The notes under the pieces: generated by a model
Databases searched by the model: none
The model's input: only the letters and a program-made list of their open reading frames with translations
What the model was told of the DNA's origin: nothing
Source of the DNA: Desulfosoma sp.
GTDB lineage: Bacteria; Desulfobacterota; Syntrophobacteria; Syntrophobacterales; DSM-9756
DNA: 64,000 nt
Assembly (NCBI GenBank): GCA_037481835.1
Contig: JBBFKW010000008.1
Location: 96,001-160,000, forward strand
Reading direction: 5' to 3'
Part shown: positions 1 through 64,000 of the stretch, piece after piece
How the letters are laid out: each line of letters begins with the position of its first letter
How positions within the stretch are numbered: position 1 is the first letter of the stretch
Position numbers and translations under genes: made by a program

Positions 1-1201
1 TTTCTGAAACGCCCATCCAGCCCGCATCGCGAAGATGCCACTGGAGCACGGCCGGGGCGTCGCCGTCTTCGAGAAGCCGTAGGGCCTGAGCCGCCGCGGC
101 TTTGTCCTTGCCCTTGTGCTTTTTCGGCACGGGATGCAGCACCGCGCCGCCTCCCAAGGTTCGGATAGGCGAGTAGGAGCGCAGCACGTAGCGATCGCCG
201 CGAAGCACCGCGAGAGGCCGATCCAATCGGATCTGGGCGTAGGTCTTCTCCCCCGGAGCCAGCTGCTCCCGGTCCAAAAGCACCAAGGTCGCCACGGTCT
301 CGGTCGTTCCCGTGTGGAACCGAATCTTTTGCCGATCCTTGAGCGGCTGCGGCGCATCGGCGAGAAGTTCCAGGGACACGTCCAGCATGTAGCTCGGCAG
401 CAGGGAATCGGGTGTGGCCACCACTTCGCCCCGTTGCACCGCATCCCGATCCACCCCTTGGAGATTGATGGCCGTGCGTTGGCCCGGGAACGCTTCCTGG
501 ACTTCCTGGTTGTGCACCTGCAGGCCGCGCACCTTGGTGGCGATCCCCGAGGGATAGACGGTGACCGGATCCCCCACGCGAAGCCGTCCTGAAAGGCTCG
601 TGCCGGTCACCACCGTGCCGAACCCTTTCATGGTGAACACCCGATCGATGGACATGCGAAAAGGGCCCGACGTGTTTCGCGCCGGCACCTTGGGAACCAT
701 TCCAAAAAGGACCTGCTTGAGGGTATCCAGCCCCTCGCCCGTCACGGCCGACACGCGCACGATGGGAGCATGTTCGAGAAAAGTGCCCTTGAGGAAATCG
801 CGGATGTCCTCTTCCACCATGTCGACCCATTCCGGGTCGTCCACAAGGTCGATCTTGGTCAAGACCACCAGACCTTCCTTGACACGAAGGAGTTGGCAAA
901 TTTCCAAGTGTTCCCGGGTTTGGGGCATGACGCCTTCATCGGCCGCAATGACCAGGGCCACCAAATCGATCCCCGTGGCTCCGGCCACCATGTGCTTGAC
1001 GAAACGTTCGTGTCCGGGCACGTCCACGATCCCCAATCGCGTCCCGTCAGGAAGATCCAGGTAGGCAAAACCCAGTTCGATGGTTATGCCCCGCTGCTTT
1101 TCCTCTTTGAGCCTATCCGTGTCGATGCCGGTCAGGGCGCGGATCAAGGAGGTCTTGCCGTGATCAATATGGCCGGCGGTGCCGAGCACGACCTGGTGCA
1201 T
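1..1201 (-). CDS. selB: Selenocysteine-specific elongation factor SelB (5' part; runs off the window start)
   Basis: Minus-strand translation [46 protein letters not shown]...[30 protein letters not shown] upstream. Absent from the ORF track because it is open-ended. Confidence 0.93.
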
Positions 1202-1438
1202 GGTGCGCTTCCTCCTAAAACCTGGCGGCCGCAGATGCGTGCCGAAGAGGCGTAACCGGGCGTTCTCGCGGCCCTTCGCCCTGTGGCGAAGGGCGCTCGA
1301 TGCGGTCGACGGCATAGTGCCATATCCGGGGGCGCAATTCAACGCTCGGGGGGAGCTGCCGCAGAGCTCTTGAGAAACACGGGCTGCTGTGTTAGGAGCC
1401 TTGCGGTGTGAACGACAGAGGGCTCAGGGGAGATCGGA

Positions 1439-2527
1439 ATGAGTCGCACAGCGGGGGGCGGTTTTTGGGTCGCAGCGGTTGTGCTCTGGGGCGTTCTTGC
1501 TGCGCTCGCCCTCGCAACAACGGTTTCGATCCGATTGGCCCTCTTCGGGATCACGCCCGGGGACGGCCTTCGCCCGCCGGCGGCCGTGGTCCTTCCCTCC
1601 GGGATGAACGCGCACGCCGTGGCGTCCGTTTTGGAAAAGGAGGGCGTGGTTTCCGACGGGACCCTTTTTTACTGGTACGCCCGCATCCATGGGCTCGCCG
1701 ACAAGATGAAAGCCGGGGAATATCGATTCCCGCCGGGCGTTTCTCCGCGCGTCGTGCTCGACACCCTTGTGCAGGGCAAAGTGGTGGTCCACAAGGTGAC
1801 CATCCCCGAAGGGGCCACCCTCAAGGACGTGGCACGCCTTGTGGCCAAGACGGGTTTGGTCGACGCGAACCATATCGTGGATCTGGCCCAGGACCGACAT
1901 CTCATGATTTCTCTGGGCGTGCGGGATGCGGGATCCCTGGAAGGGTATCTCTTCCCGGAAACCTACCTCTTCCGGCGTACGGACCGGCCGCGGGACATGG
2001 TGCGCCGCATGGTGCTGGAATTTTGGCGGCGCTTCTCCCCGGAACGGCAAGCCCAGGCCCGGCAGATGGGTTTTACGGTCCATCAGGCGGTCACCTTGGC
2101 GTCCCTGGTGGAAAAGGAAGCGGTCGTGGATGCGGAACGGCCCGTCATCGCCGGCGTTTTCTTGAATCGACTCCAGCGCGATATGCCGCTCCAAAGCGAC
2201 CCCACGGCGGTCTACGACTTGGAAGATTTTGCCGGTCCCATCCGGCGCCGACACCTGGACCGGGAAAGTCCCTACAATACCTATCTCCACAAGGGGCTTC
2301 CGCCCGGGCCCATCTGCAACCCGGGAGAAAAGTCCCTGCGGGCTGTCTTGGATCCCAAAAAGAACGCCTATCTCTACTTTGTCAGTAACAACGACGGCAC
2401 TCATACCTTTTCCGCCACCTATGACGAACACCTCCAGGCGGTGGCTCGGTTCCGCGCCCTTAAGGAGGACAGCCGAAGCAGCGCCAAGACCCCGCTCGAC
2501 GAATCGGAGGCCTCGATCGTCCCGTGA
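1439..2527 (+). CDS. mltG: Endolytic transglycosylase MltG (YceG family)
   Basis: N-terminal TM helix; motifs LEGYLFPETY, LASLVEKE, LQSDPT, SPYNTY, GLPPGPICNPG. Confidence 0.93.
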   Translation: MSRTAGGGFWVAAVVLWGVLAALALATTVSIRLALFGITPGDGLRPPAAVVLPSGMNAHAVASVLEKEGVVSDGTLFYWYARIHGLADKMKAGEYRFPPGVSPRVVLDTLVQGKVVVHKVTIPEGATLKDVARLVAKTGLVDANHIVDLAQDRHLMISLGVRDAGSLEGYLFPETYLFRRTDRPRDMVRRMVLEFWRRFSPERQAQARQMGFTVHQAVTLASLVEKEAVVDAERPVIAGVFLNRLQRDMPLQSDPTAVYDLEDFAGPIRRRHLDRESPYNTYLHKGLPPGPICNPGEKSLRAVLDPKKNAYLYFVSNNDGTHTFSATYDEHLQAVARFRALKEDSRSSAKTPLDESEASIVP

Positions 2528-3345
2528 AAAAAGACGCCCAAAAGCCCCAAAGCGTGGCGAGCCTTGTGCTCGCCGCTGGAAAAGGCAGCCGCATGACGGG
2601 CTATGAGGGAAACAAGACCCTCCTTCCCCTGATCCCCTCAGGGGAAGAGCGCACCGTCGGGTCCCGCCCGCTTCTTGCCGAAGTGCTGGAAAACCTTCCC
2701 CCGGGCCCCAAGGCCGTGGTCGTCCACCATCGGGCCGAAGACGTGCGCCGCGAGACGGCGGCTTACGGCTGCACCTATATTTTCCAGCCTGAAACGGACG
2801 GCACGGGCGGAGCCGTGCTGGCCGCCCGCCCGTTTCTGGAAACCCTCACCGAAGACGCCGTGATCATCACCATGGGAGATGTGCCGCTCATCCGCCGCAG
2901 AACCTACGATCTTCTGCTCCAGGGACTGGCTGACGGGCAGATGACGGTTCTGGCCTTCCGTCCCGACGATCCCGCCCAGTACGGCAAGCTGGACGTGGAA
3001 GAAAATCGCGTGCGGCGCATCGTGGAATGGAAATACTGGAGCCGCATGCCCGGGCGGATGGACGGATGCCCGTGCAACGCAGGAGTCTACGCGCTGCGGC
3101 GAGAGGGGCTCCTTGGCTCCTTGGACGATTTGGCCGCCAAGGCCCACGAGGTGCACAAGGAACGCAATGGCCGCATGACGCTCATCCGGGAATACTTCCT
3201 CACAGACCTTGTGGAAATCCTGGTTAAACGAGGCCTCACGGTCACCTACACGACCGCCGAACCCTGGGAGGTCCTGGGTGTGGATACGCCTCAGGCTCTG
3301 GAACGCGTGCAGGAAATCTACCGTTTACGTCAGAGGAATAATTGA
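2524..3345 (+). CDS. Sugar-phosphate nucleotidyltransferase (GlmU N-terminal domain only)
   Basis: LAAGKGSRM, GTGGAV, GDVPLI, YGKL, NAGVY, EYFLTDLV; no left-handed beta-helix acetyltransferase domain. Confidence 0.8.
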   Translation: MKKDAQKPQSVASLVLAAGKGSRMTGYEGNKTLLPLIPSGEERTVGSRPLLAEVLENLPPGPKAVVVHHRAEDVRRETAAYGCTYIFQPETDGTGGAVLAARPFLETLTEDAVIITMGDVPLIRRRTYDLLLQGLADGQMTVLAFRPDDPAQYGKLDVEENRVRRIVEWKYWSRMPGRMDGCPCNAGVYALRREGLLGSLDDLAAKAHEVHKERNGRMTLIREYFLTDLVEILVKRGLTVTYTTAEPWEVLGVDTPQALERVQEIYRLRQRNN

Positions 3346-3454
3346 CCTTTCCGGGAAAAATGTTCTATTGTGCTTTCCGTTACAAACCCGATCGGGAGGA
3401 TTCCCGGGAAGGCTGATGCCGCGTGTCGTTTTTCACCCATTCAAGGAGGGATCC

Positions 3455-5101
3455 ATGCCAGTGAAGCTCGTCGACCGAACCCCGTCCGCCTACGCTTACC
3501 CGCTGCTTATCAAACACCTGTTGCACAAGCCCATGCGCTGTACGCCCAATCAACACATCGTCTACAGGGATCTGTATCGCTTCACCTACGCGGACATGTT
3601 TCAAAGGGTCCACAAGGCCGCCACCATGCTCCGAGCCCTCGGGGTGCAAGAAGGCTCTACCGTGGGCGTCATGGACTGGGACAGCCACCGGTACCTGGAG
3701 CTGTTCTACGCCGTGCCCATGATGGGGGCGATCCTCCACACGGTGAACATCCGCCTGTCGCCGGAACAGATCCTCTACACCATAAACCACGCCGAAGACG
3801 ACGTCCTCTTCGTCCATACGGACTTCCTCCCCGTCGTCGAAGGCATCAAGGACCAGTTCCAGACGGTCAAGAAGATCGTGCTCCTGAAGGACGGCGGGGA
3901 CGCTCCGGCAACCGCCGTCCCTTTGGATGGCGAGTATGAGGACCTCCTTTCGCGGGCGTCCGACGATTACGAGTTCCCCGATTTCGACGAAAACGCCAAG
4001 GCGACCACTTTTTACACCACGGGAACGACCGGGCTCCCCAAAGGGGTCTACTTCAGCCACCGCCAGTTGGTGCTCCACACGCTGGCCACTCTGGCGGCCG
4101 CCGGGTCTTACCACACGGCGGCGACGTTCCGGTCCAACGACGTCTACATGCCGCTCACACCCATGTTTCACGTGCACGCGTGGGGAATCCCCTTCGTGGC
4201 CGGCCAGTTGGGTGTGAAACAGGTCTACCCGGGCCGTTACGACCCGGCCATGATCCTGAAGTTGATCGTCACCGAAAAAGTCACCTTCTCCCATTGCGTC
4301 CCCACGATCCTGCACATGATTCTCTCAAGCCCGGCGGCCAAGAACGTGGATCTTTCCGGATGGAAAGTGATCATCGGCGGATCGGCCTTGACCAAGGGAT
4401 TGTGCAAGGCCGCCATGGACCGAGGCATCGACCTCATCACGGGCTACGGCATGTCCGAAACATGCCCTATATTGACCTTGGCTCAACCCCAGCCCGACAT
4501 GATGGAGTGGCCTGCGGAGCAACAGATCCTCGTGCGGTGTCGAACGGGCCAGCCCATCCCGCTGGTCGACCTCAGGGTGGTCACCCCGGACGGCGTGCCC
4601 GTTCCCCACGACGGCAAGAGCACCGGAGAAGTGGTGGTCCGCTCCCCGTGGCTCACCCAGGGCTACTTCAAGGATCCCGACCGGGCCGAGGAACTCTGGC
4701 AAGGCGGCTGGCTCCATACGGGGGATGTGGGCTTTATCGATGAGCGCGGCTATCTCCAGATCACCGACCGCATCAAGGACGTCATCAAAACGGGCGGAGA
4801 GTGGATTTCCACGCTCATCCTGGAAGATATTCTCATGCAGCACCCGGCGGTGAGCGAAGCGGCGGCCATTGGGGTCCCCGACGAAAAGTGGGGCGAACGG
4901 CCCATGGCCTTGGTGGTGCTCAAGGAAGAATACAAGGGGAAGGTCACGGAGGAAGAGATCCGCAATCATTTCATGCGGTTTGTGGAAGAAGGGAGCATCA
5001 CCAAGTGGGCGGTGCCCGATAAGATCGGCTTTGTGGACATGCTGCCCAAGACCAGCGTGGGCAAGCTGGACAAGAAGGTCATGCGAAAGCAGTACCGATA
5101 G
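3455..5101 (+). CDS. Long-chain fatty acid-CoA ligase / AMP-binding enzyme
   Basis: [44 protein letters not shown]; start placed after AAGGAGG. Confidence 0.9.
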
Positions 5102-5185
5102 AAATCGAGGGTTTTTGCCGGATTCCTTTCCCGCCGCACCTCGGGTGGGGTGTGGCCCGCCGCGCCCCACCCACCCGATGGCCCC

Positions 5186-6637
5186 TTACGGCCGCCAGAA
5201 TTCCGGAATGAGCAGCACGATCACCGTGTAGATTTCCAGGCGCCCCAAGAGCATGCTCAGGGACAGAAGCCATTTGGCCAGAAGGGGAAGTCCCGCGTAA
5301 TTTTCCGCCGGGCCCACGGCGCCGAAACCCGGACCGATGTTTCCTATGGTGGCCGCAACCGATGAAAAGGCGGTGACCATGTCCAGTCCCATGGCCGCCA
5401 TGAGCAAAGAAAAGACGACAAAAAGCGCCACATAGAGGATGAAAAAGCCCCAGACACTGTGGAGCACCTCAGCGGGCACAACCCGGCCGCCCAATTTCAC
5501 TTGGGATACGGCATGGGGATGAACGAGGCGCATCAGCTCACGATAGCCGTGCTTGATCAGCAGGATGATCCGCAAGCACTTGATGCCCCCGCCCGTGGAT
5601 CCCGCGGATCCTCCGAGAAACATGCACAAGAAGAGAATCACTTGGGTGAGCGGCGGCCATGTCTCGTAGTCCGCCGTGGCGAAGCCTGTGGTGGTGAGGA
5701 TGGAGACGACCTGGAAGGCGGCATATCGAAAGGCGCCGGCCACCGTGTGAAAGACCGTCCCGTAGAGACTGCCGGCACACAGGACGATGAACACGGCGGT
5801 GGCAAAGAGGAAAAACCGGCATTCGGGGTCGCGCCACAAAGCCAGTGGCTTTCCCGTAAGCCACTGGTAATGAAGCGAGAAATTGATGCCTGCGACGAGC
5901 ATGAAGAGAACGATCACCCCGTCCACGTAGGCGCTTTGATAATGCCCCACCGAAGCGTTTCGGGTGGAGAAGCCTCCGGTGGCCAAGGTGGCGAAGGTAT
6001 GGCATAAGGCGTCGAAAAGGTCCATGCCGCCCGTCATGAGGAGGGCGGTTTCCGCCACGGTGAATAGGAGGTAGACTTTCCAGAGGACCGATGCCGTGTC
6101 TTTGATGCGAGGGCGCAGCTTGTCGGGGACGGGGGACGGCACTTCGGCCTTGTATAATTGCATGCCACCCACACCCAAGAAAGGAAGAATGGCCAAAGAC
6201 AAGACGATGATGCCCATGCCGCCCAGCCAATGGGTCAGTCCCCGCCACAGGAGGAGTCCCCGAGGAACTTTCTCGATGTCTGTGAGTACGGAAGCACCGG
6301 TCGTGGTAAAGCCCGACATGGATTCGAAAAAGGCGTCGGTAAAGGTGGAAAACGTGCCCGCGAGGTAGAAAGGCAGAGCCCCCAAGACTGCCGCCCCGAT
6401 CCATCCCAGGGCGACGATAAGGATTCCTTCGCGATGACCGATGAGGGAAGATCCCCCTTTGCGTGAAGGCAGGAAAAGGACGGCCCCTGCGGCGGCCGCA
6501 ACCCCCATGGATTTGGCAATGGACCCATGGGCCCCGTCGCCGTAAGCCAGGGAAAAACCCAACGGCAGGATCATGGTGCCGCCGACGCACCATAGGAGGG
6601 CTCCGACGGCACGCCAGACGAAGCCCCACGGCATCAT
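5186..6637 (-). CDS. trkH: Trk potassium uptake membrane protein TrkH
   Basis: FFESMSGFTTTG, WLGGMGII, TLATGGFS, GGSAGSTGGGIK, MLLGRLE. Confidence 0.93.
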   Translation of the reverse strand: MMPWGFVWRAVGALLWCVGGTMILPLGFSLAYGDGAHGSIAKSMGVAAAAGAVLFLPSRKGGSSLIGHREGILIVALGWIGAAVLGALPFYLAGTFSTFTDAFFESMSGFTTTGASVLTDIEKVPRGLLLWRGLTHWLGGMGIIVLSLAILPFLGVGGMQLYKAEVPSPVPDKLRPRIKDTASVLWKVYLLFTVAETALLMTGGMDLFDALCHTFATLATGGFSTRNASVGHYQSAYVDGVIVLFMLVAGINFSLHYQWLTGKPLALWRDPECRFFLFATAVFIVLCAGSLYGTVFHTVAGAFRYAAFQVVSILTTTGFATADYETWPPLTQVILFLCMFLGGSAGSTGGGIKCLRIILLIKHGYRELMRLVHPHAVSQVKLGGRVVPAEVLHSVWGFFILYVALFVVFSLLMAAMGLDMVTAFSSVAATIGNIGPGFGAVGPAENYAGLPLLAKWLLSLSMLLGRLEIYTVIVLLIPEFWRP

Positions 6638-7998
6638 GGTCGCCTCACCGGCACCGAAAGGCGCTTTTCCACCTGGGGCACGGCCTTGCGGGCGCACAAG
6701 ACGACGACGCGGTCGCCGGGAAGAATCACCGTGTGCCCTGTGGCGATGGAGGGCTTTTCACCCCGCACCACCGCCAGGACCAAAGCGCCCTTGGGAAATC
6801 CGACGTCCTTCAAGGGCCGCCCGACGATGGGCGAATGGTCCATGGCTTCCGCCTCCAGGACTTCCGCTTCTTCGCCCCTGAGAGACACCGCCGAGAGAAT
6901 CTTTCCGCGCCTCACATACTGCAGGATGCTATTGATGGCGGATAGTCGGGGATTGACGACCCGACCCAGTCCAATCGCCTGGGCGATGGGCATGTAGGCG
7001 AACTTGCTGATGCGCGTAATCAGCCGGCGGGCTCCCAAGCGCTGCGCCAAAAGCGAACACAGGATGTTGGTCTCTTCGTCGCCGGTGAGCGAAACAACCA
7101 GGTCCATGTGGGCGATGTTTTCCTCCATGAGGATCGTTTGATCGGTTCCGTCGCCATGGAGCACGATGGTTCGGTGCAAAACTTCTGAAAGCCGGTCGCA
7201 CCGGGCCCGGTCCTTTTCCAGCATTCGCACATGCAAGGCTCGGTTTTCCAGACGGCGAGCCAGTCTCAGCCCAATGTCTCCCCCGCCGATGATAAAAATG
7301 TTTTCCGGCGATTTTTCTCGGCATCCGAAAAAAGCCAGCACCTTGTTCATGTGGTCTTTGTCGGAGACCACATAGAGCAGGTCCCCGGCGCGCAGGACGT
7401 CCTTGCCCGTGGGCACGATGAGGGTTTCGTTGCGAAAAACGGCGCCGATAATGTAAGGAAGGCCGTCGGCCATTCGGCCCAGATCGATGAGAGATTTCCC
7501 CTTGAGAGGCGACCCGGCGTGCAGCCGCACGGCCACAAGCTGAATGCGGCCCTCTGCCAGCTCCCGCACATCCTCCGCATCAGGCACGGCGATGAGCCTT
7601 TCGATGGTGTGGACCAATTCCTCGTCGGGGTTGATGATCTTGTCCAGGTTGAGGTGCTTTTCCAACAAGCCGGGCTGAAAATGCGTGTACGCCTCGTTGC
7701 GGATCCGGGCCAGTTTTTTGATGCGCGGCGCGAGGATATTGGCGTAGAAGGAAGCGATGAGGTTGGTTTCATCGGCATCGGTAACGGCAAGGAACGTCTG
7801 GGCTTCATGGATGCCCGCGGCTTGCAAAATGCGAGGGTCACTCCCCGACCCTTCCAGGGTTTGGACATCGCTGAATTCCATGAGGCGCCTGAGCGCTTCC
7901 GGGTTCTTGTCGACGACGACAACTTCCTTGTTTTCCTGGGATAGCCGGTGCGCAATGTGAAAACCCACTTCTCCGGCCCCCACGATGATGAGCTTCAA
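6634..7998 (-). CDS. trkA: Trk potassium uptake NAD-binding subunit TrkA
   Basis: Two RCK-N/RCK-C repeats (IIVGAGEVG, IIGGGDIG); probable TTG start after AGGAGG; overlaps the trkH start (ATGA). Confidence 0.93.
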   Translation of the reverse strand: MKLIIVGAGEVGFHIAHRLSQENKEVVVVDKNPEALRRLMEFSDVQTLEGSGSDPRILQAAGIHEAQTFLAVTDADETNLIASFYANILAPRIKKLARIRNEAYTHFQPGLLEKHLNLDKIINPDEELVHTIERLIAVPDAEDVRELAEGRIQLVAVRLHAGSPLKGKSLIDLGRMADGLPYIIGAVFRNETLIVPTGKDVLRAGDLLYVVSDKDHMNKVLAFFGCREKSPENIFIIGGGDIGLRLARRLENRALHVRMLEKDRARCDRLSEVLHRTIVLHGDGTDQTILMEENIAHMDLVVSLTGDEETNILCSLLAQRLGARRLITRISKFAYMPIAQAIGLGRVVNPRLSAINSILQYVRRGKILSAVSLRGEEAEVLEAEAMDHSPIVGRPLKDVGFPKGALVLAVVRGEKPSIATGHTVILPGDRVVVLCARKAVPQVEKRLSVPVRRP

Positions 7999-8159
7999 GG
8001 TCCGCCTCCTTGGTTCCATCCCGGCCGTTCATTGGGGTCCCATTCCTCTACCAGAGCCCCGTTCGGGATGCAACAAAACGGGTGCAGAATCTCTTGCGCA
8101 AAGACATGGAATCTGCTACACATGACCATTGTGAAATAAAGTGCGCGAAGGAGGCTTCT

Positions 8160-8351
8160 ATGTCGCAATGGGCATGGCGCATCGGCATGCTGGTGGTTGG
8201 CATTGTGCCGGCCATTATCGGCGGCGGGCTGTTCTGGCATTTTTTCGAAAAGTGGACGGCCGTCATCGTCTGGGAAATCGTGCTGCTTTTCCTCATGAGC
8301 CTCATCATCGCCAAGGGCGACAAGAGGGCGGGCCAGGAAGCCCATCATTGA
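8160..8351 (+). CDS. Small two-TM membrane protein
   Basis: AAGGAGG RBS; MSQWAWRIGMLVVGIVPAIIGGGLFW...; two hydrophobic helices. Confidence 0.7.
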   Translation: MSQWAWRIGMLVVGIVPAIIGGGLFWHFFEKWTAVIVWEIVLLFLMSLIIAKGDKRAGQEAHH

Positions 8352-8376
8352 TCGGTGTTGCCCGGAGGAAACCGCC

Positions 8377-8580
8377 ATGGAATGCCGGAAGGAAAAAAAT
8401 CTGGAAGTCTGCCTATGTTCCTATGAACCATGCGCCAAAAAGGGCCTGTGTTGCGAGTGCCTCCAGTATCATTTGAAAAGCCGGCAGCTGCCGGGCTGCT
8501 GCTTCCCCAAAGATGCGGAGCGGACCTATGACCGCTCCTTCGAACATTTCGCCCGCCTGGTCCAACAGAAAAAAATCTGA
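8377..8580 (+). CDS. Small Cys-rich protein (DUF6485-like)
   Basis: GGAGG RBS; CLCSYEPCAKKGLCCECLQYH...LPGCCF...RTYDRS. Confidence 0.75.
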   Translation: MECRKEKNLEVCLCSYEPCAKKGLCCECLQYHLKSRQLPGCCFPKDAERTYDRSFEHFARLVQQKKI

Positions 8581-8881
8581 TCCCGCCTCCGGCGGACACT
8601 CTTCCCTGCCGATCTTCTTGTGCTCTCACGGGATTCCCATTGACCCGCCTCACGGGCTCGTGTAGATATGGCGCCCGATCGCCCGGGTTTCTTGTAAAAC
8701 CTGCGGGCTGAGACGCGCTCGGGCCACGATGGCGCCTTTCGGGCCCGAAGCAGATCCGGCTTAAGGGCTCCGAAGCGGCGTGTCACGGCTTAGCCGGCGG
8801 GCCGCCATGAGCGCCGATGACAATACCGGATCGGCATAAGGGGCGAATGAGCAATTTCAGGCCGACGGGAGAGATCGTGCC

Positions 8882-9850
8882 ATGAGTTCTCAGAGGAGCA
8901 ACGCCTTTGTGGCGGATATCGTGGATCTCGTGGTTTCGTCTTGGAAGATCCTTGCGGTGTGCATCGCCGTCGCCGTAGGAGCCGCGGTGGTCTATGTCTG
9001 GCGGGCTACACCCCTTTACGCCGTCAAGATGCAGGTCCGCCCCGGAATCACGGCCTTCGACGAGACGGGAAAGGAAATCCGCAGCTGGAACGTGGGCGAT
9101 GTCATGGATTTTTTCCGGCAAGACGCCTACCGGGCTTTCCTTCCCAATGAGGGCGGGGCTGCGGGAAAAACGCTCACTCTCTATCCGGCTCAGGGCCGCA
9201 GCGCCACCACGGTGACTCTGACTCTCTATTATCCCGATCCCGACGAAGGGGTCCGCCTCCTTCAGCAGTTCTACGACAATGTGCTCCGCCACTATCAAAC
9301 CTCCGGGAAAGAACCGCTCATCGCCGTGTCCACGAAGAAGATCCAAGAAAGGATTCAGTCCGTGGAAGGGCTCCTGAACCACGTGGATGCGGTGGAACGG
9401 CCCACCTTGGACGGGGAAATCGAAGGGCGGCGGGCACAAATCGCGGCGAAAACCCGTGTCTTGGAAGCTGTTGAAAACCGCATTCGGGACATGGCAGGGA
9501 TGCGCCCCGATCCCCAGGTTTTCAGCGTCCTCCTGGAACATGAAAAGTCGGCGGAAGCCCTGCGAAGCGCCATCGCCGAAGAAAAGCGTTTGATCGATTC
9601 CCTGGTCCTGGCCCGGGACGCCCTGGCCATGAAGAAACGGCAGTTGGAAGCGGAAAGGGCTTTGGAACAGCAAAAACTCGCGGCCCTCGTCCCTCTGGAA
9701 CAGGTTGTCCCCCCCGCGGCCAGTGCCTTTCCCGTTCGCCCGAAAATGAAGTGGCACCTGATCGGTGCGGTTTTGGCAGGGGGATTCGCGGGGCTTCTTC
9801 TGGGTGTGATCCTGCGAGAGAGGCGGCTGAAGGGATCGGCGCTTCGGTAG
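8882..9850 (+). CDS. Wzz-like polysaccharide chain-length determinant
   Basis: N- and C-terminal TM helices around a coiled coil; Pro-rich PVRPK motif before TM2; first gene of the polysaccharide cluster. Confidence 0.7.
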
Positions 9851-9878
9851 GGCCGAAAAGAAAAACTGGAGGGACTTT

Positions 9879-10880
9879 ATGCATTTGCAAAAACGTGTGC
9901 TTGTCACAGGGGGGGCCGGCTTTCTCGGATCCCATCTGTGCGAAAAGCTTCTCGAAAAGGGCCACGATGTTTTGTGCGTGGACAATTTTTATACGGGCAC
10001 CAAGGGAAACATCGTCCACCTGCTGACCAATCCGTTCTTTGAAGTCCATCGGCACGACATCACGTTTCCTCTTTTCGTGGAAGTGGACGAAATTTACAAC
10101 ATGGCCTGCCCGGCTTCTCCCGTGCATTATCAGAACGACCCCGTGCAGACCACCAAGGTATGCGTCCACGGGTCCATCAACATGCTGGGGCTGGCCAAGA
10201 GGCTTAAAGCCCGCATTCTGCAGGCATCCACGTCGGAAGTGTACGGGGATCCCACGGTGCATCCCCAGACGGAAGACTATCGAGGCAACGTCAATCCCAT
10301 CGGGCCCCGGTCGTGCTACGACGAAGGCAAGCGGTGTGCCGAAACCCTGTTTTTCGACTACCGGCGCCAGCACAAGCTTTCCATCAAGGTGGCCCGAATT
10401 TTCAATACCTACGGGCCGCGCATGCATCCCAACGACGGACGGGTGGTGAGCAATTTCATCGTCCAGGCTCTTCTCAACAAGCCCTTGACGGTTTTCGGCG
10501 ACGGCTCCCAAACCCGATCCTTCTGCTACGTGGACGACATGGTGGAAGGCCTCATCCGGCTCATGGAATCCCCAGAAGACGTGACCGGGCCGATCAATTT
10601 GGGCAACCCCGACGAATTCACCATCATGGAACTGGCCGAGCTGGTCTTGGAATTGACCGGCTCCCGATCCCAGATCCGTTATGAACCACTGCCCAAGGAC
10701 GACCCCGTGCGGCGCCGCCCGGATATCACGCGAGCCCGGCAGATTCTCGGATGGGCGCCCACGGTGCCTTTGCGGGAAGGACTCCGAAAAACCATCGACT
10801 ATTTTGACGATTTCCTGCGCCAACGCGGGCTGACCGACGACGGGTCCCCGGCCGAACACAGGAATTCCGCCGGATTTTAA
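9879..10880 (+). CDS. UDP-glucuronate decarboxylase (UDP-xylose synthase)
   Basis: [53 protein letters not shown]. Confidence 0.9.
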
Positions 10881-10995
10881 TCGACTCCCCGGTCGCGGCG
10901 CGCCCCTTCCGGGAAAGGGCGGATGCCGACGGGAAGGGTGGAGCGTGGGCGGGTTTTCGGGGCAACTTCCGGGATAAGAAAACGGATCGGGGTCG

Positions 10996-12252
10996 GTGAG
11001 GCAGCCTTTGGGAACGTCGGCGTCCGGATCGCTCATTCGAAACACGCTGTGGATGCTGGGCGGTTTCGGGTTTCGGCTCGGGGTCCAGTTCGCCACCTTC
11101 GTCGTCGTGGCTCGGGTGCTGAAACCGGAGGCCTTCGGAGTCTTTTCGGGCTGCCTGGCCGTGGTTTCCGTGCTCGTGCCGTTCGCCACCTGGGGCACGG
11201 GAAACATCCTGATCAAGCACACGGCGCGCACCCCATCCCTGTTTTCCGCCTATTGGGGCGCGGCGCTCCTGACGGCGCTGCTTTCCGGCCTGGCCCTCAT
11301 CGCCGGCGCCGTCGGCATCGGTTTTCTTCTGTTTTCCCCGCACCTCGCCTTGACGGTCATGGCCCCCATCGCCGTGGCCGACCTTTTGGGCACGCGCTGC
11401 GCCGATCTTGCCAGCCAGGCCTTCCAGGCTCAGCAGAAGCTTTCGGGAACGTCTGTGATTTGGAGCGCCGTCAGTCTGTTGCGCCTGGCGGGGGCCGTCG
11501 CCCTCTGGGGGCTTCCCTTGGAAAAAACGGCGGCTCTGTGGTCTTTCTTCTACATGCTGAGCGGGCTCGGATCGGGCCTTTTCGGCGTCTTCTGGGTGCG
11601 CGCCCTCTGGGGCCGCGCTCACTGGTCCCTAAAGCCCCTTCGCGGGCAGTGGCGCGAAGGTTTTTATTTCGCCATCAGCCTTTCCGCCCAAGGCGCCTAC
11701 AACGACATCGACAAAACGCTTCTGCTCCGCTTCGGCACGGGGGATACGGCCGGAGCCTACGCCGCCTGTTATCGCCTTGTGGACGCCGGCTTTACTCCCA
11801 TCAAGGCCCTGCTCGCTTCCACCTACCCCCGATTCTTCCAGGAAGGGGCCAAGGGACTGGGAGCGGCGTTGCGGTTTTCGAGAAAGCTTCTCCCATGGTC
11901 CTGCGGCTATGGTATCGTGGCCTGGTTGGGCCTGGCGGTCTGCGCGCCGCTCTTTCCCTTCATTCTGGGACGGGACTACGCCATGACGCCCGCCATGATC
12001 CCCTGGTTGGCACCCCTTCTGCTCATTCGGACCGTCCATTTCCTCGCCGCGGACGCGCTGACGGGCTCGGGCTACCAGGGACATCGGAGCGCCGCCCAGG
12101 TGGGCGTGGCCGCCTTGAATCTGGCTCTGAACCTCTGGTGGATCCCGCACTACGGGTGGCTTGGGGCCGCCTGGAGCAGTCTCGTGTCCGACGGCGCTTT
12201 GGCTGTCGGGTTGTGGGTTCTGGCTTGGTTTTTGAGAAAACGCCATGGTTAA
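10996..12252 (+). CDS. Polysaccharide flippase (Wzx)
   Basis: About 12 TM helices; DIDKTLL...AGAYAACYRL motif; cluster context. Confidence 0.82.
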   Translation: MRQPLGTSASGSLIRNTLWMLGGFGFRLGVQFATFVVVARVLKPEAFGVFSGCLAVVSVLVPFATWGTGNILIKHTARTPSLFSAYWGAALLTALLSGLALIAGAVGIGFLLFSPHLALTVMAPIAVADLLGTRCADLASQAFQAQQKLSGTSVIWSAVSLLRLAGAVALWGLPLEKTAALWSFFYMLSGLGSGLFGVFWVRALWGRAHWSLKPLRGQWREGFYFAISLSAQGAYNDIDKTLLLRFGTGDTAGAYAACYRLVDAGFTPIKALLASTYPRFFQEGAKGLGAALRFSRKLLPWSCGYGIVAWLGLAVCAPLFPFILGRDYAMTPAMIPWLAPLLLIRTVHFLAADALTGSGYQGHRSAAQVGVAALNLALNLWWIPHYGWLGAAWSSLVSDGALAVGLWVLAWFLRKRHG

Positions 12253-13465
12253 GCGCCTCGGTGAATCCGCCGAAAAAATCCTGCACATGGCCGTGCTCCT
12301 GCTCCTAATGGATTTCTTCCTTCCGCTGTGGAACGAAATGCACGGCGTGGAAGACGCTCCGGGCATGGAGCCGGAGCAGCTCTTCATGGTGGGTTTCGCG
12401 TTGGCTTTCACCGCTTACGTCATAATCACGGCTCCCGGGAAGTCCTTTCGGACGGCCCTGCGCACGCCTCTTCTATGGGCCCTTCTCCTCTGGGCGGCCT
12501 TGTCCTTTTTGTGGTCCGAAGCACCAGATATGACCCTTCGGCGGACGGTCGGCGTCGCTTTGACGGCCGTCTATGCCGTCGCCTTGCGCATCCGCTTTAC
12601 CGATGAAGATTTCCTGAAGCTCTTGGGATGGACCGCTTTGGTCGCCTTGGTGACGAGCCTTGTTTTAGTGCCGGTGGCGCCCCACTGGGCCGTCATGGAG
12701 TTTCCTCACGAAGGGGCATGGAACGGCGCCTTTCTCCACAAAAACGTGCTTGGTCGCATCGCCGCCTTGGGGATCCTCTTTTTCGCTTTTCTCCGCTGGA
12801 TCGATGACCGCCCCCCTTTGTGGAACGGGGCTCTGGCCCTTGCGGCCCTGTGCCTATGGCGTAGCGAATCCGCCACGTCACTGGTGCTTGTGTGCGCTTT
12901 GGCGGCAATGGGCGTCGCCCTTCGGGAACTGCGAAAAAGGACGAGGTGGAGCGGTTCCACGGTGCTCGTCGTCGCCTTGGGATTGGCCACGGCGGGGTAT
13001 TACGCCGTGTTAAATTTCGACCTCATCCTCCAACTCCTCAGGCGGGACGTCACCTTGACGGGACGCACCCCACTGTGGGCGGTGCTTTTGCCCATGCTCC
13101 GGGACCGATTCTGGACCGGGTACGGCTTTCGCGCTTTTTGGCTGGGCTGGGACGGGCCGTCCGCCGAAGTCTACAAGGTCATGACCTGGTTTCCGGAACA
13201 TGCCCACAACGGCTTCTTGGACTTGTGGCTTGAATTGGGATTTGTGGGAGTGATCCTGGGCTTGGGCCTTGTGCTCAGTCCCCTCGCCTTCCACGGGCGA
13301 GCCGCCGTGCAAGGGAAACCGTTGGCGATCTTCTGGGTGCTTCTCGGCTTGTTCGTTTTGTTCTATAACCTGCCGGAGTCCTATTTCATGAGACCGAACA
13401 GTATCCTCTGGCTTTTGGCCGTCGCCGCGGCCACGGCGCCGGAGACGCAGGAAAAGGGTTCGTGA
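12245..13465 (+). CDS. O-antigen ligase / Wzy polymerase family protein (ExoQ-like)
   Basis: Multi-TM; HKNVLG, TLTGRTPLW, HAHNGFLDLWLELG. Confidence 0.82.
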   Translation: MVKRLGESAEKILHMAVLLLLMDFFLPLWNEMHGVEDAPGMEPEQLFMVGFALAFTAYVIITAPGKSFRTALRTPLLWALLLWAALSFLWSEAPDMTLRRTVGVALTAVYAVALRIRFTDEDFLKLLGWTALVALVTSLVLVPVAPHWAVMEFPHEGAWNGAFLHKNVLGRIAALGILFFAFLRWIDDRPPLWNGALALAALCLWRSESATSLVLVCALAAMGVALRELRKRTRWSGSTVLVVALGLATAGYYAVLNFDLILQLLRRDVTLTGRTPLWAVLLPMLRDRFWTGYGFRAFWLGWDGPSAEVYKVMTWFPEHAHNGFLDLWLELGFVGVILGLGLVLSPLAFHGRAAVQGKPLAIFWVLLGLFVLFYNLPESYFMRPNSILWLLAVAAATAPETQEKGS

Positions 13466-14622
13466 TGCCTCGCCCCCGCATTTTGGTTTATAGGGACCAT
13501 CTGCTTCCCTTGAGTGAGACCTTTGTGGTGAACCAGACTCTGGGACTGGAAAGCTTCGAGGCCTTCCTGATCGGCTCCAAGCCCGGCCCGCCTCCCCGCA
13601 TTCCTCTTCCCGAATCTCGACGGCGCCTGATCAACCCGGGGGGGCGCCGCGGTTTCCTAAGGGAAGTCCTTTTCAAGTTCTTCGGCATCATTCCCAAGGA
13701 CATTTGGGAGTGGTGCCGATCCTTGAAGCCCGTTCTCGTCCATGCCCATTTCGGCCCGGACGGGACTTTGGCCATGCCCCTGGCGCAACGGCTCGGTGTG
13801 CCGCTCATCGTGAGTTACCACGGAAGCGACGCCACGGTGAAAGACGAGTACGCCTGGGGCTCTGTTGTGGGCCACCGGCTCTACAGGCTTCGCCGCAAGA
13901 AACTGGGGCGCACGGCACGGGCCTTCGTGACCCCGAGCCGCTTCGTCAAGACCATGGCCGTGGCGCGCCAAGGCATTCCCGAAGGAAAGATCGTCGTCAT
14001 CCCTCACGGCATCGACGTGGAGAACTTCCGACCAGGGCCTGAGCCGGAATACGGCCGGATTCTCTTCGTCGGGCGCCTCGTGGAACTCAAAGGGCTGCAC
14101 CATCTCATCGAAGCCGTCTCCCGGATCCGGTCCTCTTTTCCCCGAGCCCACCTGGTGGTCGTGGGGGACGGTCCGGAAAGAGCCTTCTACCAGAACCTGG
14201 CAGAACGAAAGCTCGGCCGGTCCTGCACCTTCGTCGGCGCGCAGCCGCATCACGTGGTCCGGGAACAGATGCAGAAGGCGTATGTGTTTGCCATGCCGAG
14301 CATCAGCATGCCCAACGGCGAAGCGGAAAGTTTCGGCATGGTGTTCCTGGAGGCTCAAGCCTGCGCGGTGCCCGTGGCGGCTTATGCTGTCGGGGGGATT
14401 CCGGAAGTGGTGGCCCACGGGAAAACAGGATTTCTTGCCGACGAAGGGGATGTGGCGGCCCTTTCGCAATACCTCAAGACTTTTCTCGAAAATCCCGATC
14501 TCAGGAATGCCATGGGCCGAGCGGGTCGGGAGTGGGTGGAAACCCGTTTCGACCGGAGACGGCAAAATCAGGAGTTGGAAAATCTGTACCGAAAGGTCTG
14601 CAGGGAAGGCGGATCGGCATGA
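13465..14622 (+). CDS. Glycosyltransferase family 4
   Basis: HAHFGPDG, FVGRLVELKG, ESFGMVFLEAQA, GGIPEVV. Confidence 0.88.
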   Translation: MPRPRILVYRDHLLPLSETFVVNQTLGLESFEAFLIGSKPGPPPRIPLPESRRRLINPGGRRGFLREVLFKFFGIIPKDIWEWCRSLKPVLVHAHFGPDGTLAMPLAQRLGVPLIVSYHGSDATVKDEYAWGSVVGHRLYRLRRKKLGRTARAFVTPSRFVKTMAVARQGIPEGKIVVIPHGIDVENFRPGPEPEYGRILFVGRLVELKGLHHLIEAVSRIRSSFPRAHLVVVGDGPERAFYQNLAERKLGRSCTFVGAQPHHVVREQMQKAYVFAMPSISMPNGEAESFGMVFLEAQACAVPVAAYAVGGIPEVVAHGKTGFLADEGDVAALSQYLKTFLENPDLRNAMGRAGREWVETRFDRRRQNQELENLYRKVCREGGSA

Positions 14623-15812
14623 AACCAGGCACACTGGGTTATCTTTCGGGAGCTCCGCGCGTTTCCACCCGGCCGGAAGCGGAAGCGAGCGGCCCCAAGT
14701 CCCATATCCTTGGCTTTATCGGAGCCTTCCGGAAGCTTGGCTGGGAGGTTCGCCCGTTCATCGTGGGCGATCGCATGCCCGCCGGATGGGTCGGTTCGGG
14801 ATCGGAACGGAAACTGCGCCGCGGCGTTTTCCATCGCACCGCCGCCGATATGGTGCGCCTGGCTTTGGCATGGCGCAACCGGCAGGCCGCCTGGAAAGAA
14901 ATCGGCTCTGTGGACTGGGTCTATGAGCGCTTCGGGGTGTTTCAATCCTTGGGGCGCGCTTTTCAGCGCAGAGGGATCCCGTGGATTCTGGAAACCAACG
15001 GCCCGTTTTTCTATGAGGCCAAAACGGAGCGGCGAAGCATTGCCCTGAGCACCATAGCGCGCCGTCTGGAAATCCAGGCGTACCGCGACTGCGATGTGCT
15101 CGTGTGCATCACGAGCCCCCTTCGGGACATCATCGTGCGGGAAGCCGGTGTCCCGGAAGACAAGATCGTTCTCGTCCCCAACGGCGTGGACACCGAACGG
15201 TTCCATCCGTCCAAGGCCGATGGAGCCCGCTATTTTCCCATGCCGACCTTAGGCTTCGTGGGAAGCCTCATCGCCTGGCAGGGACTGGACCGGCTGATCA
15301 CGGCGCTTGCAGAACTCAGGGCGGAGGGGACGGACTGGGCGCTTGTCGTCGCCGGGGACGGCCCCGAGCGCGCCGCCTGGGAAAAGCTCGCTCGGAACCT
15401 GGGCTTGGAAGACCGGGTTCTCTTTCTGGGGAGCGTCCCGTGGGAGCAAGTGCCCTCGGTGCTCGGGCGCATCGATGTGGGCTACTCCGGGCAGGTCCCT
15501 CTCAAAATCGGCGCCATGTATCATTCCCCGCTGAAGCTTTACGAGTATCTCGCCATGGGTAAGCCGGTCATCGCCGCGGCTTACGAAGACGCCCTGCGCG
15601 TCGTCGAACCCCGCCAAACGGGGTACCTCTTCGCGCCGGACTCCATGGCCGAACTGAAGGCGGTGCTGAAGGAAGCCCTCCGAAACCGGGATCACTGGGA
15701 GGCCATGGGCGCCACGGCCCGGCAGCACGTGATGAGCCGGCACGGTTGGGAAGCGCGCGTCACCCATCTCGTCAAAGAGGTGGAACGCATCGTGGGTGGA
15801 AAAGGAACGTGA
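14619..15812 (+). CDS. Glycosyltransferase family 4
   Basis: PNGVDTERF, GFVGSL, SPLKLYEYLAMGKPV. Confidence 0.88.
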   Translation: MKPGTLGYLSGAPRVSTRPEAEASGPKSHILGFIGAFRKLGWEVRPFIVGDRMPAGWVGSGSERKLRRGVFHRTAADMVRLALAWRNRQAAWKEIGSVDWVYERFGVFQSLGRAFQRRGIPWILETNGPFFYEAKTERRSIALSTIARRLEIQAYRDCDVLVCITSPLRDIIVREAGVPEDKIVLVPNGVDTERFHPSKADGARYFPMPTLGFVGSLIAWQGLDRLITALAELRAEGTDWALVVAGDGPERAAWEKLARNLGLEDRVLFLGSVPWEQVPSVLGRIDVGYSGQVPLKIGAMYHSPLKLYEYLAMGKPVIAAAYEDALRVVEPRQTGYLFAPDSMAELKAVLKEALRNRDHWEAMGATARQHVMSRHGWEARVTHLVKEVERIVGGKGT

Positions 15813-16579
15813 TGGAATCCGTTCGTTTTTTGGGCGTTACGGTGCATCGGCTGACGACCGACGAACTCACGAGGTGCGTCGTGCAAGCGGTGGAAGACGG
15901 GCGAAAGATCGTGGTGGGAAACCACAACCTCCACAGCGTTTACCTCTACCACCACAACCCGCGCTTCCGCGCTTTTTGCGATGCCGCCCACATCATCCAC
16001 GTGGACGGCATGTCCTTGGTCATGCTGGCCAAAATCCTGGGCGTTCCCTTGAGCGGGGCCCATCGCACAACCTACGTGGATTGGGTTTTCCCGCTCATGC
16101 GCGAAGCCGCCCGCAGGCACTATCGGGTCTTTCACTTGGGCGGCCGCCCCGGTGTGGGCGAAAAGGCCGCGGCGGTGCTGCGCGAAGCGGCTCCGGGACT
16201 GGACATCCAAACCCACCACGGATACTTCGACGTGACCGGGCCGGACAATGACGCCGTGCTCCAAGTCATCACCCGCTATCGCCCCCACATCCTCATGGTC
16301 GGAATGGGCATGCCCCGGCAGGAATCCTGGATTTTGGACAACTTCCACGCCCTCCACACCCACGTGATCCTCAATTCGGGGGCGTGTTTTGATTTTGTGG
16401 CCGGCGTGGTTCCCATGCCCCCCAGATGGCTCGGCCGCGTGGGCCTGGAATGGCTTTACCGGCTCATGAGCGAGCCAAGACGCTTGTGGAAAAGGTATCT
16501 CGTGGAACCTTTCTACCTAACCGGGCTTGTGGCGGCCGAATTCGCGACCCGCCGAATTCTTCGCCGGCCCAACCATTGA
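15812..16579 (+). CDS. WecB/TagA/CpsF family glycosyltransferase (GT26)
   Basis: VDGM, HHGYFD, VGMGMPRQE, GLEWLYRLMSEPRRLWKRY. Confidence 0.9.
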   Translation: MESVRFLGVTVHRLTTDELTRCVVQAVEDGRKIVVGNHNLHSVYLYHHNPRFRAFCDAAHIIHVDGMSLVMLAKILGVPLSGAHRTTYVDWVFPLMREAARRHYRVFHLGGRPGVGEKAAAVLREAAPGLDIQTHHGYFDVTGPDNDAVLQVITRYRPHILMVGMGMPRQESWILDNFHALHTHVILNSGACFDFVAGVVPMPPRWLGRVGLEWLYRLMSEPRRLWKRYLVEPFYLTGLVAAEFATRRILRRPNH

Positions 16580-16591
16580 GGACGAACCCCT

Positions 16592-17983
16592 ATGAGTGAG
16601 GGACGCCTTCGCTCTTACGAACCGCTGCTCATCTCCACCCATCGGGTTGTGGACCCGCTGGTCGCCGCTCTCGTGTTTCTGGCCTTGAGCGTCTTCTACG
16701 GCACGTACCATGAACCCCTGTATCCGGCGGCCGCCAGTGTCATCTTCCTTCAGGGCTTCGGGATCTTCCACCTCGCCGGCATTTATCGATCCTGGCGGGG
16801 CACCCCCTTGCGCCATGAGCTGTACCGCATGCTCCTGGGCTGCCTGATCCTTTTCAGCAGTTCCCTTATCCTCGCTTACGCCCTCAAACTGAGCACCATC
16901 TACGAACGCAACGTCGTCCTGTCCTGGATGATCTTCTTGCCGATCCTCCTGTGTTCCGAAAGGGTGGTGCTGCGCACCATCGTGCGCCGGTTGCGGGCCA
17001 AGGGGTGGAATTTGCGCAGCGCCGTCGTGGCGGGCCGGGGTCATCTGGCCGAGCAGCTCATCGCCTGGTTTCGGGAAAACCCGTGGATCGGTGCCCAGAT
17101 CGTCGGGTTTTTCGACGACAAGAGCGACACTCCCTTGGACAGTCTTCCCTACCTGGGGCCGCTCATGGATCTGCCTCAGTACGTCAAGGAAAAGAACATT
17201 CATCAGGTCTACCTCGCTCTGCCCACCAAGGCTTATGAAAAGACGGAATGGCTCGTGCGGGAACTGGCCGACACGACAGCTTCGGTCTTTGTGGTGCCTG
17301 ACGTCTTTCTCTTGGATGTTTTCCTCGGCGGTCACATCATCCGGCTGGACAATATGGCCTTCGTCGGTCTTTGGGACTCACCGCACATCGGGGTCAACAA
17401 CCTGCTCAAACGCACGGAAGACCTCATTCTGGGCAGCCTGGCCCTTCTCATGGCTGCGCCCGTCATGGCCGTGATCGCCGTCCTGGTCAAACTCACCTCC
17501 CCCGGCCCGATTCTTTTCAAGCAATGGCGATACGGCTTGGACGGCCAACCCATCAAGGTCTACAAGTTCCGGACGATGACCGTGTGCGAAGACGGGTATG
17601 CCTTCAAACAGGCCACGAAAGGAGATCCCCGCGTCACGCCGCTGGGCCGTTTCCTGCGGAAGAGCTCCTTGGACGAACTGCCCCAGCTCATCAACGTCAT
17701 TCAGGGGCGGTTGTCCCTCGTCGGCCCCAGGCCTCATCCCGTGGCCTTGAACGAAGAATTCCGCAAGAAAGTCTTCGGCTATATGCTTCGCCACAAGGTT
17801 CGACCCGGCATCACCGGGTTGGCGCAAATCAAGGGGTGGCGCGGGGAAACGGACACGCTGGAAAAGATGCAAAAGCGGGTGGAATTCGACCTGGAGTACC
17901 TGCGCTCCTGGTCTCTGTGGCTCGACATCAAGATCCTTTTCCTGACCGTCTTTCAAGTCTGGAAGAGCGAAAACGCCTACTGA
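16592..17983 (+). CDS. wcaJ: Undecaprenyl-phosphate glucose phosphotransferase (WcaJ-type initiating transferase)
   Basis: KFRTM, DPRVTPLGRFLRKSSLDELPQ, SLVGPRPH, VRPGITGLAQ, DLEYLRSWS. Confidence 0.88.
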   Translation: MSEGRLRSYEPLLISTHRVVDPLVAALVFLALSVFYGTYHEPLYPAAASVIFLQGFGIFHLAGIYRSWRGTPLRHELYRMLLGCLILFSSSLILAYALKLSTIYERNVVLSWMIFLPILLCSERVVLRTIVRRLRAKGWNLRSAVVAGRGHLAEQLIAWFRENPWIGAQIVGFFDDKSDTPLDSLPYLGPLMDLPQYVKEKNIHQVYLALPTKAYEKTEWLVRELADTTASVFVVPDVFLLDVFLGGHIIRLDNMAFVGLWDSPHIGVNNLLKRTEDLILGSLALLMAAPVMAVIAVLVKLTSPGPILFKQWRYGLDGQPIKVYKFRTMTVCEDGYAFKQATKGDPRVTPLGRFLRKSSLDELPQLINVIQGRLSLVGPRPHPVALNEEFRKKVFGYMLRHKVRPGITGLAQIKGWRGETDTLEKMQKRVEFDLEYLRSWSLWLDIKILFLTVFQVWKSENAY

Positions 17984-18031
17984 TCTCGTTGAAGGGCTTG
18001 ACGCGGCGGACGTCAGCCAAAGGAGAGCCTC

Positions 18032-19126
18032 ATGGCGCACAGGAATGGTCCCCGATGGTGGCTCGTTCCCCTTTTCCTCCTTGCCGGCGTGGCCTGGGCG
18101 ATGGCTTCGGCCCCTTCGGGAGGGGGTTCCAAGGAATCCTACCCGTGCCAAGATTGTCTGGCCACCCCCCAGTGGCTCTTGGAACACCAGGGTGATCCCC
18201 ACGTCGTGATCGTGGATGTCCGGGATGACAAAGATCTGGACGGGCGGTTCATCCCCGGAGCCGTCCGGCTCCCCTGGAAGAGCTTCCAGCGCCACGACAC
18301 GGTGCGGGGCGTGGGAGCGGTCTTCGTGGGTGCGGCCGAGGCCCAGGAGATCCTCGGCCGGGCGGGCATCTCGCGGACGGACACGGTCCTTCTCTATGAT
18401 TCCGTGGCCCAAGACGGCGGGGCCACGGCTTCCTATGTCTTCTGGGTGCTGGACTACCTGGGGCATCCGTCCAAGAGGATCCTGGAAAGGGGCATCGATG
18501 GCTGGGTGGAAGCCGGGGGCACCGTGGTGAAGGAGCCGGCTCGGCGCGAACCCGTCTTCTATCAGGCCCCAACCGAGGAAATTCAAGTGCTGCGCTTGGT
18601 GGACGGCTCCTTCGTTCAGAGTCGGCTGGGCGATCCCTATTACCAGATCCTGGATGTGCGATCCTCGGAAGAATACCTGGGAGCCAAACAAAATACCGGT
18701 TTGGACGGAAGCCCGCTGGCTCCCGGACATATCCCGGGTGCCTACAACGTGGACTACCGCTCCAACTGGCGGGACGCCGCCACCAAGGCCCTTCGTCCCT
18801 ACTCCGAACTTCAAAAACTCTACGCCGGACTCGACCCCAACCGGGCGGTCATCGTCTATTGCCATTCGGGACGGCGCGCCTCCTTCGGCTATTTCACGCT
18901 GCGCCTCATGGGCTTCCGGGACGTGCGCCTCTACGAAGCCTCGTGGAACGAATGGGGAAACAGCCGCTTTTACTATCCGGTGGAAACCAAGGCCAATGGG
19001 TTGGAAGGCGCCCTTCCCATGCCCACGGCCGCTCCCGCCGCCCCGGTGAAGACCCCGCAGCCCGCGGAAGAAAAGCGCGAAACCCGGCCCGCGTCGTCCA
19101 GCGGCTACGTTTCCTGCGGAGGGTGA
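18032..19126 (+). CDS. Exported tandem-domain rhodanese sulfurtransferase
   Basis: Signal peptide; two rhodanese domains (IVDVR/IPGA; ILDVR...GHIPGA); active site YCHSGRRA; YEASWNEW; C-terminal tail ends GYVSCGG. Confidence 0.88.
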   Translation: MAHRNGPRWWLVPLFLLAGVAWAMASAPSGGGSKESYPCQDCLATPQWLLEHQGDPHVVIVDVRDDKDLDGRFIPGAVRLPWKSFQRHDTVRGVGAVFVGAAEAQEILGRAGISRTDTVLLYDSVAQDGGATASYVFWVLDYLGHPSKRILERGIDGWVEAGGTVVKEPARREPVFYQAPTEEIQVLRLVDGSFVQSRLGDPYYQILDVRSSEEYLGAKQNTGLDGSPLAPGHIPGAYNVDYRSNWRDAATKALRPYSELQKLYAGLDPNRAVIVYCHSGRRASFGYFTLRLMGFRDVRLYEASWNEWGNSRFYYPVETKANGLEGALPMPTAAPAAPVKTPQPAEEKRETRPASSSGYVSCGG

Positions 19127-19132
19127 AAAACG

Positions 19133-19687
19133 ATGGAGAAAAAGCCCATGATCCGAAACGCGGTCTCCGAGGAGACGGCGCACACCTGGCCGGTGATGCC
19201 GGCGGCTCTGGCCCTGGCGGGCATCATCGCCTTCATCTTCGCCACCTTCGGCCCCCCGGCCTCTTCCAGCGGGTTCGTAAGTCTCCTCAAGGGCTTTCTG
19301 GGGCCGATCCTTCCCGACTACATCGCCCAAAAGGAACATTACCGGATCATCCCGGGGCCGGGCTCGTGGCTCTTCGCCTTCGTCCTGGGCATGGCGGCGG
19401 GCGGATTTCTTGGCGGTCTCACCCTGGGAAAGCCCATTCAAAATGTTCCGGCCTTGTGGGAGCGGCGTTTCGGTGCGCGGCCGGCTCTTCGCTATGCCGT
19501 GTCCTTTTTGGGCGGCTTCCTCATCCTTTTCGGAGCGCGCCTGGCCGGCGGGTGCACCCTGGGGCTCTTCATTTCCGGATCCACCCAGCTCGCCGTAAGC
19601 GGCCTCTACTTCGGAGCGGTCATCTTCGTCGTCGCTATGATCACTGCCCGCCTGGTATACGGGTCTCCAAAGGGAGGAAAGAAATGA
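19133..19687 (+). CDS. YeeE/YedE family sulfur-compound transporter half (PmpA/B-like)
   Basis: Hydrophobic; FGARLAGGCTLG motif. Confidence 0.83.
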   Translation: MEKKPMIRNAVSEETAHTWPVMPAALALAGIIAFIFATFGPPASSSGFVSLLKGFLGPILPDYIAQKEHYRIIPGPGSWLFAFVLGMAAGGFLGGLTLGKPIQNVPALWERRFGARPALRYAVSFLGGFLILFGARLAGGCTLGLFISGSTQLAVSGLYFGAVIFVVAMITARLVYGSPKGGKK

Positions 19688-20226
19688 CGCAGGTCCTGCT
19701 GGGGCTCTTTTCAGGACTCGCCTTCGGGTTCGTCATCCAACGGATGGGGGCCACGGACCCCGACAAGATGGCCCGGGCGCACCTCATGATGGAGCCCCAA
19801 ATCCCCCAGTTCATGATGCTGGCGGTGGCCTTTTCCGCCCTGGGCCTGGCGGGCCTCCAGGCCGTGGGGGTGGGCCGAACGGTGATTCTGCCCACCAGTC
19901 TTGTCGCCACGGGAACCGCCGCGGTGCTCTTCGGCATCGGGTGGGGCCTGTGCGGGTATTGTCCCGGAACCTGCTGGGCCGCTGCGGGGGAAGGACGCCT
20001 GGACGCGGTCTTCGCCCTGCTGGGAGGACTCGCGGGAACGGCCGTCTTCGCCCATTTCCACGAACGGATCATCCCGGCGCTCTACCTTCCCACCAACAAG
20101 GGGCCGCTCGCCCTCACCGACTGGATGGGAAACCGCTTCGCCGCGGCGGGTCTTCTGGCTGCTGCCTTTGCAGCCGCCGCCTGGATCATCGGCCGGGTCT
20201 GGAAAGCGGAAAGCGACGAATCATAG
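19684..20226 (+). CDS. YeeE/YedE family sulfur-compound transporter half
   Basis: GLAFGFVIQR; FGIGWGLCGYCPGT motif; ATGA overlap with the previous gene. Confidence 0.83.
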   Translation: MTQVLLGLFSGLAFGFVIQRMGATDPDKMARAHLMMEPQIPQFMMLAVAFSALGLAGLQAVGVGRTVILPTSLVATGTAAVLFGIGWGLCGYCPGTCWAAAGEGRLDAVFALLGGLAGTAVFAHFHERIIPALYLPTNKGPLALTDWMGNRFAAAGLLAAAFAAAAWIIGRVWKAESDES

Positions 20227-20367
20227 AGCGCGCGGGAAGATCCTCTGAAGCGTGGGGGCTCATCCGGCAACTTAAGATTCAACAATACCGAAACCTCATG
20301 GCACGGTTCATGACGTGGAGGGCGGCCGTGGGGGTCATTTGCCGGGTCTTGAATGCGCCAAGAGGCG

Positions 20368-20991
20368 ATGCGAAAGAAGAGATTGAACATCCGGTGTTTT
20401 TGGGGGCTGGTGCTGTGCCTCCTGTGGGGCTGCTCCGACGGAAGGGCGACGCAGGGTGCATCCCTTGAGGTGCCGAGGGGCTACGCGCCGGTTCTGGAAT
20501 TCGTCCACAATGGGCGGCTCTTTCGCTTCGGGCCCTTCGTGGGGTACTACTTCCGCCCGGACGTTCCGGGAGAGATGCGCCGCATCCGCCTGGTCTGCTT
20601 CAACGAACAAAAATTTTATTCATCGGACGCTCCCGAAAACGCCCTGCTCTACGAAGGCGACGGGGTTCTCACCGATCTCCCCCCCGCCGAAGCGCCCCTT
20701 CCCCGAGGAGAGGAGAGGATCCAACCCGTCTTTTTCCCGGACGCCCCCGCGGCGTGGCTCGAGTCGCGCCCTGAACCCCGCGACGCCTATGTGCACTTCC
20801 ATTCGTGCCACGACGCTTCGGGCCCGGTCTTCACCGGCTTTTGGATCCGGCACGTGGCTGTTCGTGATTTTACCTACGACATGGGCGGCCGCGTAGGGCC
20901 CGGAAGCCCTCTCTACCATCCGGTGCGCAAGGGAGAAGACAGGAACTTCGCCCGGATCATCGAGTTCGACCGCGGCAAGGAAAGACCGTAA
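20368..20991 (+). CDS. Hypothetical lipoprotein
   Basis: Basic N-terminus, hydrophobic stretch and LWGC lipobox. Confidence 0.6.
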   Translation: MRKKRLNIRCFWGLVLCLLWGCSDGRATQGASLEVPRGYAPVLEFVHNGRLFRFGPFVGYYFRPDVPGEMRRIRLVCFNEQKFYSSDAPENALLYEGDGVLTDLPPAEAPLPRGEERIQPVFFPDAPAAWLESRPEPRDAYVHFHSCHDASGPVFTGFWIRHVAVRDFTYDMGGRVGPGSPLYHPVRKGEDRNFARIIEFDRGKERP

Positions 20992-20999
20992 AGGGAGCC

Positions 21000-21191
21000 A
21001 TGGGAAGCTTGGCTGATCCTTCCCTTGAGGTAATCCTTTAGACACTCTCGGAAATCTTCGGCGATCCACAACAGGGTCTCGAACTTCGAGAAGAGTTTGA
21101 AGTCGAACTTCGGCGAACTCTTGATGCGGATGACACACGCCAGACCAGACCCGCACAGGAAATTGCCGCGAGACTCGGACTCACGTGGTGA
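21000..21191 (+). pseudogene. Antitoxin-like gene with an in-frame TAG at 21039-21041
   Basis: MGSLADPSLEVIL*TLSEIFGDPQQGLELREEFEVELRR...RPAQEIAARLGLTW*; GGAG RBS; ends 3 nt before a RelE-like gene. Confidence 0.65.
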
Positions 21192-21194
21192 GAT

Positions 21195-21445
21195 ATGTTC
21201 CAGGTGGACTTCACCGCCGCGGCGGAAACCGATCCGGCGCGTCGAGACAAGCCGATTGCGCAACGGGCACTGAAAAAGTTGCGCTGGCTGGCCGAAAACT
21301 TTGACCTCATCACGCCAGAGACATTGACGGGTCCATGGACCGACGTGTTGAAGCTTCGCGTCGGCGATCACCGCGTGCTTTACACCCGCGATCGAGACAA
21401 ACGAAGGATTGTTTCGTAAGGCATCGGCGCGAAGTCTATAAGGAG
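21195..21445 (+). pseudogene. RelE/ParE family toxin, frameshifted near the C-terminus
   Basis: KLRVGDHRVLY motif; the typical FVRHRREVYK end lies in another frame after ...RRIV. Confidence 0.75.
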
Positions 21446-21506
21446 CGAACCAGCCTTCGAGCGTCCTCACACAGGAGCTCGGCGGGGATCCAAACGCGGC
21501 ATCGGC

Positions 21507-21813
21507 CTAATCGCCCTCTTTGTCGGCGTTGCACCGGTCGTGGCAGGCGTCCTCGATGGCCTCCCGGGTTTCCGGGTCCACCCGGTCCCGGAGGCTCCAG
21601 GCCATCTCCACCCATTCTTCCATGATCCGGTGGGCCTCCACCTCGTCGCCCGCATCGTCCAGATCGCTCACCAGGTCCATGGGATCGGTGAGGGCCTCCC
21701 GCACCGGCCGGGGCCCCTCGCTGGAAGCCATGGAGACTCCCGCTTTCACGTAGTCCCAGCCCAGAAGGCCCGTCTCCGGCTCCCAGAACTACACGATGCG
21801 CTTCTTGCGTCAT
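21507..21813 (-). pseudogene. Degraded hypothetical gene
   Basis: Acidic frame RKKRIV*FWEPETGLLGWDYVKAG...EAIEDACHD with an in-frame TAG and an out-of-frame ATG. Confidence 0.45.
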
Positions 21814-21849
21814 CCCGCGCTCCCCTCTCCTTTCGAAAGGATCGCTCAG

Positions 21850-22276
21850 GCGCCTTCCGCAGCTCCTTGTTGTAGATGAGGGCCACGTATTCGATGCCGA
21901 AAATCTGGATCGTATCGTCCTGGCGGGTCCAGTCCGGATAGGCCTGGGCGGCCGGAGCCGCGTAGGACGTTAGGACGCCCTATTCCTTCAGATAGTTCAT
22001 GATGGGAAGGGGCGCCCGAAGGACGTCCGCCATGAGTTTTCCCGCCTGGAACTCGCTGAGCACCGTGGCCAGGTACTTGGAGGTGGACACCCGGGTGTAG
22101 AGCCCCTTCACGCCCGTATCCTGACTGAACGCCTCCACGATGGGCTCGATGGCCGTGATGTTGGCGTAGAAATTCACCTCCCCTTCCGCCTTGGCCTTTG
22201 CCGGCAAGGCCGGATCCTGGGCCAACGCCGTGGACGAAACAAGGAAAACCAACAAGAGGCAAAGGATCTTCTTCAT
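21850..22276 (-). pseudogene. ABC transporter substrate-binding protein (Fe3+/AfuA-like), truncated, with an internal TAG
   Basis: Signal peptide; AKAEGEVNFY; after LKE* the frame continues GVLTSYAAPAAQAYPDW...IEYVALIYNKEL and then breaks off. Confidence 0.75.
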
Positions 22277-22652
22277 GGCCGAAACTCATTCCCAAGTTTT
22301 GAAAGATCTGGAGCCCTTTTTCCTGCACCCTAAAAAAACCCGGCGAACAAGAACAGCCGCGTCCCTGCGTTGATTTGGGAACCGACTGTACGGGAGTAAC
22401 GGCATTCCAACTCCCCACATGCGAAAAAAGACATTCCCGGTCAAGCGCCCAGCCGAAAGGCGACCCTGGGGCGCCGCACGCGTTGACACCGGACGGCTTT
22501 CGTTCCAAGGTAAGGGCTCGGGGTATCCGGTGAATGTTTCCCCTGTCTGCGTTTATTCGCGTTCGTTCGCGGTTCCCTTTGTCCCGACCGGCAGGGCGAT
22601 CCGTTCGCTCTCCCGGAAAAGCCTTTTGGCCCACCGAGGAGACGACCCGCCC

Positions 22653-23891
22653 ATGACGCTCTTTCAGATCATCTCCATCCTCATCACCGTTTCAGCGCTC
22701 TTCAGCTATATCAACCACCGGTTCATCCGCCTTCCCACCACCATCGGGGTCATGGCCATCTCGCTTCTGGGCTCCCTGGGGATCGTGGCAGCGGGCCCCT
22801 TTTCTTTCGGACTGCAGCAGGAAGCGATCCGGCTCGTTCGGAGTATCGATTTCGATGAAACCGTGCTCCACGGCATGCTCAGTTTTCTCCTCTTCGCCGG
22901 AGCCCTCCACATCGACCTGGAGGCCCTGGCCCGCCGAAAGTGGATCATCGCCGTCCTGGCCACCGTGGGAACGGCCTTGGCAACGGCCCTGAACGGCCTG
23001 GGCACCTGGGTCGTGTCCCAATGGCTCGATTTGCAGCTTCCCTTTCTCAGTTGCCTTCTTTTCGGGGCCCTTATCGCCCCGACGGACCCCATCGCGGTGC
23101 TGGGTATCCTGCGAAAGGCGGGCGTTCCCGAAAGCCTGGAGACCAAGATCTGCGGGGAGTCGCTCTTCAACGACGGGGTGGCCGTGGTGATCTTCATCAT
23201 CCTCTTGGAAACGACCCGGGATCCCGCGGCCGCCACCCTGTCCCACGTCCTGAGTCTCTTCGCCAAGGAAGCTTTGGGAGGCATCGCTTACGGCCTCGTG
23301 ATCGGATGGATCGCCTACCTCATGCTCAAGAGCATCGACGATTACCAGGTTGAAGTGCTCATCACCCTGGCGCTGGTGTCGGGAGGCTATGCGCTGGCCG
23401 ATGCGCTGCACATCTCCGGGCCCATCGCCATCGTGGTGGCGGGCCTCCTCATCGGAAACCCCGGCCGCATGCTGGCCATGTCGGAACGAACCCGCCGGCA
23501 CCTGGACACGTTCTGGGAACTGGTAGACGAGGTGCTGAACGTGGTGCTCTTCGTGCTCATCGGCCTGGAAGTGCTGGCTCTCGACTGGACCCGCCTCCAC
23601 CTGGCAACGGGGCTCCTGCTGATCCCTTTGGTCCTCGCCTCCCGGCTTGTGAGCGTGTCGGTCCCCGTGGCCCTGCTGCGGCCCTTCCGAAGGTTCAGCC
23701 CGGGGGTCATCCGAATCCTCACCTGGGGGGGACTTCGCGGCGGCATCTCAGTGGCCATGGCCCTCTCGCTGCCTCCGGCGGCCGCGCGGGACACCATCCT
23801 GGCGGCCACCTACGTGGTGGTGGTCTTTTCCATCCTCGTTCAAGGCCTCACGGTGGAAAAGGTGGTGCGCTCTGTGGAAGAGCGCGTCTAA
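22653..23891 (+). CDS. Na+/H+ antiporter (CPA1/NhaP family)
   Basis: LLFAGALH, IAPTDPIAV, GESLFNDG, WGGLRGGISVAMAL. Confidence 0.92.
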   Translation: MTLFQIISILITVSALFSYINHRFIRLPTTIGVMAISLLGSLGIVAAGPFSFGLQQEAIRLVRSIDFDETVLHGMLSFLLFAGALHIDLEALARRKWIIAVLATVGTALATALNGLGTWVVSQWLDLQLPFLSCLLFGALIAPTDPIAVLGILRKAGVPESLETKICGESLFNDGVAVVIFIILLETTRDPAAATLSHVLSLFAKEALGGIAYGLVIGWIAYLMLKSIDDYQVEVLITLALVSGGYALADALHISGPIAIVVAGLLIGNPGRMLAMSERTRRHLDTFWELVDEVLNVVLFVLIGLEVLALDWTRLHLATGLLLIPLVLASRLVSVSVPVALLRPFRRFSPGVIRILTWGGLRGGISVAMALSLPPAAARDTILAATYVVVVFSILVQGLTVEKVVRSVEERV

Positions 23892-24139
23892 AAGACGATA
23901 AGGGGGTATTTTCATCGTAGCACTTATCGTAGCGCAGCCTCTCAGGGCTGCCAAAAGGGGCTTCGAATCATAAGGGTGACCCGTCCGCATGATCCGGGTA
24001 TTCCAAGGGAATCAGCAATCCCATTTCCGCTGGGCTGAAGCCCCGCGGCCACGGAATGGGCGATCAATCCTTGGCCATGTCTGACGGAAGACTGTTTTTT
24101 CTTAAATGAGACGATTCGTCCCAATCGCCGGGTTCCGGC

Positions 24140-24210
24140 GGGCGGGCATAAAGCCCGCCCCTACGAAGGCAGATGGACCTGTTCAGTAGGGGCGGGGTTG
24201 ATCCCCGCCC
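24140..24210. repeat. Inverted pair of GTAGGGGCG-type REP palindromes
   Basis: GGGCGGGCATAAAGCCCGCCCCTAC (24140-24164) and GTAGGGGCGGGGTTGATCCCCGCCC (24186-24210). Confidence 0.75.
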
Positions 24211-24355
24211 ACTAATCGCGCGGAAGTAAGAAGTAAGAAGAATACGGCGAAGGATTCGCTCCATTTAGGTCTTTACAAGTTAATGTGAAAGTCGCGGTTG
24301 GAATCCGGCAGGGCGGGACTTTCATGATTCGTTGTCTTGCCGGATATTGATCTGG

Positions 24356-24447
24356 GTTGGGGTTCGCTCCGCTCACCCCAACCTACGAGTTTATTGAACA
24401 TTTTGGGCCGCCGACTGTAGGTTGGGGTGAGCGCAGCGAACCCCAAC
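24356..24447. repeat. REPIN of the GTAGGTTGGGGTGAGCG(A/C/G)AGCGAACCCCAAC family
   Basis: Inverted copies at 24356-24386 and 24417-24447; same REP flanks the RAYT gene. Confidence 0.9.
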
Positions 24448-24637
24448 AAAAACCGGGCATACGCTCGCACGTCTCGGTCTCACAACGAAGGATGAAACTC
24501 GAACCCCTGGAGCTTGTCCGAGAATCTTTTACATGAAAGTCTCTGTAACATACCGTAACTACAAGACTTTCATTCTTCGTTGTCACGGGCGGCCCGCCAT
24601 GGGGGTCAATGTAAAAGAATGGCGCTCTCGGCGTCTT

Positions 24638-24687
24638 GTAGGAGCGGCCTCGGCAGCGAACCGCATCGCCGGGGAGCCGGCTCCTAC
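24638..24687. repeat. GTAGGAGC...GCTCCTAC REPIN-like element
   Basis: GTAGGAGCGGC...GCCGGCTCCTAC terminal inverted repeat starting with GTAG. Confidence 0.7.
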
Positions 24688-24798
24688 AGGGAAAACCTTC
24701 GCTTGTCCACATCTTTCATCGATGCGGCGTGGCGAGCCTCGCCATGACCGTTAGGTCTTTACAAGCTTCGGGGCCACGGCTCGGCAAGGAGGAGTGGG

Positions 24799-26049
24799 GT
24801 GAGCGGTCGGGATCCAGGGGGTCTTTCCAAGGGGCGATGGAGCGTTTTCGGCCTGTCGTCACTTCTCTTTATCCTCTCCCAGTTCTACCGGGTCTCCAAC
24901 GCCATCATTGCCCCGGACCTGCAGAAGGACCTGGCGCTTTCCGCCGAGGAACTGGGGCTTCTGAGCGCCGCCTTTTTCTACGCCTTCGCTTTGGTTCAGG
25001 TCCCCCTGGGCATCGCCCTGGACCGGTTCGGCGGCCGCCGGACCATGACCCTTCTTTCTCTCGTCGGGGCGGGAGGCGCCCTTCTTTTCGCCACCGCCCA
25101 TTCCTTCGGAACCGCTTTTGCGGGGAGGGCTCTTCTGGGACTCGGCATGGCCGGAAACCTCATGGGCTCCATGAAGCTCCTCACCCGCTGGTTTTCGCCC
25201 CGGGAATTCGCCACCCTATCCGGCCTCATGCTGGCCCTGGGAACTTTGGGAAACATGCTGGCGGCCACTCCCCTGGCCGCCGCCAAGGCAAGGATCGGCT
25301 GGCGGGGATCCTTCTGGGGTTTGGGGCTCTTTACGGCCGCCGCGGCCCTCTGCTTTTTCGCCGTGGTCCGGGAAAGGCCATCCCAGACCTATCCCCAGGC
25401 CGCCGCGGGCCCCCAGTCCGGGCCATCCTGGAAGGACGCCTTAAAAACCCTGTGCGGAAACGCCGACTATTGGATCATCTCGGCGGGAACTTTTTTTCGC
25501 TACGGGACCTTCGTGGCCATTCAGGGCCTGTGGATCGGCCCCTACATGATCCAACAGCTTCGGATGTCGGCCATTGCCGCCGGCAATCTGCTGCTGCTTC
25601 TCAACGTGGGCCTCATCTTGGGATCGCCCTTGGGCGGCTGGCTTTCCGATCGCGTGTTTTGTTCGAGAAAAAAGGTCATCGTGCTGGGGCTCGCCATGAT
25701 GACGCTGGTGCTTTCGGCCCTGGCCGCCGGCTGGGGCGAAGCGGGCACGGCCGTCCTGGCGGTGCTTCTTTTCGCCTTCGGGCTTTTCGGGTCCTTCGGG
25801 ATCGTCATGTACGCCCACATCAAGGAACTCATGCCGTCGGACATGAGCGGAACGGCCCTCACGGGCATCAACCTCTTTACCATGCTGGGAGGAGCCGCCA
25901 TGATGCAGGGCTTGGGGTGGGTGCTGGACCACGTGGGTCCCGCCGGGGCGCATGCCGGCCCCGACTACCGGCTGGCTTTCTTTTTGTGTGCCGCCGGAGT
26001 GGCCGTCGCCCTCCTGGGCTACCTCTCGGCGACGGACAGCCGGCCTTGA
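24799..26049 (+). CDS. MFS transporter
   Basis: About 12 TM helices; GIALDRFGGRR and GWLSDR motif A. Confidence 0.9.
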   Translation: MSGRDPGGLSKGRWSVFGLSSLLFILSQFYRVSNAIIAPDLQKDLALSAEELGLLSAAFFYAFALVQVPLGIALDRFGGRRTMTLLSLVGAGGALLFATAHSFGTAFAGRALLGLGMAGNLMGSMKLLTRWFSPREFATLSGLMLALGTLGNMLAATPLAAAKARIGWRGSFWGLGLFTAAAALCFFAVVRERPSQTYPQAAAGPQSGPSWKDALKTLCGNADYWIISAGTFFRYGTFVAIQGLWIGPYMIQQLRMSAIAAGNLLLLLNVGLILGSPLGGWLSDRVFCSRKKVIVLGLAMMTLVLSALAAGWGEAGTAVLAVLLFAFGLFGSFGIVMYAHIKELMPSDMSGTALTGINLFTMLGGAAMMQGLGWVLDHVGPAGAHAGPDYRLAFFLCAAGVAVALLGYLSATDSRP

Positions 26050-26672
26050 CGGGGACGATGGGCAACGAGCCCGGCCTCTCTTTTGATCCTCAGCAGACCT
26101 GGGCTCTTGTGAAAATACATATGGGGCGAATCCACGCCTTTTGCCCGAAACAGCGCTTCCACGGTATCAAACAAGACGGGCCGGTCGGGATACGTGAACG
26201 CTTTTTCCGCATCCCGAAGGCGCTGCCAGGCCACGCTGATTTCGGGACCGGCAGTAAAGACCTTTTCTTTTACGGCATCACAATAAAAGAAGGCGCAGGA
26301 AATGGGGGGGAGAGCCCACACGCACCCCTTAGGGCCCAAGTACACGCAGCGATCGGACCGGTAGGGGTGAAGAAGCGCCCGGAAAATCCGATCCCTCTCT
26401 TCGGGACCGGAAATGAGGACCGTGATCGCCTGGTCCGCGAAAAAGGTGAAGATACTTTCGAAACCGCAGCAGGCGCTCTGCGCGGTTTCAAAACACAAGG
26501 CCTTGCAGTAAGGCGCAAAAAAGCCCTCATGGAACGCGCTCAATTCCCGGCGAAACGCAAGGTAGGGTTCTACGGCCGAACGCAAGGCGGCGATCTCGCC
26601 GTCCTTCATCTTTTCCAGGGCCGCCTTTAGAGCGCTAAAACTTTGCCATTGCTCCCGGTTGTATTCGCTCAT
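26019..26672 (-). CDS. Hypothetical Cys-rich protein (YkgJ-like metal-binding pattern)
   Basis: CKALC...SACC...CVYLGPKGC...PISCAFFYC spacing. Confidence 0.6.
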   Translation of the reverse strand: MSEYNREQWQSFSALKAALEKMKDGEIAALRSAVEPYLAFRRELSAFHEGFFAPYCKALCFETAQSACCGFESIFTFFADQAITVLISGPEERDRIFRALLHPYRSDRCVYLGPKGCVWALPPISCAFFYCDAVKEKVFTAGPEISVAWQRLRDAEKAFTYPDRPVLFDTVEALFRAKGVDSPHMYFHKSPGLLRIKREAGLVAHRPRQGRLSVAER

Positions 26673-26740
26673 GGGGTTCGCTATCGTGCACGAGAAGATT
26701 TCAGACTGTTGGAAAACCCTTTGCCCGAGGAGGTGCGAAC

Positions 26741-27073
26741 ATGGCGTCCGATATCTTGATCACTTTTATTACCGTGGGCAATCAAGACCAGGCTTTCCGC
26801 ATCGCCAAAGCGGTGGTTGAGGAAAACCTGGCCGCCTGCGTAAATATCATCCCCGCCGTCCGATCCCTCTACCGCTGGAAGGGGGAAATCTGCGACGATC
26901 CGGAATGCCTCCTTTTGGTTAAGACGACGCGTGATGTTTTCCCGCTCTTGGAAGCCCGCGTCAAGGCCCTGCACAGCTATGAAGTCCCCGAGATCATCGC
27001 CGTGCCGGTGGAATGCGGCTTCCAGCCGTACCTGGATTGGGTGAAGGAAAACACGCACACCCAGGCGGGCTGA
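26741..27073 (+). CDS. cutA: Divalent-cation tolerance protein CutA
   Basis: LAACVNI, SLYRWKG, HSYEVPEI, YLDWV. Confidence 0.93.
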   Translation: MASDILITFITVGNQDQAFRIAKAVVEENLAACVNIIPAVRSLYRWKGEICDDPECLLLVKTTRDVFPLLEARVKALHSYEVPEIIAVPVECGFQPYLDWVKENTHTQAG

Positions 27074-27106
27074 TGCCAACGGGGGCGCCTTGACGTCCCC
27101 CGGCTT

Positions 27107-27958
27107 TTAACGCGTGCCCAGTATCCCTTTCAGGGCGGCCGGCAGGTCCGCGGGAAGAGCCACAATTTTCGTGTTTTCCGACAGGGCCAGGCTCTTGACG
27201 GCATCCACGTAGCGTTCGCCGAGGATAAAAAGGAGAGGCAAGGGGTTGTCTTTGGCGGCTTCGATGACGAGCTGAATGGCTTTCTGGTTGGCTTGGGCAA
27301 GGACGATTTTGGCTTCGGCATCCCGCCGTGACGCTTCCAGGCGCCCCTCGGCCTGGAGAATCGCCGCCGTCTTCTCCCCTTCCGCACGGGTTACCGTGGC
27401 GCGCCGTTGCCTTTCCGCCGCGGCTTGTTCCTCCATTGCCTGCTGCATGGTCCCCGACGGGGCGATATCCTGAATTTCCACCGTCTTCACCATGATGCCC
27501 CAATCGGCGATGTCGTCGGAAATGGCGGTTTTGAGTTTGGTTTTAATGAGTTCCCTGGACGACAGAGCGTCGTCCAAATCCATTTCGCCGATAATGGAGC
27601 GCAGTGACGTTTGCACCAGGTTTTGGATGGCGAGCCGGTAGTCTTCGACGCCGTAAACGGCCTTCTCCGGAGAGATGATGTTGATGTAGGCCACGGCGTT
27701 GGCTTTGATGACCGCATTGTCCCTCGTGATGACTTCTTGGGTGGGAATATCCAAGACGAGATCTTTGGTGGGCACCTTGTAGGCCACGCTGTCCATGTAC
27801 GGGACGATGACGTTCAGGCCCGGGGAGAGGGTTCGGTGATATTTTCCGAGGCGCTGCACCACGTGCTTATACCCTTGGGGCACGATGCGGATGCCCATGA
27901 CGATGGTCACGAGCACCAGCACGAAAAAAACGACGACGAGAATCAATCCTGGACTCAT
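27107..27958 (-). CDS. SPFH/band-7 (stomatin-like, QmcA-type) protein
   Basis: N-terminal TM; VVQRLGKY, QEVITRDNA, AMEEQAAAERQRRA. Confidence 0.92.
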   Translation of the reverse strand: MSPGLILVVVFFVLVLVTIVMGIRIVPQGYKHVVQRLGKYHRTLSPGLNVIVPYMDSVAYKVPTKDLVLDIPTQEVITRDNAVIKANAVAYINIISPEKAVYGVEDYRLAIQNLVQTSLRSIIGEMDLDDALSSRELIKTKLKTAISDDIADWGIMVKTVEIQDIAPSGTMQQAMEEQAAAERQRRATVTRAEGEKTAAILQAEGRLEASRRDAEAKIVLAQANQKAIQLVIEAAKDNPLPLLFILGERYVDAVKSLALSENTKIVALPADLPAALKGILGTR

Positions 27959-27973
27959 AAGGGCCTCCCTCTC

Positions 27974-28420
27974 TCACGCCTTGCGTTTGACGATCACAGT
28001 GTTTCCCACCAGTTCGGTCACCACGGCGCGATCTCCTACCGCGAGCCGCTTTTCCCCCTCGGCAATGCAGGGCCATTCGTCTGAGCCCAAGATCGGCGCC
28101 GGAAAACGAACTTTTCCGCGATGGGCTTCCCGCGGAGGGTCGATGATGGTGCCCACGGCGCCCACAATCGCTTCCCTGGCTTGTCCCGCCGTTGTCCGAT
28201 CCGCCATGCGCGGCTTCACCCAGAGAAACCATACCGTGACCCAAAAGGCGGATCCCAGGGCCCAGAGCAACAACTGGGCCGTCAGCGACAGGGGAAGCAG
28301 GAGCACAACGAGGCCGACGACCACGGCGGAAAGCCCGAACCAGATGATGACGAAGTTGGGGACGAAAATTTCCAGAATGGCCAGGATCATGCCGAAGGCG
28401 ATCCACATCCAGTATTTCAC
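27974..28420 (-). CDS. Short NfeD-family protein (YbbJ-like)
   Basis: W..G..L.ILEIFVP.F.IIWFG TM region plus C-terminal OB domain; directly upstream of the SPFH gene. Confidence 0.85.
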   Translation of the reverse strand: MKYWMWIAFGMILAILEIFVPNFVIIWFGLSAVVVGLVVLLLPLSLTAQLLLWALGSAFWVTVWFLWVKPRMADRTTAGQAREAIVGAVGTIIDPPREAHRGKVRFPAPILGSDEWPCIAEGEKRLAVGDRAVVTELVGNTVIVKRKA

Positions 28421-28473
28421 CGGAAACCTCCTCTCCCCCAATCCCTGACGCCGTATGGGCCTGGGTTCTGCGG

Positions 28474-29109
28474 CTAGGCGCCGGAAGCCAGTTCGCGGAA
28501 GCCGTCCTTGGAAACAAGGGCGAAACGATAGGGCGGGCCCACCTCCTCTTTGTACCAGGTGAGAGATTCCATGGCGGAACGGACTTCTTTCAGCACCTCC
28601 TCGGCCGAAGCACCTCTTTCGGCCATCTTGCTCAGTCGATATTCCAAGGCCATGCGTCGAGGTACCGTGAAGGCGTTGAGAATCTCTTCACCGTCCAGTT
28701 GGGGCCGCTTCTTCTTGGTCCAGACGAGATAAAGCTTGTAGGGGTTTTCATGGTCCTGGCCCGAAACCCCTGCCAGGATGAAATGGACGGAGTGCATGGG
28801 ATCCAGGGGAACGCCCCCGCACATCGCCCGCATGAATTCGTTGAAGCGGGAGGAGAGAAAAGCCAAACCCGCCGAGTAAATCTCTTCGATGGTTTCCAGC
28901 TTTTCCTCGCCGACGAAACGGCTCAATGCCCGGGCCATCTCCACGCCCTCAGGAGCGCCTCCGACCGCCACGGCCGCCCGCGGTCCCAGTGTAAAAAGGC
29001 GCTCCACGACGAGGTGAATCACATGGCCCTGAGCATCCAGGTCCACGGCCTTGGCGTCGACCCCGAGGACGATCCCTTCCGTGCTTCGACAGGCGATAAG
29101 CTGCGACAT
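28474..29109 (-). CDS. Hypothetical protein with a proteasome-beta/Ntn-hydrolase-like pattern
   Basis: M-SQLIACRSTEGIVLGVDAKA N-terminus; C-terminal VGPPYRFALVSKDG; AAGGAGG RBS. Confidence 0.6.
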   Translation of the reverse strand: MSQLIACRSTEGIVLGVDAKAVDLDAQGHVIHLVVERLFTLGPRAAVAVGGAPEGVEMARALSRFVGEEKLETIEEIYSAGLAFLSSRFNEFMRAMCGGVPLDPMHSVHFILAGVSGQDHENPYKLYLVWTKKKRPQLDGEEILNAFTVPRRMALEYRLSKMAERGASAEEVLKEVRSAMESLTWYKEEVGPPYRFALVSKDGFRELASGA

Positions 29110-29223
29110 GAGTTCCTCCTTAAATGGGTTTGGTGTTTCTCCTGTTGCGTCCGATGCCTGTTTACGCTACAAATTTGAAACCCTCACAGACCTTTTTCCC
29201 TCGTGTCAAGTGGGAGCCCCTCA

Positions 29224-32142
29224 ATGCGGGAAAAACGCCTTGGCTGTGCCGTCACCATATGGTTCGTTCTTACAATGCTTTGCGGAATCTCGGAAGGCCA
29301 AATCGTCCGGGTTTGCACCTACGATGGATTCCCTCTGACCTTTCGCGACCCATCGGGCAAGCCGTCCGGTCTTTTCGTCGACATTCTGAATGAGATCGCT
29401 CAGAAAGAAAAGTGGTCGTTGGCATACCGCCACGACGCATGGCAAAATTGCCTAAATGCCGCTCGGGACAATGATGCGGATCTTTTGGTGGCTATTGCGG
29501 AAACCGAGGATCGGCGATCATATGTGCGATTCAGCCGTGAAACCATCCTCGTGAATTGGGGTGTTCTTTTTACAAGCAAAGATCATCCCATCGAAAGCAT
29601 CGTCCAGTTGCAGAATAAAAAGATCGCCGTCCTTCGCGGAGATGTCTATTTTCGACCGTTAGCCGATCTTCTGGATAGCTTCCGCATACCGGTGGACTAT
29701 GTGGAAGCCCCTTCTTACGACACCGTGATGACCATGCTGGAAGAGCATCAGGTGGACCTGGGCCTGGTGAACAGAATTTACGGGGCTTTCGCTCAAAACC
29801 GGTACCGAGTCCAAAGCACGCCCATTGTCGTGCACCCGGTGGAATTGAAATTCGCCGCTTCCCTGAACGCTTCTCCCATGCTGTGCGACATCATTGATCG
29901 GTACATAAAAGAATGGAAAAGACAAGAAAATTCCTTCTTGCAGGAGGTCTTTTCCCGTTGGCTTCAAATCCCTATGAAAACTCCAAGGGAAGCCCTTTTT
30001 CAGCGATATTTCTATGCGGCCTTGGGAGGGGCCTTTATCCTCGTCCTGCTTGCGGTTTTTTTGCGAAAACAGGTGGGCCATAAGGCACGTCTGATCCAAA
30101 AAGTCATCGGGCAGCTCACGGATGCCGAAGCGCAACGGCGAGCGGCCGAGGAAGCCCTGGCGGAAGCGGAGGACTGGTATCGTGCGGTATTCCAAAAAGC
30201 GGACGATGCTCTCTTGGTCCTCGATGAATCCGGGAAAATTATAGAATGCAATCCGGCTGCAACCCGCTTGTTCCAGCTCCGCTTGGAAGACTTCGTCGGC
30301 CGCACCCCCATGGATTTTTCTCCCGACCTGCAACCTGACGGCTCTGTTTCACGAGATCGTGGACGCTCACTTCTCGAGGCCACTATGGCCGGCTGTCCTC
30401 AGCGTTTCGGATGGCAGCATAAAACCCCTGATGGGAAACTTTTTGATGCCGAAGTGCAATTAAGCCTCTTGTTCCAAAAGGGACACGCCCGCGTTCTCGC
30501 CTCCGTCCGGGATGTCTCCCACCAAAAAGCTTTGGAAACAGAGCGAGAAAGACATCAGAAATACTTGGAAACCGTTCTCGACGGCATCCCTGTGGCCTTG
30601 TTTGTCATCGACCTGAAAGGCCATGTGGTTTTTTGGAACAGGATGTGTGAGACGATTACGGGCATGTCCAAGGAGGCGGTTCTCACTCGTCCCTTGGACC
30701 TCAGGCCGATTTTGGAAGGCAAAGACCTCCCCATCCCGGCTTTGCTTCTCTTGGAGATGACCCCGGAAGACTTTCTTCGAAGCCATCCTGAATGGAAAGC
30801 CCAGCCTCTTCCCTTCCATTCCGAAGGCATCCAGCTTACCGGCAAAATTCTGGTCCACGGCGAAAAGCGCTATGTCAGTGTCGTCGCAGCCCGTTTGCGT
30901 AACCAAAACGGGGAGTTGATGGGCGTCGTCCAGTGTGCTCGGGATATCACTCATGAAATCCAAATGCAAAAGCAGCTCTTACATTCTCAAAAAATGGAGG
31001 CCGTTGGGAAACTGTCCGGGGGGATCGCCCACGATTTCAACAACATTCTCACCATCATTTTGGGGTATTGCGACCTCATGCGAAAAAAGGCCGATCTGGA
31101 TCCCATGATCCTCAAGGGCGTTGACGAAATCGAAAAAACAGCCGAGAGGGCTTCCAACCTCACACGGCAGCTTCTGGCTTTCAGTCGCAAGCAGATCATG
31201 CAGCCCGTCGCCTTGGATCTCAATCGCCTCATTGAAGACCTAGCGAAAATGCTTGAGCGTCTCGTGGGAGAGGATATCCACATCGACCGACAGCTGGATG
31301 AAAATTTATGGGCTGTTTGGGCTGATCCAGTTTTTCTTGAACAAATCATTCTCAATCTCGTCATCAACGCCCGAGACGCTATGCCCTCGGGAGGTAAGCT
31401 GACCATTCAAACGAGCAATCTCGGCCTTACAAGAAGTCGGGATGCGGGGCTTTTTACCATTCGCCCCGGAGAATACGTGTGTTTGCGTGTGAGCGATACG
31501 GGACAAGGCATCGATCCCGAGGTGCAGCCTCGGATTTTTGAGCCGTTTTTTACGACAAAACCCGAAGGGCGTGGGACGGGCCTTGGTCTTGCCACGGTCT
31601 ACGGGATTGTGAAACAACTGGGCGGATACATCCTTTTGGAAAGCGAGCTGGGAAAAGGCACAACCTTTGATATCCTTCTTCCCAGGATTCTTATGAAACC
31701 CGATGAAACTCGACAGCCCCCTCCGTTGGAGACGCCTGTTGAAGGAAGGGGAAGCGAAACCATCCTCGTCGTTGAAGACGAAGAGGCATTGCGAAGCATG
31801 ATTGAAGAGGTTTTGGCCGGCAGCGGATATGGGATCCTCACGGCCTCCACAGGCGTGGAAGCTTTGGACATCTTACGCCGCGCGCCGGATGTTGACTTGG
31901 TGATCACGGATGTGGTCATGCCGGAAATGAACGGCGTCACTCTGAGCCGGGAAATCGCGCGGTACGCGCCCCATGTGCCCATTCTCTTCACATCCGGCTA
32001 CGCCGACGAACACTTGGCCCATCGGGGGATCCTTTTGCCGGACGTGCGTTTTCTCGCCAAACCCTTTACGGCGCAGCAATTACTCCACGTTGTCCGCGAG
32101 GTGTTAAAACACAGGGCCTCGAAGGGTTCCAAAGGCGCATAA
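29224..32142 (+). CDS. Hybrid sensor histidine kinase (periplasmic-binding domain, 2 PAS, HisKA, HATPase, REC)
   Basis: GGIAHDFNN, NLVINARDAMP, DTGQGI, EPFFTTKPEGRGTGLGL, ILVVEDE, TDVVMP. Confidence 0.92.
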   Translation: MREKRLGCAVTIWFVLTMLCGISEGQIVRVCTYDGFPLTFRDPSGKPSGLFVDILNEIAQKEKWSLAYRHDAWQNCLNAARDNDADLLVAIAETEDRRSYVRFSRETILVNWGVLFTSKDHPIESIVQLQNKKIAVLRGDVYFRPLADLLDSFRIPVDYVEAPSYDTVMTMLEEHQVDLGLVNRIYGAFAQNRYRVQSTPIVVHPVELKFAASLNASPMLCDIIDRYIKEWKRQENSFLQEVFSRWLQIPMKTPREALFQRYFYAALGGAFILVLLAVFLRKQVGHKARLIQKVIGQLTDAEAQRRAAEEALAEAEDWYRAVFQKADDALLVLDESGKIIECNPAATRLFQLRLEDFVGRTPMDFSPDLQPDGSVSRDRGRSLLEATMAGCPQRFGWQHKTPDGKLFDAEVQLSLLFQKGHARVLASVRDVSHQKALETERERHQKYLETVLDGIPVALFVIDLKGHVVFWNRMCETITGMSKEAVLTRPLDLRPILEGKDLPIPALLLLEMTPEDFLRSHPEWKAQPLPFHSEGIQLTGKILVHGEKRYVSVVAARLRNQNGELMGVVQCARDITHEIQMQKQLLHSQKMEAVGKLSGGIAHDFNNILTIILGYCDLMRKKADLDPMILKGVDEIEKTAERASNLTRQLLAFSRKQIMQPVALDLNRLIEDLAKMLERLVGEDIHIDRQLDENLWAVWADPVFLEQIILNLVINARDAMPSGGKLTIQTSNLGLTRSRDAGLFTIRPGEYVCLRVSDTGQGIDPEVQPRIFEPFFTTKPEGRGTGLGLATVYGIVKQLGGYILLESELGKGTTFDILLPRILMKPDETRQPPPLETPVEGRGSETILVVEDEEALRSMIEEVLAGSGYGILTASTGVEALDILRRAPDVDLVITDVVMPEMNGVTLSREIARYAPHVPILFTSGYADEHLAHRGILLPDVRFLAKPFTAQQLLHVVREVLKHRASKGSKGA

Positions 32143-32174
32143 AAAAAGCCGGAGGCAAAGCCTTCGGCTTTTTT
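32141..32174. terminator. Bidirectional intrinsic terminator
   Basis: A7-GCCGGAGGC-loop-GCCTTCGGC-T6 between the convergent kinase gene and tRNA-Pro. Confidence 0.85.
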
Positions 32175-32183
32175 CGCGTGTAA

Positions 32184-32260
32184 TGGTCGGGACGACTGGA
32201 TTTGAACCAGCGACCTCTGCGTCCCGAACGCAGCGCTCTCCCAAACTGAGCCACGTCCCG
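32184..32260 (-). tRNA. tRNA-Pro(CGG)
   Basis: CGGGACGTGGCTCAGTTTGGGAGAGCGCTGCGTT-CGG-GACGCAGAGGTCGCTGGTTCAAATCCAGTCGTCCCGACCA. Confidence 0.96.
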
Positions 32261-32397
32261 GCCGACGGTCCTTTTAGCAAAACCCGGCTCGGCTGTCTAG
32301 CTTTTTCCTGACTCTGGCCCCGCTCGGAGCGCGGTGTTATAAGAAAGCCGCTCCCCCAAAGAGCTCACGCCAAGGAAAAAGGTGCAAGGACACTCCT

Positions 32398-34395
32398 GTG
32401 GAAGAGAGGACACGAAACGACCCGGATTCCCATCCCATGACGGCTGCCCATTCCCCCGATGGAGAAGGAGCCGCCGAAAGAACGCAAGCCGGCCCTGCGG
32501 GCGATCCCGACGCGTCGGCGCCGGGGGGAACGGAAGCCCCGGCCATCCGCGTGGATCTACGAAGCCTGCCCCATGAGCCGGGTGTCTATCTTTTCAAAGA
32601 CGGGGATGGGCATGTCCTCTATGTGGGCAAGGCCCGGGACATCCAAAAGCGCGTTGCCAGCTATTTTCGCCACGACGACGCCCTGCCCCTGAAGACGAGA
32701 GCGCTCCTCAAGAACGCCTCCCACCTGGAATTCGTCGTCACCACCAACGAAAAGGAAGCGCTCCTTCTGGAATCCAGCCTCATCAAACGGCACCGGCCTC
32801 GATACAACGTGGTGCTGCGCGACGATAAGAATTACCCCGCCTTGCGCCTGGACCCCCGGGAACCCTACCCGCGCCTCACCGTCGTCCGCCGTTTTGAAAA
32901 CGACGGCGCCCTCTACTTCGGCCCCTATCATGCCGCCCATGCCCTTCGGGAAACCTTGAAAATCCTTCACCGGGTCTTTCCCCTGCGACTGTGCCGATCG
33001 CCTCGCCTTGTGCCGCGCGAAAGACCCTGCTTGAATTATTCCCTGGGCCGATGCCTCGGGGCCTGCGCGGGCAAGGTCACCCAGGAGGAATACCGCCGGG
33101 TGGTGGACGAGGTCGTCTTGTTTCTTCAAGGAAAGACCCAAAAACTCCAGGCCCTTTTGAAACAAAGGATGCAGGAGGCGGCCCAGGCTTTGGAATTCGA
33201 AAAGGCGGCCTTTTATCGCGATCGGCTGCAGTATATCGAGGAAGTCCAGGAATCCCAGAATATCGTTTCCAGCCGTTTTCAAGACCAGGACGTGGTGGGC
33301 TTCGTCCAAGAGGACGAGTTCTGGACTGTGGTGATGCTCTTTGTCCGCCGAGGTGCCGTCATCGGTCAAAGGACCTACCACCTTCAAAACATTTCAGGAC
33401 GGCCTCCGGATGTGCTCGCCTCCTTTCTCAGCCAGTTTTACGCCGATGGACGGATGATCCCCGACGAAGTCCTTCTCCCCGTGGCCGTGGAGGGCCAGGA
33501 AACCCTGGAGGAGTGGCTTTCGGAGTCCCGAGGAAAACGCATGCGGCTCTGGACGGCCCAACGAGGCAGCCGGCGGGCTTTGTTGGACCTGGCGGCCAAA
33601 AACGCTCTGGAACAGCACCGGAGCTTCGCGCATGGAAACGACACACCCTTGAAGGTCCTGGAGGACATCCGGGACATGTTCCAGCTGCCCCGCGTGCCGA
33701 GAAGCATCGTCTGCGTGGACATTTCCAACGTCCACGGCCGCCACGCCGTGGGATCAGCCGTGACCTTCGTGGACGGGCGGCCCCGACCGTCTCTCTATCG
33801 GCGCTTTGTCATTCGAACGGTTTCCGAACCCGACGATCCCGCCATGATGGCCGAAACGGTGGAGCGCCTCCTGGACGGACGGCGTCGTCTGGCCGAAACC
33901 ACTGATTTGCTCCTCTTGGACGGCGGGAAGAGCCAGCTCAACCGCATTGAGCATCTCCTGGAAACCAGAGGACTCCGGGACCGTTTACCCGTTCTGGCCC
34001 TGGCCAAGGAAAAGGACAAGGACGTGGGGCCGGAAGGACGCGGCTTTTATGAAAAGGTCTACGTGCCCGGACGAAAAAACCCCGTGTTTCTCGCCCGCCA
34101 TCCCGAGGTGCTCCATTTCTTCCAGAGGGTGCGCGACGAGGCGCACCGATTCGCCATCAGCGGCTACAAGCAGCGCCACAGAAAGGAACTCCTGGCTTCC
34201 GAACTGGACGCCGTGCCGGGACTCGGCCCAAAGCGCAAGCAGGTCCTCCTTGCCCATTTCAAGGACCTGGAAACCCTGCGCAGGGCAACCGTCGAGGAGC
34301 TCACGCAGGTTCCCGGCATTCCCGAACGGCTCGCCCACAGCATCTTCCGCCACTTTCATCCCGAAAGCCCGCCCCAGCCCGAACCCGCCCCCTAA
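32398..34395 (+). CDS. uvrC: Excinuclease ABC subunit C
   Basis: GIY-YIG (PGVYLF..YVGKA), RPRYNVVLRDDKNYP, DISN, RDEAHRFAI, HhH. Confidence 0.95.
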   Translation: MEERTRNDPDSHPMTAAHSPDGEGAAERTQAGPAGDPDASAPGGTEAPAIRVDLRSLPHEPGVYLFKDGDGHVLYVGKARDIQKRVASYFRHDDALPLKTRALLKNASHLEFVVTTNEKEALLLESSLIKRHRPRYNVVLRDDKNYPALRLDPREPYPRLTVVRRFENDGALYFGPYHAAHALRETLKILHRVFPLRLCRSPRLVPRERPCLNYSLGRCLGACAGKVTQEEYRRVVDEVVLFLQGKTQKLQALLKQRMQEAAQALEFEKAAFYRDRLQYIEEVQESQNIVSSRFQDQDVVGFVQEDEFWTVVMLFVRRGAVIGQRTYHLQNISGRPPDVLASFLSQFYADGRMIPDEVLLPVAVEGQETLEEWLSESRGKRMRLWTAQRGSRRALLDLAAKNALEQHRSFAHGNDTPLKVLEDIRDMFQLPRVPRSIVCVDISNVHGRHAVGSAVTFVDGRPRPSLYRRFVIRTVSEPDDPAMMAETVERLLDGRRRLAETTDLLLLDGGKSQLNRIEHLLETRGLRDRLPVLALAKEKDKDVGPEGRGFYEKVYVPGRKNPVFLARHPEVLHFFQRVRDEAHRFAISGYKQRHRKELLASELDAVPGLGPKRKQVLLAHFKDLETLRRATVEELTQVPGIPERLAHSIFRHFHPESPPQPEPAP

Positions 34396-34529
34396 CCCGC
34401 ATCCCTGTGCCAAATGTAAGTTTCGTGAAAGTTGAGCGCAGAATCTTAGAAAGCCGGATTTTCACGGTTTGCTGTCTGGCCGGAGCCCGATGCGCGTTGG
34501 GTTTGTTCCAGAACGTCGGCCGGCGACAT

Positions 34530-34560
34530 GTAGGTTGGGGTGAGCGGAGCGAACCCCAAC
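34530..34560 (+). repeat. Single REP copy
   Basis: GTAGGTTGGGGTGAGCGGAGCGAACCCCAAC. Confidence 0.9.
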
Positions 34561-34604
34561 ATTCACCGAAACGCCCTCGCCCCCCCACATGGCCCCCTCG
34601 GCCT

Positions 34605-35123
34605 TCAGGGCTCTTCGGGATCTTGGGGGACGAGCCGCAGGAGCTTCTCCCCCATCTTACGGAGCTCCTTATCGGGCAGGGACGCGATGAGCTCCTTTTC
34701 GGCCTCGGTGAGCTTCCTCAAGGCGGGGCGCCGGACTTTTTTTCGGACCTTTTTGGGGGTGAGCTTTTGCAGTTTTCGATAATTGGCGTCCAGATCCTCG
34801 GAGGTCTCCTCAATTTCTCCCACGCGGATTCGGATTTCTTCGATCACCCGACGGCCCCACAGGGCGTTGATGCGCCGCATGAGGGCTTCCTTGTTCAATT
34901 CCAAGTGGTGTTTCCAGACGCTGTCCCGAGCGATGATGACCAGACATCCATTCTTGAGGGATCTTGGAAGGCAATGGCGCGCCACGGATTCGCCGACCAG
35001 CTCCTTCCAGTCCCCCAGCGGGCTGGATGCAAAGGACGGATGCTGGGCGAGCACGTCTTTGATGAATTGACCCACAGCCACCGCCTGCCCTTTGTGCGAT
35101 TTGTCCCTTGAATCCTTCGGCAT
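34605..35123 (-). CDS. DUF721/DciA-like protein
   Basis: WKELVGESVARHCLP...L.I...DSVWKHHL...L...IN pattern. Confidence 0.7.
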   Translation of the reverse strand: MPKDSRDKSHKGQAVAVGQFIKDVLAQHPSFASSPLGDWKELVGESVARHCLPRSLKNGCLVIIARDSVWKHHLELNKEALMRRINALWGRRVIEEIRIRVGEIEETSEDLDANYRKLQKLTPKKVRKKVRRPALRKLTEAEKELIASLPDKELRKMGEKLLRLVPQDPEEP

Positions 35124-35171
35124 GCTTGCAAAGCTCCCGTGCCTATGCTATGGCTGAGCCGCTTCCGCCAA

Positions 35172-35248
35172 GCCCCCGTAGCTCAGGAGGATAGAGCACA
35201 GGATTCCTAATCCTGGTGTCGCGTGTTCGAATCACGCCGGGGGCACCA
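35172..35248 (+). tRNA. tRNA-Arg(CCT)
   Basis: GCCCCCGTAGCTCAGGAGGATAGAGCACAGGATT-CCT-AATCCTGGTGTCGCGTGTTCGAATCACGCCGGGGGCACCA. Confidence 0.96.
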
Positions 35249-35356
35249 CCCCAGCAGATTTCCCGCCGCCTACTGCCGATGTTGACAGGCGAAGGCGGTA
35301 AGCAGCTCGATCCACAATGTGTTTGCGGTTGACAGCCCTTATGCGGGAAAACACCC

Positions 35357-37330
35357 CTACCGGGGCCCTTCGTGCTCTTCCAGGGGGAGCCAGATGGTGA
35401 ATTCCGTGCCTTTGCCCACCTGGCTCTGGACGCGAATCACGCCCCCGTGGCGGGCGACGATCCCGTAGGCCACAGCGAGCCCCAGGCCGGTCCCTTTGCC
35501 CACTTCCTTTGTGGAAAAAAAAGGCTCGAAAATCTTTTCCAGGTTTTCCGGAGGAACCCCGCATCCGGTATCCTTCACGCTGAGTTCCACGCCGAGCCGC
35601 TTGACCCCTTCCCGGCTCATGGACAAGGCCACTCGGCTCGAAACCGTGATGGATCCGCCCGCCTCCGTAGCATCCAGGGCATTGATGAGAAGGTTCAGAA
35701 GGACGCTCTTCACCTGTTGGACGTCCATGGAGACCAGCGGAATCTCCTCCCCCGGTTCGAACCGCAGGGCTACGCCCTTGATGGCCGCCTGGTTTTCCAC
35801 CAATGGCAAAGTGTCCAGAACCACCCGGTTGATGTCCGTCGGCTCCATGCTCAAGGAGGTCTGGCGCGAAAAATCCAGCAGGCTTTTCACAATGCGACGC
35901 ACTCTTTCCGTGGCGTCCACAATGACCTTGAGCATTTCCCGGGCTTCTTCGTCCAAATCGTCCCGCTGCAAGAGGAGATGCCCGCAGGTGAGCACCCCCG
36001 TCAGGGGATTGTTCACCTCATGGGCCACCCCCGCCGCCAGCCGCCCAACGCTGCTCAATTTCTGGGCCATCACCAGCTTGCTTTCGGTTTCCCGTTTTTG
36101 CCGTGTCTCCCGATCGCGGATGGCCTCCAGCATGGTTGCAAACGCCCTTTGGACGACGCCGATTTCGCCCTTTTCCAGAGGCCCCAGATCCGGGTGCAGG
36201 TTTCCTTTGGACACTTCCGCTGCGGCATCGCTCAGGCGGGCAATGGGCGCGATGATCTTCCATTCCAGAAAATACCCCAACCCGATGGCCACGCTCATCC
36301 CCATGACGCTTAAGGCGGCGAAAAGCAAGATGGCTTTGTTGCGTATCCCCGCATAGGGTTTTTCAAGAACACCGACATAGAGCATGCCCACAGGGCGGCC
36401 GTCCAAATCCGCAATGGGCTCGTAACAGGTGATATACCAATCGTGCACCACGAAGGCGCGATCGTTCCAGCGTTTTCCCTGTTCCAGGACCTGTCGGGCC
36501 ACGGCCGGGGAAACCTTCGTCCCCAAGGCTCTTTGGCCGTCCTCCTCGAGAACGTTCGTGGCGATGCGCACATCCCCGAGAAAGATCGTCACCGTCCCCA
36601 GGTTCCAGCCGTCATGCTCGGTCCCGCGAAACAGGCTCTCCCGAATGCCGTCCACGAACGCGGACGCCCCGTTTAAAACTTTGATGCCGAAAAGGGCCGC
36701 CGGGCCGGCCGTCCCACTGCCCAACGGAACCGCCGCACTCAGAGTCATAACCTCCCCTAGGAACCGGCGGGACGAGGCCTCGGTCGGGGTAGGTTTGAGG
36801 GGGATCCGGGCTCTTTCGGAAAGAGCCGGATCCATGAGCGCCACGTCGGACAGGGCAAGCACCATGGTCCCACGAACGGGCTGATGGAACTTCAAGGCCT
36901 TTTCCACGGACGGCAAAATCTTTTCGGAAGACCGGAAACTCTGGAAAGGCCCCGAAGAGAGCGCCCAGACCCGACCGCCGGCGTCAGCCAACCCCACCAG
37001 GTCGAACGGGCCGCTTTCAGCAATGGACCGCAGGGCCCGGCCAAGACCTTCGGCGCCCGAGTCCTGGAAAATCCCCTGAAAGTTCGTCCCTTCGGCGGCC
37101 ACGCGAAGGGCCAGTTCCATCTTTCCAGCATGATCTTCGTACATTTGGCGGGCTGCGTTGAGATCCTGCGTGACGCGGATCTTGGCTTCACGAAGAAAAG
37201 TGTTGTACAGCACGCCGCCTCCCACCAAAAGGGGGACACCGCCCGTCAGGAACGAAAAAAGGAGGAAGGTGGCGATGAGTTTGACGCGCGTGGATCCTAG
37301 GGCTGGAAATCTTTTGGAAAAGGAAACCAT
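35357..37330 (-). CDS. Membrane sensor histidine kinase (Cache, HAMP, HisKA, HATPase)
   Basis: Two TMs; [13 protein letters not shown]ache motif; [19 protein letters not shown]. Confidence 0.92.
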
Positions 37331-37482
37331 GCAAGCCTCGCCGCAGGAAGGAAGAGTCGTCAAGCCCTCACGAAAGCGGCCTTTTTCCCCGGAGCACCCT
37401 TGAACAATAGCGCCATTCTGCTATCATCCGCAATGAAAACCCGGCACGGATACATGGATGAGAAACGAACAAGGAGCCTTGC

Positions 37483-38217
37483 ATGGTCCCCGGCCCCGGA
37501 GCGCTCAAAGCCGTAATTTTCGACTTCGACGGCGTCATCGTGGATTCCGAACCCTTGCACTACCAAGCCTTTTGCGACGTCCTGGAACCCCTGGGGCTGG
37601 CCCATTCTTACGATGTTTATGTGGAACGCTACATCGGCTTCGACGACCGGGATGCCGTGCGCGCCATCTTTCAGGACGCCGGACGGATCCTTGATCCCGA
37701 TGCGTTCCAACGGCTGCTCCGGGCCAAGGAAGAAGCCTTCAAAAGAATCGTGGCCCGGGGTGTGGTGCCCTTTGACGGAGCGAAAGACCTGGTGAATGAA
37801 ATCCTTCGGGCGGGGATTCCCCTGGCCATCGCCTCCGGGGCCAAAGGCGACGAAATCCGCCTCATCCTCCAAGGACTGGGGATGCTCCATGCCTTTTCCG
37901 TCATCGTTTCAGCGGATGACGTGACAGCGGGGAAACCCCAACCGGAAACCTACCAACGGGCCCTTCAGGGCCTATTTTCCCGGTGCCCCGACATGCTCTC
38001 AGATCCTGCGTCGGACGGAGCCTCCTCCCGGGGCGTTGTCGTCATCGAAGACACCCCCACGGGGATCCAGGCTGCGCGCAGCGCCGGTCTTTTCGTCGTG
38101 GGCGTCGGGCACACTTACCCCGTCTCTGAGCTGCACCAGGCGCACTGGGTGGTGCCGCGGATTGCGGATCTCACTCTGGAACGGCTTCGCGACGCCCTGC
38201 GCCTTCACAAACCTTAG
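37483..38217 (+). CDS. HAD-family phosphatase
   Basis: FDFDGVIVDSE, GKPQP, IEDTPTGIQAA. Confidence 0.9.
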   Translation: MVPGPGALKAVIFDFDGVIVDSEPLHYQAFCDVLEPLGLAHSYDVYVERYIGFDDRDAVRAIFQDAGRILDPDAFQRLLRAKEEAFKRIVARGVVPFDGAKDLVNEILRAGIPLAIASGAKGDEIRLILQGLGMLHAFSVIVSADDVTAGKPQPETYQRALQGLFSRCPDMLSDPASDGASSRGVVVIEDTPTGIQAARSAGLFVVGVGHTYPVSELHQAHWVVPRIADLTLERLRDALRLHKP

Positions 38218-38252
38218 ACCCGTTTTCCAGTTCCCCGCAGCCGAGAAGAAAG

Positions 38253-39488
38253 GTGCACGCCATGCTGCTCGTCCCCTCTTCGGAAGTCGCTCAACGCATC
38301 GTGGCCTTCCAAAGCCTTCTTCAAACCCACCAGGTGGATGGGGCCCTGATCCGCCAAAACACGGACCTCTACTATTTTTCCGGGACCGTCCAAGACGGCT
38401 GGCTCCTCATCCCGGCCTCCGGTCCCCCTGTTTTCGCCGTGCGCCGCGATGTGCACCGCGCCGAACAACAGTCTCCTCTGAGGCCCATCCTTCCCTTGGA
38501 AAGCCTCAAGCAGTTGCCCGCCTTCCTGGACGAGACCGTGGGGCGGGCATCGCCCCGCACCCTAGGCATGGAACTGGACGTGCTGCCCGCCAACACGTTT
38601 TTTTTCTTCGACGAAAAGCTTTTCCCCAAAGACCGCATCGTGGACGTGAGCGGGCTCATCCGCCAGGTGCGCATGGTCAAGTCTTCGTGGGAGCTGGAAA
38701 TGATGCGCGGCGCCGCCGACATTTCCCATGCCGTCGCCCAGGCCGTTCCCCAGATCCTCCGGGAAGGCCTTCGGGAATGGGACCTTTTGGCGGAATTGGA
38801 AAAAACAGCCCGACAGGCAGGCCACCTGGGGTTCGCTCGAGTCCGCGGCTTCAATCTGGAAATCTACTTCGGGCATGTCCTTTCAGGGCCTGAAGCCGCC
38901 GAAGCTTCTTACGCCGACCAGCCTACAGGGGGTCCCGGGATCAGCCCGGCCTTCAGTCAGGGATCGGGGCTTCGAAAGATCCGACGAGGCGATTTGGTCA
39001 GCGTGGACACCATGATGAACCACAACGGATACCTGAACGACCAGACCCGGAATTTCAGCCTTGGCCCGCCCGACGAAGAACTTCGGGACCGCTACGCCCT
39101 ATGCCGGGAAGTCCACCAGTGCCTTCGAGAATCGGCGGTTCCCGGCGCCGTCACGGGGGAACTCTACAATCTCTTGGTGGATTTGGTCCGAAAGGCCGGC
39201 CGACTGGAACACTTTATGGGGCCCAATGAGAGCGGCGTGTCTTTTCTCGGTCACGGCCTGGGGCTGGAAGTGGATGAGTTTCCCTTCATCGCCAAAGGCC
39301 AGAAGATGGCGCTGCGGGAAGGCATGACGTTCGCCTTCGAGCCCAAATGGGTCATCCCGGGAAAGGGCATAGCCGGCTTTGAAAACACCTACGTGGTGAC
39401 GGCCCGCGGCGCCGAAGCGCTCAATGTGACCCCTGAAGACCTCGTGGTCCTAGGAGCTTGTCCGAGAACTCGATTCTTGCCGATTTGA
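38253..39488 (+). CDS. Xaa-Pro peptidase (M24 family)
   Basis: VKSSWEL, DQTR, GHGLGLEVDE, FEPK, FENTY. Confidence 0.88.
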   Translation: MHAMLLVPSSEVAQRIVAFQSLLQTHQVDGALIRQNTDLYYFSGTVQDGWLLIPASGPPVFAVRRDVHRAEQQSPLRPILPLESLKQLPAFLDETVGRASPRTLGMELDVLPANTFFFFDEKLFPKDRIVDVSGLIRQVRMVKSSWELEMMRGAADISHAVAQAVPQILREGLREWDLLAELEKTARQAGHLGFARVRGFNLEIYFGHVLSGPEAAEASYADQPTGGPGISPAFSQGSGLRKIRRGDLVSVDTMMNHNGYLNDQTRNFSLGPPDEELRDRYALCREVHQCLRESAVPGAVTGELYNLLVDLVRKAGRLEHFMGPNESGVSFLGHGLGLEVDEFPFIAKGQKMALREGMTFAFEPKWVIPGKGIAGFENTYVVTARGAEALNVTPEDLVVLGACPRTRFLPI

Positions 39489-39552
39489 GCAACGTAAATT
39501 CAGATAGTTAGGATGCCATAAAGCACCAAAATCGGCATTCTCGGACAGGCTC
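39454..39552. mobile_element. 99-bp MITE with 15-bp TIRs and CTAG target duplication
   Basis: CTAG-GAGCTTGTCCGAGAA...TTCTCGGACAGGCTC-CTAG (one mismatch); AT-rich interior. Confidence 0.85.
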
Positions 39553-39834
39553 CTAGACTAAGGTTCACGGTTGCCCCTTTTCAAAAGACCAGGCAAATGA
39601 CGGGCATGGCACGGCAGGCTCGACCCTCGAAGGAATCGCCGCAAAGCCCCTGCAGGTGGAGCAGCGTGTAAAGATTCGTGCCGGGGTGAGCGGAACGAAC
39701 CCCACTATCAACGTCGTGCTCCACCCGAGGGTCCCGCGCCCCGTCACTGGGTCGCGGAAAAGCTTCCCACGCCAATTCCTTGCCAAGGTGCCGGCTTCCA
39801 AGGGATGAGGGACGGCGGCTTTGTGCTGTTCTTG

Positions 39835-42528
39835 TCACTGCAACGCCAAGTGGGGAGCGCGAAGGAGCCGGCTGATGCGGCGGCTGTAGTACTGGACCTG
39901 CTGCCGATCGGCACAGTATTCCAGCTTCTCCACGGCCTTTTCCGCCCCCTTGGACTCGTCCAGACGACGTTCCAACAGGCCCTTTTCCACAAAATACGCC
40001 AGAGCGTTGCCGCACACGATCTTGGATATGGATTCGGGTCTTTCGATGAGGGCCATCTTGAAATGCTTTTCCCCGGTGGAAAGGACCTTCTTGATGAGGT
40101 CTTTTTCCGAATATGGCTTTTTTTGCACGTAGCGCAAAGACCGCAGCACAAGCCAATAGGTTTCGAAGAAGTTTCGGATGAGACCGTGAAAAGCCTGGGC
40201 CGCCATGAGGCCCCGGTGCGTGAGCATGTACGGCTGGTTGTCCGCGGGTTCCAGGCTTCGCAGCCAGCCGAGCCGTTCGAAAACATTCAGCACCTGCTTG
40301 GCCAACTGGTGGTCCCGCGTGTCCATGTCGTAGACGAATTCGTATTTGAAGAAATCCTTCATAAAAGCCACATCGTCCAGAACATCCCCGAGACTGAACC
40401 GGAAGGTTTCCTGCCGGAGAATGGATGTGGACACGAATACCGCCGGCAAAAGAAAGTGGAGAATGTTGTTCTTGTAATACTCCAGCGTGAGCCGCTTTTC
40501 GTCGTCCAGGATGAACACTTCCTCTTCCAGCTCGTCATCTTCGTCCTTGAGGCGTTCCAAGAGCTTGCTCTTGACGAGATCCTTCAACGTGTCTTCGATG
40601 ACCACGTCGTAGTTCTGAAAGCTTCGGGAAAAACGAACGCCGTTTTGTTCCAGGTATTCCAGGAAGATCTGGATGGTCTGGAGGAGCTGTCCTTTGGCTG
40701 TCCCCTTGCGCGATCCGGAAAGGAGCGCCGCGGAGACCAAGGCATGGGATGTCACTAAAGAGGCCTGGTTGATACTGGAAATGATGCGGAAGGCGAAATC
40801 CCGGTACATGGCGTGGCGCACCTTCGACGGCAAGGTTTTGAGATCGTAACGGTTCCGCTCCAGGTAGCGCTGCAACGACATGGGTTCGGCGAATCGCACG
40901 TAGACCCGCCCGTAACGCTTCTTGAGAAACCGTCTGGCCCGAACCAGTTGGCCCAAGCTCTCTTGTTTCTTGGCGCCCCCGGTGATTTCGTTCACGTAGA
41001 CTTCTTCTTCGGGGATCCTGTCGTAGCAGATGGATGTGGGCACAAAAACCAAATCGTCGCAGAATCCTTCTTCCACGGCCTGAATGAGAATGGCCAGGAG
41101 CCCCAGTTTGGGCAGGACCATCTTGCCGGTGCGGCTTCGCCCCCCCTCGATGAAGAACTCGATGTTGTGCCCAAACCGGACCATGGTTTTGACGTAAAGG
41201 GAAAAGACCTCGGAATAGAACCGGGCACCCTTGAACGTCCGCCGGATGAAAAAAGCGCCGCCCCGGCGGAAAAGGGGACCCAGTGGCCAAAAGGACAGGT
41301 TCTTCCCCGCGGCGATGAACGGCGAATAGAGGTTGTTTCGGAAAAGGACGTAGGACAAAATGAGATAGTCGATGTGGCTCTTGTGGCACGGCACGTAAAC
41401 GAGGGTGTTGTGGCGGGCGGCCTTGCGCACACGGTGCAGGCTTTCCATGTCCACTTCAATGCCGTCGAACAGGTTGTTCCACATCCAGGTCAAGACCTTC
41501 TCGCCCAGTTGGATGAGCGTGTAGCTGTAATCGGCGGCGATTTCCTCCAGATACTCGTCGGCCTCTTTGCGGATCTTCCACACGGGTTCGCCCGAAGCCT
41601 TGGCCCGCCGTTTCATGAAGGCTTCCAACTTGGGGTGATGCAGGATGATTTCCTTGAGCTCCAGCTTGCTCTTAATCCGGGGGCCCACGACAGCGCGCCG
41701 GATTTCGTCTCCCGATTCGATGAGGCTTCGGCGCAGTTCGAAGACTTGCTTGCGCCGCTCCCAAGGGTCATCGGACAGTTCCGGCTGCACCTTGGAAAGG
41801 TCCAGGGGCTCCCCCACTTCGATGGCCGCATAGGAATAGTTGCGGATGAAGGAGACGAACTTTCGCACGAGGCCGGGATTTTCGGGGTTGCCGAAGACGA
41901 TTTCCCAAAACCCCCGCCGCTCCCTTCGAGGGGCCCTGCTGTAGAGCAGCACCAGGGGGACGATATAAATGGGCCTCGACGTCTCCTTCTGGAGGTCGAC
42001 GAGGTGTTCCAAGGGGTCGTGCCGGACCATGACGGCCCGCTGGTAGTAGCCCTGTTCCCCGAGGAGAAACAGGAGGCCCGATCGGCCTTGGGTCACCATA
42101 TCCCGGTAATAGCCGTTTTCGTAAGGATCCGGAACGCCGTCCCTGCTGAGGTGCTTGACGAAGTTTTGGAGGATGATCTTGGCGGCGTAGGTGCGCGACT
42201 GCCAAAAATAGGGGCGGAGGTCGAAGAGATAGGTGGGCGTGGGAAGGCCTAGTTGGTAGAGTCGAAGGCTCACGTAAACGAAATCCAGCTGGGAGCGGTG
42301 TCTCAGCGCATAGACGATGACGCCTTTCTGGGCCAGGCTTTCCAAAAGTTTTTGCTGGTCCTCCGGGATGGACGTCTTGGCGATGAGCCGCTCGAAGATC
42401 GGGCTCAGGAGAAACCGGGGTTTGGACGGCACGGAAAACCCAAAAGGATCGTCATGGACGCGCTGTTTTTCCGTACCTTTCTGTCCGATTAAACCGTCCT
42501 TGACGGACTGGAACCAGGTGCTCATCAT
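39835..42528 (-). CDS. plsB: Glycerol-3-phosphate acyltransferase (PlsB-like)
   Basis: PCHKSHIDY, IAAGKNL, GAFFIRR, FFIEGGRSRTGK. Confidence 0.85.
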   Translation of the reverse strand: MMSTWFQSVKDGLIGQKGTEKQRVHDDPFGFSVPSKPRFLLSPIFERLIAKTSIPEDQQKLLESLAQKGVIVYALRHRSQLDFVYVSLRLYQLGLPTPTYLFDLRPYFWQSRTYAAKIILQNFVKHLSRDGVPDPYENGYYRDMVTQGRSGLLFLLGEQGYYQRAVMVRHDPLEHLVDLQKETSRPIYIVPLVLLYSRAPRRERRGFWEIVFGNPENPGLVRKFVSFIRNYSYAAIEVGEPLDLSKVQPELSDDPWERRKQVFELRRSLIESGDEIRRAVVGPRIKSKLELKEIILHHPKLEAFMKRRAKASGEPVWKIRKEADEYLEEIAADYSYTLIQLGEKVLTWMWNNLFDGIEVDMESLHRVRKAARHNTLVYVPCHKSHIDYLILSYVLFRNNLYSPFIAAGKNLSFWPLGPLFRRGGAFFIRRTFKGARFYSEVFSLYVKTMVRFGHNIEFFIEGGRSRTGKMVLPKLGLLAILIQAVEEGFCDDLVFVPTSICYDRIPEEEVYVNEITGGAKKQESLGQLVRARRFLKKRYGRVYVRFAEPMSLQRYLERNRYDLKTLPSKVRHAMYRDFAFRIISSINQASLVTSHALVSAALLSGSRKGTAKGQLLQTIQIFLEYLEQNGVRFSRSFQNYDVVIEDTLKDLVKSKLLERLKDEDDELEEEVFILDDEKRLTLEYYKNNILHFLLPAVFVSTSILRQETFRFSLGDVLDDVAFMKDFFKYEFVYDMDTRDHQLAKQVLNVFERLGWLRSLEPADNQPYMLTHRGLMAAQAFHGLIRNFFETYWLVLRSLRYVQKKPYSEKDLIKKVLSTGEKHFKMALIERPESISKIVCGNALAYFVEKGLLERRLDESKGAEKAVEKLEYCADRQQVQYYSRRISRLLRAPHLALQ

Positions 42529-42644
42529 GCAATCCTTCCCCAAGGAAAAGATGTGTCGGCCTCGGCCTGCAAAACGCAGTAAACTACCAAAAGCCGACCC
42601 TTTTAGGAAAAGTTTTTTCCGGGCGATGGAAGGAGTGCTCTCCC

Positions 42645-44357
42645 GTGCTCAGTGAACTCGTGGTGCACAATTTCGCCATCATTTCACGCCTTCACGTGGC
42701 CTTTGATTCCGGTTTCACCGTGATCACGGGGGAAACCGGAGCCGGCAAGTCCATCCTTGTCGGGGCCGTCAACCTGCTGCTGGGGGGGCGGGCGTCCCAG
42801 GACATGATCCGAACCGGAGCCGACGAAGCCACCGTGGAGGCCCTCTTTACGTTCGACAATCCGAAGATCTTGGCCGAACGGCTTCAGGGTCTGGATGTGG
42901 AACCTTCCGCCGAACTCGTTATCAAGCGCACTGTCAGCCGCTCCGGGCGCAACCGCGTCTTCATCAACGGCCGACTCGCCACGCTGTCCCAACTGCAAGC
43001 CCTAGCCGTGGGGCTCATTTCCATTTCCGGACAGCACGAACATCAGGTGCTTTTAAACCCCGACATCCATCTGGACCTTCTGGACCAGTATGGCGGCCTG
43101 GAAGACGATGCGGCCCGCGTGGCCGAGGCCTACGCGCAATGGACTCAAAAGCTGGACGCCCTCAAGCGCCTCCAGCGAATGAAAGAGCAACGCCGGGAAC
43201 AGCTGGACTTTATGCGGTTTCAACTCCACGAATTGGAAGCCGCGCGGCTGGTTCCCAACGAAGACGAGGAGCTCCAAAATGAGCGGCGGATCCTCCAGCA
43301 TGCGGCGACCCTTCATGAGGCCGCAGAAAACGCCCATCGGCTGATCTACCGCGAACACGGCTCCGTCATCGAAAAACTGGATGAAGCCGCCAGAAATTTG
43401 GAAACCATCGCCAGGATCGACCCCAGCCAAGCGCCCGCTTTGGACCATGTGGAACAGGCCAGGATCCACGTCCAGGAACTCAGTTATATGCTCCAGCAGT
43501 ACCTTGGAGGCATTCGTTTCGACCCGCAACGTCTTGCGGAAGTGGAAGACCGACTGGCCCAGCTCGCCCGTTTGGCCAAAAAGTACGGCCCCACCGTGGC
43601 GGACATGATTCGCACCCGGGACGAACTTCGCACGGCCTTGAGCGGGGATGCGGACGCGGATTGGGAAGAATCGGTCCTTCAAAAGGAAGCAGCCCGGGCC
43701 GAAGAACATCTCAGGGCCTTAGCCCAGGAACTTTCACGGCGGAGGCGTTCCGCGGCGGCACGGCTCCGCGGCGACGTGGAACAGGTCCTGGCCCGGCTGG
43801 ATCTTCCCAAGGCGCGTTTCGATGTGCGGTTTTCTGGGGACGCGGACGTATCGGCGGAAGATTTTGCCGCCCAGATCACGGCCAAAGGGCTGGACCGCGT
43901 GGAATTCCTCCTTTCGGCCAACCCAGGGGAGGCGCTCAAACCCCTGGCCAAAGTGGCCTCCGGCGGAGAACTGTCGCGCATCCTCCTCGCCCTCAAAACG
44001 CTGCTCAGCGGCCAAGGGGAAGCGGAAACTCTCATCTTCGACGAAGTGGATGCGGGAATCGGAGGCCGCACGGCGGAGCTCGTCGGCCGCCAGCTGCAGG
44101 ACCTCGCTCGGCGCTTTCAGGTGATCTGCATCACCCACCTGCCACAGATCGCCTGCTACGGTTCCCATCACTACCGTGTGGCCAAGGAAAGCGATCAGGA
44201 CACGACCCGAACCACCATCTCGCGGCTCGACCCTCAAGAGCGCATCACGGAATTGGCCCGCATGTTGGGCGGGGTCACCATCACTGAAAAAACCCTCGCC
44301 CACGCCCGCGAATGGCTCGAACGCGCCCACCCTTCCGATCATGAGCCCTCACCATAG
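42645..44357 (+). CDS. recN: DNA repair protein RecN
   Basis: TGETGAGKS, GQHEHQ, ASGGELSR, FDEVDAGIGG, ITHLPQIA. Confidence 0.96.
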   Translation: MLSELVVHNFAIISRLHVAFDSGFTVITGETGAGKSILVGAVNLLLGGRASQDMIRTGADEATVEALFTFDNPKILAERLQGLDVEPSAELVIKRTVSRSGRNRVFINGRLATLSQLQALAVGLISISGQHEHQVLLNPDIHLDLLDQYGGLEDDAARVAEAYAQWTQKLDALKRLQRMKEQRREQLDFMRFQLHELEAARLVPNEDEELQNERRILQHAATLHEAAENAHRLIYREHGSVIEKLDEAARNLETIARIDPSQAPALDHVEQARIHVQELSYMLQQYLGGIRFDPQRLAEVEDRLAQLARLAKKYGPTVADMIRTRDELRTALSGDADADWEESVLQKEAARAEEHLRALAQELSRRRRSAAARLRGDVEQVLARLDLPKARFDVRFSGDADVSAEDFAAQITAKGLDRVEFLLSANPGEALKPLAKVASGGELSRILLALKTLLSGQGEAETLIFDEVDAGIGGRTAELVGRQLQDLARRFQVICITHLPQIACYGSHHYRVAKESDQDTTRTTISRLDPQERITELARMLGGVTITEKTLAHAREWLERAHPSDHEPSP

Positions 44358-44388
44358 TCGCCCCCCACAAATTTACCCCGTTTTCAAA

Positions 44389-44463
44389 TTCCAATCCTAC
44401 GTATCCCAATCTTACATATCCCAATCTTGCTTATCCCAATTTTGCTTCTTCTGATCTTACGTA
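44389..44463 (+). repeat. About five degenerate 15-bp tandem units (TCCCAATCTTRCNTA-like)
   Basis: ttccaatcctacgta tcccaatcttacata tcccaatcttgctta tcccaattttgcttc ttctgatcttacgta. Confidence 0.7.
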
Positions 44464-44572
44464 GGTTGGGGTGAGCGAAGCGAACCCCAACATTGCCATC
44501 TCGTCAGAAACGCTCGGTCCGTTGAGGAACTGTCAAGTTGGGGTGAGCGAAGCGAACCCCAACATTGCCATC
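44461..44572 (+). repeat. REP-derived 36-bp direct repeat pair separated by a unique 36-bp spacer
   Basis: GTTGGGGTGAGCGAAGCGAACCCCAACATTGCCATC at 44465-44500 and 44537-44572. Confidence 0.9.
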
Positions 44573-44800
44573 CCCCACCCACCGTGCTCCAACAAACATG
44601 ATCCACCCAACCCCAACCCCTCATCCACCTCAATCCAACACCCCCTGATCCACCCACTCCAACATCCCTCATCGACCCTGCTCCAACAAACCCCATCCAC
44701 CCAACCCCAACCCCTAGTGCACCTCAATCCAAACCCCCTGATCCACCCACTCCAACATCCCCCATCCACTCTGCTCCAACAAACCCCATCCAATCCCAAG
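44570..44800 (+). repeat. C/A-rich satellite of 21-24-bp units with a 93-94-bp higher-order period
   Basis: Units such as accccctgatccacccactccaac, nearly all ending CCAAC, arranged ABCD-ABCD-AB. Confidence 0.85.
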
Positions 44801-44802
44801 CT

Positions 44803-45330
44803 TCAACGCTCCCCAAAACTTCCCCCCAACTCGGGCACTCCCCCCCAATCCGCCGAAAGCCATCCTCGCTTCACAAAGGCGTGGAAGGTGGAAAAAGGCC
44901 AATCCACAACCCTCGCCACATATCCGTGCTTCACAGGGTTGTAGTGAATATAGGTGCAGTGGATTTCCAGATCTCGCTCATCGCGGATCATGTGTTCCCA
45001 ATACCTGCGCTGCCAGAGGCCCCGTTCGCCTTTTTTCCGGCGGCTTTCAGAAATGGGTTCCGTGTTTGGAATACCTCTGGAAAAACCGGCCTTGATCATG
45101 GCCCATCGCGTAGCGTAATCGGCATCGCCCTGCGGCATGTGCCATATGGCGTGCATATGATCCGGAAGCACCACCCAAGCGATGATTTCGAAAGGATGGG
45201 CACGGCGGACGCGCCGGACCACGGTCCGAAGAAGTTCGATGTTTTTCGTGAGAAGATCGCTGGTTCTGTCTACAAGATTCAGCGTAAAGAAATAAGCGCC
45301 TCCAGGAACAAAGGCTCGACGATAGCGCAT
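44803..45330 (-). mobile_element. REP-associated tyrosine transposase (RAYT, TnpA-REP, HUH Y1)
   Basis: MRYRRAFVPGGAYFFT, VLPDHMH (HUH), WQRRYWEH, YIHYNPVKHG; flanked by GTAG REPs. Confidence 0.93.
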
Positions 45331-45372
45331 GGCGCTCTTCCTTTTTGGAGGAAGGCAAGGGTGGGGATGGGG

Positions 45373-46281
45373 AAAAACCGCGCCCACGCACCGACACCCC
45401 GGCACGGCGCCGCACCATGAAAGTCCAAGGCTTCCGCGCCTTCCCATCGATCGTCATGGAAGCATGCACGGATTTTCGTAGAAACTCGCACGGGTTTTCT
45501 ATCCCACGGCTTTCGTGCAATCAGTTTAACGTTGGCGGGTGGTCATGGGAAAGTGGGCGGCAAGGAGAAAAGGGTCGGGGATGGGGAAATGTTGGGGTTC
45601 GCTGCGCTCACCCCAACCTACATGTTTACATGTCGCCTCGGCGAGGCGGCGAACACGGAATGTCCGGCCGTCCCACACTCTGGGCCCGCCTTTCATCCTT
45701 CGGCCCGAAATTCTGCAAAAAACCCGTAGGTTGGGGTGAGCGAAGCGAACCCCAACAAAAACCGCGCCCACGCACCGACACCCCGGGAAGGCGCCGCACC
45801 ATGAAAGTCCAAGGCTTCCGCGCCTTCCCATCGATCGTCATGGAAGCATGCACGGATTTTCGTAGAAACTCGCACGGGTTTTCTATCCCACGGCTTTCGT
45901 GCAATCAGTTTAACGTTGGCGGGTGGTCATGGGAAAGTGGGCGGCAAGGAGAAAAGGGTCGGGGATGGGGAAATGTTGGGGTTCGCTGCGCTCACCCCAA
46001 CCTACATGTTTACATGTCGCCTCGGCGAAGCGGCGAACACGGAATGTCCGGCCTTCCCACACTCTGGGCCCGCCTTTCATCCTCCCTCCCAAAATTTTGC
46101 AAAAAACCCGTAGGTTGGGGTGAGCGAAGCGAACCCCAACCAAAACCGCGCCCACGCACCGACACCCCGGCACGGCGCCGCACCATGAAAGTCCAAGGCT
46201 TCCGCGCCTTCCCATCGATCGTCATGGAAGCACGCACGGATTTTCATAGAAACACGCACGGGTTTTCCATCCCACGGCTTT
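45373..46281. repeat. 384-bp tandem amplification (about 2.4 copies), each full unit ending in a REPIN
   Basis: Units start at 45373, 45757 and 46141; REPs at 45591-45621, 45726-45756, 45975-46005 and 46110-46140. Confidence 0.92.
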
Positions 46282-46293
46282 TGGGCGATCCGG

Positions 46294-47046
46294 TTAACGC
46301 GGCGAATCCTCCACAAGGCGGGGGACAAGGTCACCGGCCTTGCCGAGGAGGCTCACGTTAAAGGCTCGGCTGTAAGGGGTGGGTTCCAGGTTGATTTCCA
46401 CGACGAAGGCGCCGTGTTCCTGGGCATAGAGGCCCATGGAGGCGGCCGGCTGCACAACACCGGATGTGCCGACAACCACCATGACGTCGCATTGCTCCAG
46501 TTTGCCGTAGGCCGTTTGGAGGACGGCGGGGTCCAAGGATTCGCCGAACCACACCACGTCGGGCCGCACCATGGCACCGCAGGCTTCACAATGGGGCGGA
46601 TAGGGAATGGGCACGCGGCGGTCTTCCTTCTTCAGACCGCATCGGCTGCATCGAACCCACCAGATGTTGCCGTGGAGCTCCACGACGGCGAGGGAACCGG
46701 CGGCCTGGTGGAGCCCGTCGATGTTCTGGGTGAGCAGGACGAAATCGGGCGTTCGGTTTTCCAGGGTCACCAGAGCCTTGTGGGCTGGGTTGGGTTTCAC
46801 CGACGCCAGGACTTCGCGCCGATAGTTGTAGAATTCCCAAACCAACTGGGGATTTCGGGAAAAGGCTTCGGGTGTGGCCAGATCCGTCGCTCGGTATTCC
46901 CGCCACAGGCCTCCCGCCCCGCGAAAGGTGGGCACGCCCGATTCCGCCGAAATGCCGGCCCCGGTGAGCACCACGATCCGGCGGGCCTGCCGGATTTTTT
47001 CCCGAACCCGTGCGATGTCCTTCGCCACCTGATCCGGTCGACTCAC
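46294..47046 (-). CDS. cobB: NAD-dependent protein deacylase (sirtuin)
   Basis: TGAGISAESGVPTFRG, TQNIDGLHQ, ELHG, CxxC...CxxC, RPDVVWFGE, VGTSG; GTG start overlapping the upstream stop. Confidence 0.92.
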   Translation of the reverse strand: MSRPDQVAKDIARVREKIRQARRIVVLTGAGISAESGVPTFRGAGGLWREYRATDLATPEAFSRNPQLVWEFYNYRREVLASVKPNPAHKALVTLENRTPDFVLLTQNIDGLHQAAGSLAVVELHGNIWWVRCSRCGLKKEDRRVPIPYPPHCEACGAMVRPDVVWFGESLDPAVLQTAYGKLEQCDVMVVVGTSGVVQPAASMGLYAQEHGAFVVEINLEPTPYSRAFNVSLLGKAGDLVPRLVEDSPR

Positions 47047-47819
47047 AGCCCCCCTCCTTCGTCCAAGGATCGGAAAATGTCGTAGATGTCCAGTCCGAGG
47101 CGCCGAAATCCTTCCAGCCCGTAGACCATGTTGGCTTCCAGCACCCACCAACGGCCTCGGGCATGGCAAAGATCCAACCCCACCTCGTCGAACCGACACA
47201 CCCTCGCCGTCCATCGCGCGAACTCCAGGGCCTCGTCCGGCACGGCGTCGAAAGAGATGGTCCCACCCCGGGACACATTGTTTCGGAATTCTCCGGGCCG
47301 GGCAATGCGCCAATAGGCGTGGACCACTCGGCCGGCGATGAGCACCACGCGCAGATCGCGGTCGATGGGAAGGTATTCTTGGATGTAGGCCGGGTGGTGG
47401 TGGGCGAGGTAGCGGCGCAGGTCCTCTTCCGTGCGAACCAGCCAGACCCCTTCCCCTTGGGACGACCCCACTGGGTTTTTGGCGATCATGGGATAGGAGA
47501 AATTATCCAGGATCCGGGACAATCTGTTCGAGCCGTAATAGAGTCGCGTGCGGGGATGGGGAACATCCAGCAACTGAAACAGGGCCGTCTGGCGGATCTT
47601 ATGGCCCATGAACCTGTAGTAATTTCGAGGGAAAACCTCCTTGCCCACGGAACGGAAAAGGTCTTCGTAGAGCCGGCTTGGATAGTAGACGACGGGGCTC
47701 CGGACCAGCTCGCATCGAATCTCTTCCGGGTAATCCCTCCAATTGGGCTGCACCCCCACGCACCGAAAGGAGCCGCACCGGCGAAGGCGCTTTCCCAAAG
47801 ACAGGCGTTGTTTCGACAT
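47043..47819 (-). CDS. RimK-like ATP-grasp protein
   Basis: KNPVGSSQGEGV, YIQEYL, DLRVVL, NNVSRGG, GLDL, LEAN. Confidence 0.82.
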   Translation of the reverse strand: MSKQRLSLGKRLRRCGSFRCVGVQPNWRDYPEEIRCELVRSPVVYYPSRLYEDLFRSVGKEVFPRNYYRFMGHKIRQTALFQLLDVPHPRTRLYYGSNRLSRILDNFSYPMIAKNPVGSSQGEGVWLVRTEEDLRRYLAHHHPAYIQEYLPIDRDLRVVLIAGRVVHAYWRIARPGEFRNNVSRGGTISFDAVPDEALEFARWTARVCRFDEVGLDLCHARGRWWVLEANMVYGLEGFRRLGLDIYDIFRSLDEGGGL

Positions 47820-47993
47820 CCAAGGCCCCTCACTGTGATCGAAAAAGGTCGTTCCCCCGCCCATCCCCCAAGGTCGTCGAAATCGTCTCTTGAACCGCAA
47901 ACCCTCCTTACCGCCCTTCGATTTTATGTGACACAGGGCCATTCGCGTGTCAAAATTTTCCCGACTTAACCTATCAACCACAGGAGCCGGGCC

Positions 47994-48581
47994 ATGGTGC
48001 GCATCGTCGCCTTGTACGGAAGTCCCAGAAGATCCGGAAACACCTCCACACTGCTCACCCACGCCGTCGAGGGCGCCCGCGAAGCCGGCGCCTCCGTCCA
48101 GTGCTTTTACCTGCGGGATCTCAAGATTTCCCCCTGCCTGGAACTCTACGGGTGCACAAAGTCAGGCCGCTGCATCATCGAGGACGACTTCCAGAAAGTG
48201 GCCGAAGCCGTCACGGACGCCCACGGCATCATGCTCGCCTCCCCCATCTTTTTCTACACCGTTTCGGCCCATACCAAGATCTTCATGGACCGATGCCAGT
48301 CCCTTTGGGTCAAACGCTATTGGATCGACGGCGTTCCTTTCGGGTCCAAGGACTACCCTCGAAGGGGGTTTTTCATCGCAGCCGGAGCAACCCGCGGGAA
48401 AAGACTCTTCGACGGTGTGCTCCTTACGGTCCGGTATTTTTTCGACGCCGTCGGGGCCGACCTTTGGGGTAGTCTGCTCGTGCGCGGGGTCGATGCGGAA
48501 GGGGACATTTTGAAACGCCCCGACGACTTGATCGCCGCTCGCGAAAAGGGTAAAGAGTTCGCCCGAGCGCTCATGGTGTGA
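47994..48581 (+). CDS. Flavodoxin-fold / iron-sulfur flavoprotein family protein
   Basis: GSPRRSGNT, PCLELYGC...CIIEDD, ASPIFF, FMDRCQ. Confidence 0.85.
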   Translation: MVRIVALYGSPRRSGNTSTLLTHAVEGAREAGASVQCFYLRDLKISPCLELYGCTKSGRCIIEDDFQKVAEAVTDAHGIMLASPIFFYTVSAHTKIFMDRCQSLWVKRYWIDGVPFGSKDYPRRGFFIAAGATRGKRLFDGVLLTVRYFFDAVGADLWGSLLVRGVDAEGDILKRPDDLIAAREKGKEFARALMV

Positions 48582-48734
48582 TGGGGGCGCTGGGTGTGGG
48601 GATGTGGGGGAGGCGCGTTGTGGGGGCGCTGTTTTGTATGAAAGTCTCTTTAAGACAGCGGAACCACCCTACTTTCATCCTTCGTTGTCACGGTCTGCCC
48701 GCGATGGGGGTTTGTATATAAGTCCAGTTAGGGT

Positions 48735-48765
48735 GTTGGGGTTCGCTGCGCTCACCCCAACCTAC
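48735..48765 (-). repeat. Single REP copy
   Basis: GTTGGGGTTCGCTGCGCTCACCCCAACCTAC. Confidence 0.9.
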
Positions 48766-48816
48766 GGGCTACGACCTGCGGTCACCCACCCTACGAATCG
48801 ACATATCGAAAGGCAA

Positions 48817-49476
48817 ATGATGGAAGAGAGAAGTCAGAAAGCGTTCATTGTTCTCAACAGCATTTTCGTCGGCAGCCTGGTCATCTCATCGGTTTTGGCG
48901 AGCAAGATCATCACGGTGTCCGGCATGGTGGTTCCGGCGGGAGTGCTGGCCTACTGCATCACTTTTGTCGTCACCGACGTGGTCAGTGAATTGTGGGGCC
49001 GCGAAAAGGCCAACACGGTGGTCTTGGGCGGCTTTGCCGCCCTCTTGATCTCCTTGGTTTTGGTGCGTCTTGCTTTGCTGTGGCCACCCGCCGTCTTTTG
49101 GCCTCACGACGCAGCCTTTCAGACCATCTTGGACAGCACTTCTCGGATCATCGTCGCCTCCTTCAGCGCTTACCTCCTCAGCCAGTACCACGACGTGTGG
49201 GCCTTTCATCTCCTGCGGCGGCTCACAGGCGGAAAACATCTCTGGATCCGAAACAACCTCTCCACGGCCGTCTCTCAACTCATCGACACCGTGGTTTTCA
49301 TCACCATCGCTTTTTACGGCGTCATGCCCGTCGCCCCTCTCATTGTCGGCCAATGGGCCATCAAACTCACCATCGCCCTTCTGGACACCCCGGTCGTCTA
49401 TGCCGCCGTCTGGCTCCTCAAAACCCGCCGATGGGCCCCGCCCGAGCCGGCCATTCCACACTCGGCGGCACAGTGA
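48817..49476 (+). CDS. Queuosine precursor transporter (YhhQ/Vut_1)
   Basis: SKI, TDVVSELWG, SQYHDV, WIRNNLSTAVSQLIDT. Confidence 0.88.
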   Translation: MMEERSQKAFIVLNSIFVGSLVISSVLASKIITVSGMVVPAGVLAYCITFVVTDVVSELWGREKANTVVLGGFAALLISLVLVRLALLWPPAVFWPHDAAFQTILDSTSRIIVASFSAYLLSQYHDVWAFHLLRRLTGGKHLWIRNNLSTAVSQLIDTVVFITIAFYGVMPVAPLIVGQWAIKLTIALLDTPVVYAAVWLLKTRRWAPPEPAIPHSAAQ

Positions 49477-49483
49477 GGATCCC

Positions 49484-51259
49484 ATGAATCCCCTCGGGCC
49501 GGACCCTTCCCCAAGACGGGATGGGATGAACGCCTTCCGGCTCCTCAAACTTTCGGCAGGCCGGTATGCGTGGCGGTTGGCCGCCGGTTTCCTGTGCTTG
49601 GCCTCGGTGGACATCCTCCAACTGTGGATTCCCCGCGTGATGAAGCACGCCGTGGATGGGGTTTCGGCCGGCGCAGACACGGTCCTTCTTGCCGCACGTT
49701 CGGCCCAGATTGTGGGTCTGGCCCTGCTCATCGCCGTCCTTCGCTATTTTTGGCGGTGGTTCCTCCTGGGCTTTTCCCGGCTTTTGGAAAGAGACATCCG
49801 CCAAGAAATGGTCAGCCACGTGCTCACCCTGGACCGAACGGGCCTCCATGGACGCAGCACGGGGGACATCCTCGCCCTTTCGAGCAACGACTTGGCTTCG
49901 GTGCAGCTCGCCGCCGGCATGGGGCTGGTGGCGTTTGTGGATGCAGTCTTCATGAGCGTCGCCACCTTGGCATTCATGGCCGCCCTGCACGGCGGATTGA
50001 CCGCCATCACCGTCGCTCCTCTTCCCTTCTTGGCCCTTTTGACCCGAACTCTTTCGGCGCGACTCCACCGGCAGTTCGTCCGGGTCCAGGAAAAGTTTTC
50101 CGAACTGACCGAATGCGCCCGAACCACGCTGGCTTCCATCCGGCTGTTCAAGGCATACAACCAGGAAGAAGCCCAAACGGCCCGCTTCGACGCCCTGGGC
50201 CGAGCCTACGTGCACCACAACCTCCGGGCGGCCATGGTCCAGGGCACCCTTTTTCCCTTCGCCGGCCTGGTGGGGAACGCCAGCGTGGTCCTGGTCCTCT
50301 ATTTCGGCGGCCGCCTCACCATGCAGCAAACCATTAGCGCCGGCGATTTCGTGGCCTTCGTCGCCTACCTCCATCTCCTCACATGGCCCATGATGGCCTT
50401 CGGCTGGGTCGCCAACTTGTTCCAGCGAGGCCTCACGAGCTTAAACCGCATCCATGCGCTCCTTTCAGAGCGCGCCGCCCTTCAAGACCCCCCAAGGCCC
50501 GTTGCCGTGCCGTCGCCTCCTGTGACGCTTCGCCTGCACGAGTGCACCTTCACCTACCCGGGCATGGAAAGACCCGTGCTGCGCCGCTGCTCCATCACAT
50601 TGGAACCCGGCATCACCGGTCTCATCGGCCCCACAGGCTCGGGCAAATCCACGCTGTGTCAGATTCTCACCAGGCTCTACCCCGTCCCCGACGGGACCTA
50701 CATCGTCAACGGCATCGACGTAAACCGACTGGCAATCGCCGAGCTTCGCTCCCTCATTGCCTACGTCCCTCAAGACGGCGTCCTTTTTTCCGATACCATC
50801 GCCGCCAATATCGCCTTTGGAAAACCCGACGCCACGGAGGCAGAAATCGTGGCGGCGGCACAAGCGACGGCCATCCACGAGGAAATCCTCGCCATGGAAA
50901 ACGGGTATGAGACGCGCATCGGGGAAAAGGGGGTGCGCCTCTCCGGCGGCCAGCGCCAGCGGATCGCTCTGGCGCGGGCCCTCCTTATCAACCGGCCCAT
51001 CCTCATCATCGACGACGGTCTGTCCGCCGTGGATACGGAAACCGAGCAGATCATCCTGCGCCGTTTGGCCGAGCACGCCCGAGGCAAGATCTGCCTCGTC
51101 ATCTCCCATCGGATTGCTCAGCTTGTGAATGCCCACCGGCTCCTCGTCATGGAAGACGGTCGTATCGTGGACGCTGGAAGCCACCGGGAACTCCTGGAGA
51201 GGAACGCCTTTTACCGAACGATCCATGAGCATCAAACCCGCATCCTGTGTGCAGGATAG
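49484..51259 (+). CDS. ABC exporter, TMD plus NBD (MdlA-like)
   Basis: GPTGSGKS, LSGGQRQRIALARA, IIDDGLSAVD. Confidence 0.9.
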   Translation: MNPLGPDPSPRRDGMNAFRLLKLSAGRYAWRLAAGFLCLASVDILQLWIPRVMKHAVDGVSAGADTVLLAARSAQIVGLALLIAVLRYFWRWFLLGFSRLLERDIRQEMVSHVLTLDRTGLHGRSTGDILALSSNDLASVQLAAGMGLVAFVDAVFMSVATLAFMAALHGGLTAITVAPLPFLALLTRTLSARLHRQFVRVQEKFSELTECARTTLASIRLFKAYNQEEAQTARFDALGRAYVHHNLRAAMVQGTLFPFAGLVGNASVVLVLYFGGRLTMQQTISAGDFVAFVAYLHLLTWPMMAFGWVANLFQRGLTSLNRIHALLSERAALQDPPRPVAVPSPPVTLRLHECTFTYPGMERPVLRRCSITLEPGITGLIGPTGSGKSTLCQILTRLYPVPDGTYIVNGIDVNRLAIAELRSLIAYVPQDGVLFSDTIAANIAFGKPDATEAEIVAAAQATAIHEEILAMENGYETRIGEKGVRLSGGQRQRIALARALLINRPILIIDDGLSAVDTETEQIILRRLAEHARGKICLVISHRIAQLVNAHRLLVMEDGRIVDAGSHRELLERNAFYRTIHEHQTRILCAG

Positions 51260-51265
51260 ATTCCG

Positions 51266-53113
51266 ATGCATTACGGTTACGGATACTTTGAAGAGGCCCA
51301 GCTGGGCCGCGTTCGAGACCTGAGGCTGTGGAGGCGCCTTCTGGACATTCTTCGGCCTTATTGGAGGCCGATTCTCGGCGCCATCCTCCTTTCCCTGCTC
51401 ATTTCGGCCACGGGCTTGACCCTTCCCTACATCGTGCGGCTGGGCGTGGACGGCTACATCACGCGGGAGGCCCTGTCCTTGGCGGAGCGGCTGCGCGGAT
51501 TGCGTCATTTGGCTCTCGCCTTTACCATGTTCATGGCCGTCGGGTTCGCGGCCAATTTCTTTCAAGTGGTCCTCTTGGAATGGGCGGGGCAGCGGGTGAT
51601 GCACACCCTGCGCCAGCGCCTTTTTCACCACGTGATCCATCTGGATGTCGCCTTCTTCAACAAACACCCCGTGGGCAAACTGGTCACGCGCCTTACCAAC
51701 GACATTCAAAACATGCACGAAGCCATGACGTCCGTCGTGGTCACCGTCTTTAACGACCTCATCCAGCTTTTCGGCATCCTCGCCATCCTCTTTTGGATGG
51801 ATTGGCGGCTCACCGGCCTGCTGTGCACCGTCATCCCCATCGTCCTGGCGGTGACCTGGTATTTCAGCCGCTTGGCCCGGGAATCCTTCCGAGATCTTCG
51901 CACGCGCCTGGCGCGCATCAACGCCTTCTTGCAGGAAGTCCTCGGCGGTCTGTTCGTAATCCAAATTTTCCAAAGGGAAAGGGATACGGCCGCGCGGTTC
52001 CGGGACCTCAACGAGGCCCACCTTGAGGCCGCCTTTCGGCAGATCCGCATTTTCGGCTTTTTCATGCCCTTTATCGAAGTCATGCATTCCTCGGCCGTAG
52101 CCCTTATGATCTGGTTCGGCGGACGGGAAATCGTCCAAGGACGCATGTCCCTCGGAACCCTCATCGCTTTCTTGTCCTATGTGCGCCTGTGCTTCCAGCC
52201 TCTTCGCGAACTGTCCCAGAAATACTCCATCGTTCAGTCCGCCCTGGCTTCGGCGGAACGAATCTTCGAACTTTTGGACACCCCCCGTTCGGCACCGGAT
52301 TCCGCCGCCGTGGCGGCACCTTCCCAAGTGAGAGGCGTCCTCACCTTCGACCGGGTTTCTTTTGCCTACGATTCCGGCCGTCCCGTGCTTCAGGACGTCT
52401 CCTTTCACATCGACCCGGGGGAGACGGTGGCCGTGGTCGGGGCCACCGGCGCGGGCAAAACCACCCTGATCAATCTCTTGGAGCGGTTCTATGAACCCTC
52501 CCAAGGGCGCATCCTTCTCGACGGGATGGACATCCGGGACATGGATGTGCACGCCTTGCGCCGTCGGATCGGATTGGTCATGCAGGACGTGTTCCTGGTG
52601 CCGGGAACCCTTCGGGAAAACATCTGCCTGGATCTGCGCCTGGATGCGCCCGAGCTGGAACGGATCGTTCATCACGCCCGCCTCGCCTCCTTCGTCGCCC
52701 GGCTCCCCCAAGGGCTGGACACCCGAGTGGGCCCCGGGGGGATCGACCTTTCCGCCGGCGAGAAACAACTTCTCGCCTTCGCCCGGGTGTTGGCACGGGA
52801 TCCCAGGATCCTTATTCTTGACGAAGCGACGTCCAATGTGGATTCATCCACGGAACGGGAGGTGGAAAGGGCCTTGGAAGAGGTCTTGGCGGGACGCACG
52901 GGAATCATCATCGCCCATCGTCTGTCGACGGTTCAAAGAGCGTCCCGGATCTTCGTCCTGGACGGCGGAAAATTGGTGGAAACCGGAACTCATGAGGACT
53001 TGGTCCGAAAGGACGGGTATTACGCCAGATTGCTCCGATTGAGTCTGGCCTGCGGCCCGAGGGAAGAACATCGTGCTTCAGGGGCATTGTCTGAATCCCA
53101 AATTGCCAAGTAA
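51266..53113 (+). CDS. ABC exporter, TMD plus NBD (MdlB-like)
   Basis: GATGAGKT, LSAGEKQLLAFAR, ILDEATSNVD. Confidence 0.9.
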   Translation: MHYGYGYFEEAQLGRVRDLRLWRRLLDILRPYWRPILGAILLSLLISATGLTLPYIVRLGVDGYITREALSLAERLRGLRHLALAFTMFMAVGFAANFFQVVLLEWAGQRVMHTLRQRLFHHVIHLDVAFFNKHPVGKLVTRLTNDIQNMHEAMTSVVVTVFNDLIQLFGILAILFWMDWRLTGLLCTVIPIVLAVTWYFSRLARESFRDLRTRLARINAFLQEVLGGLFVIQIFQRERDTAARFRDLNEAHLEAAFRQIRIFGFFMPFIEVMHSSAVALMIWFGGREIVQGRMSLGTLIAFLSYVRLCFQPLRELSQKYSIVQSALASAERIFELLDTPRSAPDSAAVAAPSQVRGVLTFDRVSFAYDSGRPVLQDVSFHIDPGETVAVVGATGAGKTTLINLLERFYEPSQGRILLDGMDIRDMDVHALRRRIGLVMQDVFLVPGTLRENICLDLRLDAPELERIVHHARLASFVARLPQGLDTRVGPGGIDLSAGEKQLLAFARVLARDPRILILDEATSNVDSSTEREVERALEEVLAGRTGIIIAHRLSTVQRASRIFVLDGGKLVETGTHEDLVRKDGYYARLLRLSLACGPREEHRASGALSESQIAK

Positions 53114-53124
53114 AGGAGCGGGTT

Positions 53125-53622
53125 ATGGCAGCGAAGAGGCCGAAGAGGCGGATTATCGTTTTTATGGTGTGGTGCGTGATTTTTGGGCTTGTCGGGGCCG
53201 TAGGAGCCCAGCCCCCGGCGAGCAGCATGGGAGGGTGGGAAAAAGGCGGCGCCTACGATCGCCTCTATAACCCCCAGGAACTGGACAAGATCAAAGGCAC
53301 CGTCGTGAAAATCCAGGAAGTCACCCCCATGGAGGGGATGAGCCCCGGCGTCGCCTTGACGGTGGAAGACAAGGACGGGACCAAGGCCTTGGTGCATCTG
53401 GGCCCTCGCTGGTTTATCGACCCCAAGACCATGGGCATCCAGGTCGGGGACACGGTCAAGATCACGGGCTGCTGGGCGGATATCAAGGGCCAGGAAGTCT
53501 TCATGGCATCCAAGGTCAAGAAGGGCGACCATTTTGAGTTCAAGGTGCGCCTCACCAAGGATGGAACGCCGTTCTGGACCATGAGCCCCGAAGAACTGGC
53601 CAAAGAGCGCGCCGCCGATTAG
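53125..53622 (+). CDS. Exported hypothetical protein, probable beta-barrel (OB-like)
   Basis: Signal peptide; VHLGPRWF...GDTVKITG...DGTPFW. Confidence 0.65.
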   Translation: MAAKRPKRRIIVFMVWCVIFGLVGAVGAQPPASSMGGWEKGGAYDRLYNPQELDKIKGTVVKIQEVTPMEGMSPGVALTVEDKDGTKALVHLGPRWFIDPKTMGIQVGDTVKITGCWADIKGQEVFMASKVKKGDHFEFKVRLTKDGTPFWTMSPEELAKERAAD

Positions 53623-53626
53623 ACCC

Positions 53627-54745
53627 ATGTGGACTTTTCTTCTCCTTTTTCTCACCGTCTACACGAGCATGCACGCGGTGTTCTATTACCGCGTGCATGT
53701 GCTGTTCGGTGAGCGCAAAGGGATGGCGCTCGCCTTCACGGTCTTCCTCGGGCTCATGATCCTTTCTCCCGTTTTGTGCCGTCTTTTGGAACGCACCGGC
53801 TGGGAAACCCAGGCGCGCGTCTTGGCCCATGTGGGCTATCCCTGGATGGGTTTTCTCTTCTTGGCTTTCTGGTGTTCCGTGCTCGTCGGCGCCGTCAACG
53901 CGGTGCTTTGGGGTCTTCACCGTTATGCCGGTCTCAACATGGTCCGCATCCCCGAAAAACCAGCCGCCGTCGCGGTCCTCGTCGCAGCGGGGATTCTCAC
54001 ACTTTACGGCGCTTTTGAGGCCTGGAACATCCGCGTGGAACGGATCCGGCTGGAAACGGAAAAACTTCCGCCGCATGTGCCGCGACTCGTCGTCGCCCAG
54101 ATTTCCGATGTGCACCTGGGGTTGAACGGCCGTGAAGGCCGTGCGGAAAGGATTCTTCGCGCCGTTCGAGCCGCCGAACCCGATTTGCTCGTTTCCACGG
54201 GGGACTTGGTGGACGGAGCGCCCCATTCCCTGGAACCGTTGCTTCCCCTGTTCCAAAGCGTGCAGCCGAAGCTCGGCAAGGTGGCCGTCGTGGGAAACCA
54301 CGAATACTACGTGGGCCTCCAGGGGGCCATGGACTGGACGCGCCGGGCGGGCTTCATGCTCCTCAAGGACAACGGGACCACCCTGGCGGGGATTCTCAAC
54401 GTGGCGGGCGTGGACGACACTTGGAAAGACCGGCCGGACATCGAATCCGGACTCCTGCGATCCCTCCCCGATGAGCTCTTCACCCTCTATTTGAAGCACC
54501 GCCCCCAAGTATGCCCCGAAACGGTCGGCCTGTTCGACCTGCAGCTTTCCGGTCACACCCACCGCGGCCAGATTTTTCCCTTCTCCCTTTTCGTCGCCCT
54601 GATGTATCCTTTTTTCAACGGCACGTACGACATGGGCGAAGGATCCGTGCTGCACACCAGCCGCGGCACGGGCACGTGGGGTCCGCCGATCCGCCTGCTG
54701 GCCCCGCCGGAAATCACCGTGTTCGAAATTGTTCGAAAGCATTGA
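53627..54745 (+). CDS. Membrane-anchored metallophosphoesterase (YkuE-like)
   Basis: SDVHLG, GDLVD, GNHEYY, LSGHTHRGQIFP, SRGTGTWGPP. Confidence 0.9.
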   Translation: MWTFLLLFLTVYTSMHAVFYYRVHVLFGERKGMALAFTVFLGLMILSPVLCRLLERTGWETQARVLAHVGYPWMGFLFLAFWCSVLVGAVNAVLWGLHRYAGLNMVRIPEKPAAVAVLVAAGILTLYGAFEAWNIRVERIRLETEKLPPHVPRLVVAQISDVHLGLNGREGRAERILRAVRAAEPDLLVSTGDLVDGAPHSLEPLLPLFQSVQPKLGKVAVVGNHEYYVGLQGAMDWTRRAGFMLLKDNGTTLAGILNVAGVDDTWKDRPDIESGLLRSLPDELFTLYLKHRPQVCPETVGLFDLQLSGHTHRGQIFPFSLFVALMYPFFNGTYDMGEGSVLHTSRGTGTWGPPIRLLAPPEITVFEIVRKH

Positions 54746-54824
54746 ACGGACCGGCTCGACCCATACCGGCGGACGCACTGCCCATCGCCAACCAGGAACG
54801 ACTTCAAAACAGGAGGGTCTCGGC

Positions 54825-55172
54825 GTGGACAAGAACCGATGGCTTTATCTCACCGGCGCTTTACTCTACGTTGACTTTACGGCGCTCGTCATTCTCGGCT
54901 TGTTGTTGAAATTCGCCATCCCCACAGGCCCCCGCGGCGGCGGATCACCCCCTTCGTTCCTGGGCGTCACCCGCCACGGTTGGGCGGACGTCCATGGCAC
55001 GCTGGGAATTTTGTTCATCGTGCTTGTCGCCGTCCATATTGCGCTCAACTGGACCTGGGTCGTGAACTCGTCCAAGCGCTACTTCCAGGACAAATGGGCA
55101 AAGGCCCTGTTGATCCTCAGCGCGGTGTGGGTGCCCGTCCTTTTCGTCGGCTGGATCGCTTCCCGGTTTTAA
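54825..55172 (+). CDS. DUF4405-like small membrane protein
   Basis: WADVHGTLG...HIALNWTW His-containing TM pattern; AGGAGG RBS. Confidence 0.7.
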   Translation: MDKNRWLYLTGALLYVDFTALVILGLLLKFAIPTGPRGGGSPPSFLGVTRHGWADVHGTLGILFIVLVAVHIALNWTWVVNSSKRYFQDKWAKALLILSAVWVPVLFVGWIASRF

Positions 55173-55315
55173 GCCCCATGGGGGTGTGTTCCATGTTGGG
55201 GGTCGCGGCGCCGCACCACTTCGCATCCTGCCGCAGCGGGACAAAAACACGGCGGGCTTTTGGGCCCGTGGAGGCTCTTTAAAGGTTTTTTCCCGCAAGA
55301 AAGAAATCTTTACCG

Positions 55316-57184
55316 TCAAAAGGCGATGCCGTCGTCACTCCAGCGAAAACTTTCCCCGTTCAGCACCAGCCTCTCCTTGGCAAACCACAGCGCCAAGTCT
55401 TCGCCTTCGTCGTCCTTCTTTTCCGGCTTGGATTCCTGCAGTTTCTCCGAGGCGCGTCCTTCGGAGGGGGGCGGCGCGGTGCGCTTGGAGTCGGTGAAAA
55501 GGAACGAGGAGTACTTGACGATTTTCGATTCCTGCTCTTCGGCGGGCACGATGGCCGTCGTAAAGATCATCTCGATCGTGTAGGCCTCCTTTGCGCTTCG
55601 GTCTTCGGCGAGCTTTTCCCGCATCAGGGACACGGCGATGCGCGCCTGCCGCTTCTTTTTGATGAACTTTTTCGTGGACAGCACATCCTTAAAGGTCAAC
55701 ACGGTGACCTCGGGATAATTGCGCAGCGGCGCCGTCTCCGAGGGCTGAAAGGTATGTTCCCCATCCTCGTCCATGAGACGCAGCTGCACGGTGAGGTTGT
55801 CCGCCATCCAACGGGTCGGAAGCAGGAGCGCCAGATTGTCCCCTCGAAACACGTTCAGGGGGTTCAGCCATGATTTGTTTTCGGCAAGCAGGAGCACATG
55901 GTCGAATTCCCCTTGGATCCTTCGCAGGATGTCGCGGTTTCGCAGTTGTCCGTAGAGCCATAGGACATCGTAGTTTTTGATCTTATCGTTTTTCAGCACG
56001 GCGTCCATGATGCGGTCGAACACGTCGCTTCGGGCGTCGAGCAGCAGAGCCGGTCCTAGAGCGCGCATCATTTCGGGATCTTCGATGAAGGTGAGATACC
56101 CGTTATCCAGGTTTCGCAGGATGAGTCGGCCGGCCGTGTCCTTGTCCCCGAGGCGCGCATAGTGCAAGGCGGCAAAAAGGATATTGCCCCAGTCTTCATC
56201 GTCGGAATTGGCTAGGACCACCTCCAGGTCCCGGCGGATTTGCGCCGGGGAGGCGTGTTGGACGGTGAGCATGATCTTGTGCATGGCGGTGGAGGCCGCA
56301 AAGGGGTCTTTCCTCAGGATCCCCTGGTGGATGCTTTGGAATTGGTTGAAGCAAAAAAGCGCCTCCTTGGCGTTGCCCATTTCATAGGCGGACTGGCCCC
56401 GGTAGTACCAATAAGGCGGAAACTTCTGGAACGCGCTTTCCAGCCGTTCCAACTTGCGGTATCGGCGCTCGATGTCCGGTTCCTTGAGAATGGCCGTGTA
56501 GTCGCTGAGCTGTTTTTCATTGAGCCGCCATTCGTCGGGCAGCTGGTAGCGCCGCATCAAGTCCCAGGAATACTTGAGCAGCTTCTTGTAAAAATTGTTC
56601 AGGCCCTGGAGGGTGGCCGCCTCGATTTTCCACGCCGCCTCTTCCCGCTCCTTCTTGTAGTCGTCCATCCTGTCCCGGTAATTGAAATAGAACGAGCCCA
56701 CGTTGAGCACCGCATTGAGGACGCCCATGTAGGGATTGAGGAGAAGGTCCGTTTCCAGGATCCGCTTTCGCAACCGCTTCCTGAGTTCGTTTTGCACGTT
56801 CTTTTCGTAGCTTCGGGAGAGCGCGGCGCGTTCGTGTTCCTGGATTTTGGAGGCGGTCAACAGGTCCATGAGTTCCTGGAGCAAGCTGATGATGTCGGCA
56901 TCGGGGATTTTGTTGAGGTTCAAGTTGTTGATGATCGTGTTGTATTCCTGGTCCAGCACCACCTTGTCGTTGTAGGTGATGATGTGGGTCAGGGAGACGG
57001 CGATCTGGTTCAGAGCCTGCAGGACCTGAAGTTGGACGGAGCCTTCCTCCTGCGCCGCACCCGGCCGAGGCGGGCCCACATCGCACAGGCCCGCAGGCGC
57101 CGAAAACACTATTGCGAGACACACAAAGAGGAGCTCACACCCCGGAAAAAGTCGTCGTCGAACAGTCCGTGCACGCCATCCCAT
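55316..57184 (-). CDS. Large exported alpha-helical/TPR-like hypothetical protein
   Basis: Long ORF with signal peptide, coiled coils and a TPR-like YWYYRGQSAYEMG segment; start uncertain. Confidence 0.65.
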   Translation of the reverse strand: MGWRARTVRRRLFPGCELLFVCLAIVFSAPAGLCDVGPPRPGAAQEEGSVQLQVLQALNQIAVSLTHIITYNDKVVLDQEYNTIINNLNLNKIPDADIISLLQELMDLLTASKIQEHERAALSRSYEKNVQNELRKRLRKRILETDLLLNPYMGVLNAVLNVGSFYFNYRDRMDDYKKEREEAAWKIEAATLQGLNNFYKKLLKYSWDLMRRYQLPDEWRLNEKQLSDYTAILKEPDIERRYRKLERLESAFQKFPPYWYYRGQSAYEMGNAKEALFCFNQFQSIHQGILRKDPFAASTAMHKIMLTVQHASPAQIRRDLEVVLANSDDEDWGNILFAALHYARLGDKDTAGRLILRNLDNGYLTFIEDPEMMRALGPALLLDARSDVFDRIMDAVLKNDKIKNYDVLWLYGQLRNRDILRRIQGEFDHVLLLAENKSWLNPLNVFRGDNLALLLPTRWMADNLTVQLRLMDEDGEHTFQPSETAPLRNYPEVTVLTFKDVLSTKKFIKKKRQARIAVSLMREKLAEDRSAKEAYTIEMIFTTAIVPAEEQESKIVKYSSFLFTDSKRTAPPPSEGRASEKLQESKPEKKDDEGEDLALWFAKERLVLNGESFRWSDDGIAF

Positions 57185-57252
57185 CGTCTTGATTCCCTCC
57201 ATCGCCACATTTGCGATCCATGAGCAGAGCTTCGTCTGTGCGGCGAAAAGAT

Positions 57253-58380
57253 TCATGGCACATCCCCTGCTGCCTGAGACCACGAGGTCGGCAGAGATCC
57301 GTACCCATGGAGCACGACGGCGTTGGCCGAAAAGACGGCCCAGGCCCATGCGCCTTCCTTGAGCTTCATTCGGTCGGCGCTTTCCGCCGTAATGACGGCA
57401 CAGAGCTCCGTCCCGTCGGAAAGTTCCACGGTGACTTCGGCCGTCACCGTGCCCCGAAGGAGGCGCCGGATCGTGCCCCGAAATCGGTTCTCGGCGCTTA
57501 ACTCTGGTTCTTCGGGCCCCGAACCGAGAACGACCCACGGGGCCTTGACTTCCGCAACCATGTATTTTCCTTCCTCGATGGCGAGACGCTGGAGGCTGTC
57601 GGCGGTGATCACCGTGATGATCCTATGGCCGCCAAGCGTCTCCAGGTGCACCTCCGCCTGAATGTCTCCCCGATGGACGGCCTTCACTCGACCGAAAAAA
57701 GCATTTCGGGCGCTGGTCCGCCCGGTGGATTCCCTTTCGAGGAAAAGCTTCATCACCTGGCGGATGTCGTCCTGGGAAAAAGAAACATAGCTCGTGCCGA
57801 CGGCAGGCGTCCCGTACCCGAGAACCCTCTGGACGACGGGAAGGGGGATGTGCCCCTTGAGGAGTTCCACGGCTCTCGCTTTGCGGATCATTTCGGGGCT
57901 GCCCAAGCCTTTGGGAAACCCGCAGGCGTGCGCCCTTTCGTAAAACTTTCGGCGCACGAAGGCGGCATCCAAGGCGAGTGGCCCACGGAACCGGGCCGTG
58001 AGGTCGGGGGAGTCCACAAGGGACCGAATTTCGCCGAGCACCCGTCTCGCCACGTCCACGGTGCGGGATGAAGGGCCTTTGGCCCCGGGACCTCCTCGAA
58101 AAAGCACGCATTGATTTTCCCAGTCGATATCTCGAGACGGGTCCAGACGAAGAACTTCATTGAGCTTCGCGCCCGTGTGGCGGATGAGGAGGAAAATGAG
58201 ATAAACCCGAGAGCGGGAAAGGCGATGGGCGGCGGATTCCTGAGCCCACCGGCGGAAGGATTCTTCCAGGCGCTCCAAGGCCGGGGGATCCAAAACCCTG
58301 GTGCGGTCCAAAGGGGCCGCGGCCGAGCGGCCCGACGGCCCTTTCTCGGCGCTTTTGTTCCCGCTGTCAGTCCCGCTCAT
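57253..58380 (-). CDS. TunR-like regulator: integrase-fold DNA-binding domain plus tandem TOBE (Mop) domains
   Basis: HTGAKLNEV and SPEMIRKARAVELL...VQRVLGY...SY (degenerate tyrosine-recombinase boxes); TSARNAF and LSAENRF TOBE motifs. Confidence 0.85.
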   Translation of the reverse strand: MSGTDSGNKSAEKGPSGRSAAAPLDRTRVLDPPALERLEESFRRWAQESAAHRLSRSRVYLIFLLIRHTGAKLNEVLRLDPSRDIDWENQCVLFRGGPGAKGPSSRTVDVARRVLGEIRSLVDSPDLTARFRGPLALDAAFVRRKFYERAHACGFPKGLGSPEMIRKARAVELLKGHIPLPVVQRVLGYGTPAVGTSYVSFSQDDIRQVMKLFLERESTGRTSARNAFFGRVKAVHRGDIQAEVHLETLGGHRIITVITADSLQRLAIEEGKYMVAEVKAPWVVLGSGPEEPELSAENRFRGTIRRLLRGTVTAEVTVELSDGTELCAVITAESADRMKLKEGAWAWAVFSANAVVLHGYGSLPTSWSQAAGDVP

Positions 58381-58613
58381 GCAACCCTTATCCCTTGCCC
58401 GTGCCTCATTTCCGGGGCGCCCCCTCTCCCCCGCCTTCAGAAACCGCCTCGATGCCGAAAGGCTGCCTTCTTTGGGAGTGCATGTCCTTCGGCCCCGCAG
58501 CGCCGCCAGACCCCCTTGCGGCGCTCTTATGTACCACAACCGGCAAGGCGGCCGCCAGAGGCAGCGGGGCGGCCTCTTTTGGATCTTGACGCAGGGGGCC
58601 TGCGAAGGCTAGA

Positions 58614-58642
58614 TTGACACGAAAAATTTTATTTTCGTGTCA
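58614..58642. promoter_or_regulatory. Palindromic operator overlapping a TTGACA -35 box
   Basis: TGACACGAAAA-ATTTTA-TTTTCGTGTCA, a perfect 11-6-11 inverted repeat between the divergent regulator and TauE gene. Confidence 0.8.
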
Positions 58643-58680
58643 GATTGGGAAAAAACTGAGCGGGAACGAAGGAGGGGCTT

Positions 58681-59643
58681 ATGGTCTTTCCCACTGCGGG
58701 GATTGAAGTGGCACCCTGGGTGCCGCCTTTGGTGGCTTTCGTGATTTCCTTTTTCACATCCATGGGGGGGGTTTCCGGGGCGTTCCTGCTCCTGCCCTTT
58801 CAAATGTCCGTCCTGGGCTACACGCATCCTTCGGTGAGCGCCACGAATCAGTTGTTCAACATCGTGGCCATTCCCAGCGGGGTGTACCGGTACTGGAAGG
58901 AAGGGCGGATGGTTTGGCCCCTGACGTGGGTGGTGGTCATCGGGACGCTGCCCGGAGTGCTCATCGGCGCCGTCGTCCGCGTGGCCTATCTTCCCAACCC
59001 CAAGAATTTCAAGCTCTTTGCCGCCGCCGTCCTGCTCTATATCGGCGTGAGGATGGTGCAGGATCTTCTGAAAAAAAACACCGGGGGCGCGTCGAAGGCC
59101 GATACGGAAAAGAGGTTTCAGGAAATGGTGCGCCGTCATCGGGCCATGGCTTCCCAGGCCGCCGGGGGAACCTCGCCCCAGGCCCTGCCGTCGGTCAAAG
59201 TGACCCATTTCAATACGCGGCGCCTCGGCTACACGTTCTATGAGGAATCCTACGACGTGCCCTTTTGGGGGATTTTCGCCCTGGCTTTCATCGTGGGTAT
59301 TGTGGGCGGCATTTACGGCATCGGCGGCGGCGCCATCATCGCTCCGTTTTTCGTGACTTTTTTCAAACTGCCCGTCTACACCGTGGCCGGAGCGGCCCTG
59401 ATGGGCACATTTGTCACGTCCGTGGCCGGAGTGGCCTTCTACCAGGCCTTGGCGCCTTTTTACCCCAACATGTCCGTGGCCCCGGATTGGCTTCTCGGGG
59501 TCCTTTTCGGCCTCGGCGGCATGGCCGGCATGTATCTCGGCGCCCGCTGCCAAAAATACGTCCCGGCGAGGGCCATCAAATGGATGCTGGCCGCCATCAT
59601 CGTCTTTACGGCCGTTAAATACATCGTCGGGTTTTTCTCTTAA
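58681..59643 (+). CDS. TauE/SafE (TSUP) family anion transporter
   Basis: SMGGVSGAFLLLP, GGIYGIGGGAIIAP, GMYLGAR. Confidence 0.88.
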   Translation: MVFPTAGIEVAPWVPPLVAFVISFFTSMGGVSGAFLLLPFQMSVLGYTHPSVSATNQLFNIVAIPSGVYRYWKEGRMVWPLTWVVVIGTLPGVLIGAVVRVAYLPNPKNFKLFAAAVLLYIGVRMVQDLLKKNTGGASKADTEKRFQEMVRRHRAMASQAAGGTSPQALPSVKVTHFNTRRLGYTFYEESYDVPFWGIFALAFIVGIVGGIYGIGGGAIIAPFFVTFFKLPVYTVAGAALMGTFVTSVAGVAFYQALAPFYPNMSVAPDWLLGVLFGLGGMAGMYLGARCQKYVPARAIKWMLAAIIVFTAVKYIVGFFS

Positions 59644-59687
59644 CGATCGAGGCGAACCTGACGGGGACTCGGCTGTCGGGAGGGCTT

Positions 59688-60122
59688 TCAGGATTTTACC
59701 TGCCGGGACACCATGTCTTCCTTTGCGGCCTGGACCATGGCGACGACAAACCGAGCGCCTTCCCGCGCCTCCCGGGCATCATCCAGACCGTATTCTTCCG
59801 TGGGGATGAAGTCGATGTCCCCGGAGAAGGCCAGTTCGCGTTCCTTGCGCAGCTTCTTGGAAATGCGCGCCGCCGCAGGAATCCGTGAGGCCACTTCGGG
59901 GCAGAAGCGATGGGCATGCTCCATGAGCAACCCGCCCACATCGTGATACTTGGGAGGTTCCACACCGGCAAAACGCAAAAGCCCTTTAAGAGCCAGTTCG
60001 ACGATTTCTTGCGCCTCCCGAACCACGTCCGAATAGGCTCCCTTGCCCATGAGAAGGTCCGGAATATCCAGGCGATCGATCGCCTTGCGCAGACAGCTTT
60101 CGGCGAGGGTGAGATTCGTCAT
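59688..60122 (-). CDS. HEPN domain protein (toxin of MNT-HEPN pair)
   Basis: AQEIVELALKG, PPKYHD, RELAFSGDIDFIPTEEY. Confidence 0.85.
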   Translation of the reverse strand: MTNLTLAESCLRKAIDRLDIPDLLMGKGAYSDVVREAQEIVELALKGLLRFAGVEPPKYHDVGGLLMEHAHRFCPEVASRIPAAARISKKLRKERELAFSGDIDFIPTEEYGLDDAREAREGARFVVAMVQAAKEDMVSRQVKS

Positions 60123-60124
60123 GG

Positions 60125-60634
60125 CTAGAGCTCAAAGATTTCGCCCGGCTTGTAGTCCGGTTTGAGGTCCCAGTACCACGCACTTCCCTGACGAATGCGC
60201 TTGGCTCCGAGCACCTTCAACCGTTCGGCAAGGCGTGTTAAAACTTTTCGGAAAAAGTCGTCGCGGTCGAACAAAATCCTTGCATCTTCCACCATGTCGA
60301 GAAAAAGGGGGGATCCCGCCAAAGCCTCGTCGGGCGTCTTGAAGACGACGGAAATGGGCATGGATTCCGGCTCCGCTGCCGAAATGCCCAAGGATCCCCA
60401 CAAGGCTTCCTCCACCGCATCGAATTCTTCCTGGCGTTTCATGCGTCCCCGGGGCAACCCCGTGGCGATGAGGAACACGTCCAAGTCGGATTCGCCGTGG
60501 TGGGTGCCTCGCGCCACCGATCCGTAGAGGACCAAGGAGACCAATCGATCCCCGTAATGGCGCAGGCACTGGGCCAACAGAGCCTCCGTCAACGCCTTTA
60601 TGGACTCTTGGTCCCGCCCGAGTTCTTTCGTCAT
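60125..60634 (-). CDS. Minimal nucleotidyltransferase (MNT antitoxin)
   Basis: LYGSVARG...SDLD motif; directly upstream of the HEPN gene. Confidence 0.88.
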   Translation of the reverse strand: MTKELGRDQESIKALTEALLAQCLRHYGDRLVSLVLYGSVARGTHHGESDLDVFLIATGLPRGRMKRQEEFDAVEEALWGSLGISAAEPESMPISVVFKTPDEALAGSPLFLDMVEDARILFDRDDFFRKVLTRLAERLKVLGAKRIRQGSAWYWDLKPDYKPGEIFEL

Positions 60635-60800
60635 GGTCCCCCTTTCATGAACCGGTGCCTGCGGTTTTTCCCATCCGGATGGCTTTCTTTTTCACCATAC
60701 TCAACCGGCGCCGAAAGGAAAGAGTCCGTCCATGGCTTTTGGGCTCATGGGGAGCCGTTGACATGGGGACGGGTTTTTTATACATGATATGCACGTTCGA

Positions 60801-60862
60801 AAGGCAATGAAGTCTGCCTGAACCGCCCCTGCCTCGCACGGCGTGGGGATGATGACTTCTCC
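60801..60862 (+). ncRNA. Fluoride riboswitch (crcB motif)
   Basis: GGCAATGAAGTCTGCC-TGAACCG-CCCC...GGGG-ATGATGACTTCTC: P1 GGCA/TGCC, pseudoknot GAAGTC/GACTTC, conserved AUG and UGAUG; TTGACA about 40 nt upstream. Confidence 0.9.
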
Positions 60863-60947
60863 ACGGCGGTGGCGGTTGCCCATGGACGGCAACCGTCCTT
60901 CCGACCTGCGGGCGGGGTTGCGGGCGTGCACTCGTTGTTTCCGGAAG

Positions 60948-60981
60948 AAACCCCATCCGCAGGGGCGGATGGGGTTTTTTT
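60948..60981 (+). terminator. Leader intrinsic terminator (probable riboswitch expression platform)
   Basis: CCCCATCCGC-AGGG-GCGGATGGGG-T7 just before the dynamin gene RBS. Confidence 0.85.
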
Positions 60982-61009
60982 GTGGGAACACCCTCAGGAG
61001 GACACGGCG

Positions 61010-62797
61010 ATGCTGGAAAGTTACCGACACATGCAGGCGCGGCTTCTCAACGTCTTGGAAGACATGAGGACCCTGAAAAGGGAAAACCTGGACGACGCTC
61101 TCGTGGGCAGGGTCGACGAATTGGCGGAAAAAATCCGCCAAAGCGCTTTTTACCTTGTGGTGCTCGGAGAATTCAAGCGGGGCAAGAGCACCCTGGTCAA
61201 CGCCATCCTCAAGGACAACCTTCTTCCGACGGCCGTGGTGCCGCTCACCTCCATCGTGACCATGATCCGCTACGGCCCCGATGAAGAAATCCTCGTTCGG
61301 TTCAAGGATGGACGAACGGAGTCCATCCATCGGGGCCGACTGGCCGACTACGTCACCGAAAAAGGCAACCCGGACAACGCCAAGGGCGTGGACCGCGTGG
61401 AAATCGCCTATCCGGCGGAAACCCTCCGCGGAGGCGTCCACCTCATCGACACGCCGGGGGTGGGATCCATTTTCGAAACCAACACGCAGGCCACTTACGA
61501 TTTTCTGCCCAAGGTGGATGCAGCCCTGTTCCTGTTCACCGCGGATCCGCCCATCAGCCAATCGGAACTGGCCTTTCTGCGGGACGTGCGCCAGTACGTC
61601 ACCAAGATCTTTTTCGTCCAAAACAAGATCGACGTCGTGGATCCCGAGGATCGGGAAGAGTCCCTGGAATTTTCCAAACAGGTGCTCAAGGACGTCATCG
61701 GCGACGGCGAGATCCGGATCTTGCCCCTGTCCGCCAAGCTCGCCCTGGAAGGCCGGCTCAAAGAAGATCCTGCGAAAATCTCCCAGAGCTACTTTCCCCG
61801 GCTGGAAGAGGTCCTCACGCGGTTTCTCACGCAGGAGAAGGGGCGGGTGCTGCTCCAGTCCGCCGTCCAAGCGGCGCGCAAGATCCTCAACGATGTGGAA
61901 TTTTCCGTCCAACTGGAACAGAAAGCCATCGAAATGCCGCTCCAGGACCTGGAACAGAGGATCGCCCTGTTTCAGAAAGAACTCCAAAAGATCCGACGAG
62001 ACCGCGAAGAAAACGGCTATTACTTCGAAGCTGAAATCAAGCGGATCATGGCCTGGTTGGACCGGGAACTGGAACGGCTCCAAAAGGACCATCTGCCGGA
62101 ACTCATGGAAGAGCTGCGCCGGGAGGGAGAAAAAAACCAACATCTGCCCGTGTCCCGATACGTGGAAAAGATGGAAAGCGTGCTCAACGAAGGCATCGTC
62201 CACACCTTCGACGACTGGATCGTCGCACAAGAGAAAGCCTTGAACGAAGAATTCGCCCGCGTCTCCCGACAATACTCGGACCGGACCAACCAGGTCATCG
62301 AACGCCTCATTCAGGCGTCGGCCAAGCTCTTTGACATCCCCTTCGAAACCATCCAAACGGACGAAGCCTTGCGGGCCGACAGCCGCTTTTATTATCTCCT
62401 TGGAGACCCACCCCGATTTTTTGACATCGCCGGTGCGGTGGATTTCTTCTCCCGAAAGCTCATGCCCAAGAGCTTCTCCCAGAAGAAGGTCTTGAGCGAC
62501 CTCATGAAGAAACTGCCGGAACGGATCGATGCCAACTGCGGACGCGTCCGCTCCGATTTCATGCGCCGTCTGCAGGAAAGTTTTCTCGCCTTCCGCTGGA
62601 ACCTGAACGCCAAGATCGACACCACGGCCCAAGGCATCCAGGACGCGTTGGACAAGGCCGTCGCCATGCAAAAGGCCGGGGCGGCCGAAAGGGACCGGAA
62701 GAAGGCCTTGCTCGGCGAAGAGATGCGCGGCATAGTGGCGATCAAAGGAGCCTTGAACCGGATCGCCGAGGACATCGCGTCAGCCGATGTGACATAA
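61010..62797 (+). CDS. Bacterial dynamin-like GTPase
   Basis: G1 GEFKRGKS, G2 VVPLTS, G3 DTPG, G4 NKID; long C-terminal helical stalk; AGGAGG RBS. Confidence 0.88.
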   Translation: MLESYRHMQARLLNVLEDMRTLKRENLDDALVGRVDELAEKIRQSAFYLVVLGEFKRGKSTLVNAILKDNLLPTAVVPLTSIVTMIRYGPDEEILVRFKDGRTESIHRGRLADYVTEKGNPDNAKGVDRVEIAYPAETLRGGVHLIDTPGVGSIFETNTQATYDFLPKVDAALFLFTADPPISQSELAFLRDVRQYVTKIFFVQNKIDVVDPEDREESLEFSKQVLKDVIGDGEIRILPLSAKLALEGRLKEDPAKISQSYFPRLEEVLTRFLTQEKGRVLLQSAVQAARKILNDVEFSVQLEQKAIEMPLQDLEQRIALFQKELQKIRRDREENGYYFEAEIKRIMAWLDRELERLQKDHLPELMEELRREGEKNQHLPVSRYVEKMESVLNEGIVHTFDDWIVAQEKALNEEFARVSRQYSDRTNQVIERLIQASAKLFDIPFETIQTDEALRADSRFYYLLGDPPRFFDIAGAVDFFSRKLMPKSFSQKKVLSDLMKKLPERIDANCGRVRSDFMRRLQESFLAFRWNLNAKIDTTAQGIQDALDKAVAMQKAGAAERDRKKALLGEEMRGIVAIKGALNRIAEDIASADVT

Positions 62798-62996
62798 CCC
62801 TAAAGAGGGACAGATCTCGCTGGGATGGGGGATAAGGGGATTTGTGCACGGGGTCGCTGCGCTCGACCCAACATCCTCGGGACATCGCTGACGCCCGGGG
62901 CCGGCCGTGAGGGTATCGCCCCGAAGGGGCACGGGATCCAAGCCCGGGCGAAGCCATAGGTTCTGGGATGGGAATCGTTGAAAACGGAGGTTTTTC

Positions 62997-64000
62997 ATGG
63001 CGATCAGTTTGGCTTTGATCATCGTCCTGGGTCTTTTTGCGGACTACGTCTTCAAGAAGCTGAAACTGCCGGGCCTTGTCGGCATGCTCTTGGTGGGCAT
63101 CCTGGTCGGTCCCTATGTTCTGGGCCTCATGCGCCCGGAAATGATGCAAGTTTCCGCCGACTTTCGAAAGATCGCCCTGATCGTCATCCTGCTTCGGGCG
63201 GGCTTTGAGCTTCACAGGGACACCCTCAACCGCGTGGGCCGCGCGGCCTTGACCATGAGCGCCGTGCCGGCCATGTTCGAAATCCTCGGGGTCATGCTGG
63301 TCGCTCCCAAGTGGTTGGGCATAAGCCTTCTGGAAGCCGCCATGCTCGGCGCCATCTTGGGGGCCGTCTCCCCCGCCGTCGTCGTGCCGCTCATGATCGA
63401 CTACATGGATCGGGGTCTGGGATTAAAAAAAGGCGTCCCCACCTTGATCTTGGGGGCCTCGTCCGTGGATGACGTTTTCGTCATCGTGCTTTTCACCATC
63501 TTCCTTGGCATGTACGGCGGCGGCTCGGTCAACGTCTGGGCCAAGCTGGCCGAAATTCCCATTTCCATCGTCCTCGGCATCCTCGTGGGGGCGATCCCAG
63601 GCTATCTTCTCTACAAACTGTTTACGACCTACGACTGGAAACCGCCCAAGAGGACCCTCGTCGTCCTGGGGGTTTCCATCGTGCTCACCTGGCTGGAATC
63701 GGCCGTGGAACATTGGGTTCCCGTGGCGAGCCTCCTGGGGGTCATGGCCATCGGGTTCGTCATTCTGGAAAAGGCGGAACCCATCGCCCACCTCATTTCC
63801 CAAAAGCTGAAAAAGCTTTGGGTCTTCGCCGAGTTGCTGCTGTTCGTCCTCGTCGGGGCCCAGGTGAACATCCACGTGGCGTGGAAGGCGGGCCTGGCGG
63901 GCACGGCCGTCATTTTTGTGGGCCTGATCTTCCGCAGCCTCGGCACCTGGGTGTCCCTGTGGGGAACGCCTCTGAACTGGAAGGAAAAAGTCTTCTGCGT
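62997..64000 (+). CDS. Cation:proton antiporter (NHA2/CPA2-like), runs off the window end
   Basis: MAISLALIIVLGL...LPGLVGML...IALIVILLRAG...AVSPAVVVP...ASSVDDVF; GGAGG RBS. Confidence 0.88.
   Translation, partial: MAISLALIIVLGLFADYVFKKLKLPGLVGMLLVGILVGPYVLGLMRPEMMQVSADFRKIALIVILLRAGFELHRDTLNRVGRAALTMSAVPAMFEILGVMLVAPKWLGISLLEAAMLGAILGAVSPAVVVPLMIDYMDRGLGLKKGVPTLILGASSVDDVFVIVLFTIFLGMYGGGSVNVWAKLAEIPISIVLGILVGAIPGYLLYKLFTTYDWKPPKRTLVVLGVSIVLTWLESAVEHWVPVASLLGVMAIGFVILEKAEPIAHLISQKLKKLWVFAELLLFVLVGAQVNIHVAWKAGLAGTAVIFVGLIFRSLGTWVSLWGTPLNWKEKVFC

Follow-up and report, generated by a model that had tools for sequence, protein, structure and literature searches.

Spacer integration away from CRISPR arrays has been thoroughly documented in vitro and in Escherichia coli cells that over-express the integrase, and clean natural examples of it are, to our knowledge, few. 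In E. coli, off-target integration by the type I-E Cas1-Cas2 complex has been reported to generate neo-CRISPR arrays (Nivala, Shipman and Church 2018, Nat Microbiol; cited in 10.1101/148544, PMC6698737 and PMC7054753), and, as told by a citing paper, the same study gave circumstantial evidence for such events in two other species. The E. coli Cas1-Cas2 complex has also been described as integrating off-target into a plasmid without CRISPR, beside an inverted repeat prone to form cruciforms, with Cas1 showing high affinity for cruciforms and the reaction needing supercoiling (PMC5389526). Likewise, the type III-A Cas1-Cas2 of Thermotoga profunda is reported to integrate promiscuously unless HU is present (PMC13769266), and the off-target sites described for Pyrococcus furiosus have features common to repeats (PMC6698737).

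Here we analyze a repeat-insert-repeat unit that occupies a REP palindrome in the genome of a Desulfosoma-like bacterium, a sulfate reducer of hot springs, and that lies in what we call the window, i.e. the whole stretch of 64,000 nt of contig C8 that was analyzed. Judged from its sequence, this unit is one with the geometry and the genomic setting that characterize off-target Cas1-Cas2 scars, and we consider it probable that it is the scar of a full-site off-target integration of a spacer by the host Cas1-Cas2 into the REP palindrome, that is, the product of a "neo-CRISPR" reaction. With the loci of the 2018 E. coli study, as these are described, it shares a spacer-length insert, a repeat-length duplication of a non-CRISPR target, a position away from arrays and the presence of integrase genes in the genome. 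However, those loci were made under over-expression and have 28-nt repeats, whereas the unit considered here is natural and fixed, and its host has III-A (with a primase-polymerase) and I-B systems with 36- and 37-nt repeats, either of which may have made it. Furthermore, the targets in this genome are REP-type palindromes, one of the inserts is derived from a host gene and no multi-spacer growth is seen. As regards the in vitro systems, a shared preference for palindromic or repeat-like sites, combined with a low fidelity of the III-A enzymes, would explain hits at REPs. In contrast, the events reported for those systems are mostly half-site or plasmid events, whereas the ones described below are completed and repaired in the chromosome and have no motif in common with the real repeats.

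The repeat-insert-repeat unit and its surroundings

A repeat search in the window recovered two 100% identical copies of a 36-nt direct repeat, whose starts are 72 nt apart and which therefore leave exactly 36 nt between them (Table 1). The bases that flank the two copies differ on each side (G versus A on the 5' side and T versus C on the 3' side), and the 36/36 boundaries are thus unambiguous. The intervening segment occurs once in the window with up to 3 mismatches and once in the 3.63-Mb draft genome (38 contigs) with up to 8. These results confirm the exact 36-bp repeat around a single-copy 36-bp segment that an earlier note on this DNA had pointed out, and rule out that the segment is an ordinary recurring REP flank. 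The insert is only 19% identical to the sequence that follows copy 2, as against 36/36 identity of the copies with each other. The final 4 nt of copy 2 run into a downstream 94-nt tandem repeat, of which they are a continuing part; hence copy 2 and its right flank are old contiguous DNA, and GTAG with copy 1 is likewise old contiguous DNA on the left side. The simplest history suggested by this arrangement is that one REP received 36 nt and that 36 nt of the target came to be duplicated around the insert. The single-stranded fold of the unit is governed by its two REP hairpins (z = -2.15).

Table 1. Location of the unit, of its neighbors, of the related units and of the resident CRISPR-Cas loci; plain numbers are positions in the window, and a prefix names another contig or a contig-wide coordinate
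Feature	Location	Strand	Remarks
recN (SMC_N, AAA_23), convergent neighbor upstream	42645..44357	+	domain matches
Strain-variable RAYT/REP island, 1898 nt, holds the unit	44333..46230	.	metagenome comparison
GTAG tetranucleotide of the resident REP	44461..44464	+	outside the duplicated segment
Copy 1 of the 36-nt duplication	44465..44500	+	27-nt REP hairpin core (44465-44491) plus 9-nt private flank ATTGCCATC
36-nt spacer-like insert	44501..44536	+	unique in genome, 52.8% GC
Copy 2 of the 36-nt duplication	44537..44572	+	TCAA on the 5' side instead of GTAG
RAYT (REP-associated tyrosine transposase)	44803..45447	-	NF047646, 203 bits vs cut-off 80
Inverted partner REP, far side of the RAYT gene	45591..45617	-	core match
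Unit of this window	C8:140465		duplication 36 nt, exact; insert 36 nt
C15 unit	C15:104463 (104463-104569)		duplication 36 nt, 34/36 identical; insert 35 nt; starts inside REP stem, second REP truncated
C3 unit	C3:143424 (143424-143533)		duplication 36-38 nt, 36/38 identical; insert 34-36 nt; ends in REP loop, first REP truncated
C4 unit	C4:98401 (98401-98508)		duplication 37 nt, exact; insert 34 nt; second palindrome family
III-A locus	C20, continuing on C14		Cas10/Csm1, Csm3, Csm4, Csm5, Cas6, Cas1, Cas2, CRISPR-associated primase-polymerase (CAPP)
I-B locus	C12		Cas3, Cas5b, Cas7, Cas4, Cas6, Cas1, Cas2

The REP hairpin core contained in each copy has 10 matches in the window, as against 0 in 100 shuffles, and 193 matches genome-wide with up to 3 mismatches. 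GTAG stands directly 5' of 159 of the 192 cores that have a readable flank, and 178 of these 192 are preceded by a tetranucleotide at most one mismatch away from it. Just nine of the 192 have at least 3 mismatches to GTAG, and copy 2 is among them. Moreover, the 9-nt flank that the two copies have in common does not recur at any of the other REPs of the genome. As the duplicated 36 nt omit GTAG and include this private flank, the duplication behaves as a target-site duplication rather than as a REP unit. Ordinary direct REP pairs at comparable spacing look different: in 18 of 20 such pairs in the source genome (G000) both a GTAG-like tag and the entire stem are present at the second copy, the two exceptions being the present unit and the one on contig C15, and the pairs are normal in 11/11 cases in a congener (G003) and in the single case (1/1) in G012, with a stricter pattern giving the same picture. 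REPINs are inverted REP pairs. The unit does share with REP, BIME and REPIN elements and their RAYTs the nature of its target, which is a genuine GTAG-tagged REP that flanks the only full RAYT copy in the genome, 230 nt away; an inverted REP lies across this gene, and the REP hit by the insertion is therefore one of the flanking pair of the RAYT. It differs from these elements in that its pair is direct, its second copy is without GTAG, the 9 nt of private flank are duplicated along with the hairpin and the filler is a unique 36-nt sequence.

Several tandem repeats surround the unit. Upstream of it, a 15-nt repeat (3.8 copies) occupies 44391-44447; downstream, the 94-nt repeat mentioned above is C-rich and extends over 44569-44792 (2.4 copies); and a 384-nt repeat at 45373-46299 (2.4 copies, 96% matches) includes pairs of REPs as well as copies of the 5' end (26-28 codons) of the RAYT gene. 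The tract upstream of the unit is built of the 15-nt repeats, and its description in the earlier note as AT-rich holds, its GC content being 41% as against 60% for the genome. The further description as leader-like found no support and was rejected: the genuine CRISPR leaders of this host have 51-63% GC and no by-eye similarity to the tract, which is uncovered in other strains that carry the unit (44361-44411 in the metagenome runs X3 and X4).

The similarity of RecN (83% with that of an uncultured Desulfosoma MAG, 70% with that of Desulfacinum infernum) points to a Desulfosoma-like organism, and the region downstream of recN was compared across a collection with one genome per species and across metagenome contigs. 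In G003, which belongs to the same genus (recN 3' end 84% identical), a single GTAG and hairpin follow recN and give way to C-rich DNA, and in two further genomes (G001 and G002) no REP is found after recN. Among the metagenome contigs, L023 aligns with the window at 99.4% identity as far as position 44332 and, resuming at 46231, at 96.8%, with 159 unrelated nt replacing the whole island and with different last codons of recN. In L024 (85% identity by protein) recN directly abuts a Sir2-family gene. In L022 (88% identity) the island is reduced to a single REP made up of GTAG, the hairpin and ATTTCCATT, the latter being 7/9 identical to the private flank of the unit, followed by unrelated DNA, a RAYT fragment and an inverted REP. 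In the comparison with relatives, a single REP without insert was thus found at the orthologous site in L022 and G003, whereas the closest strain, L023, is without the island altogether and no empty allele of the same strain was seen.

A 96-nt Logan contig covers 44471-44566, i.e. the insert and 30 nt of each copy, with no mismatch, and is present in run X1, a possible source of the genome, as well as in X3 and X4 of another study; X5 has no coverage. Since the insert and both of its junctions are found in independent assemblies, the structure is not an assembly artefact and is common to populations of different studies. The runs that hold the locus are labelled as hot-spring and sediment metagenomes. 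The Logan contigs of the four runs (k=31) are unable to tell an empty from a filled allele, and no second insert was seen in them, contigs being a poor tool for that.

Resident CRISPR-Cas systems and the origin of the insert

A profile search of the genome gave two matches each for Cas1 and Cas2, all above curated cut-offs and free of internal stops, on contigs C20 and C12. Thus the host does possess cas1 and cas2, in the form of two intact modules, and the absence of cas genes from the window, likewise stated in the earlier note, stands as well. The C20 module is part of a III-A locus that includes a primase-polymerase (NF040561, 557 bits). The III-A repeat is exactly 36 nt long, with 149 identical copies on C20, and the 158 readable spacers of this system are 33-40 nt long with a mode of 36 (60/158) and a GC content of 53.9%. 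The I-B array on C12 has a 37-nt repeat and 47 spacers of 33-38 nt, with the same mode (20/47) and a GC content of 50.9%. Consequently, the duplication in the unit has the length of the III-A repeat, the insert has that of the modal spacer of both arrays, as anticipated for a spacer-like event in this host, and the GC content of the insert (52.8%) is comparable to that of the genuine spacers.

The unit differs from these canonical arrays in having just two "repeats", of unrelated sequence, no host-type leader and no adjacent cas genes. Its pseudo-repeat is identical to the resident CRISPR repeats at 9-10 of 36 positions, which is chance level, and mimicry of the repeat was rejected on this ground; an ATTG near the 3' end of the pseudo-repeat is one position off register relative to ATTGAGAC of the III-A repeat. 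Processing of the unit by Cas6 is accordingly thought unlikely.

For the insert itself, no exact match was found in IMG/VR, in JGI metagenome contigs or in GTDB genome contigs, and among 401 genomes of the phylum the source genome alone has it with up to 3 mismatches. Searches with blastn against phages and plasmids returned only hits of 25-28 nt with E values of at least 0.1, which is chance level. The phage and plasmid comparison that the earlier note had proposed for the 36-mer thus gave no source, and with no protospacer found for the insert no PAM is readable either. Most spacers have no known donor, and this negative outcome therefore weighs neither way. Among the 205 canonical spacers of the host, none has a full-length match in the host genome, and 7 give partial hits of 17-21 nt; this fits selection against self-targeting in arrays that can be processed.

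Four units of one geometry

The whole genome was scanned with exact seeds of at least 14 nt and X-drop extension for repeats of at least 24 nt with a period of 30-160 nt, leaving out CRISPR arrays, N gaps and units whose insert resembles the adjoining sequence. The 48 repeat-insert-repeat units that survived are mostly whole-REP pairs with periods of 57-66 nt; four of the 48, including the one in the window, form a cluster apart, with duplications of 36-38 nt and inserts of 34-36 nt (Table 1). The search of other REPs for the same structure, which the earlier note had proposed, thus gave further units of this geometry, and one of these has an insert derived from a host gene. This 35-nt insert, in the C15 unit, matches the coding sequence of recR (C5:182789-182823; Toprim domain) at 34/35 positions; the match breaks off precisely at the two insert ends, and the junctions show no microhomology. 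Its bounds are set both by the duplication and by the donor, and the boundaries are thus fixed twice, independently. REP/RAYT biology does not readily account for a piece of a host gene that has spacer size and was pasted in with a 36-nt stagger.

Neither the C3 nor the C4 insert recurs in the genome or has an exact match in IMG/VR. The C4 unit lies in a second palindrome family, CCCTCTCCCCC..GGGGGAGAGGG, which has 59 copies in the genome, and its duplication cuts the consensus of that family at both ends; as no part of this unit lies outside a repeat family, its case is weaker than that of the other three. Three copies of this second family are found just upstream of the III-A cas1 gene (C20:12746-12953).

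All four units are situated at palindromic repeats, in four different registers relative to their palindromes, and neither a shared motif nor a sequence-coded target rule was found among them. In view of the differing registers and the lack of a shared motif, DNA structure or neutrality appears a better guess for what governs the choice of target than sequence mimicry. Palindromic repeats, when widened by one duplication length, amount to ~16 kb or 0.45% of the genome, and the probability of finding four of four units there by chance is ~1e-6 as a rough estimate, calculated for units found post hoc and for a uniform distribution of neutral insertions over an assumed 10-13% of non-coding DNA, a share that had to be assumed because, in DNA as GC-rich as this, long open frames take up 97% of the sequence. 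In the C8 and C15 units, as in the III-A repeat, the duplication begins with a G on each strand, and the C3 unit has this G at its right end; the left end of the C3 unit is ambiguous and the C4 unit has C and T. This pattern is suggestive, albeit recognized post hoc. In the congener G003, which has the same REP family and a Cas1, the REP-pair pattern search nevertheless yielded no such unit.

Among the other units with periods of 70-75 nt, those at C18:40839, C6, C20:12746, C4:122417 and C4:109306 were rejected as scars, being tandem or whole-element pairs with homologous inserts. Exact 55-nt duplications around 100-N scaffold gaps were noticed at C1:139348, C4:12638, C7:96159 and C9:147731; these look like assembly overlaps.

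Proposed course of events and competing explanations

In the reading that we favor, the starting state would have been a single resident REP, composed of GTAG, the hairpin and the private flank and running on into CCCCACCC. The two 3' ends of a spacer-sized duplex would each have attacked one strand of this target, at positions 36 nt from each other, and the 36 nt between the cuts would have been copied when the gaps were repaired, leaving the duplication on either side of the insert. This would follow the established Cas1-Cas2 mechanism, by which a CRISPR array has its first repeat duplicated. With its 36 nt, the stagger is as long as the III-A repeat and thereby points to the III-A-linked module (Cas1, Cas2 and CAPP). 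The I-B module, with its 37-nt repeat, is a possible alternative actor, and the 37-nt C4 unit could be its work. Three further palindromic repeats of the genome appear to have undergone the same reaction, in one case with a fragment of the host gene recR as the insert. The off-target acquisition of a spacer into a REP, which the earlier note had offered as one of two options, is thus supported by the cas1-cas2 modules of the host, the 36/36 geometry, the non-recurring insert, the relatives with a single REP and the sister units.

The sums of duplication and insert are 72, 71, 72 and 71 nt in the four units, and this regularity, along with the location of all four at palindromes and the copying of the genome's own DNA (recR) into one of them, might also be expected of an undescribed insertion-plus-duplication process that adds ~72 nt at hairpin-forming DNA independently of Cas1-Cas2. 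We regard such a process as unlikely. In this genome the partition of the sum is nearly constant (36-38 / 34-36) and coincides with the resident repeat and spacer lengths, so that a sum of 71-72 is predicted by CRISPR geometry itself. The other units with a 70-75-nt period also speak against it, since they are whole-element pairs or tandem duplications with homologous inserts. Finally, we know of no enzyme other than the Cas1-type integrases that makes a 36-nt stagger.

It is highly unlikely, in our estimate, that the second REP copy was made by the neighboring RAYT, or by recombination or conversion between REPs, with 36 nt becoming trapped between the copies. HUH transposases of the Y1 class (IS200/IS605 type) integrate on the 3' side of a given tetranucleotide, do not duplicate the target and cut at positions that are constant with respect to a hairpin. 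The location of the unit, close to the only RAYT gene and within one of its flanking REPs, accords with an involvement of this enzyme, as does the left edge of the duplication, which coincides with the boundary between GTAG and hairpin, and direct REP pairs are common in this genome. However, the unit has a 36-nt duplication and its insert is without another genomic copy, neither of which such an insertion would give, and the four units were cut in four registers, half-REPs included. Nor does this explanation account for a duplication that takes in 9 nt of non-REP flank and leaves out GTAG, for a unit in the other palindrome family, which this RAYT is not expected to serve, or for a recR-derived insert that contains no REP. 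The second option of the earlier note, the capture of single-stranded DNA by the neighboring RAYT, fails on the same varying cut registers relative to the hairpin and on the unit in the different repeat family.

We consider it least credible that slippage at the hairpin produced a tandem duplication which then diverged or was partly lost, or else that two independent REP insertions share a flank by chance, since, although the genome does contain true tandem arrays of REPs, with periods of 48-70 nt (e.g. C10:84189-84410 and C18:40841-40937), only 36 nt of the 72-nt period are repeated here, perfectly preserved copies enclose an insert unlike the sequence after copy 2 where an A-B-A-B order would be expected, and two independent REPs would share 8-9 private flank bases with an estimated probability of ~1e-5 and would in addition require the loss of GTAG in copy 2.

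Returning to off-target integration by Cas1-Cas2, the identity of the pseudo-repeats to the real repeats is at chance level, and the unit is therefore probably inert, a neutral scar rather than a working mini-array; growth beyond one insert is absent in all the data seen. A broader idea, which we hold to be doubtful, is that the CRISPR integrase of this bacterium naturally prefers REP-type palindromes for its off-target insertions, as four of four scars would suggest, and that hits at these sites yield repeat-spacer-repeat seeds, REP-like elements thereby furnishing raw material for new repeat families or orphan mini-arrays.

If off-target integration is indeed the origin of these units, a single genome holds four completed events that can be measured against the resident arrays as a ruler, with one insert clearly derived from a host gene. 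The off-target reaction would then occur and become fixed in the wild, and in this genome it would land on palindromic repeats. It would also follow that self-derived fragments can survive when they land outside an array that can be processed. The wider interest may lie in the targeting of REPs and in the link to an adaptation module of the III-A type that bears a primase-polymerase. The system is open to experiment, as the III-A Cas1-Cas2 with its primase-polymerase can be combined with REP targets in studies of integrase fidelity and of the birth of arrays. For annotators there is a caution in that a REP doublet whose spacing resembles that of a CRISPR array may represent an integration scar.

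Some minor observations concern the resident loci. The III-A adaptation module, with Cas2, Cas1 and the CRISPR-associated primase-polymerase, extends over C20:11000-16300. The I-B array is interrupted by an insertion of ~2.8 kb that cuts a repeat (C12:27992-30780). In the III-A array, two spacers (C20:10669-10702 and 10812-10848) share 27 nt and thus stem from overlapping protospacers of one target; they are among the last four read before an N gap, at the leader-proximal end of the array, and their overlap on one target suggests recent acquisition.

Follow-up and report, generated by a model that had tools for sequence, protein, structure and literature searches.

A predicted fluoride riboswitch upstream of a dynamin-like GTPase and an NHA2-like antiporter in Desulfosoma sp.

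Why would a fluoride riboswitch lie directly before a gene for a dynamin-like GTPase? Bacterial fluoride resistance is now explained by two exporter families and a few overproduced enzymes, and the physiological roles of bacterial dynamins are mostly unclear. Near the end of the 64,000-nucleotide stretch of DNA analysed here (the window), an initial annotation had described a crcB-type aptamer, a second hairpin and a strong terminator, followed on the same strand by a dynamin-like GTPase (DLP) and an NHA2-like antiporter. All five were recovered in the analysis, displaced from the positions assigned to them by a few bases at most (Table 1).

Table 1. Features of the locus, in coordinates of the window.
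Feature	Position	Strand	Basis
Candidate -35 box (TTGACA) of the leader promoter	60758..60763	+	Read from the sequence; inferred
Fluoride riboswitch aptamer (crcB motif, RF01734)	60794..60868	+	cmscan, Rfam 15
Linker hairpin, 10 bp	60871..60897	+	Leader folds; arms 60871-60880 / 60888-60897
Predicted antiterminator element	60905..60926	+	Thermodynamic prediction
Intrinsic terminator, 17-bp stem, 4-nt loop, U-run	60944..60981	+	ViennaRNA; arms 60944-60960 / 60965-60981
Shine-Dalgarno sequence (AGGAGG)	60996..61001	+	Read from the sequence, 8 nt before ATG
Dynamin-like GTPase (DLP), BDLP/IniA type, 595 aa	61010..62797	+	ATG 61010, stop 62797; Pfam Dynamin_N
REP-like palindromic repeat in the DLP-antiporter gap	62850..62869	+	Repeat motif count
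NHA2-like CPA antiporter, 494 aa	62997..64000, then 481 bases past the window end	+	Pfam Na_H_Exchanger

A covariance-model search with the Rfam crcB model, which had been proposed as a check, was positive. The RF01734 match (cmscan, Rfam 15) reaches 38.7 bits (E 3.5e-07), above the gathering score of 34, its alignment covers the full model (positions 1-64 of 64), and the P1 and P3 helices both align; the aptamer had been placed slightly more narrowly, at 60801-60862. This is the only fluoride aptamer that the RF01734 scan finds in the genome, which is 99.4% complete. Its 3' end lies 142 nt upstream of the DLP start codon on the same strand, with the terminator and the Shine-Dalgarno sequence between them. 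In the register that we take to be that of the published structure, in which the P1 loop pairs with the 3' tail, the pseudoknot reads GAAGU/ACUUC where the consensus has GGAGU/ACUCC, so that both sides have changed and 5/5 pairs are kept. The same covariation is seen across loci, where GAAGU/ACUUC, GGAGU/ACUCC and GAGGU/ACCUC each keep 5/5 pairs, the counts for these classes being counts of matched strings rather than of riboswitches. In sequence and structure the segment is a fluoride riboswitch, with its response to the ligand predicted.

The rest of the leader is also conserved in part. TTGACA is found upstream of the aptamer in all six aligned DLP leaders (as TTGACT in G015), and GGAGG is conserved across them. 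A consensus scan found no full sigma-70 site in the leader, and no good -10 box is evident. The 226-nt leader folds with a predicted energy of -121.4 kcal/mol (z = -5.45), and 0/200 shuffles fold as well. The second hairpin forms in every fold, whether the aptamer is free or locked, and has exactly the extent first annotated. The terminator, originally drawn at 60948-60981, has a slightly longer stem and ends in a U-run; a simple consensus scan misses it, since the stem takes in the U-run. The hairpin finder puts its 5' arm 80 nt beyond the end of the Rfam match. This spacing is not the usual one, as the terminator overlaps the aptamer in 47/68 DLP leaders, but the remote layout is also seen at L049, L051 and L055.

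Predicted folds suggest how the aptamer could act on a terminator at this distance. With the aptamer locked, positions 60906-60918 pair with the terminator 5' arm at 60950-60962 in a duplex of -24.1 kcal/mol, which is matched by 0/200 shuffled linkers. With the aptamer free, the antiterminator element pairs instead with 60815-60841, within the aptamer; this pairing is only modestly beyond chance (shuffles as good, 10/200 here and 29/200 in G001). Antiterminators in the leaders of G001, L049 and L051 are equalled by 1, 1 and 2 of 200 shuffles, respectively, and those of the closest relative G003 (131/200), G015, L055 and G007 are not above shuffles. Because the terminator forms at equilibrium even with a locked aptamer, the relay would work only if it is kinetic. 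A relay antiterminator is thus a prediction from modelled folds, and the leader may be a naturally occurring fluoride switch whose expression platform is remote and works by relay.

We also considered that the aptamer is decaying or non-regulatory, with the distant strong terminator serving as a constitutive attenuator or the operon being under some other control. The match exceeds the cut-off by 4.7 bits only, one closing pair of P3 is a G.A flagged as non-canonical in the RF01734 alignment, the terminator lies clear of the aptamer, and the closest relative has no significant antiterminator. Decay is nonetheless hard to reconcile with a core that is invariant in 6/6 related leaders from different genomes while the flanks have diverged, with a pseudoknot kept by two-sided change, with the recurrence of the remote layout, or with this being the sole fluoride aptamer of the genome. 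We regard this explanation as very improbable.

The first gene encodes, as annotated, a dynamin-like GTPase directly after the riboswitch leader. It matches Pfam Dynamin_N at 85.9 bits against a cut-off of 27 (E 4.1e-24), and its profile retrieves the Nostoc punctiforme protein BDLP (2j68, E 5.7e-40) and mycobacterial IniA (E 1.1e-22). An AlphaFold model (pLDDT 76.1, pTM 0.64) shows neck and trunk helical bundles that fold back onto the G domain, and Foldseek aligns it with BDLP 2j69 (E 1.9e-21, TM 0.78 over 673 columns) and with IniA (TM 0.67-0.70; for 6j72, E 1.4e-19 and TM 0.67). The Pfam helical-domain model falls below its cut-off (25.3 against 28.3). The tip loop (residues 448-488) is aromatic-rich, with F460 and Y461 invariant, and is modelled below pLDDT 50; no transmembrane-grade hydrophobic segment is found in the protein. 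Two NCBIfam families were rejected: LeoA/HP0731 (NF041922; 24 bits against a cut-off of 325) and DynA (NF052648), for which a score of 74 bits against a cut-off of 1600 means that the DLP is not a family member.

Is the DLP gene a target of the switch, or does it merely lie in between? The initial annotation had named a recent insertion between the riboswitch and its true target as the outcome that would overturn its reading, and had proposed a survey of how often dynamin genes follow the motif. Among 40 genomes of the same order, 15/20 of the closest DLP loci are immediately preceded by a fluoride switch in the same orientation as the gene, two further loci have one 1.4 and 2.4 kb upstream, and 0/9 loci of a more distant sister clade of paralogs have one. 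Across many phyla, the switch is direct in 67/80 DLP loci, distal in 4 and absent in 7. In a tree of 86 DLPs, 11 switch-less paralogs form a single clade (support 0.991); outside it, 62 loci have a direct switch, 6 a distal one and 5 none, 1 is divergent and 1 is not assessable. A passenger DLP with no fluoride function, inserted ahead of the antiporter, would fit G002, a genome of the same genus in which the switch directly precedes an 84%-identical antiporter and there is no DLP, meaning that the DLP is dispensable for the antiporter. It would also fit the two families, f1 and f2, in which this antiporter is the commonest gene directly after a fluoride riboswitch. Against this stand the frequent direct linkage just described and the units at L037, L038, L040, L045 and L046, in which the DLP is the only gene under the switch. 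In addition, this leader is similar to those of the DLP genes in G004, G007 and G015 and unlike the antiporter leaders of G002 and G007, where the terminator overlaps the aptamer, and there is no riboswitch remnant before the antiporter. A passenger DLP is accordingly a very remote prospect, and by comparative sequence evidence the gene is a real riboswitch target. Elsewhere, the DLP occurs in switch-controlled operons with CrcB, enolase, Usp and Na/H exchangers.

The second gene is likewise of the type first annotated. It matches Pfam Na_H_Exchanger at 165.2 bits (cut-off 26.2, E 2.5e-48), and the label "NHA2-like" holds because its best solved relative is NHA2/SLC9B2 (7b4l, E 2.1e-44 over residues 28-401), followed by NhaP (E 2.9e-13) and NapA (E 5.9e-10). 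D159, an aspartate of the DD pair, is invariant. Assignment to the NCBIfam K+/H+ antiporter equivalogs was rejected, as the scores fall far short of the cut-offs (57.6 against 355). Antiporters 74-87% identical to this one lie directly behind a switch in nine genomes (G002, G004, G005, G007, G008, G009, G015, G016 and G019), so judged by sequence context the antiporter of related genomes is itself a riboswitch target. The last ~100 residues are an uncharacterised tail domain, for which sequence searches against Pfam, NCBIfam and the PDB gave no match. It is homologous to stand-alone proteins of ~94 aa encoded beside switch-linked DLP genes elsewhere, 71-113 nt behind the DLP gene in 10 loci, and stand-alone copies sit behind a switch of their own in 6 genomes. 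Gene neighbourhoods in other genomes link each of three groups, the clades of the DLP and of the antiporter and the family of the tail domain, separately to the switch.

The gap of 200 nt between the two genes leaves room for a second promoter. It contains no Rfam match and no terminator-like site on the + strand. The REP-like short motif within it occurs 154 times in the genome, both strands counted, and the repeat is conserved in the corresponding gap of G003. In G001, the gap is 4 nt.

No recognised fluoride exporter accompanies these genes. PF02537 (CrcB/Fluc) has 0 matches in the genome, and tblastn with the CrcB proteins of two relatives gives a best E of 0.01. The single CLC protein of the genome reads GREGP and has none of the CLC-F signatures in the available text of PMC11139923 (GNNLI/GMGLI, GREGT/V, GEVTP), which are also absent from 21/21 CLC loci of 15 related genomes. 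Thus neither crcB nor eriC-F, which the initial annotation had suggested might lie just beyond the window, is found there or elsewhere in the genome, and the DLP-antiporter unit is its only recognisable fluoride response. The pattern extends to families f1 and f2, where fluoride riboswitches are found in 8/8 and 6/6 genomes and CrcB in 0/8 and 0/6, respectively.

Comparison with known fluoride operons shows both the family resemblance and the novelty of this one. In the portions available of PMC11139923 and of Weinberg 2010 (PMC2864571), fluoride riboswitches control crcB/Fluc, eriC-F/CLC-F, Na+/H+ antiporters, enolase and pyrophosphatase, and the former ranks the Na+/H+ antiporter as the second most common target class. 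The present locus shares with these operons an RF01734 aptamer that lies in the 5' leader and has the orientation of the gene, and a predicted terminator-based ON logic. It differs in that the terminator stands apart from the aptamer, that no known exporter is found in operon or genome, and that the first gene, as the initial annotation had recognised, is not a canonical exporter but a DLP, a class not named in those portions of the two papers. In the literature searched, no paper was found that brings together a fluoride riboswitch and a dynamin or dynamin-like protein or describes their pairing; Baker 2012 lies outside that search.

We consider it probable that the locus as a whole is a fluoride riboswitch governing a unit of DLP and NHA2-like antiporter through a relay ON switch. 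Transcription would be driven by a promoter with the conserved TTGACA box and begin a few bases upstream of the aptamer. When fluoride is absent, the element at 60905-60926 would pair with the 5' half of the aptamer, the terminator would form and transcription would stop. With a Mg-fluoride complex bound, the aptamer would keep its own strands and free this element, which would pair with the emerging 5' arm of the terminator and let the polymerase read through. Such a kinetic ON switch with a relay would be unlike the usual design, in which the terminator overlaps the aptamer. The DLP and antiporter genes would be co-transcribed. The antiporter may offset the proton load and also the build-up, driven by the pH gradient, of fluoride entering as HF, and the DLP, soluble and with an aromatic-rich tip, may assemble on the cytoplasmic membrane and maintain or remodel it under fluoride, a role modelled on those of IniA and DynA under other stresses.

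IniA (6j72/6j73; PMC6715688) is a single-headed GTPase of the BDLP fold, of similar length and induced by chemical stress; unlike the DLP, to which it is 16-17% identical, it is induced by cell-wall drugs and is not known to be under a riboswitch. Its gene shares the iniBAC operon with that of another DLP, and the DLP here stands alone. BDLP of Nostoc (2j68, 2j69, 2w6d; PMC2862293) is the closest solved relative by profile and fold, with the same G domain, helical neck and trunk, and the tip loop of the DLP falls at its membrane-paddle site, in the low-confidence part of the model. It is 19% identical, and neither its physiological role nor its regulation is known to be tied to fluoride. Bacillus subtilis DynA, also a bacterial DLP, is credited in the available parts of PMC8844932 and PMC12998192 with membrane protection against pore-forming antibiotics and phage, but is a two-headed fusion of ~1190 aa. 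For the antiporter, NHA2/SLC9B2 (7b4l, 7p1i) shares an aspartate of the DD pair and differs in that the bacterial protein carries the C-terminal domain and is switch-controlled in related genomes. The membrane role of the DLP is drawn by analogy with proteins 16-19% identical to it. We hold it to be the most likely of the roles weighed here, at somewhat less than even chances.

The DLP could instead act through its nucleotide pocket, since MgF3- and AlF4- mimic the GTPase transition state: fluoride could lock it into a membrane-coating scaffold, or it could be a spare or decoy GTPase that buffers the inhibition of others. GDP-AlF4- stabilises dynamin G-domain dimers. GKS (58-60), DTPG (147-150) and NKID (N205/K206/D208), the G1-G4 motifs, are invariant in 16/16 switch-linked orthologs, and the switch-less paralogs likewise keep, without variation, 72 of the 113 columns that are invariant in the switch-linked clade. 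In the text available of PMC11139923, other members of the fluoride regulon, enolase among them, supply additional copies of enzymes that fluoride inhibits. On the other hand, comparison of switch-linked with switch-less DLPs found no residue change suggesting altered fluoride sensitivity, the clade-specific differences being conservative, and one fluoride complex per protein cannot buffer millimolar fluoride. We judge a pocket-based role to be distinctly unlikely.

Slightly better odds, though still low, may be given to a fluoride tolerance system that works without the known exporters and consists of the antiporter, its SH3-like tail domain (free-standing elsewhere) and the DLP. The tail would serve as the link between DLP and transporter at the membrane, and the antiporter would collapse the pH gradient that traps fluoride, or move fluoride itself, in lineages that have the switch and neither Fluc nor CLC-F. 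Whole families of thermophilic sulfate reducers have fluoride riboswitches with no known exporter found, which puts the riboswitch-controlled antiporter and its uncharacterised tail first among the candidates for filling this gap.

Judged by its genomic linkage, a widespread clade of DLPs belongs to the fluoride regulon. This would give bacterial dynamins a defined, easily applied inducing signal and suggests that the membrane is involved in fluoride stress; the pairing of switch and DLP points to an apparently undescribed part of the fluoride stress response. Its carriers include the apparently cultured Desulfacinum hydrothermale DSM 13146 and Fervidicola ferrireducens Y170, and these ideas should therefore be testable by ordinary experiments.

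The fluoride riboswitch (RF01734, the crcB motif) ahead of the dynamin-like GTPase gene was recovered by cmscan with Rfam 15 as a match to the full covariance model (38.7 bits, E 3.5e-07; gathering score 34 bits). Only three Rfam families were detected in the 64-kb window, two tRNAs and this riboswitch, and the match is the sole one to RF01734 in the 3.63-Mb genome (99.4% complete). The aptamer departs from the consensus in one P3 pair, which is G.A, and in its pseudoknot, where GAAGU/ACUUC stands for GGAGU/ACUCC with both sides changed and all five pairs kept. Across the fetched loci, a loose regular expression returned the pseudoknot classes GAAGU/ACUUC, GGAGU/ACUCC, GAGGU/ACCUC and wobble variants, each with 5/5 pairs; these classes are counted as distinct strings among 455 matched, mostly noise, and give no riboswitch numbers. 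The leader folds far better than shuffled sequence (z = -5.45; 0/200 shuffles as good). A consensus scan found no promoter in the leader, and the same scan did not list the + strand terminator. The crcB-type aptamer, second hairpin and strong terminator that the initial annotation had described before a dynamin gene are confirmed, and its first reading, a fluoride riboswitch controlling this GTPase and a cation/H+ antiporter, is supported.

Features of the riboswitch-dynamin-antiporter region (window positions)
Feature	Position	Strand	Remarks
TauE gene	58681-59643	+	
HEPN protein gene	59688-60122	-	Pfam HEPN, E 2e-15
Nucleotidyltransferase gene	60125-60634	-	NTP_transf_2; weak MntA and HalB NCBIfam rows
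Fluoride riboswitch RF01734	60794-60868	+	
Hairpin	60871-60897	+	10 bp, after the aptamer
G-rich element	60905-60926	+	between hairpin and terminator
Terminator	60944-60981	+	17-bp stem with U-run
AGGAGG site	60996-61001	+	
Start codon of dynamin-like GTPase	61010	+	ATG
Dynamin-like GTPase gene	61010-62797	+	595 aa; Pfam Dynamin_N, E 4.1e-24
REP-like repeat	62850-62869		palindromic; in dynamin-antiporter gap
Antiporter gene	62997 to 481 bases past window end	+	494 aa; Na_H_Exchanger

With the dynamin-like protein as query we screened 40 genomes of its order, and 29 loci were then scanned with Rfam. Among the 20 best loci of this order sample, 15 have a switch directly upstream on the gene's strand. 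The remaining five are L016, L019, L021, L023 and L024; a whole-genome riboswitch search located a same-strand switch 2.4 kb upstream in L019 and 1.4 kb upstream in L021, where an MFS transporter gene lies between switch and dynamin gene. Rfam detected no switch at any of the nine more distant loci, which, joined by L023 and L024, make up a clade of their own. For a wider survey, which is not independent of the order sample because some genomes are in both, an alignment of 16 switch-linked proteins was run against one genome per species, and riboswitches were called with Rfam at the gathering threshold. Of the 80 loci returned, 67 have a + strand switch directly upstream, four have a same-strand switch 0.6-1.7 kb upstream (L087, L100, L122, L124), one has only a divergent switch (L091), seven have none (L067, L081, L108, L112, L113, L126, L127) and one has no upstream DNA (L060). 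Judged by record title, the surveyed loci belong to Thermodesulfobacteriota, Nitrospirota, Bacillota (Fervidicola, Thermovenabulum, Desulfovirgula), an Atribacter, an actinomycete and others. Records with such units include those titled Desulfacinum hydrothermale DSM 13146 and Fervidicola ferrireducens Y170, and one titled Desulfosoma caldarium has the antiporter cluster in common with the window. Sequences from 72 of the survey loci and 13 from the order sample were combined with the window protein in a tree (no open frame passed the filter at the other eight survey loci). In it, 11 switch-less paralogs are monophyletic with support 0.991; outside their clade, 62 members have a direct switch, 6 a distal one, 5 none and 1 only a divergent one, and 1 is not assessable.

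Several switch-controlled units contain the dynamin gene alone (L037, L038, L040, L045, L046). Others combine it, under a common switch or a divergent switch pair, with CrcB and DUF190/CBS (L041, L044), enolase (L042), Usp and Na/H exchangers (L039, L043, L044) or an inositol monophosphatase (L036). Because switch-linked dynamin genes recur, some as the only gene of their unit and some beside classical fluoride genes, it is very unlikely that the GTPase is a passenger. The frequency of direct switches in both samples likewise upholds the annotated dynamin as a riboswitch target rather than an unconserved insertion.

Two of these loci have further features. In genome G015 the switch-linked dynamin gene overlaps the downstream inositol-monophosphatase-family gene (L036 5102-7706, +); the family comprises Mg-dependent phosphatases and is a possible further member of the fluoride regulon. 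An M-box (magnesium) riboswitch of 135 bits (L089 4734-4911, +) is located about 0.6 kb downstream of another switch-linked dynamin gene.

The identification of the protein as a dynamin-like GTPase was borne out by both profile and structure. Among solved structures, profile searches place it closest to Nostoc BDLP (E 5.7e-40) and IniA (E 1.1e-22), and an AlphaFold model built from 16 orthologs (pLDDT 76.1) superposes on BDLP (2j69; E 1.9e-21, TM 0.78) and IniA (6j72; E 1.4e-19). The protein scores below the NCBIfam cut-offs for the DynA and LeoA families and is therefore a member of neither. It has no segment of transmembrane grade; its tip loop (448-488) is rich in aromatics and poorly modelled. 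IniA and DynA are described as stress-induced or membrane-protecting bacterial dynamins (PMC6715688; PMC8844932; PMC12998192), and by analogy we tentatively favour a role in membrane maintenance. The main rival is that the protein works via metal-fluoride trapping of its GTPase, a reading with which the intact catalytic motifs are consistent (G1, G3 and G4 are invariant among orthologs), and against which counts the conservative nature of the differences from the switch-less paralogs. A P-loop with GKS rather than GKT distinguishes the switch-linked clade within the order and fails to do so beyond it, with GKT in 17 of the 67 direct loci.

The second gene is, as annotated, a same-strand NHA2-like antiporter: of the solved structures, NHA2/SLC9B2 is closest to it (E 2.1e-44, versus 2.9e-13 for NhaP). 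A thioredoxin gene lies beyond it in convergent orientation. Within the 200-nt gap between the dynamin and antiporter genes, a consensus scan found no terminator-like site on the + strand, and a search of 62700-63100 at E up to 10 found no riboswitch remnant, the sole Rfam row being a chance miRNA (E 6.7). TauE, riboswitch, dynamin gene and antiporter gene follow one another in this order in two congeneric genomes, G003 and G001, and in G001 only 4 nt separate the last two. A further member of the genus, G002, has no dynamin gene, and its riboswitch directly precedes an 84%-identical antiporter. This second arrangement is common in two families of the order, f1 and f2, where this antiporter (~495 aa) is directly behind the switch in G002, G004, G005, G007, G008, G009, G015 and G019. 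In a third family, f3, G016 has a 75%-identical antiporter behind its own divergent riboswitch. In G011 and G013 the gene directly behind the switch is a shorter Na/H exchanger. In these antiporter leaders the terminator is of the usual kind and overlaps the 3' strand of the aptamer. Since the window leader resembles the dynamin leaders of G004, G007 and G015, unlike the antiporter leaders, and since antiporters elsewhere have their own switch, the dynamin and antiporter units appear from these comparisons to have merged under a dynamin-type switch in the window's genus.

The short motif of the REP-like repeat in the gap occurs 154 times in the genome, both strands counted, and the corresponding gap in G003 has two copies of the repeat. 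Upstream, between TauE and the riboswitch, the HEPN and nucleotidyltransferase genes (59688-60634) are likely a HEPN/MNT toxin-antitoxin pair and were apparently inserted there, because in G003 and G001 TauE immediately precedes the riboswitch. TauE itself was dropped as a candidate linked transporter, as a relative adjoins the dynamin gene in only 2/80 loci. Pairs of MutS-like genes with a MutS_V domain are directly behind switches in G001 and G007 (L142 941-4125 and L149 902-4107, respectively; both -), in agreement with the earlier linking of the crcB motif to 'mutS'. Beyond the window end, two long open frames that overlap on opposite strands (L002 5013-6857) match DUF3108 (-; E 1.1e-14) and alpha/beta hydrolase (+; E 1.6e-15).

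The last ~100 residues of the antiporter form a tail domain that also exists on its own. In a tblastn search of the antiporter against the 80 survey loci, this part matches stand-alone frames of ~94 aa with strong ribosome-binding sites (30-42% identity, E 1e-11 to 1e-19). In ten loci the frame is 71-113 nt downstream of the dynamin stop codon; a copy on the same strand is also present in an eleventh locus, L114, and L063 has two copies. Stand-alone copies are also found behind their own riboswitch in six genomes (G016, G025, G029, G031, G032, G033). The domain is present in 28/41 genomes of the order sample; in each of the nine f1 genomes it occurs as a fusion with the antiporter. Recurrent adjacency, with the tail either free or fused, suggests that the GTPase and the tail domain work together. 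Complex prediction for the two gave a score of 0.00, which is no answer and evidence neither way. The spacer between the dynamin gene and the 94-aa gene (L063-L094) is strikingly constant.

A profile of the tail domain run against 1.84 billion representative proteins yielded no more than 135 clusters with E of 1e-3 or below, and these are mostly short. We scanned 13 of these; the nine longest (188-494 aa) include eight Na_H_Exchanger fusions or fragments, and the other five of the 13 have no Pfam match. The domain itself gave no usable Pfam match (best E 0.039, in 2/27 members), no NCBIfam family and no match to PDB sequences at E up to 1. In the ESM Atlas, the fused tail had no usable match and a stand-alone member matched only unnamed clusters of ~95 aa. 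The structural model (pLDDT 86.9) has a helix followed by a small beta-barrel, and Foldseek returned no significant neighbour, the best (E 0.09) being EF-P domain I and other small beta-barrels. As modelled, the domain is a small SH3-like barrel, and we assign it to no closer fold family. One source annotates the free-standing 94-aa proteins P0006, P0141, P0144 and P0145 as 'solute carrier family 9B (sodium/hydrogen exchanger)', a name probably carried over to these soluble proteins from the tail of the fused antiporters.

Known fluoride exporters were sought in the same genome. The CrcB family model had no match in it, and tblastn with the CrcB proteins of two relatives found nothing (best E 0.01). 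The one CLC of the genome contains GREGP and lacks all three CLC-F signatures given in PMC11139923. CrcB was found in 0/8 f1, 0/6 f2 and 14/26 f3 genomes of the order sample, and the riboswitch in 8/8, 6/6 and 21/26, respectively; 21 CLC loci from 15/21 genomes contain no CLC-F signature. A known exporter was not found in the window genome or its family, a result of searches and samples and not proof of absence.

Folding predictions point to an unusual expression platform. With the aptamer free, the minimum-energy fold pairs the P3 5' strand and loop (60815-60841) with the G-rich element and the P3 3' strand (60842-60849) with part of the pseudoknot strand (60858-60865), and the terminator forms. 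When the aptamer sequence is kept out of pairing and the transcript stops at the terminator loop, the terminator 5' arm (60950-60962) is paired with 60906-60918; this antiterminator duplex has -24.1 kcal/mol, and 0/200 shuffled linkers are as good. The switch may thus be a three-part relay of the 5' part of the aptamer, the G-rich element and the terminator 5' arm, which would need to be kinetic, since at equilibrium the full terminator prevails. The antiterminator was also significant in G001, L049 and L051 (1, 1 and 2 of 200 shuffles as good) and was not significant against shuffles in G003, G015, L055 and G007. We surveyed terminator position in 68 dynamin leaders with a simple hairpin finder. 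The 5' arm overlaps the aptamer end in 47, begins 21-60 nt beyond it in three and lies more than 60 nt beyond it in four (this window, L049, L051, L055); the finder detected no terminator in 14. Given how few leaders have the longest spacing, we infer that the remote platform is a local peculiarity, with the relay as its putative mechanism.

The searchable literature, whose coverage excludes the primary gene list of Baker 2012, contains no link between the fluoride riboswitch or crcB motif and a dynamin-like GTPase, and four supplementary files of Weinberg 2010 name no dynamin or GTPase. The crcB section of that paper gives mutS, K+ or Cl- transport and formate hydrogen lyase as the associated genes (PMC2864571). 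The available part of a review gives exporters, Na+/H+ antiporters, pyrophosphatase, enolase, HAD phosphatases, formate hydrogen lyase and chorismate mutase, with no GTPase among these classes (PMC11139923). The window contributes a genome and family in which no known exporter was found, an apparently merged dynamin-antiporter operon, and a remote, putatively relay-type expression platform. DNA near-identical to 60700-63200 was also found in hot springs metagenome runs of one study (shares 0.91 and 0.69; two possible source samples left out). Geothermal waters are often fluoride-rich, so occurrence in hot springs would fit a fluoride regulon.
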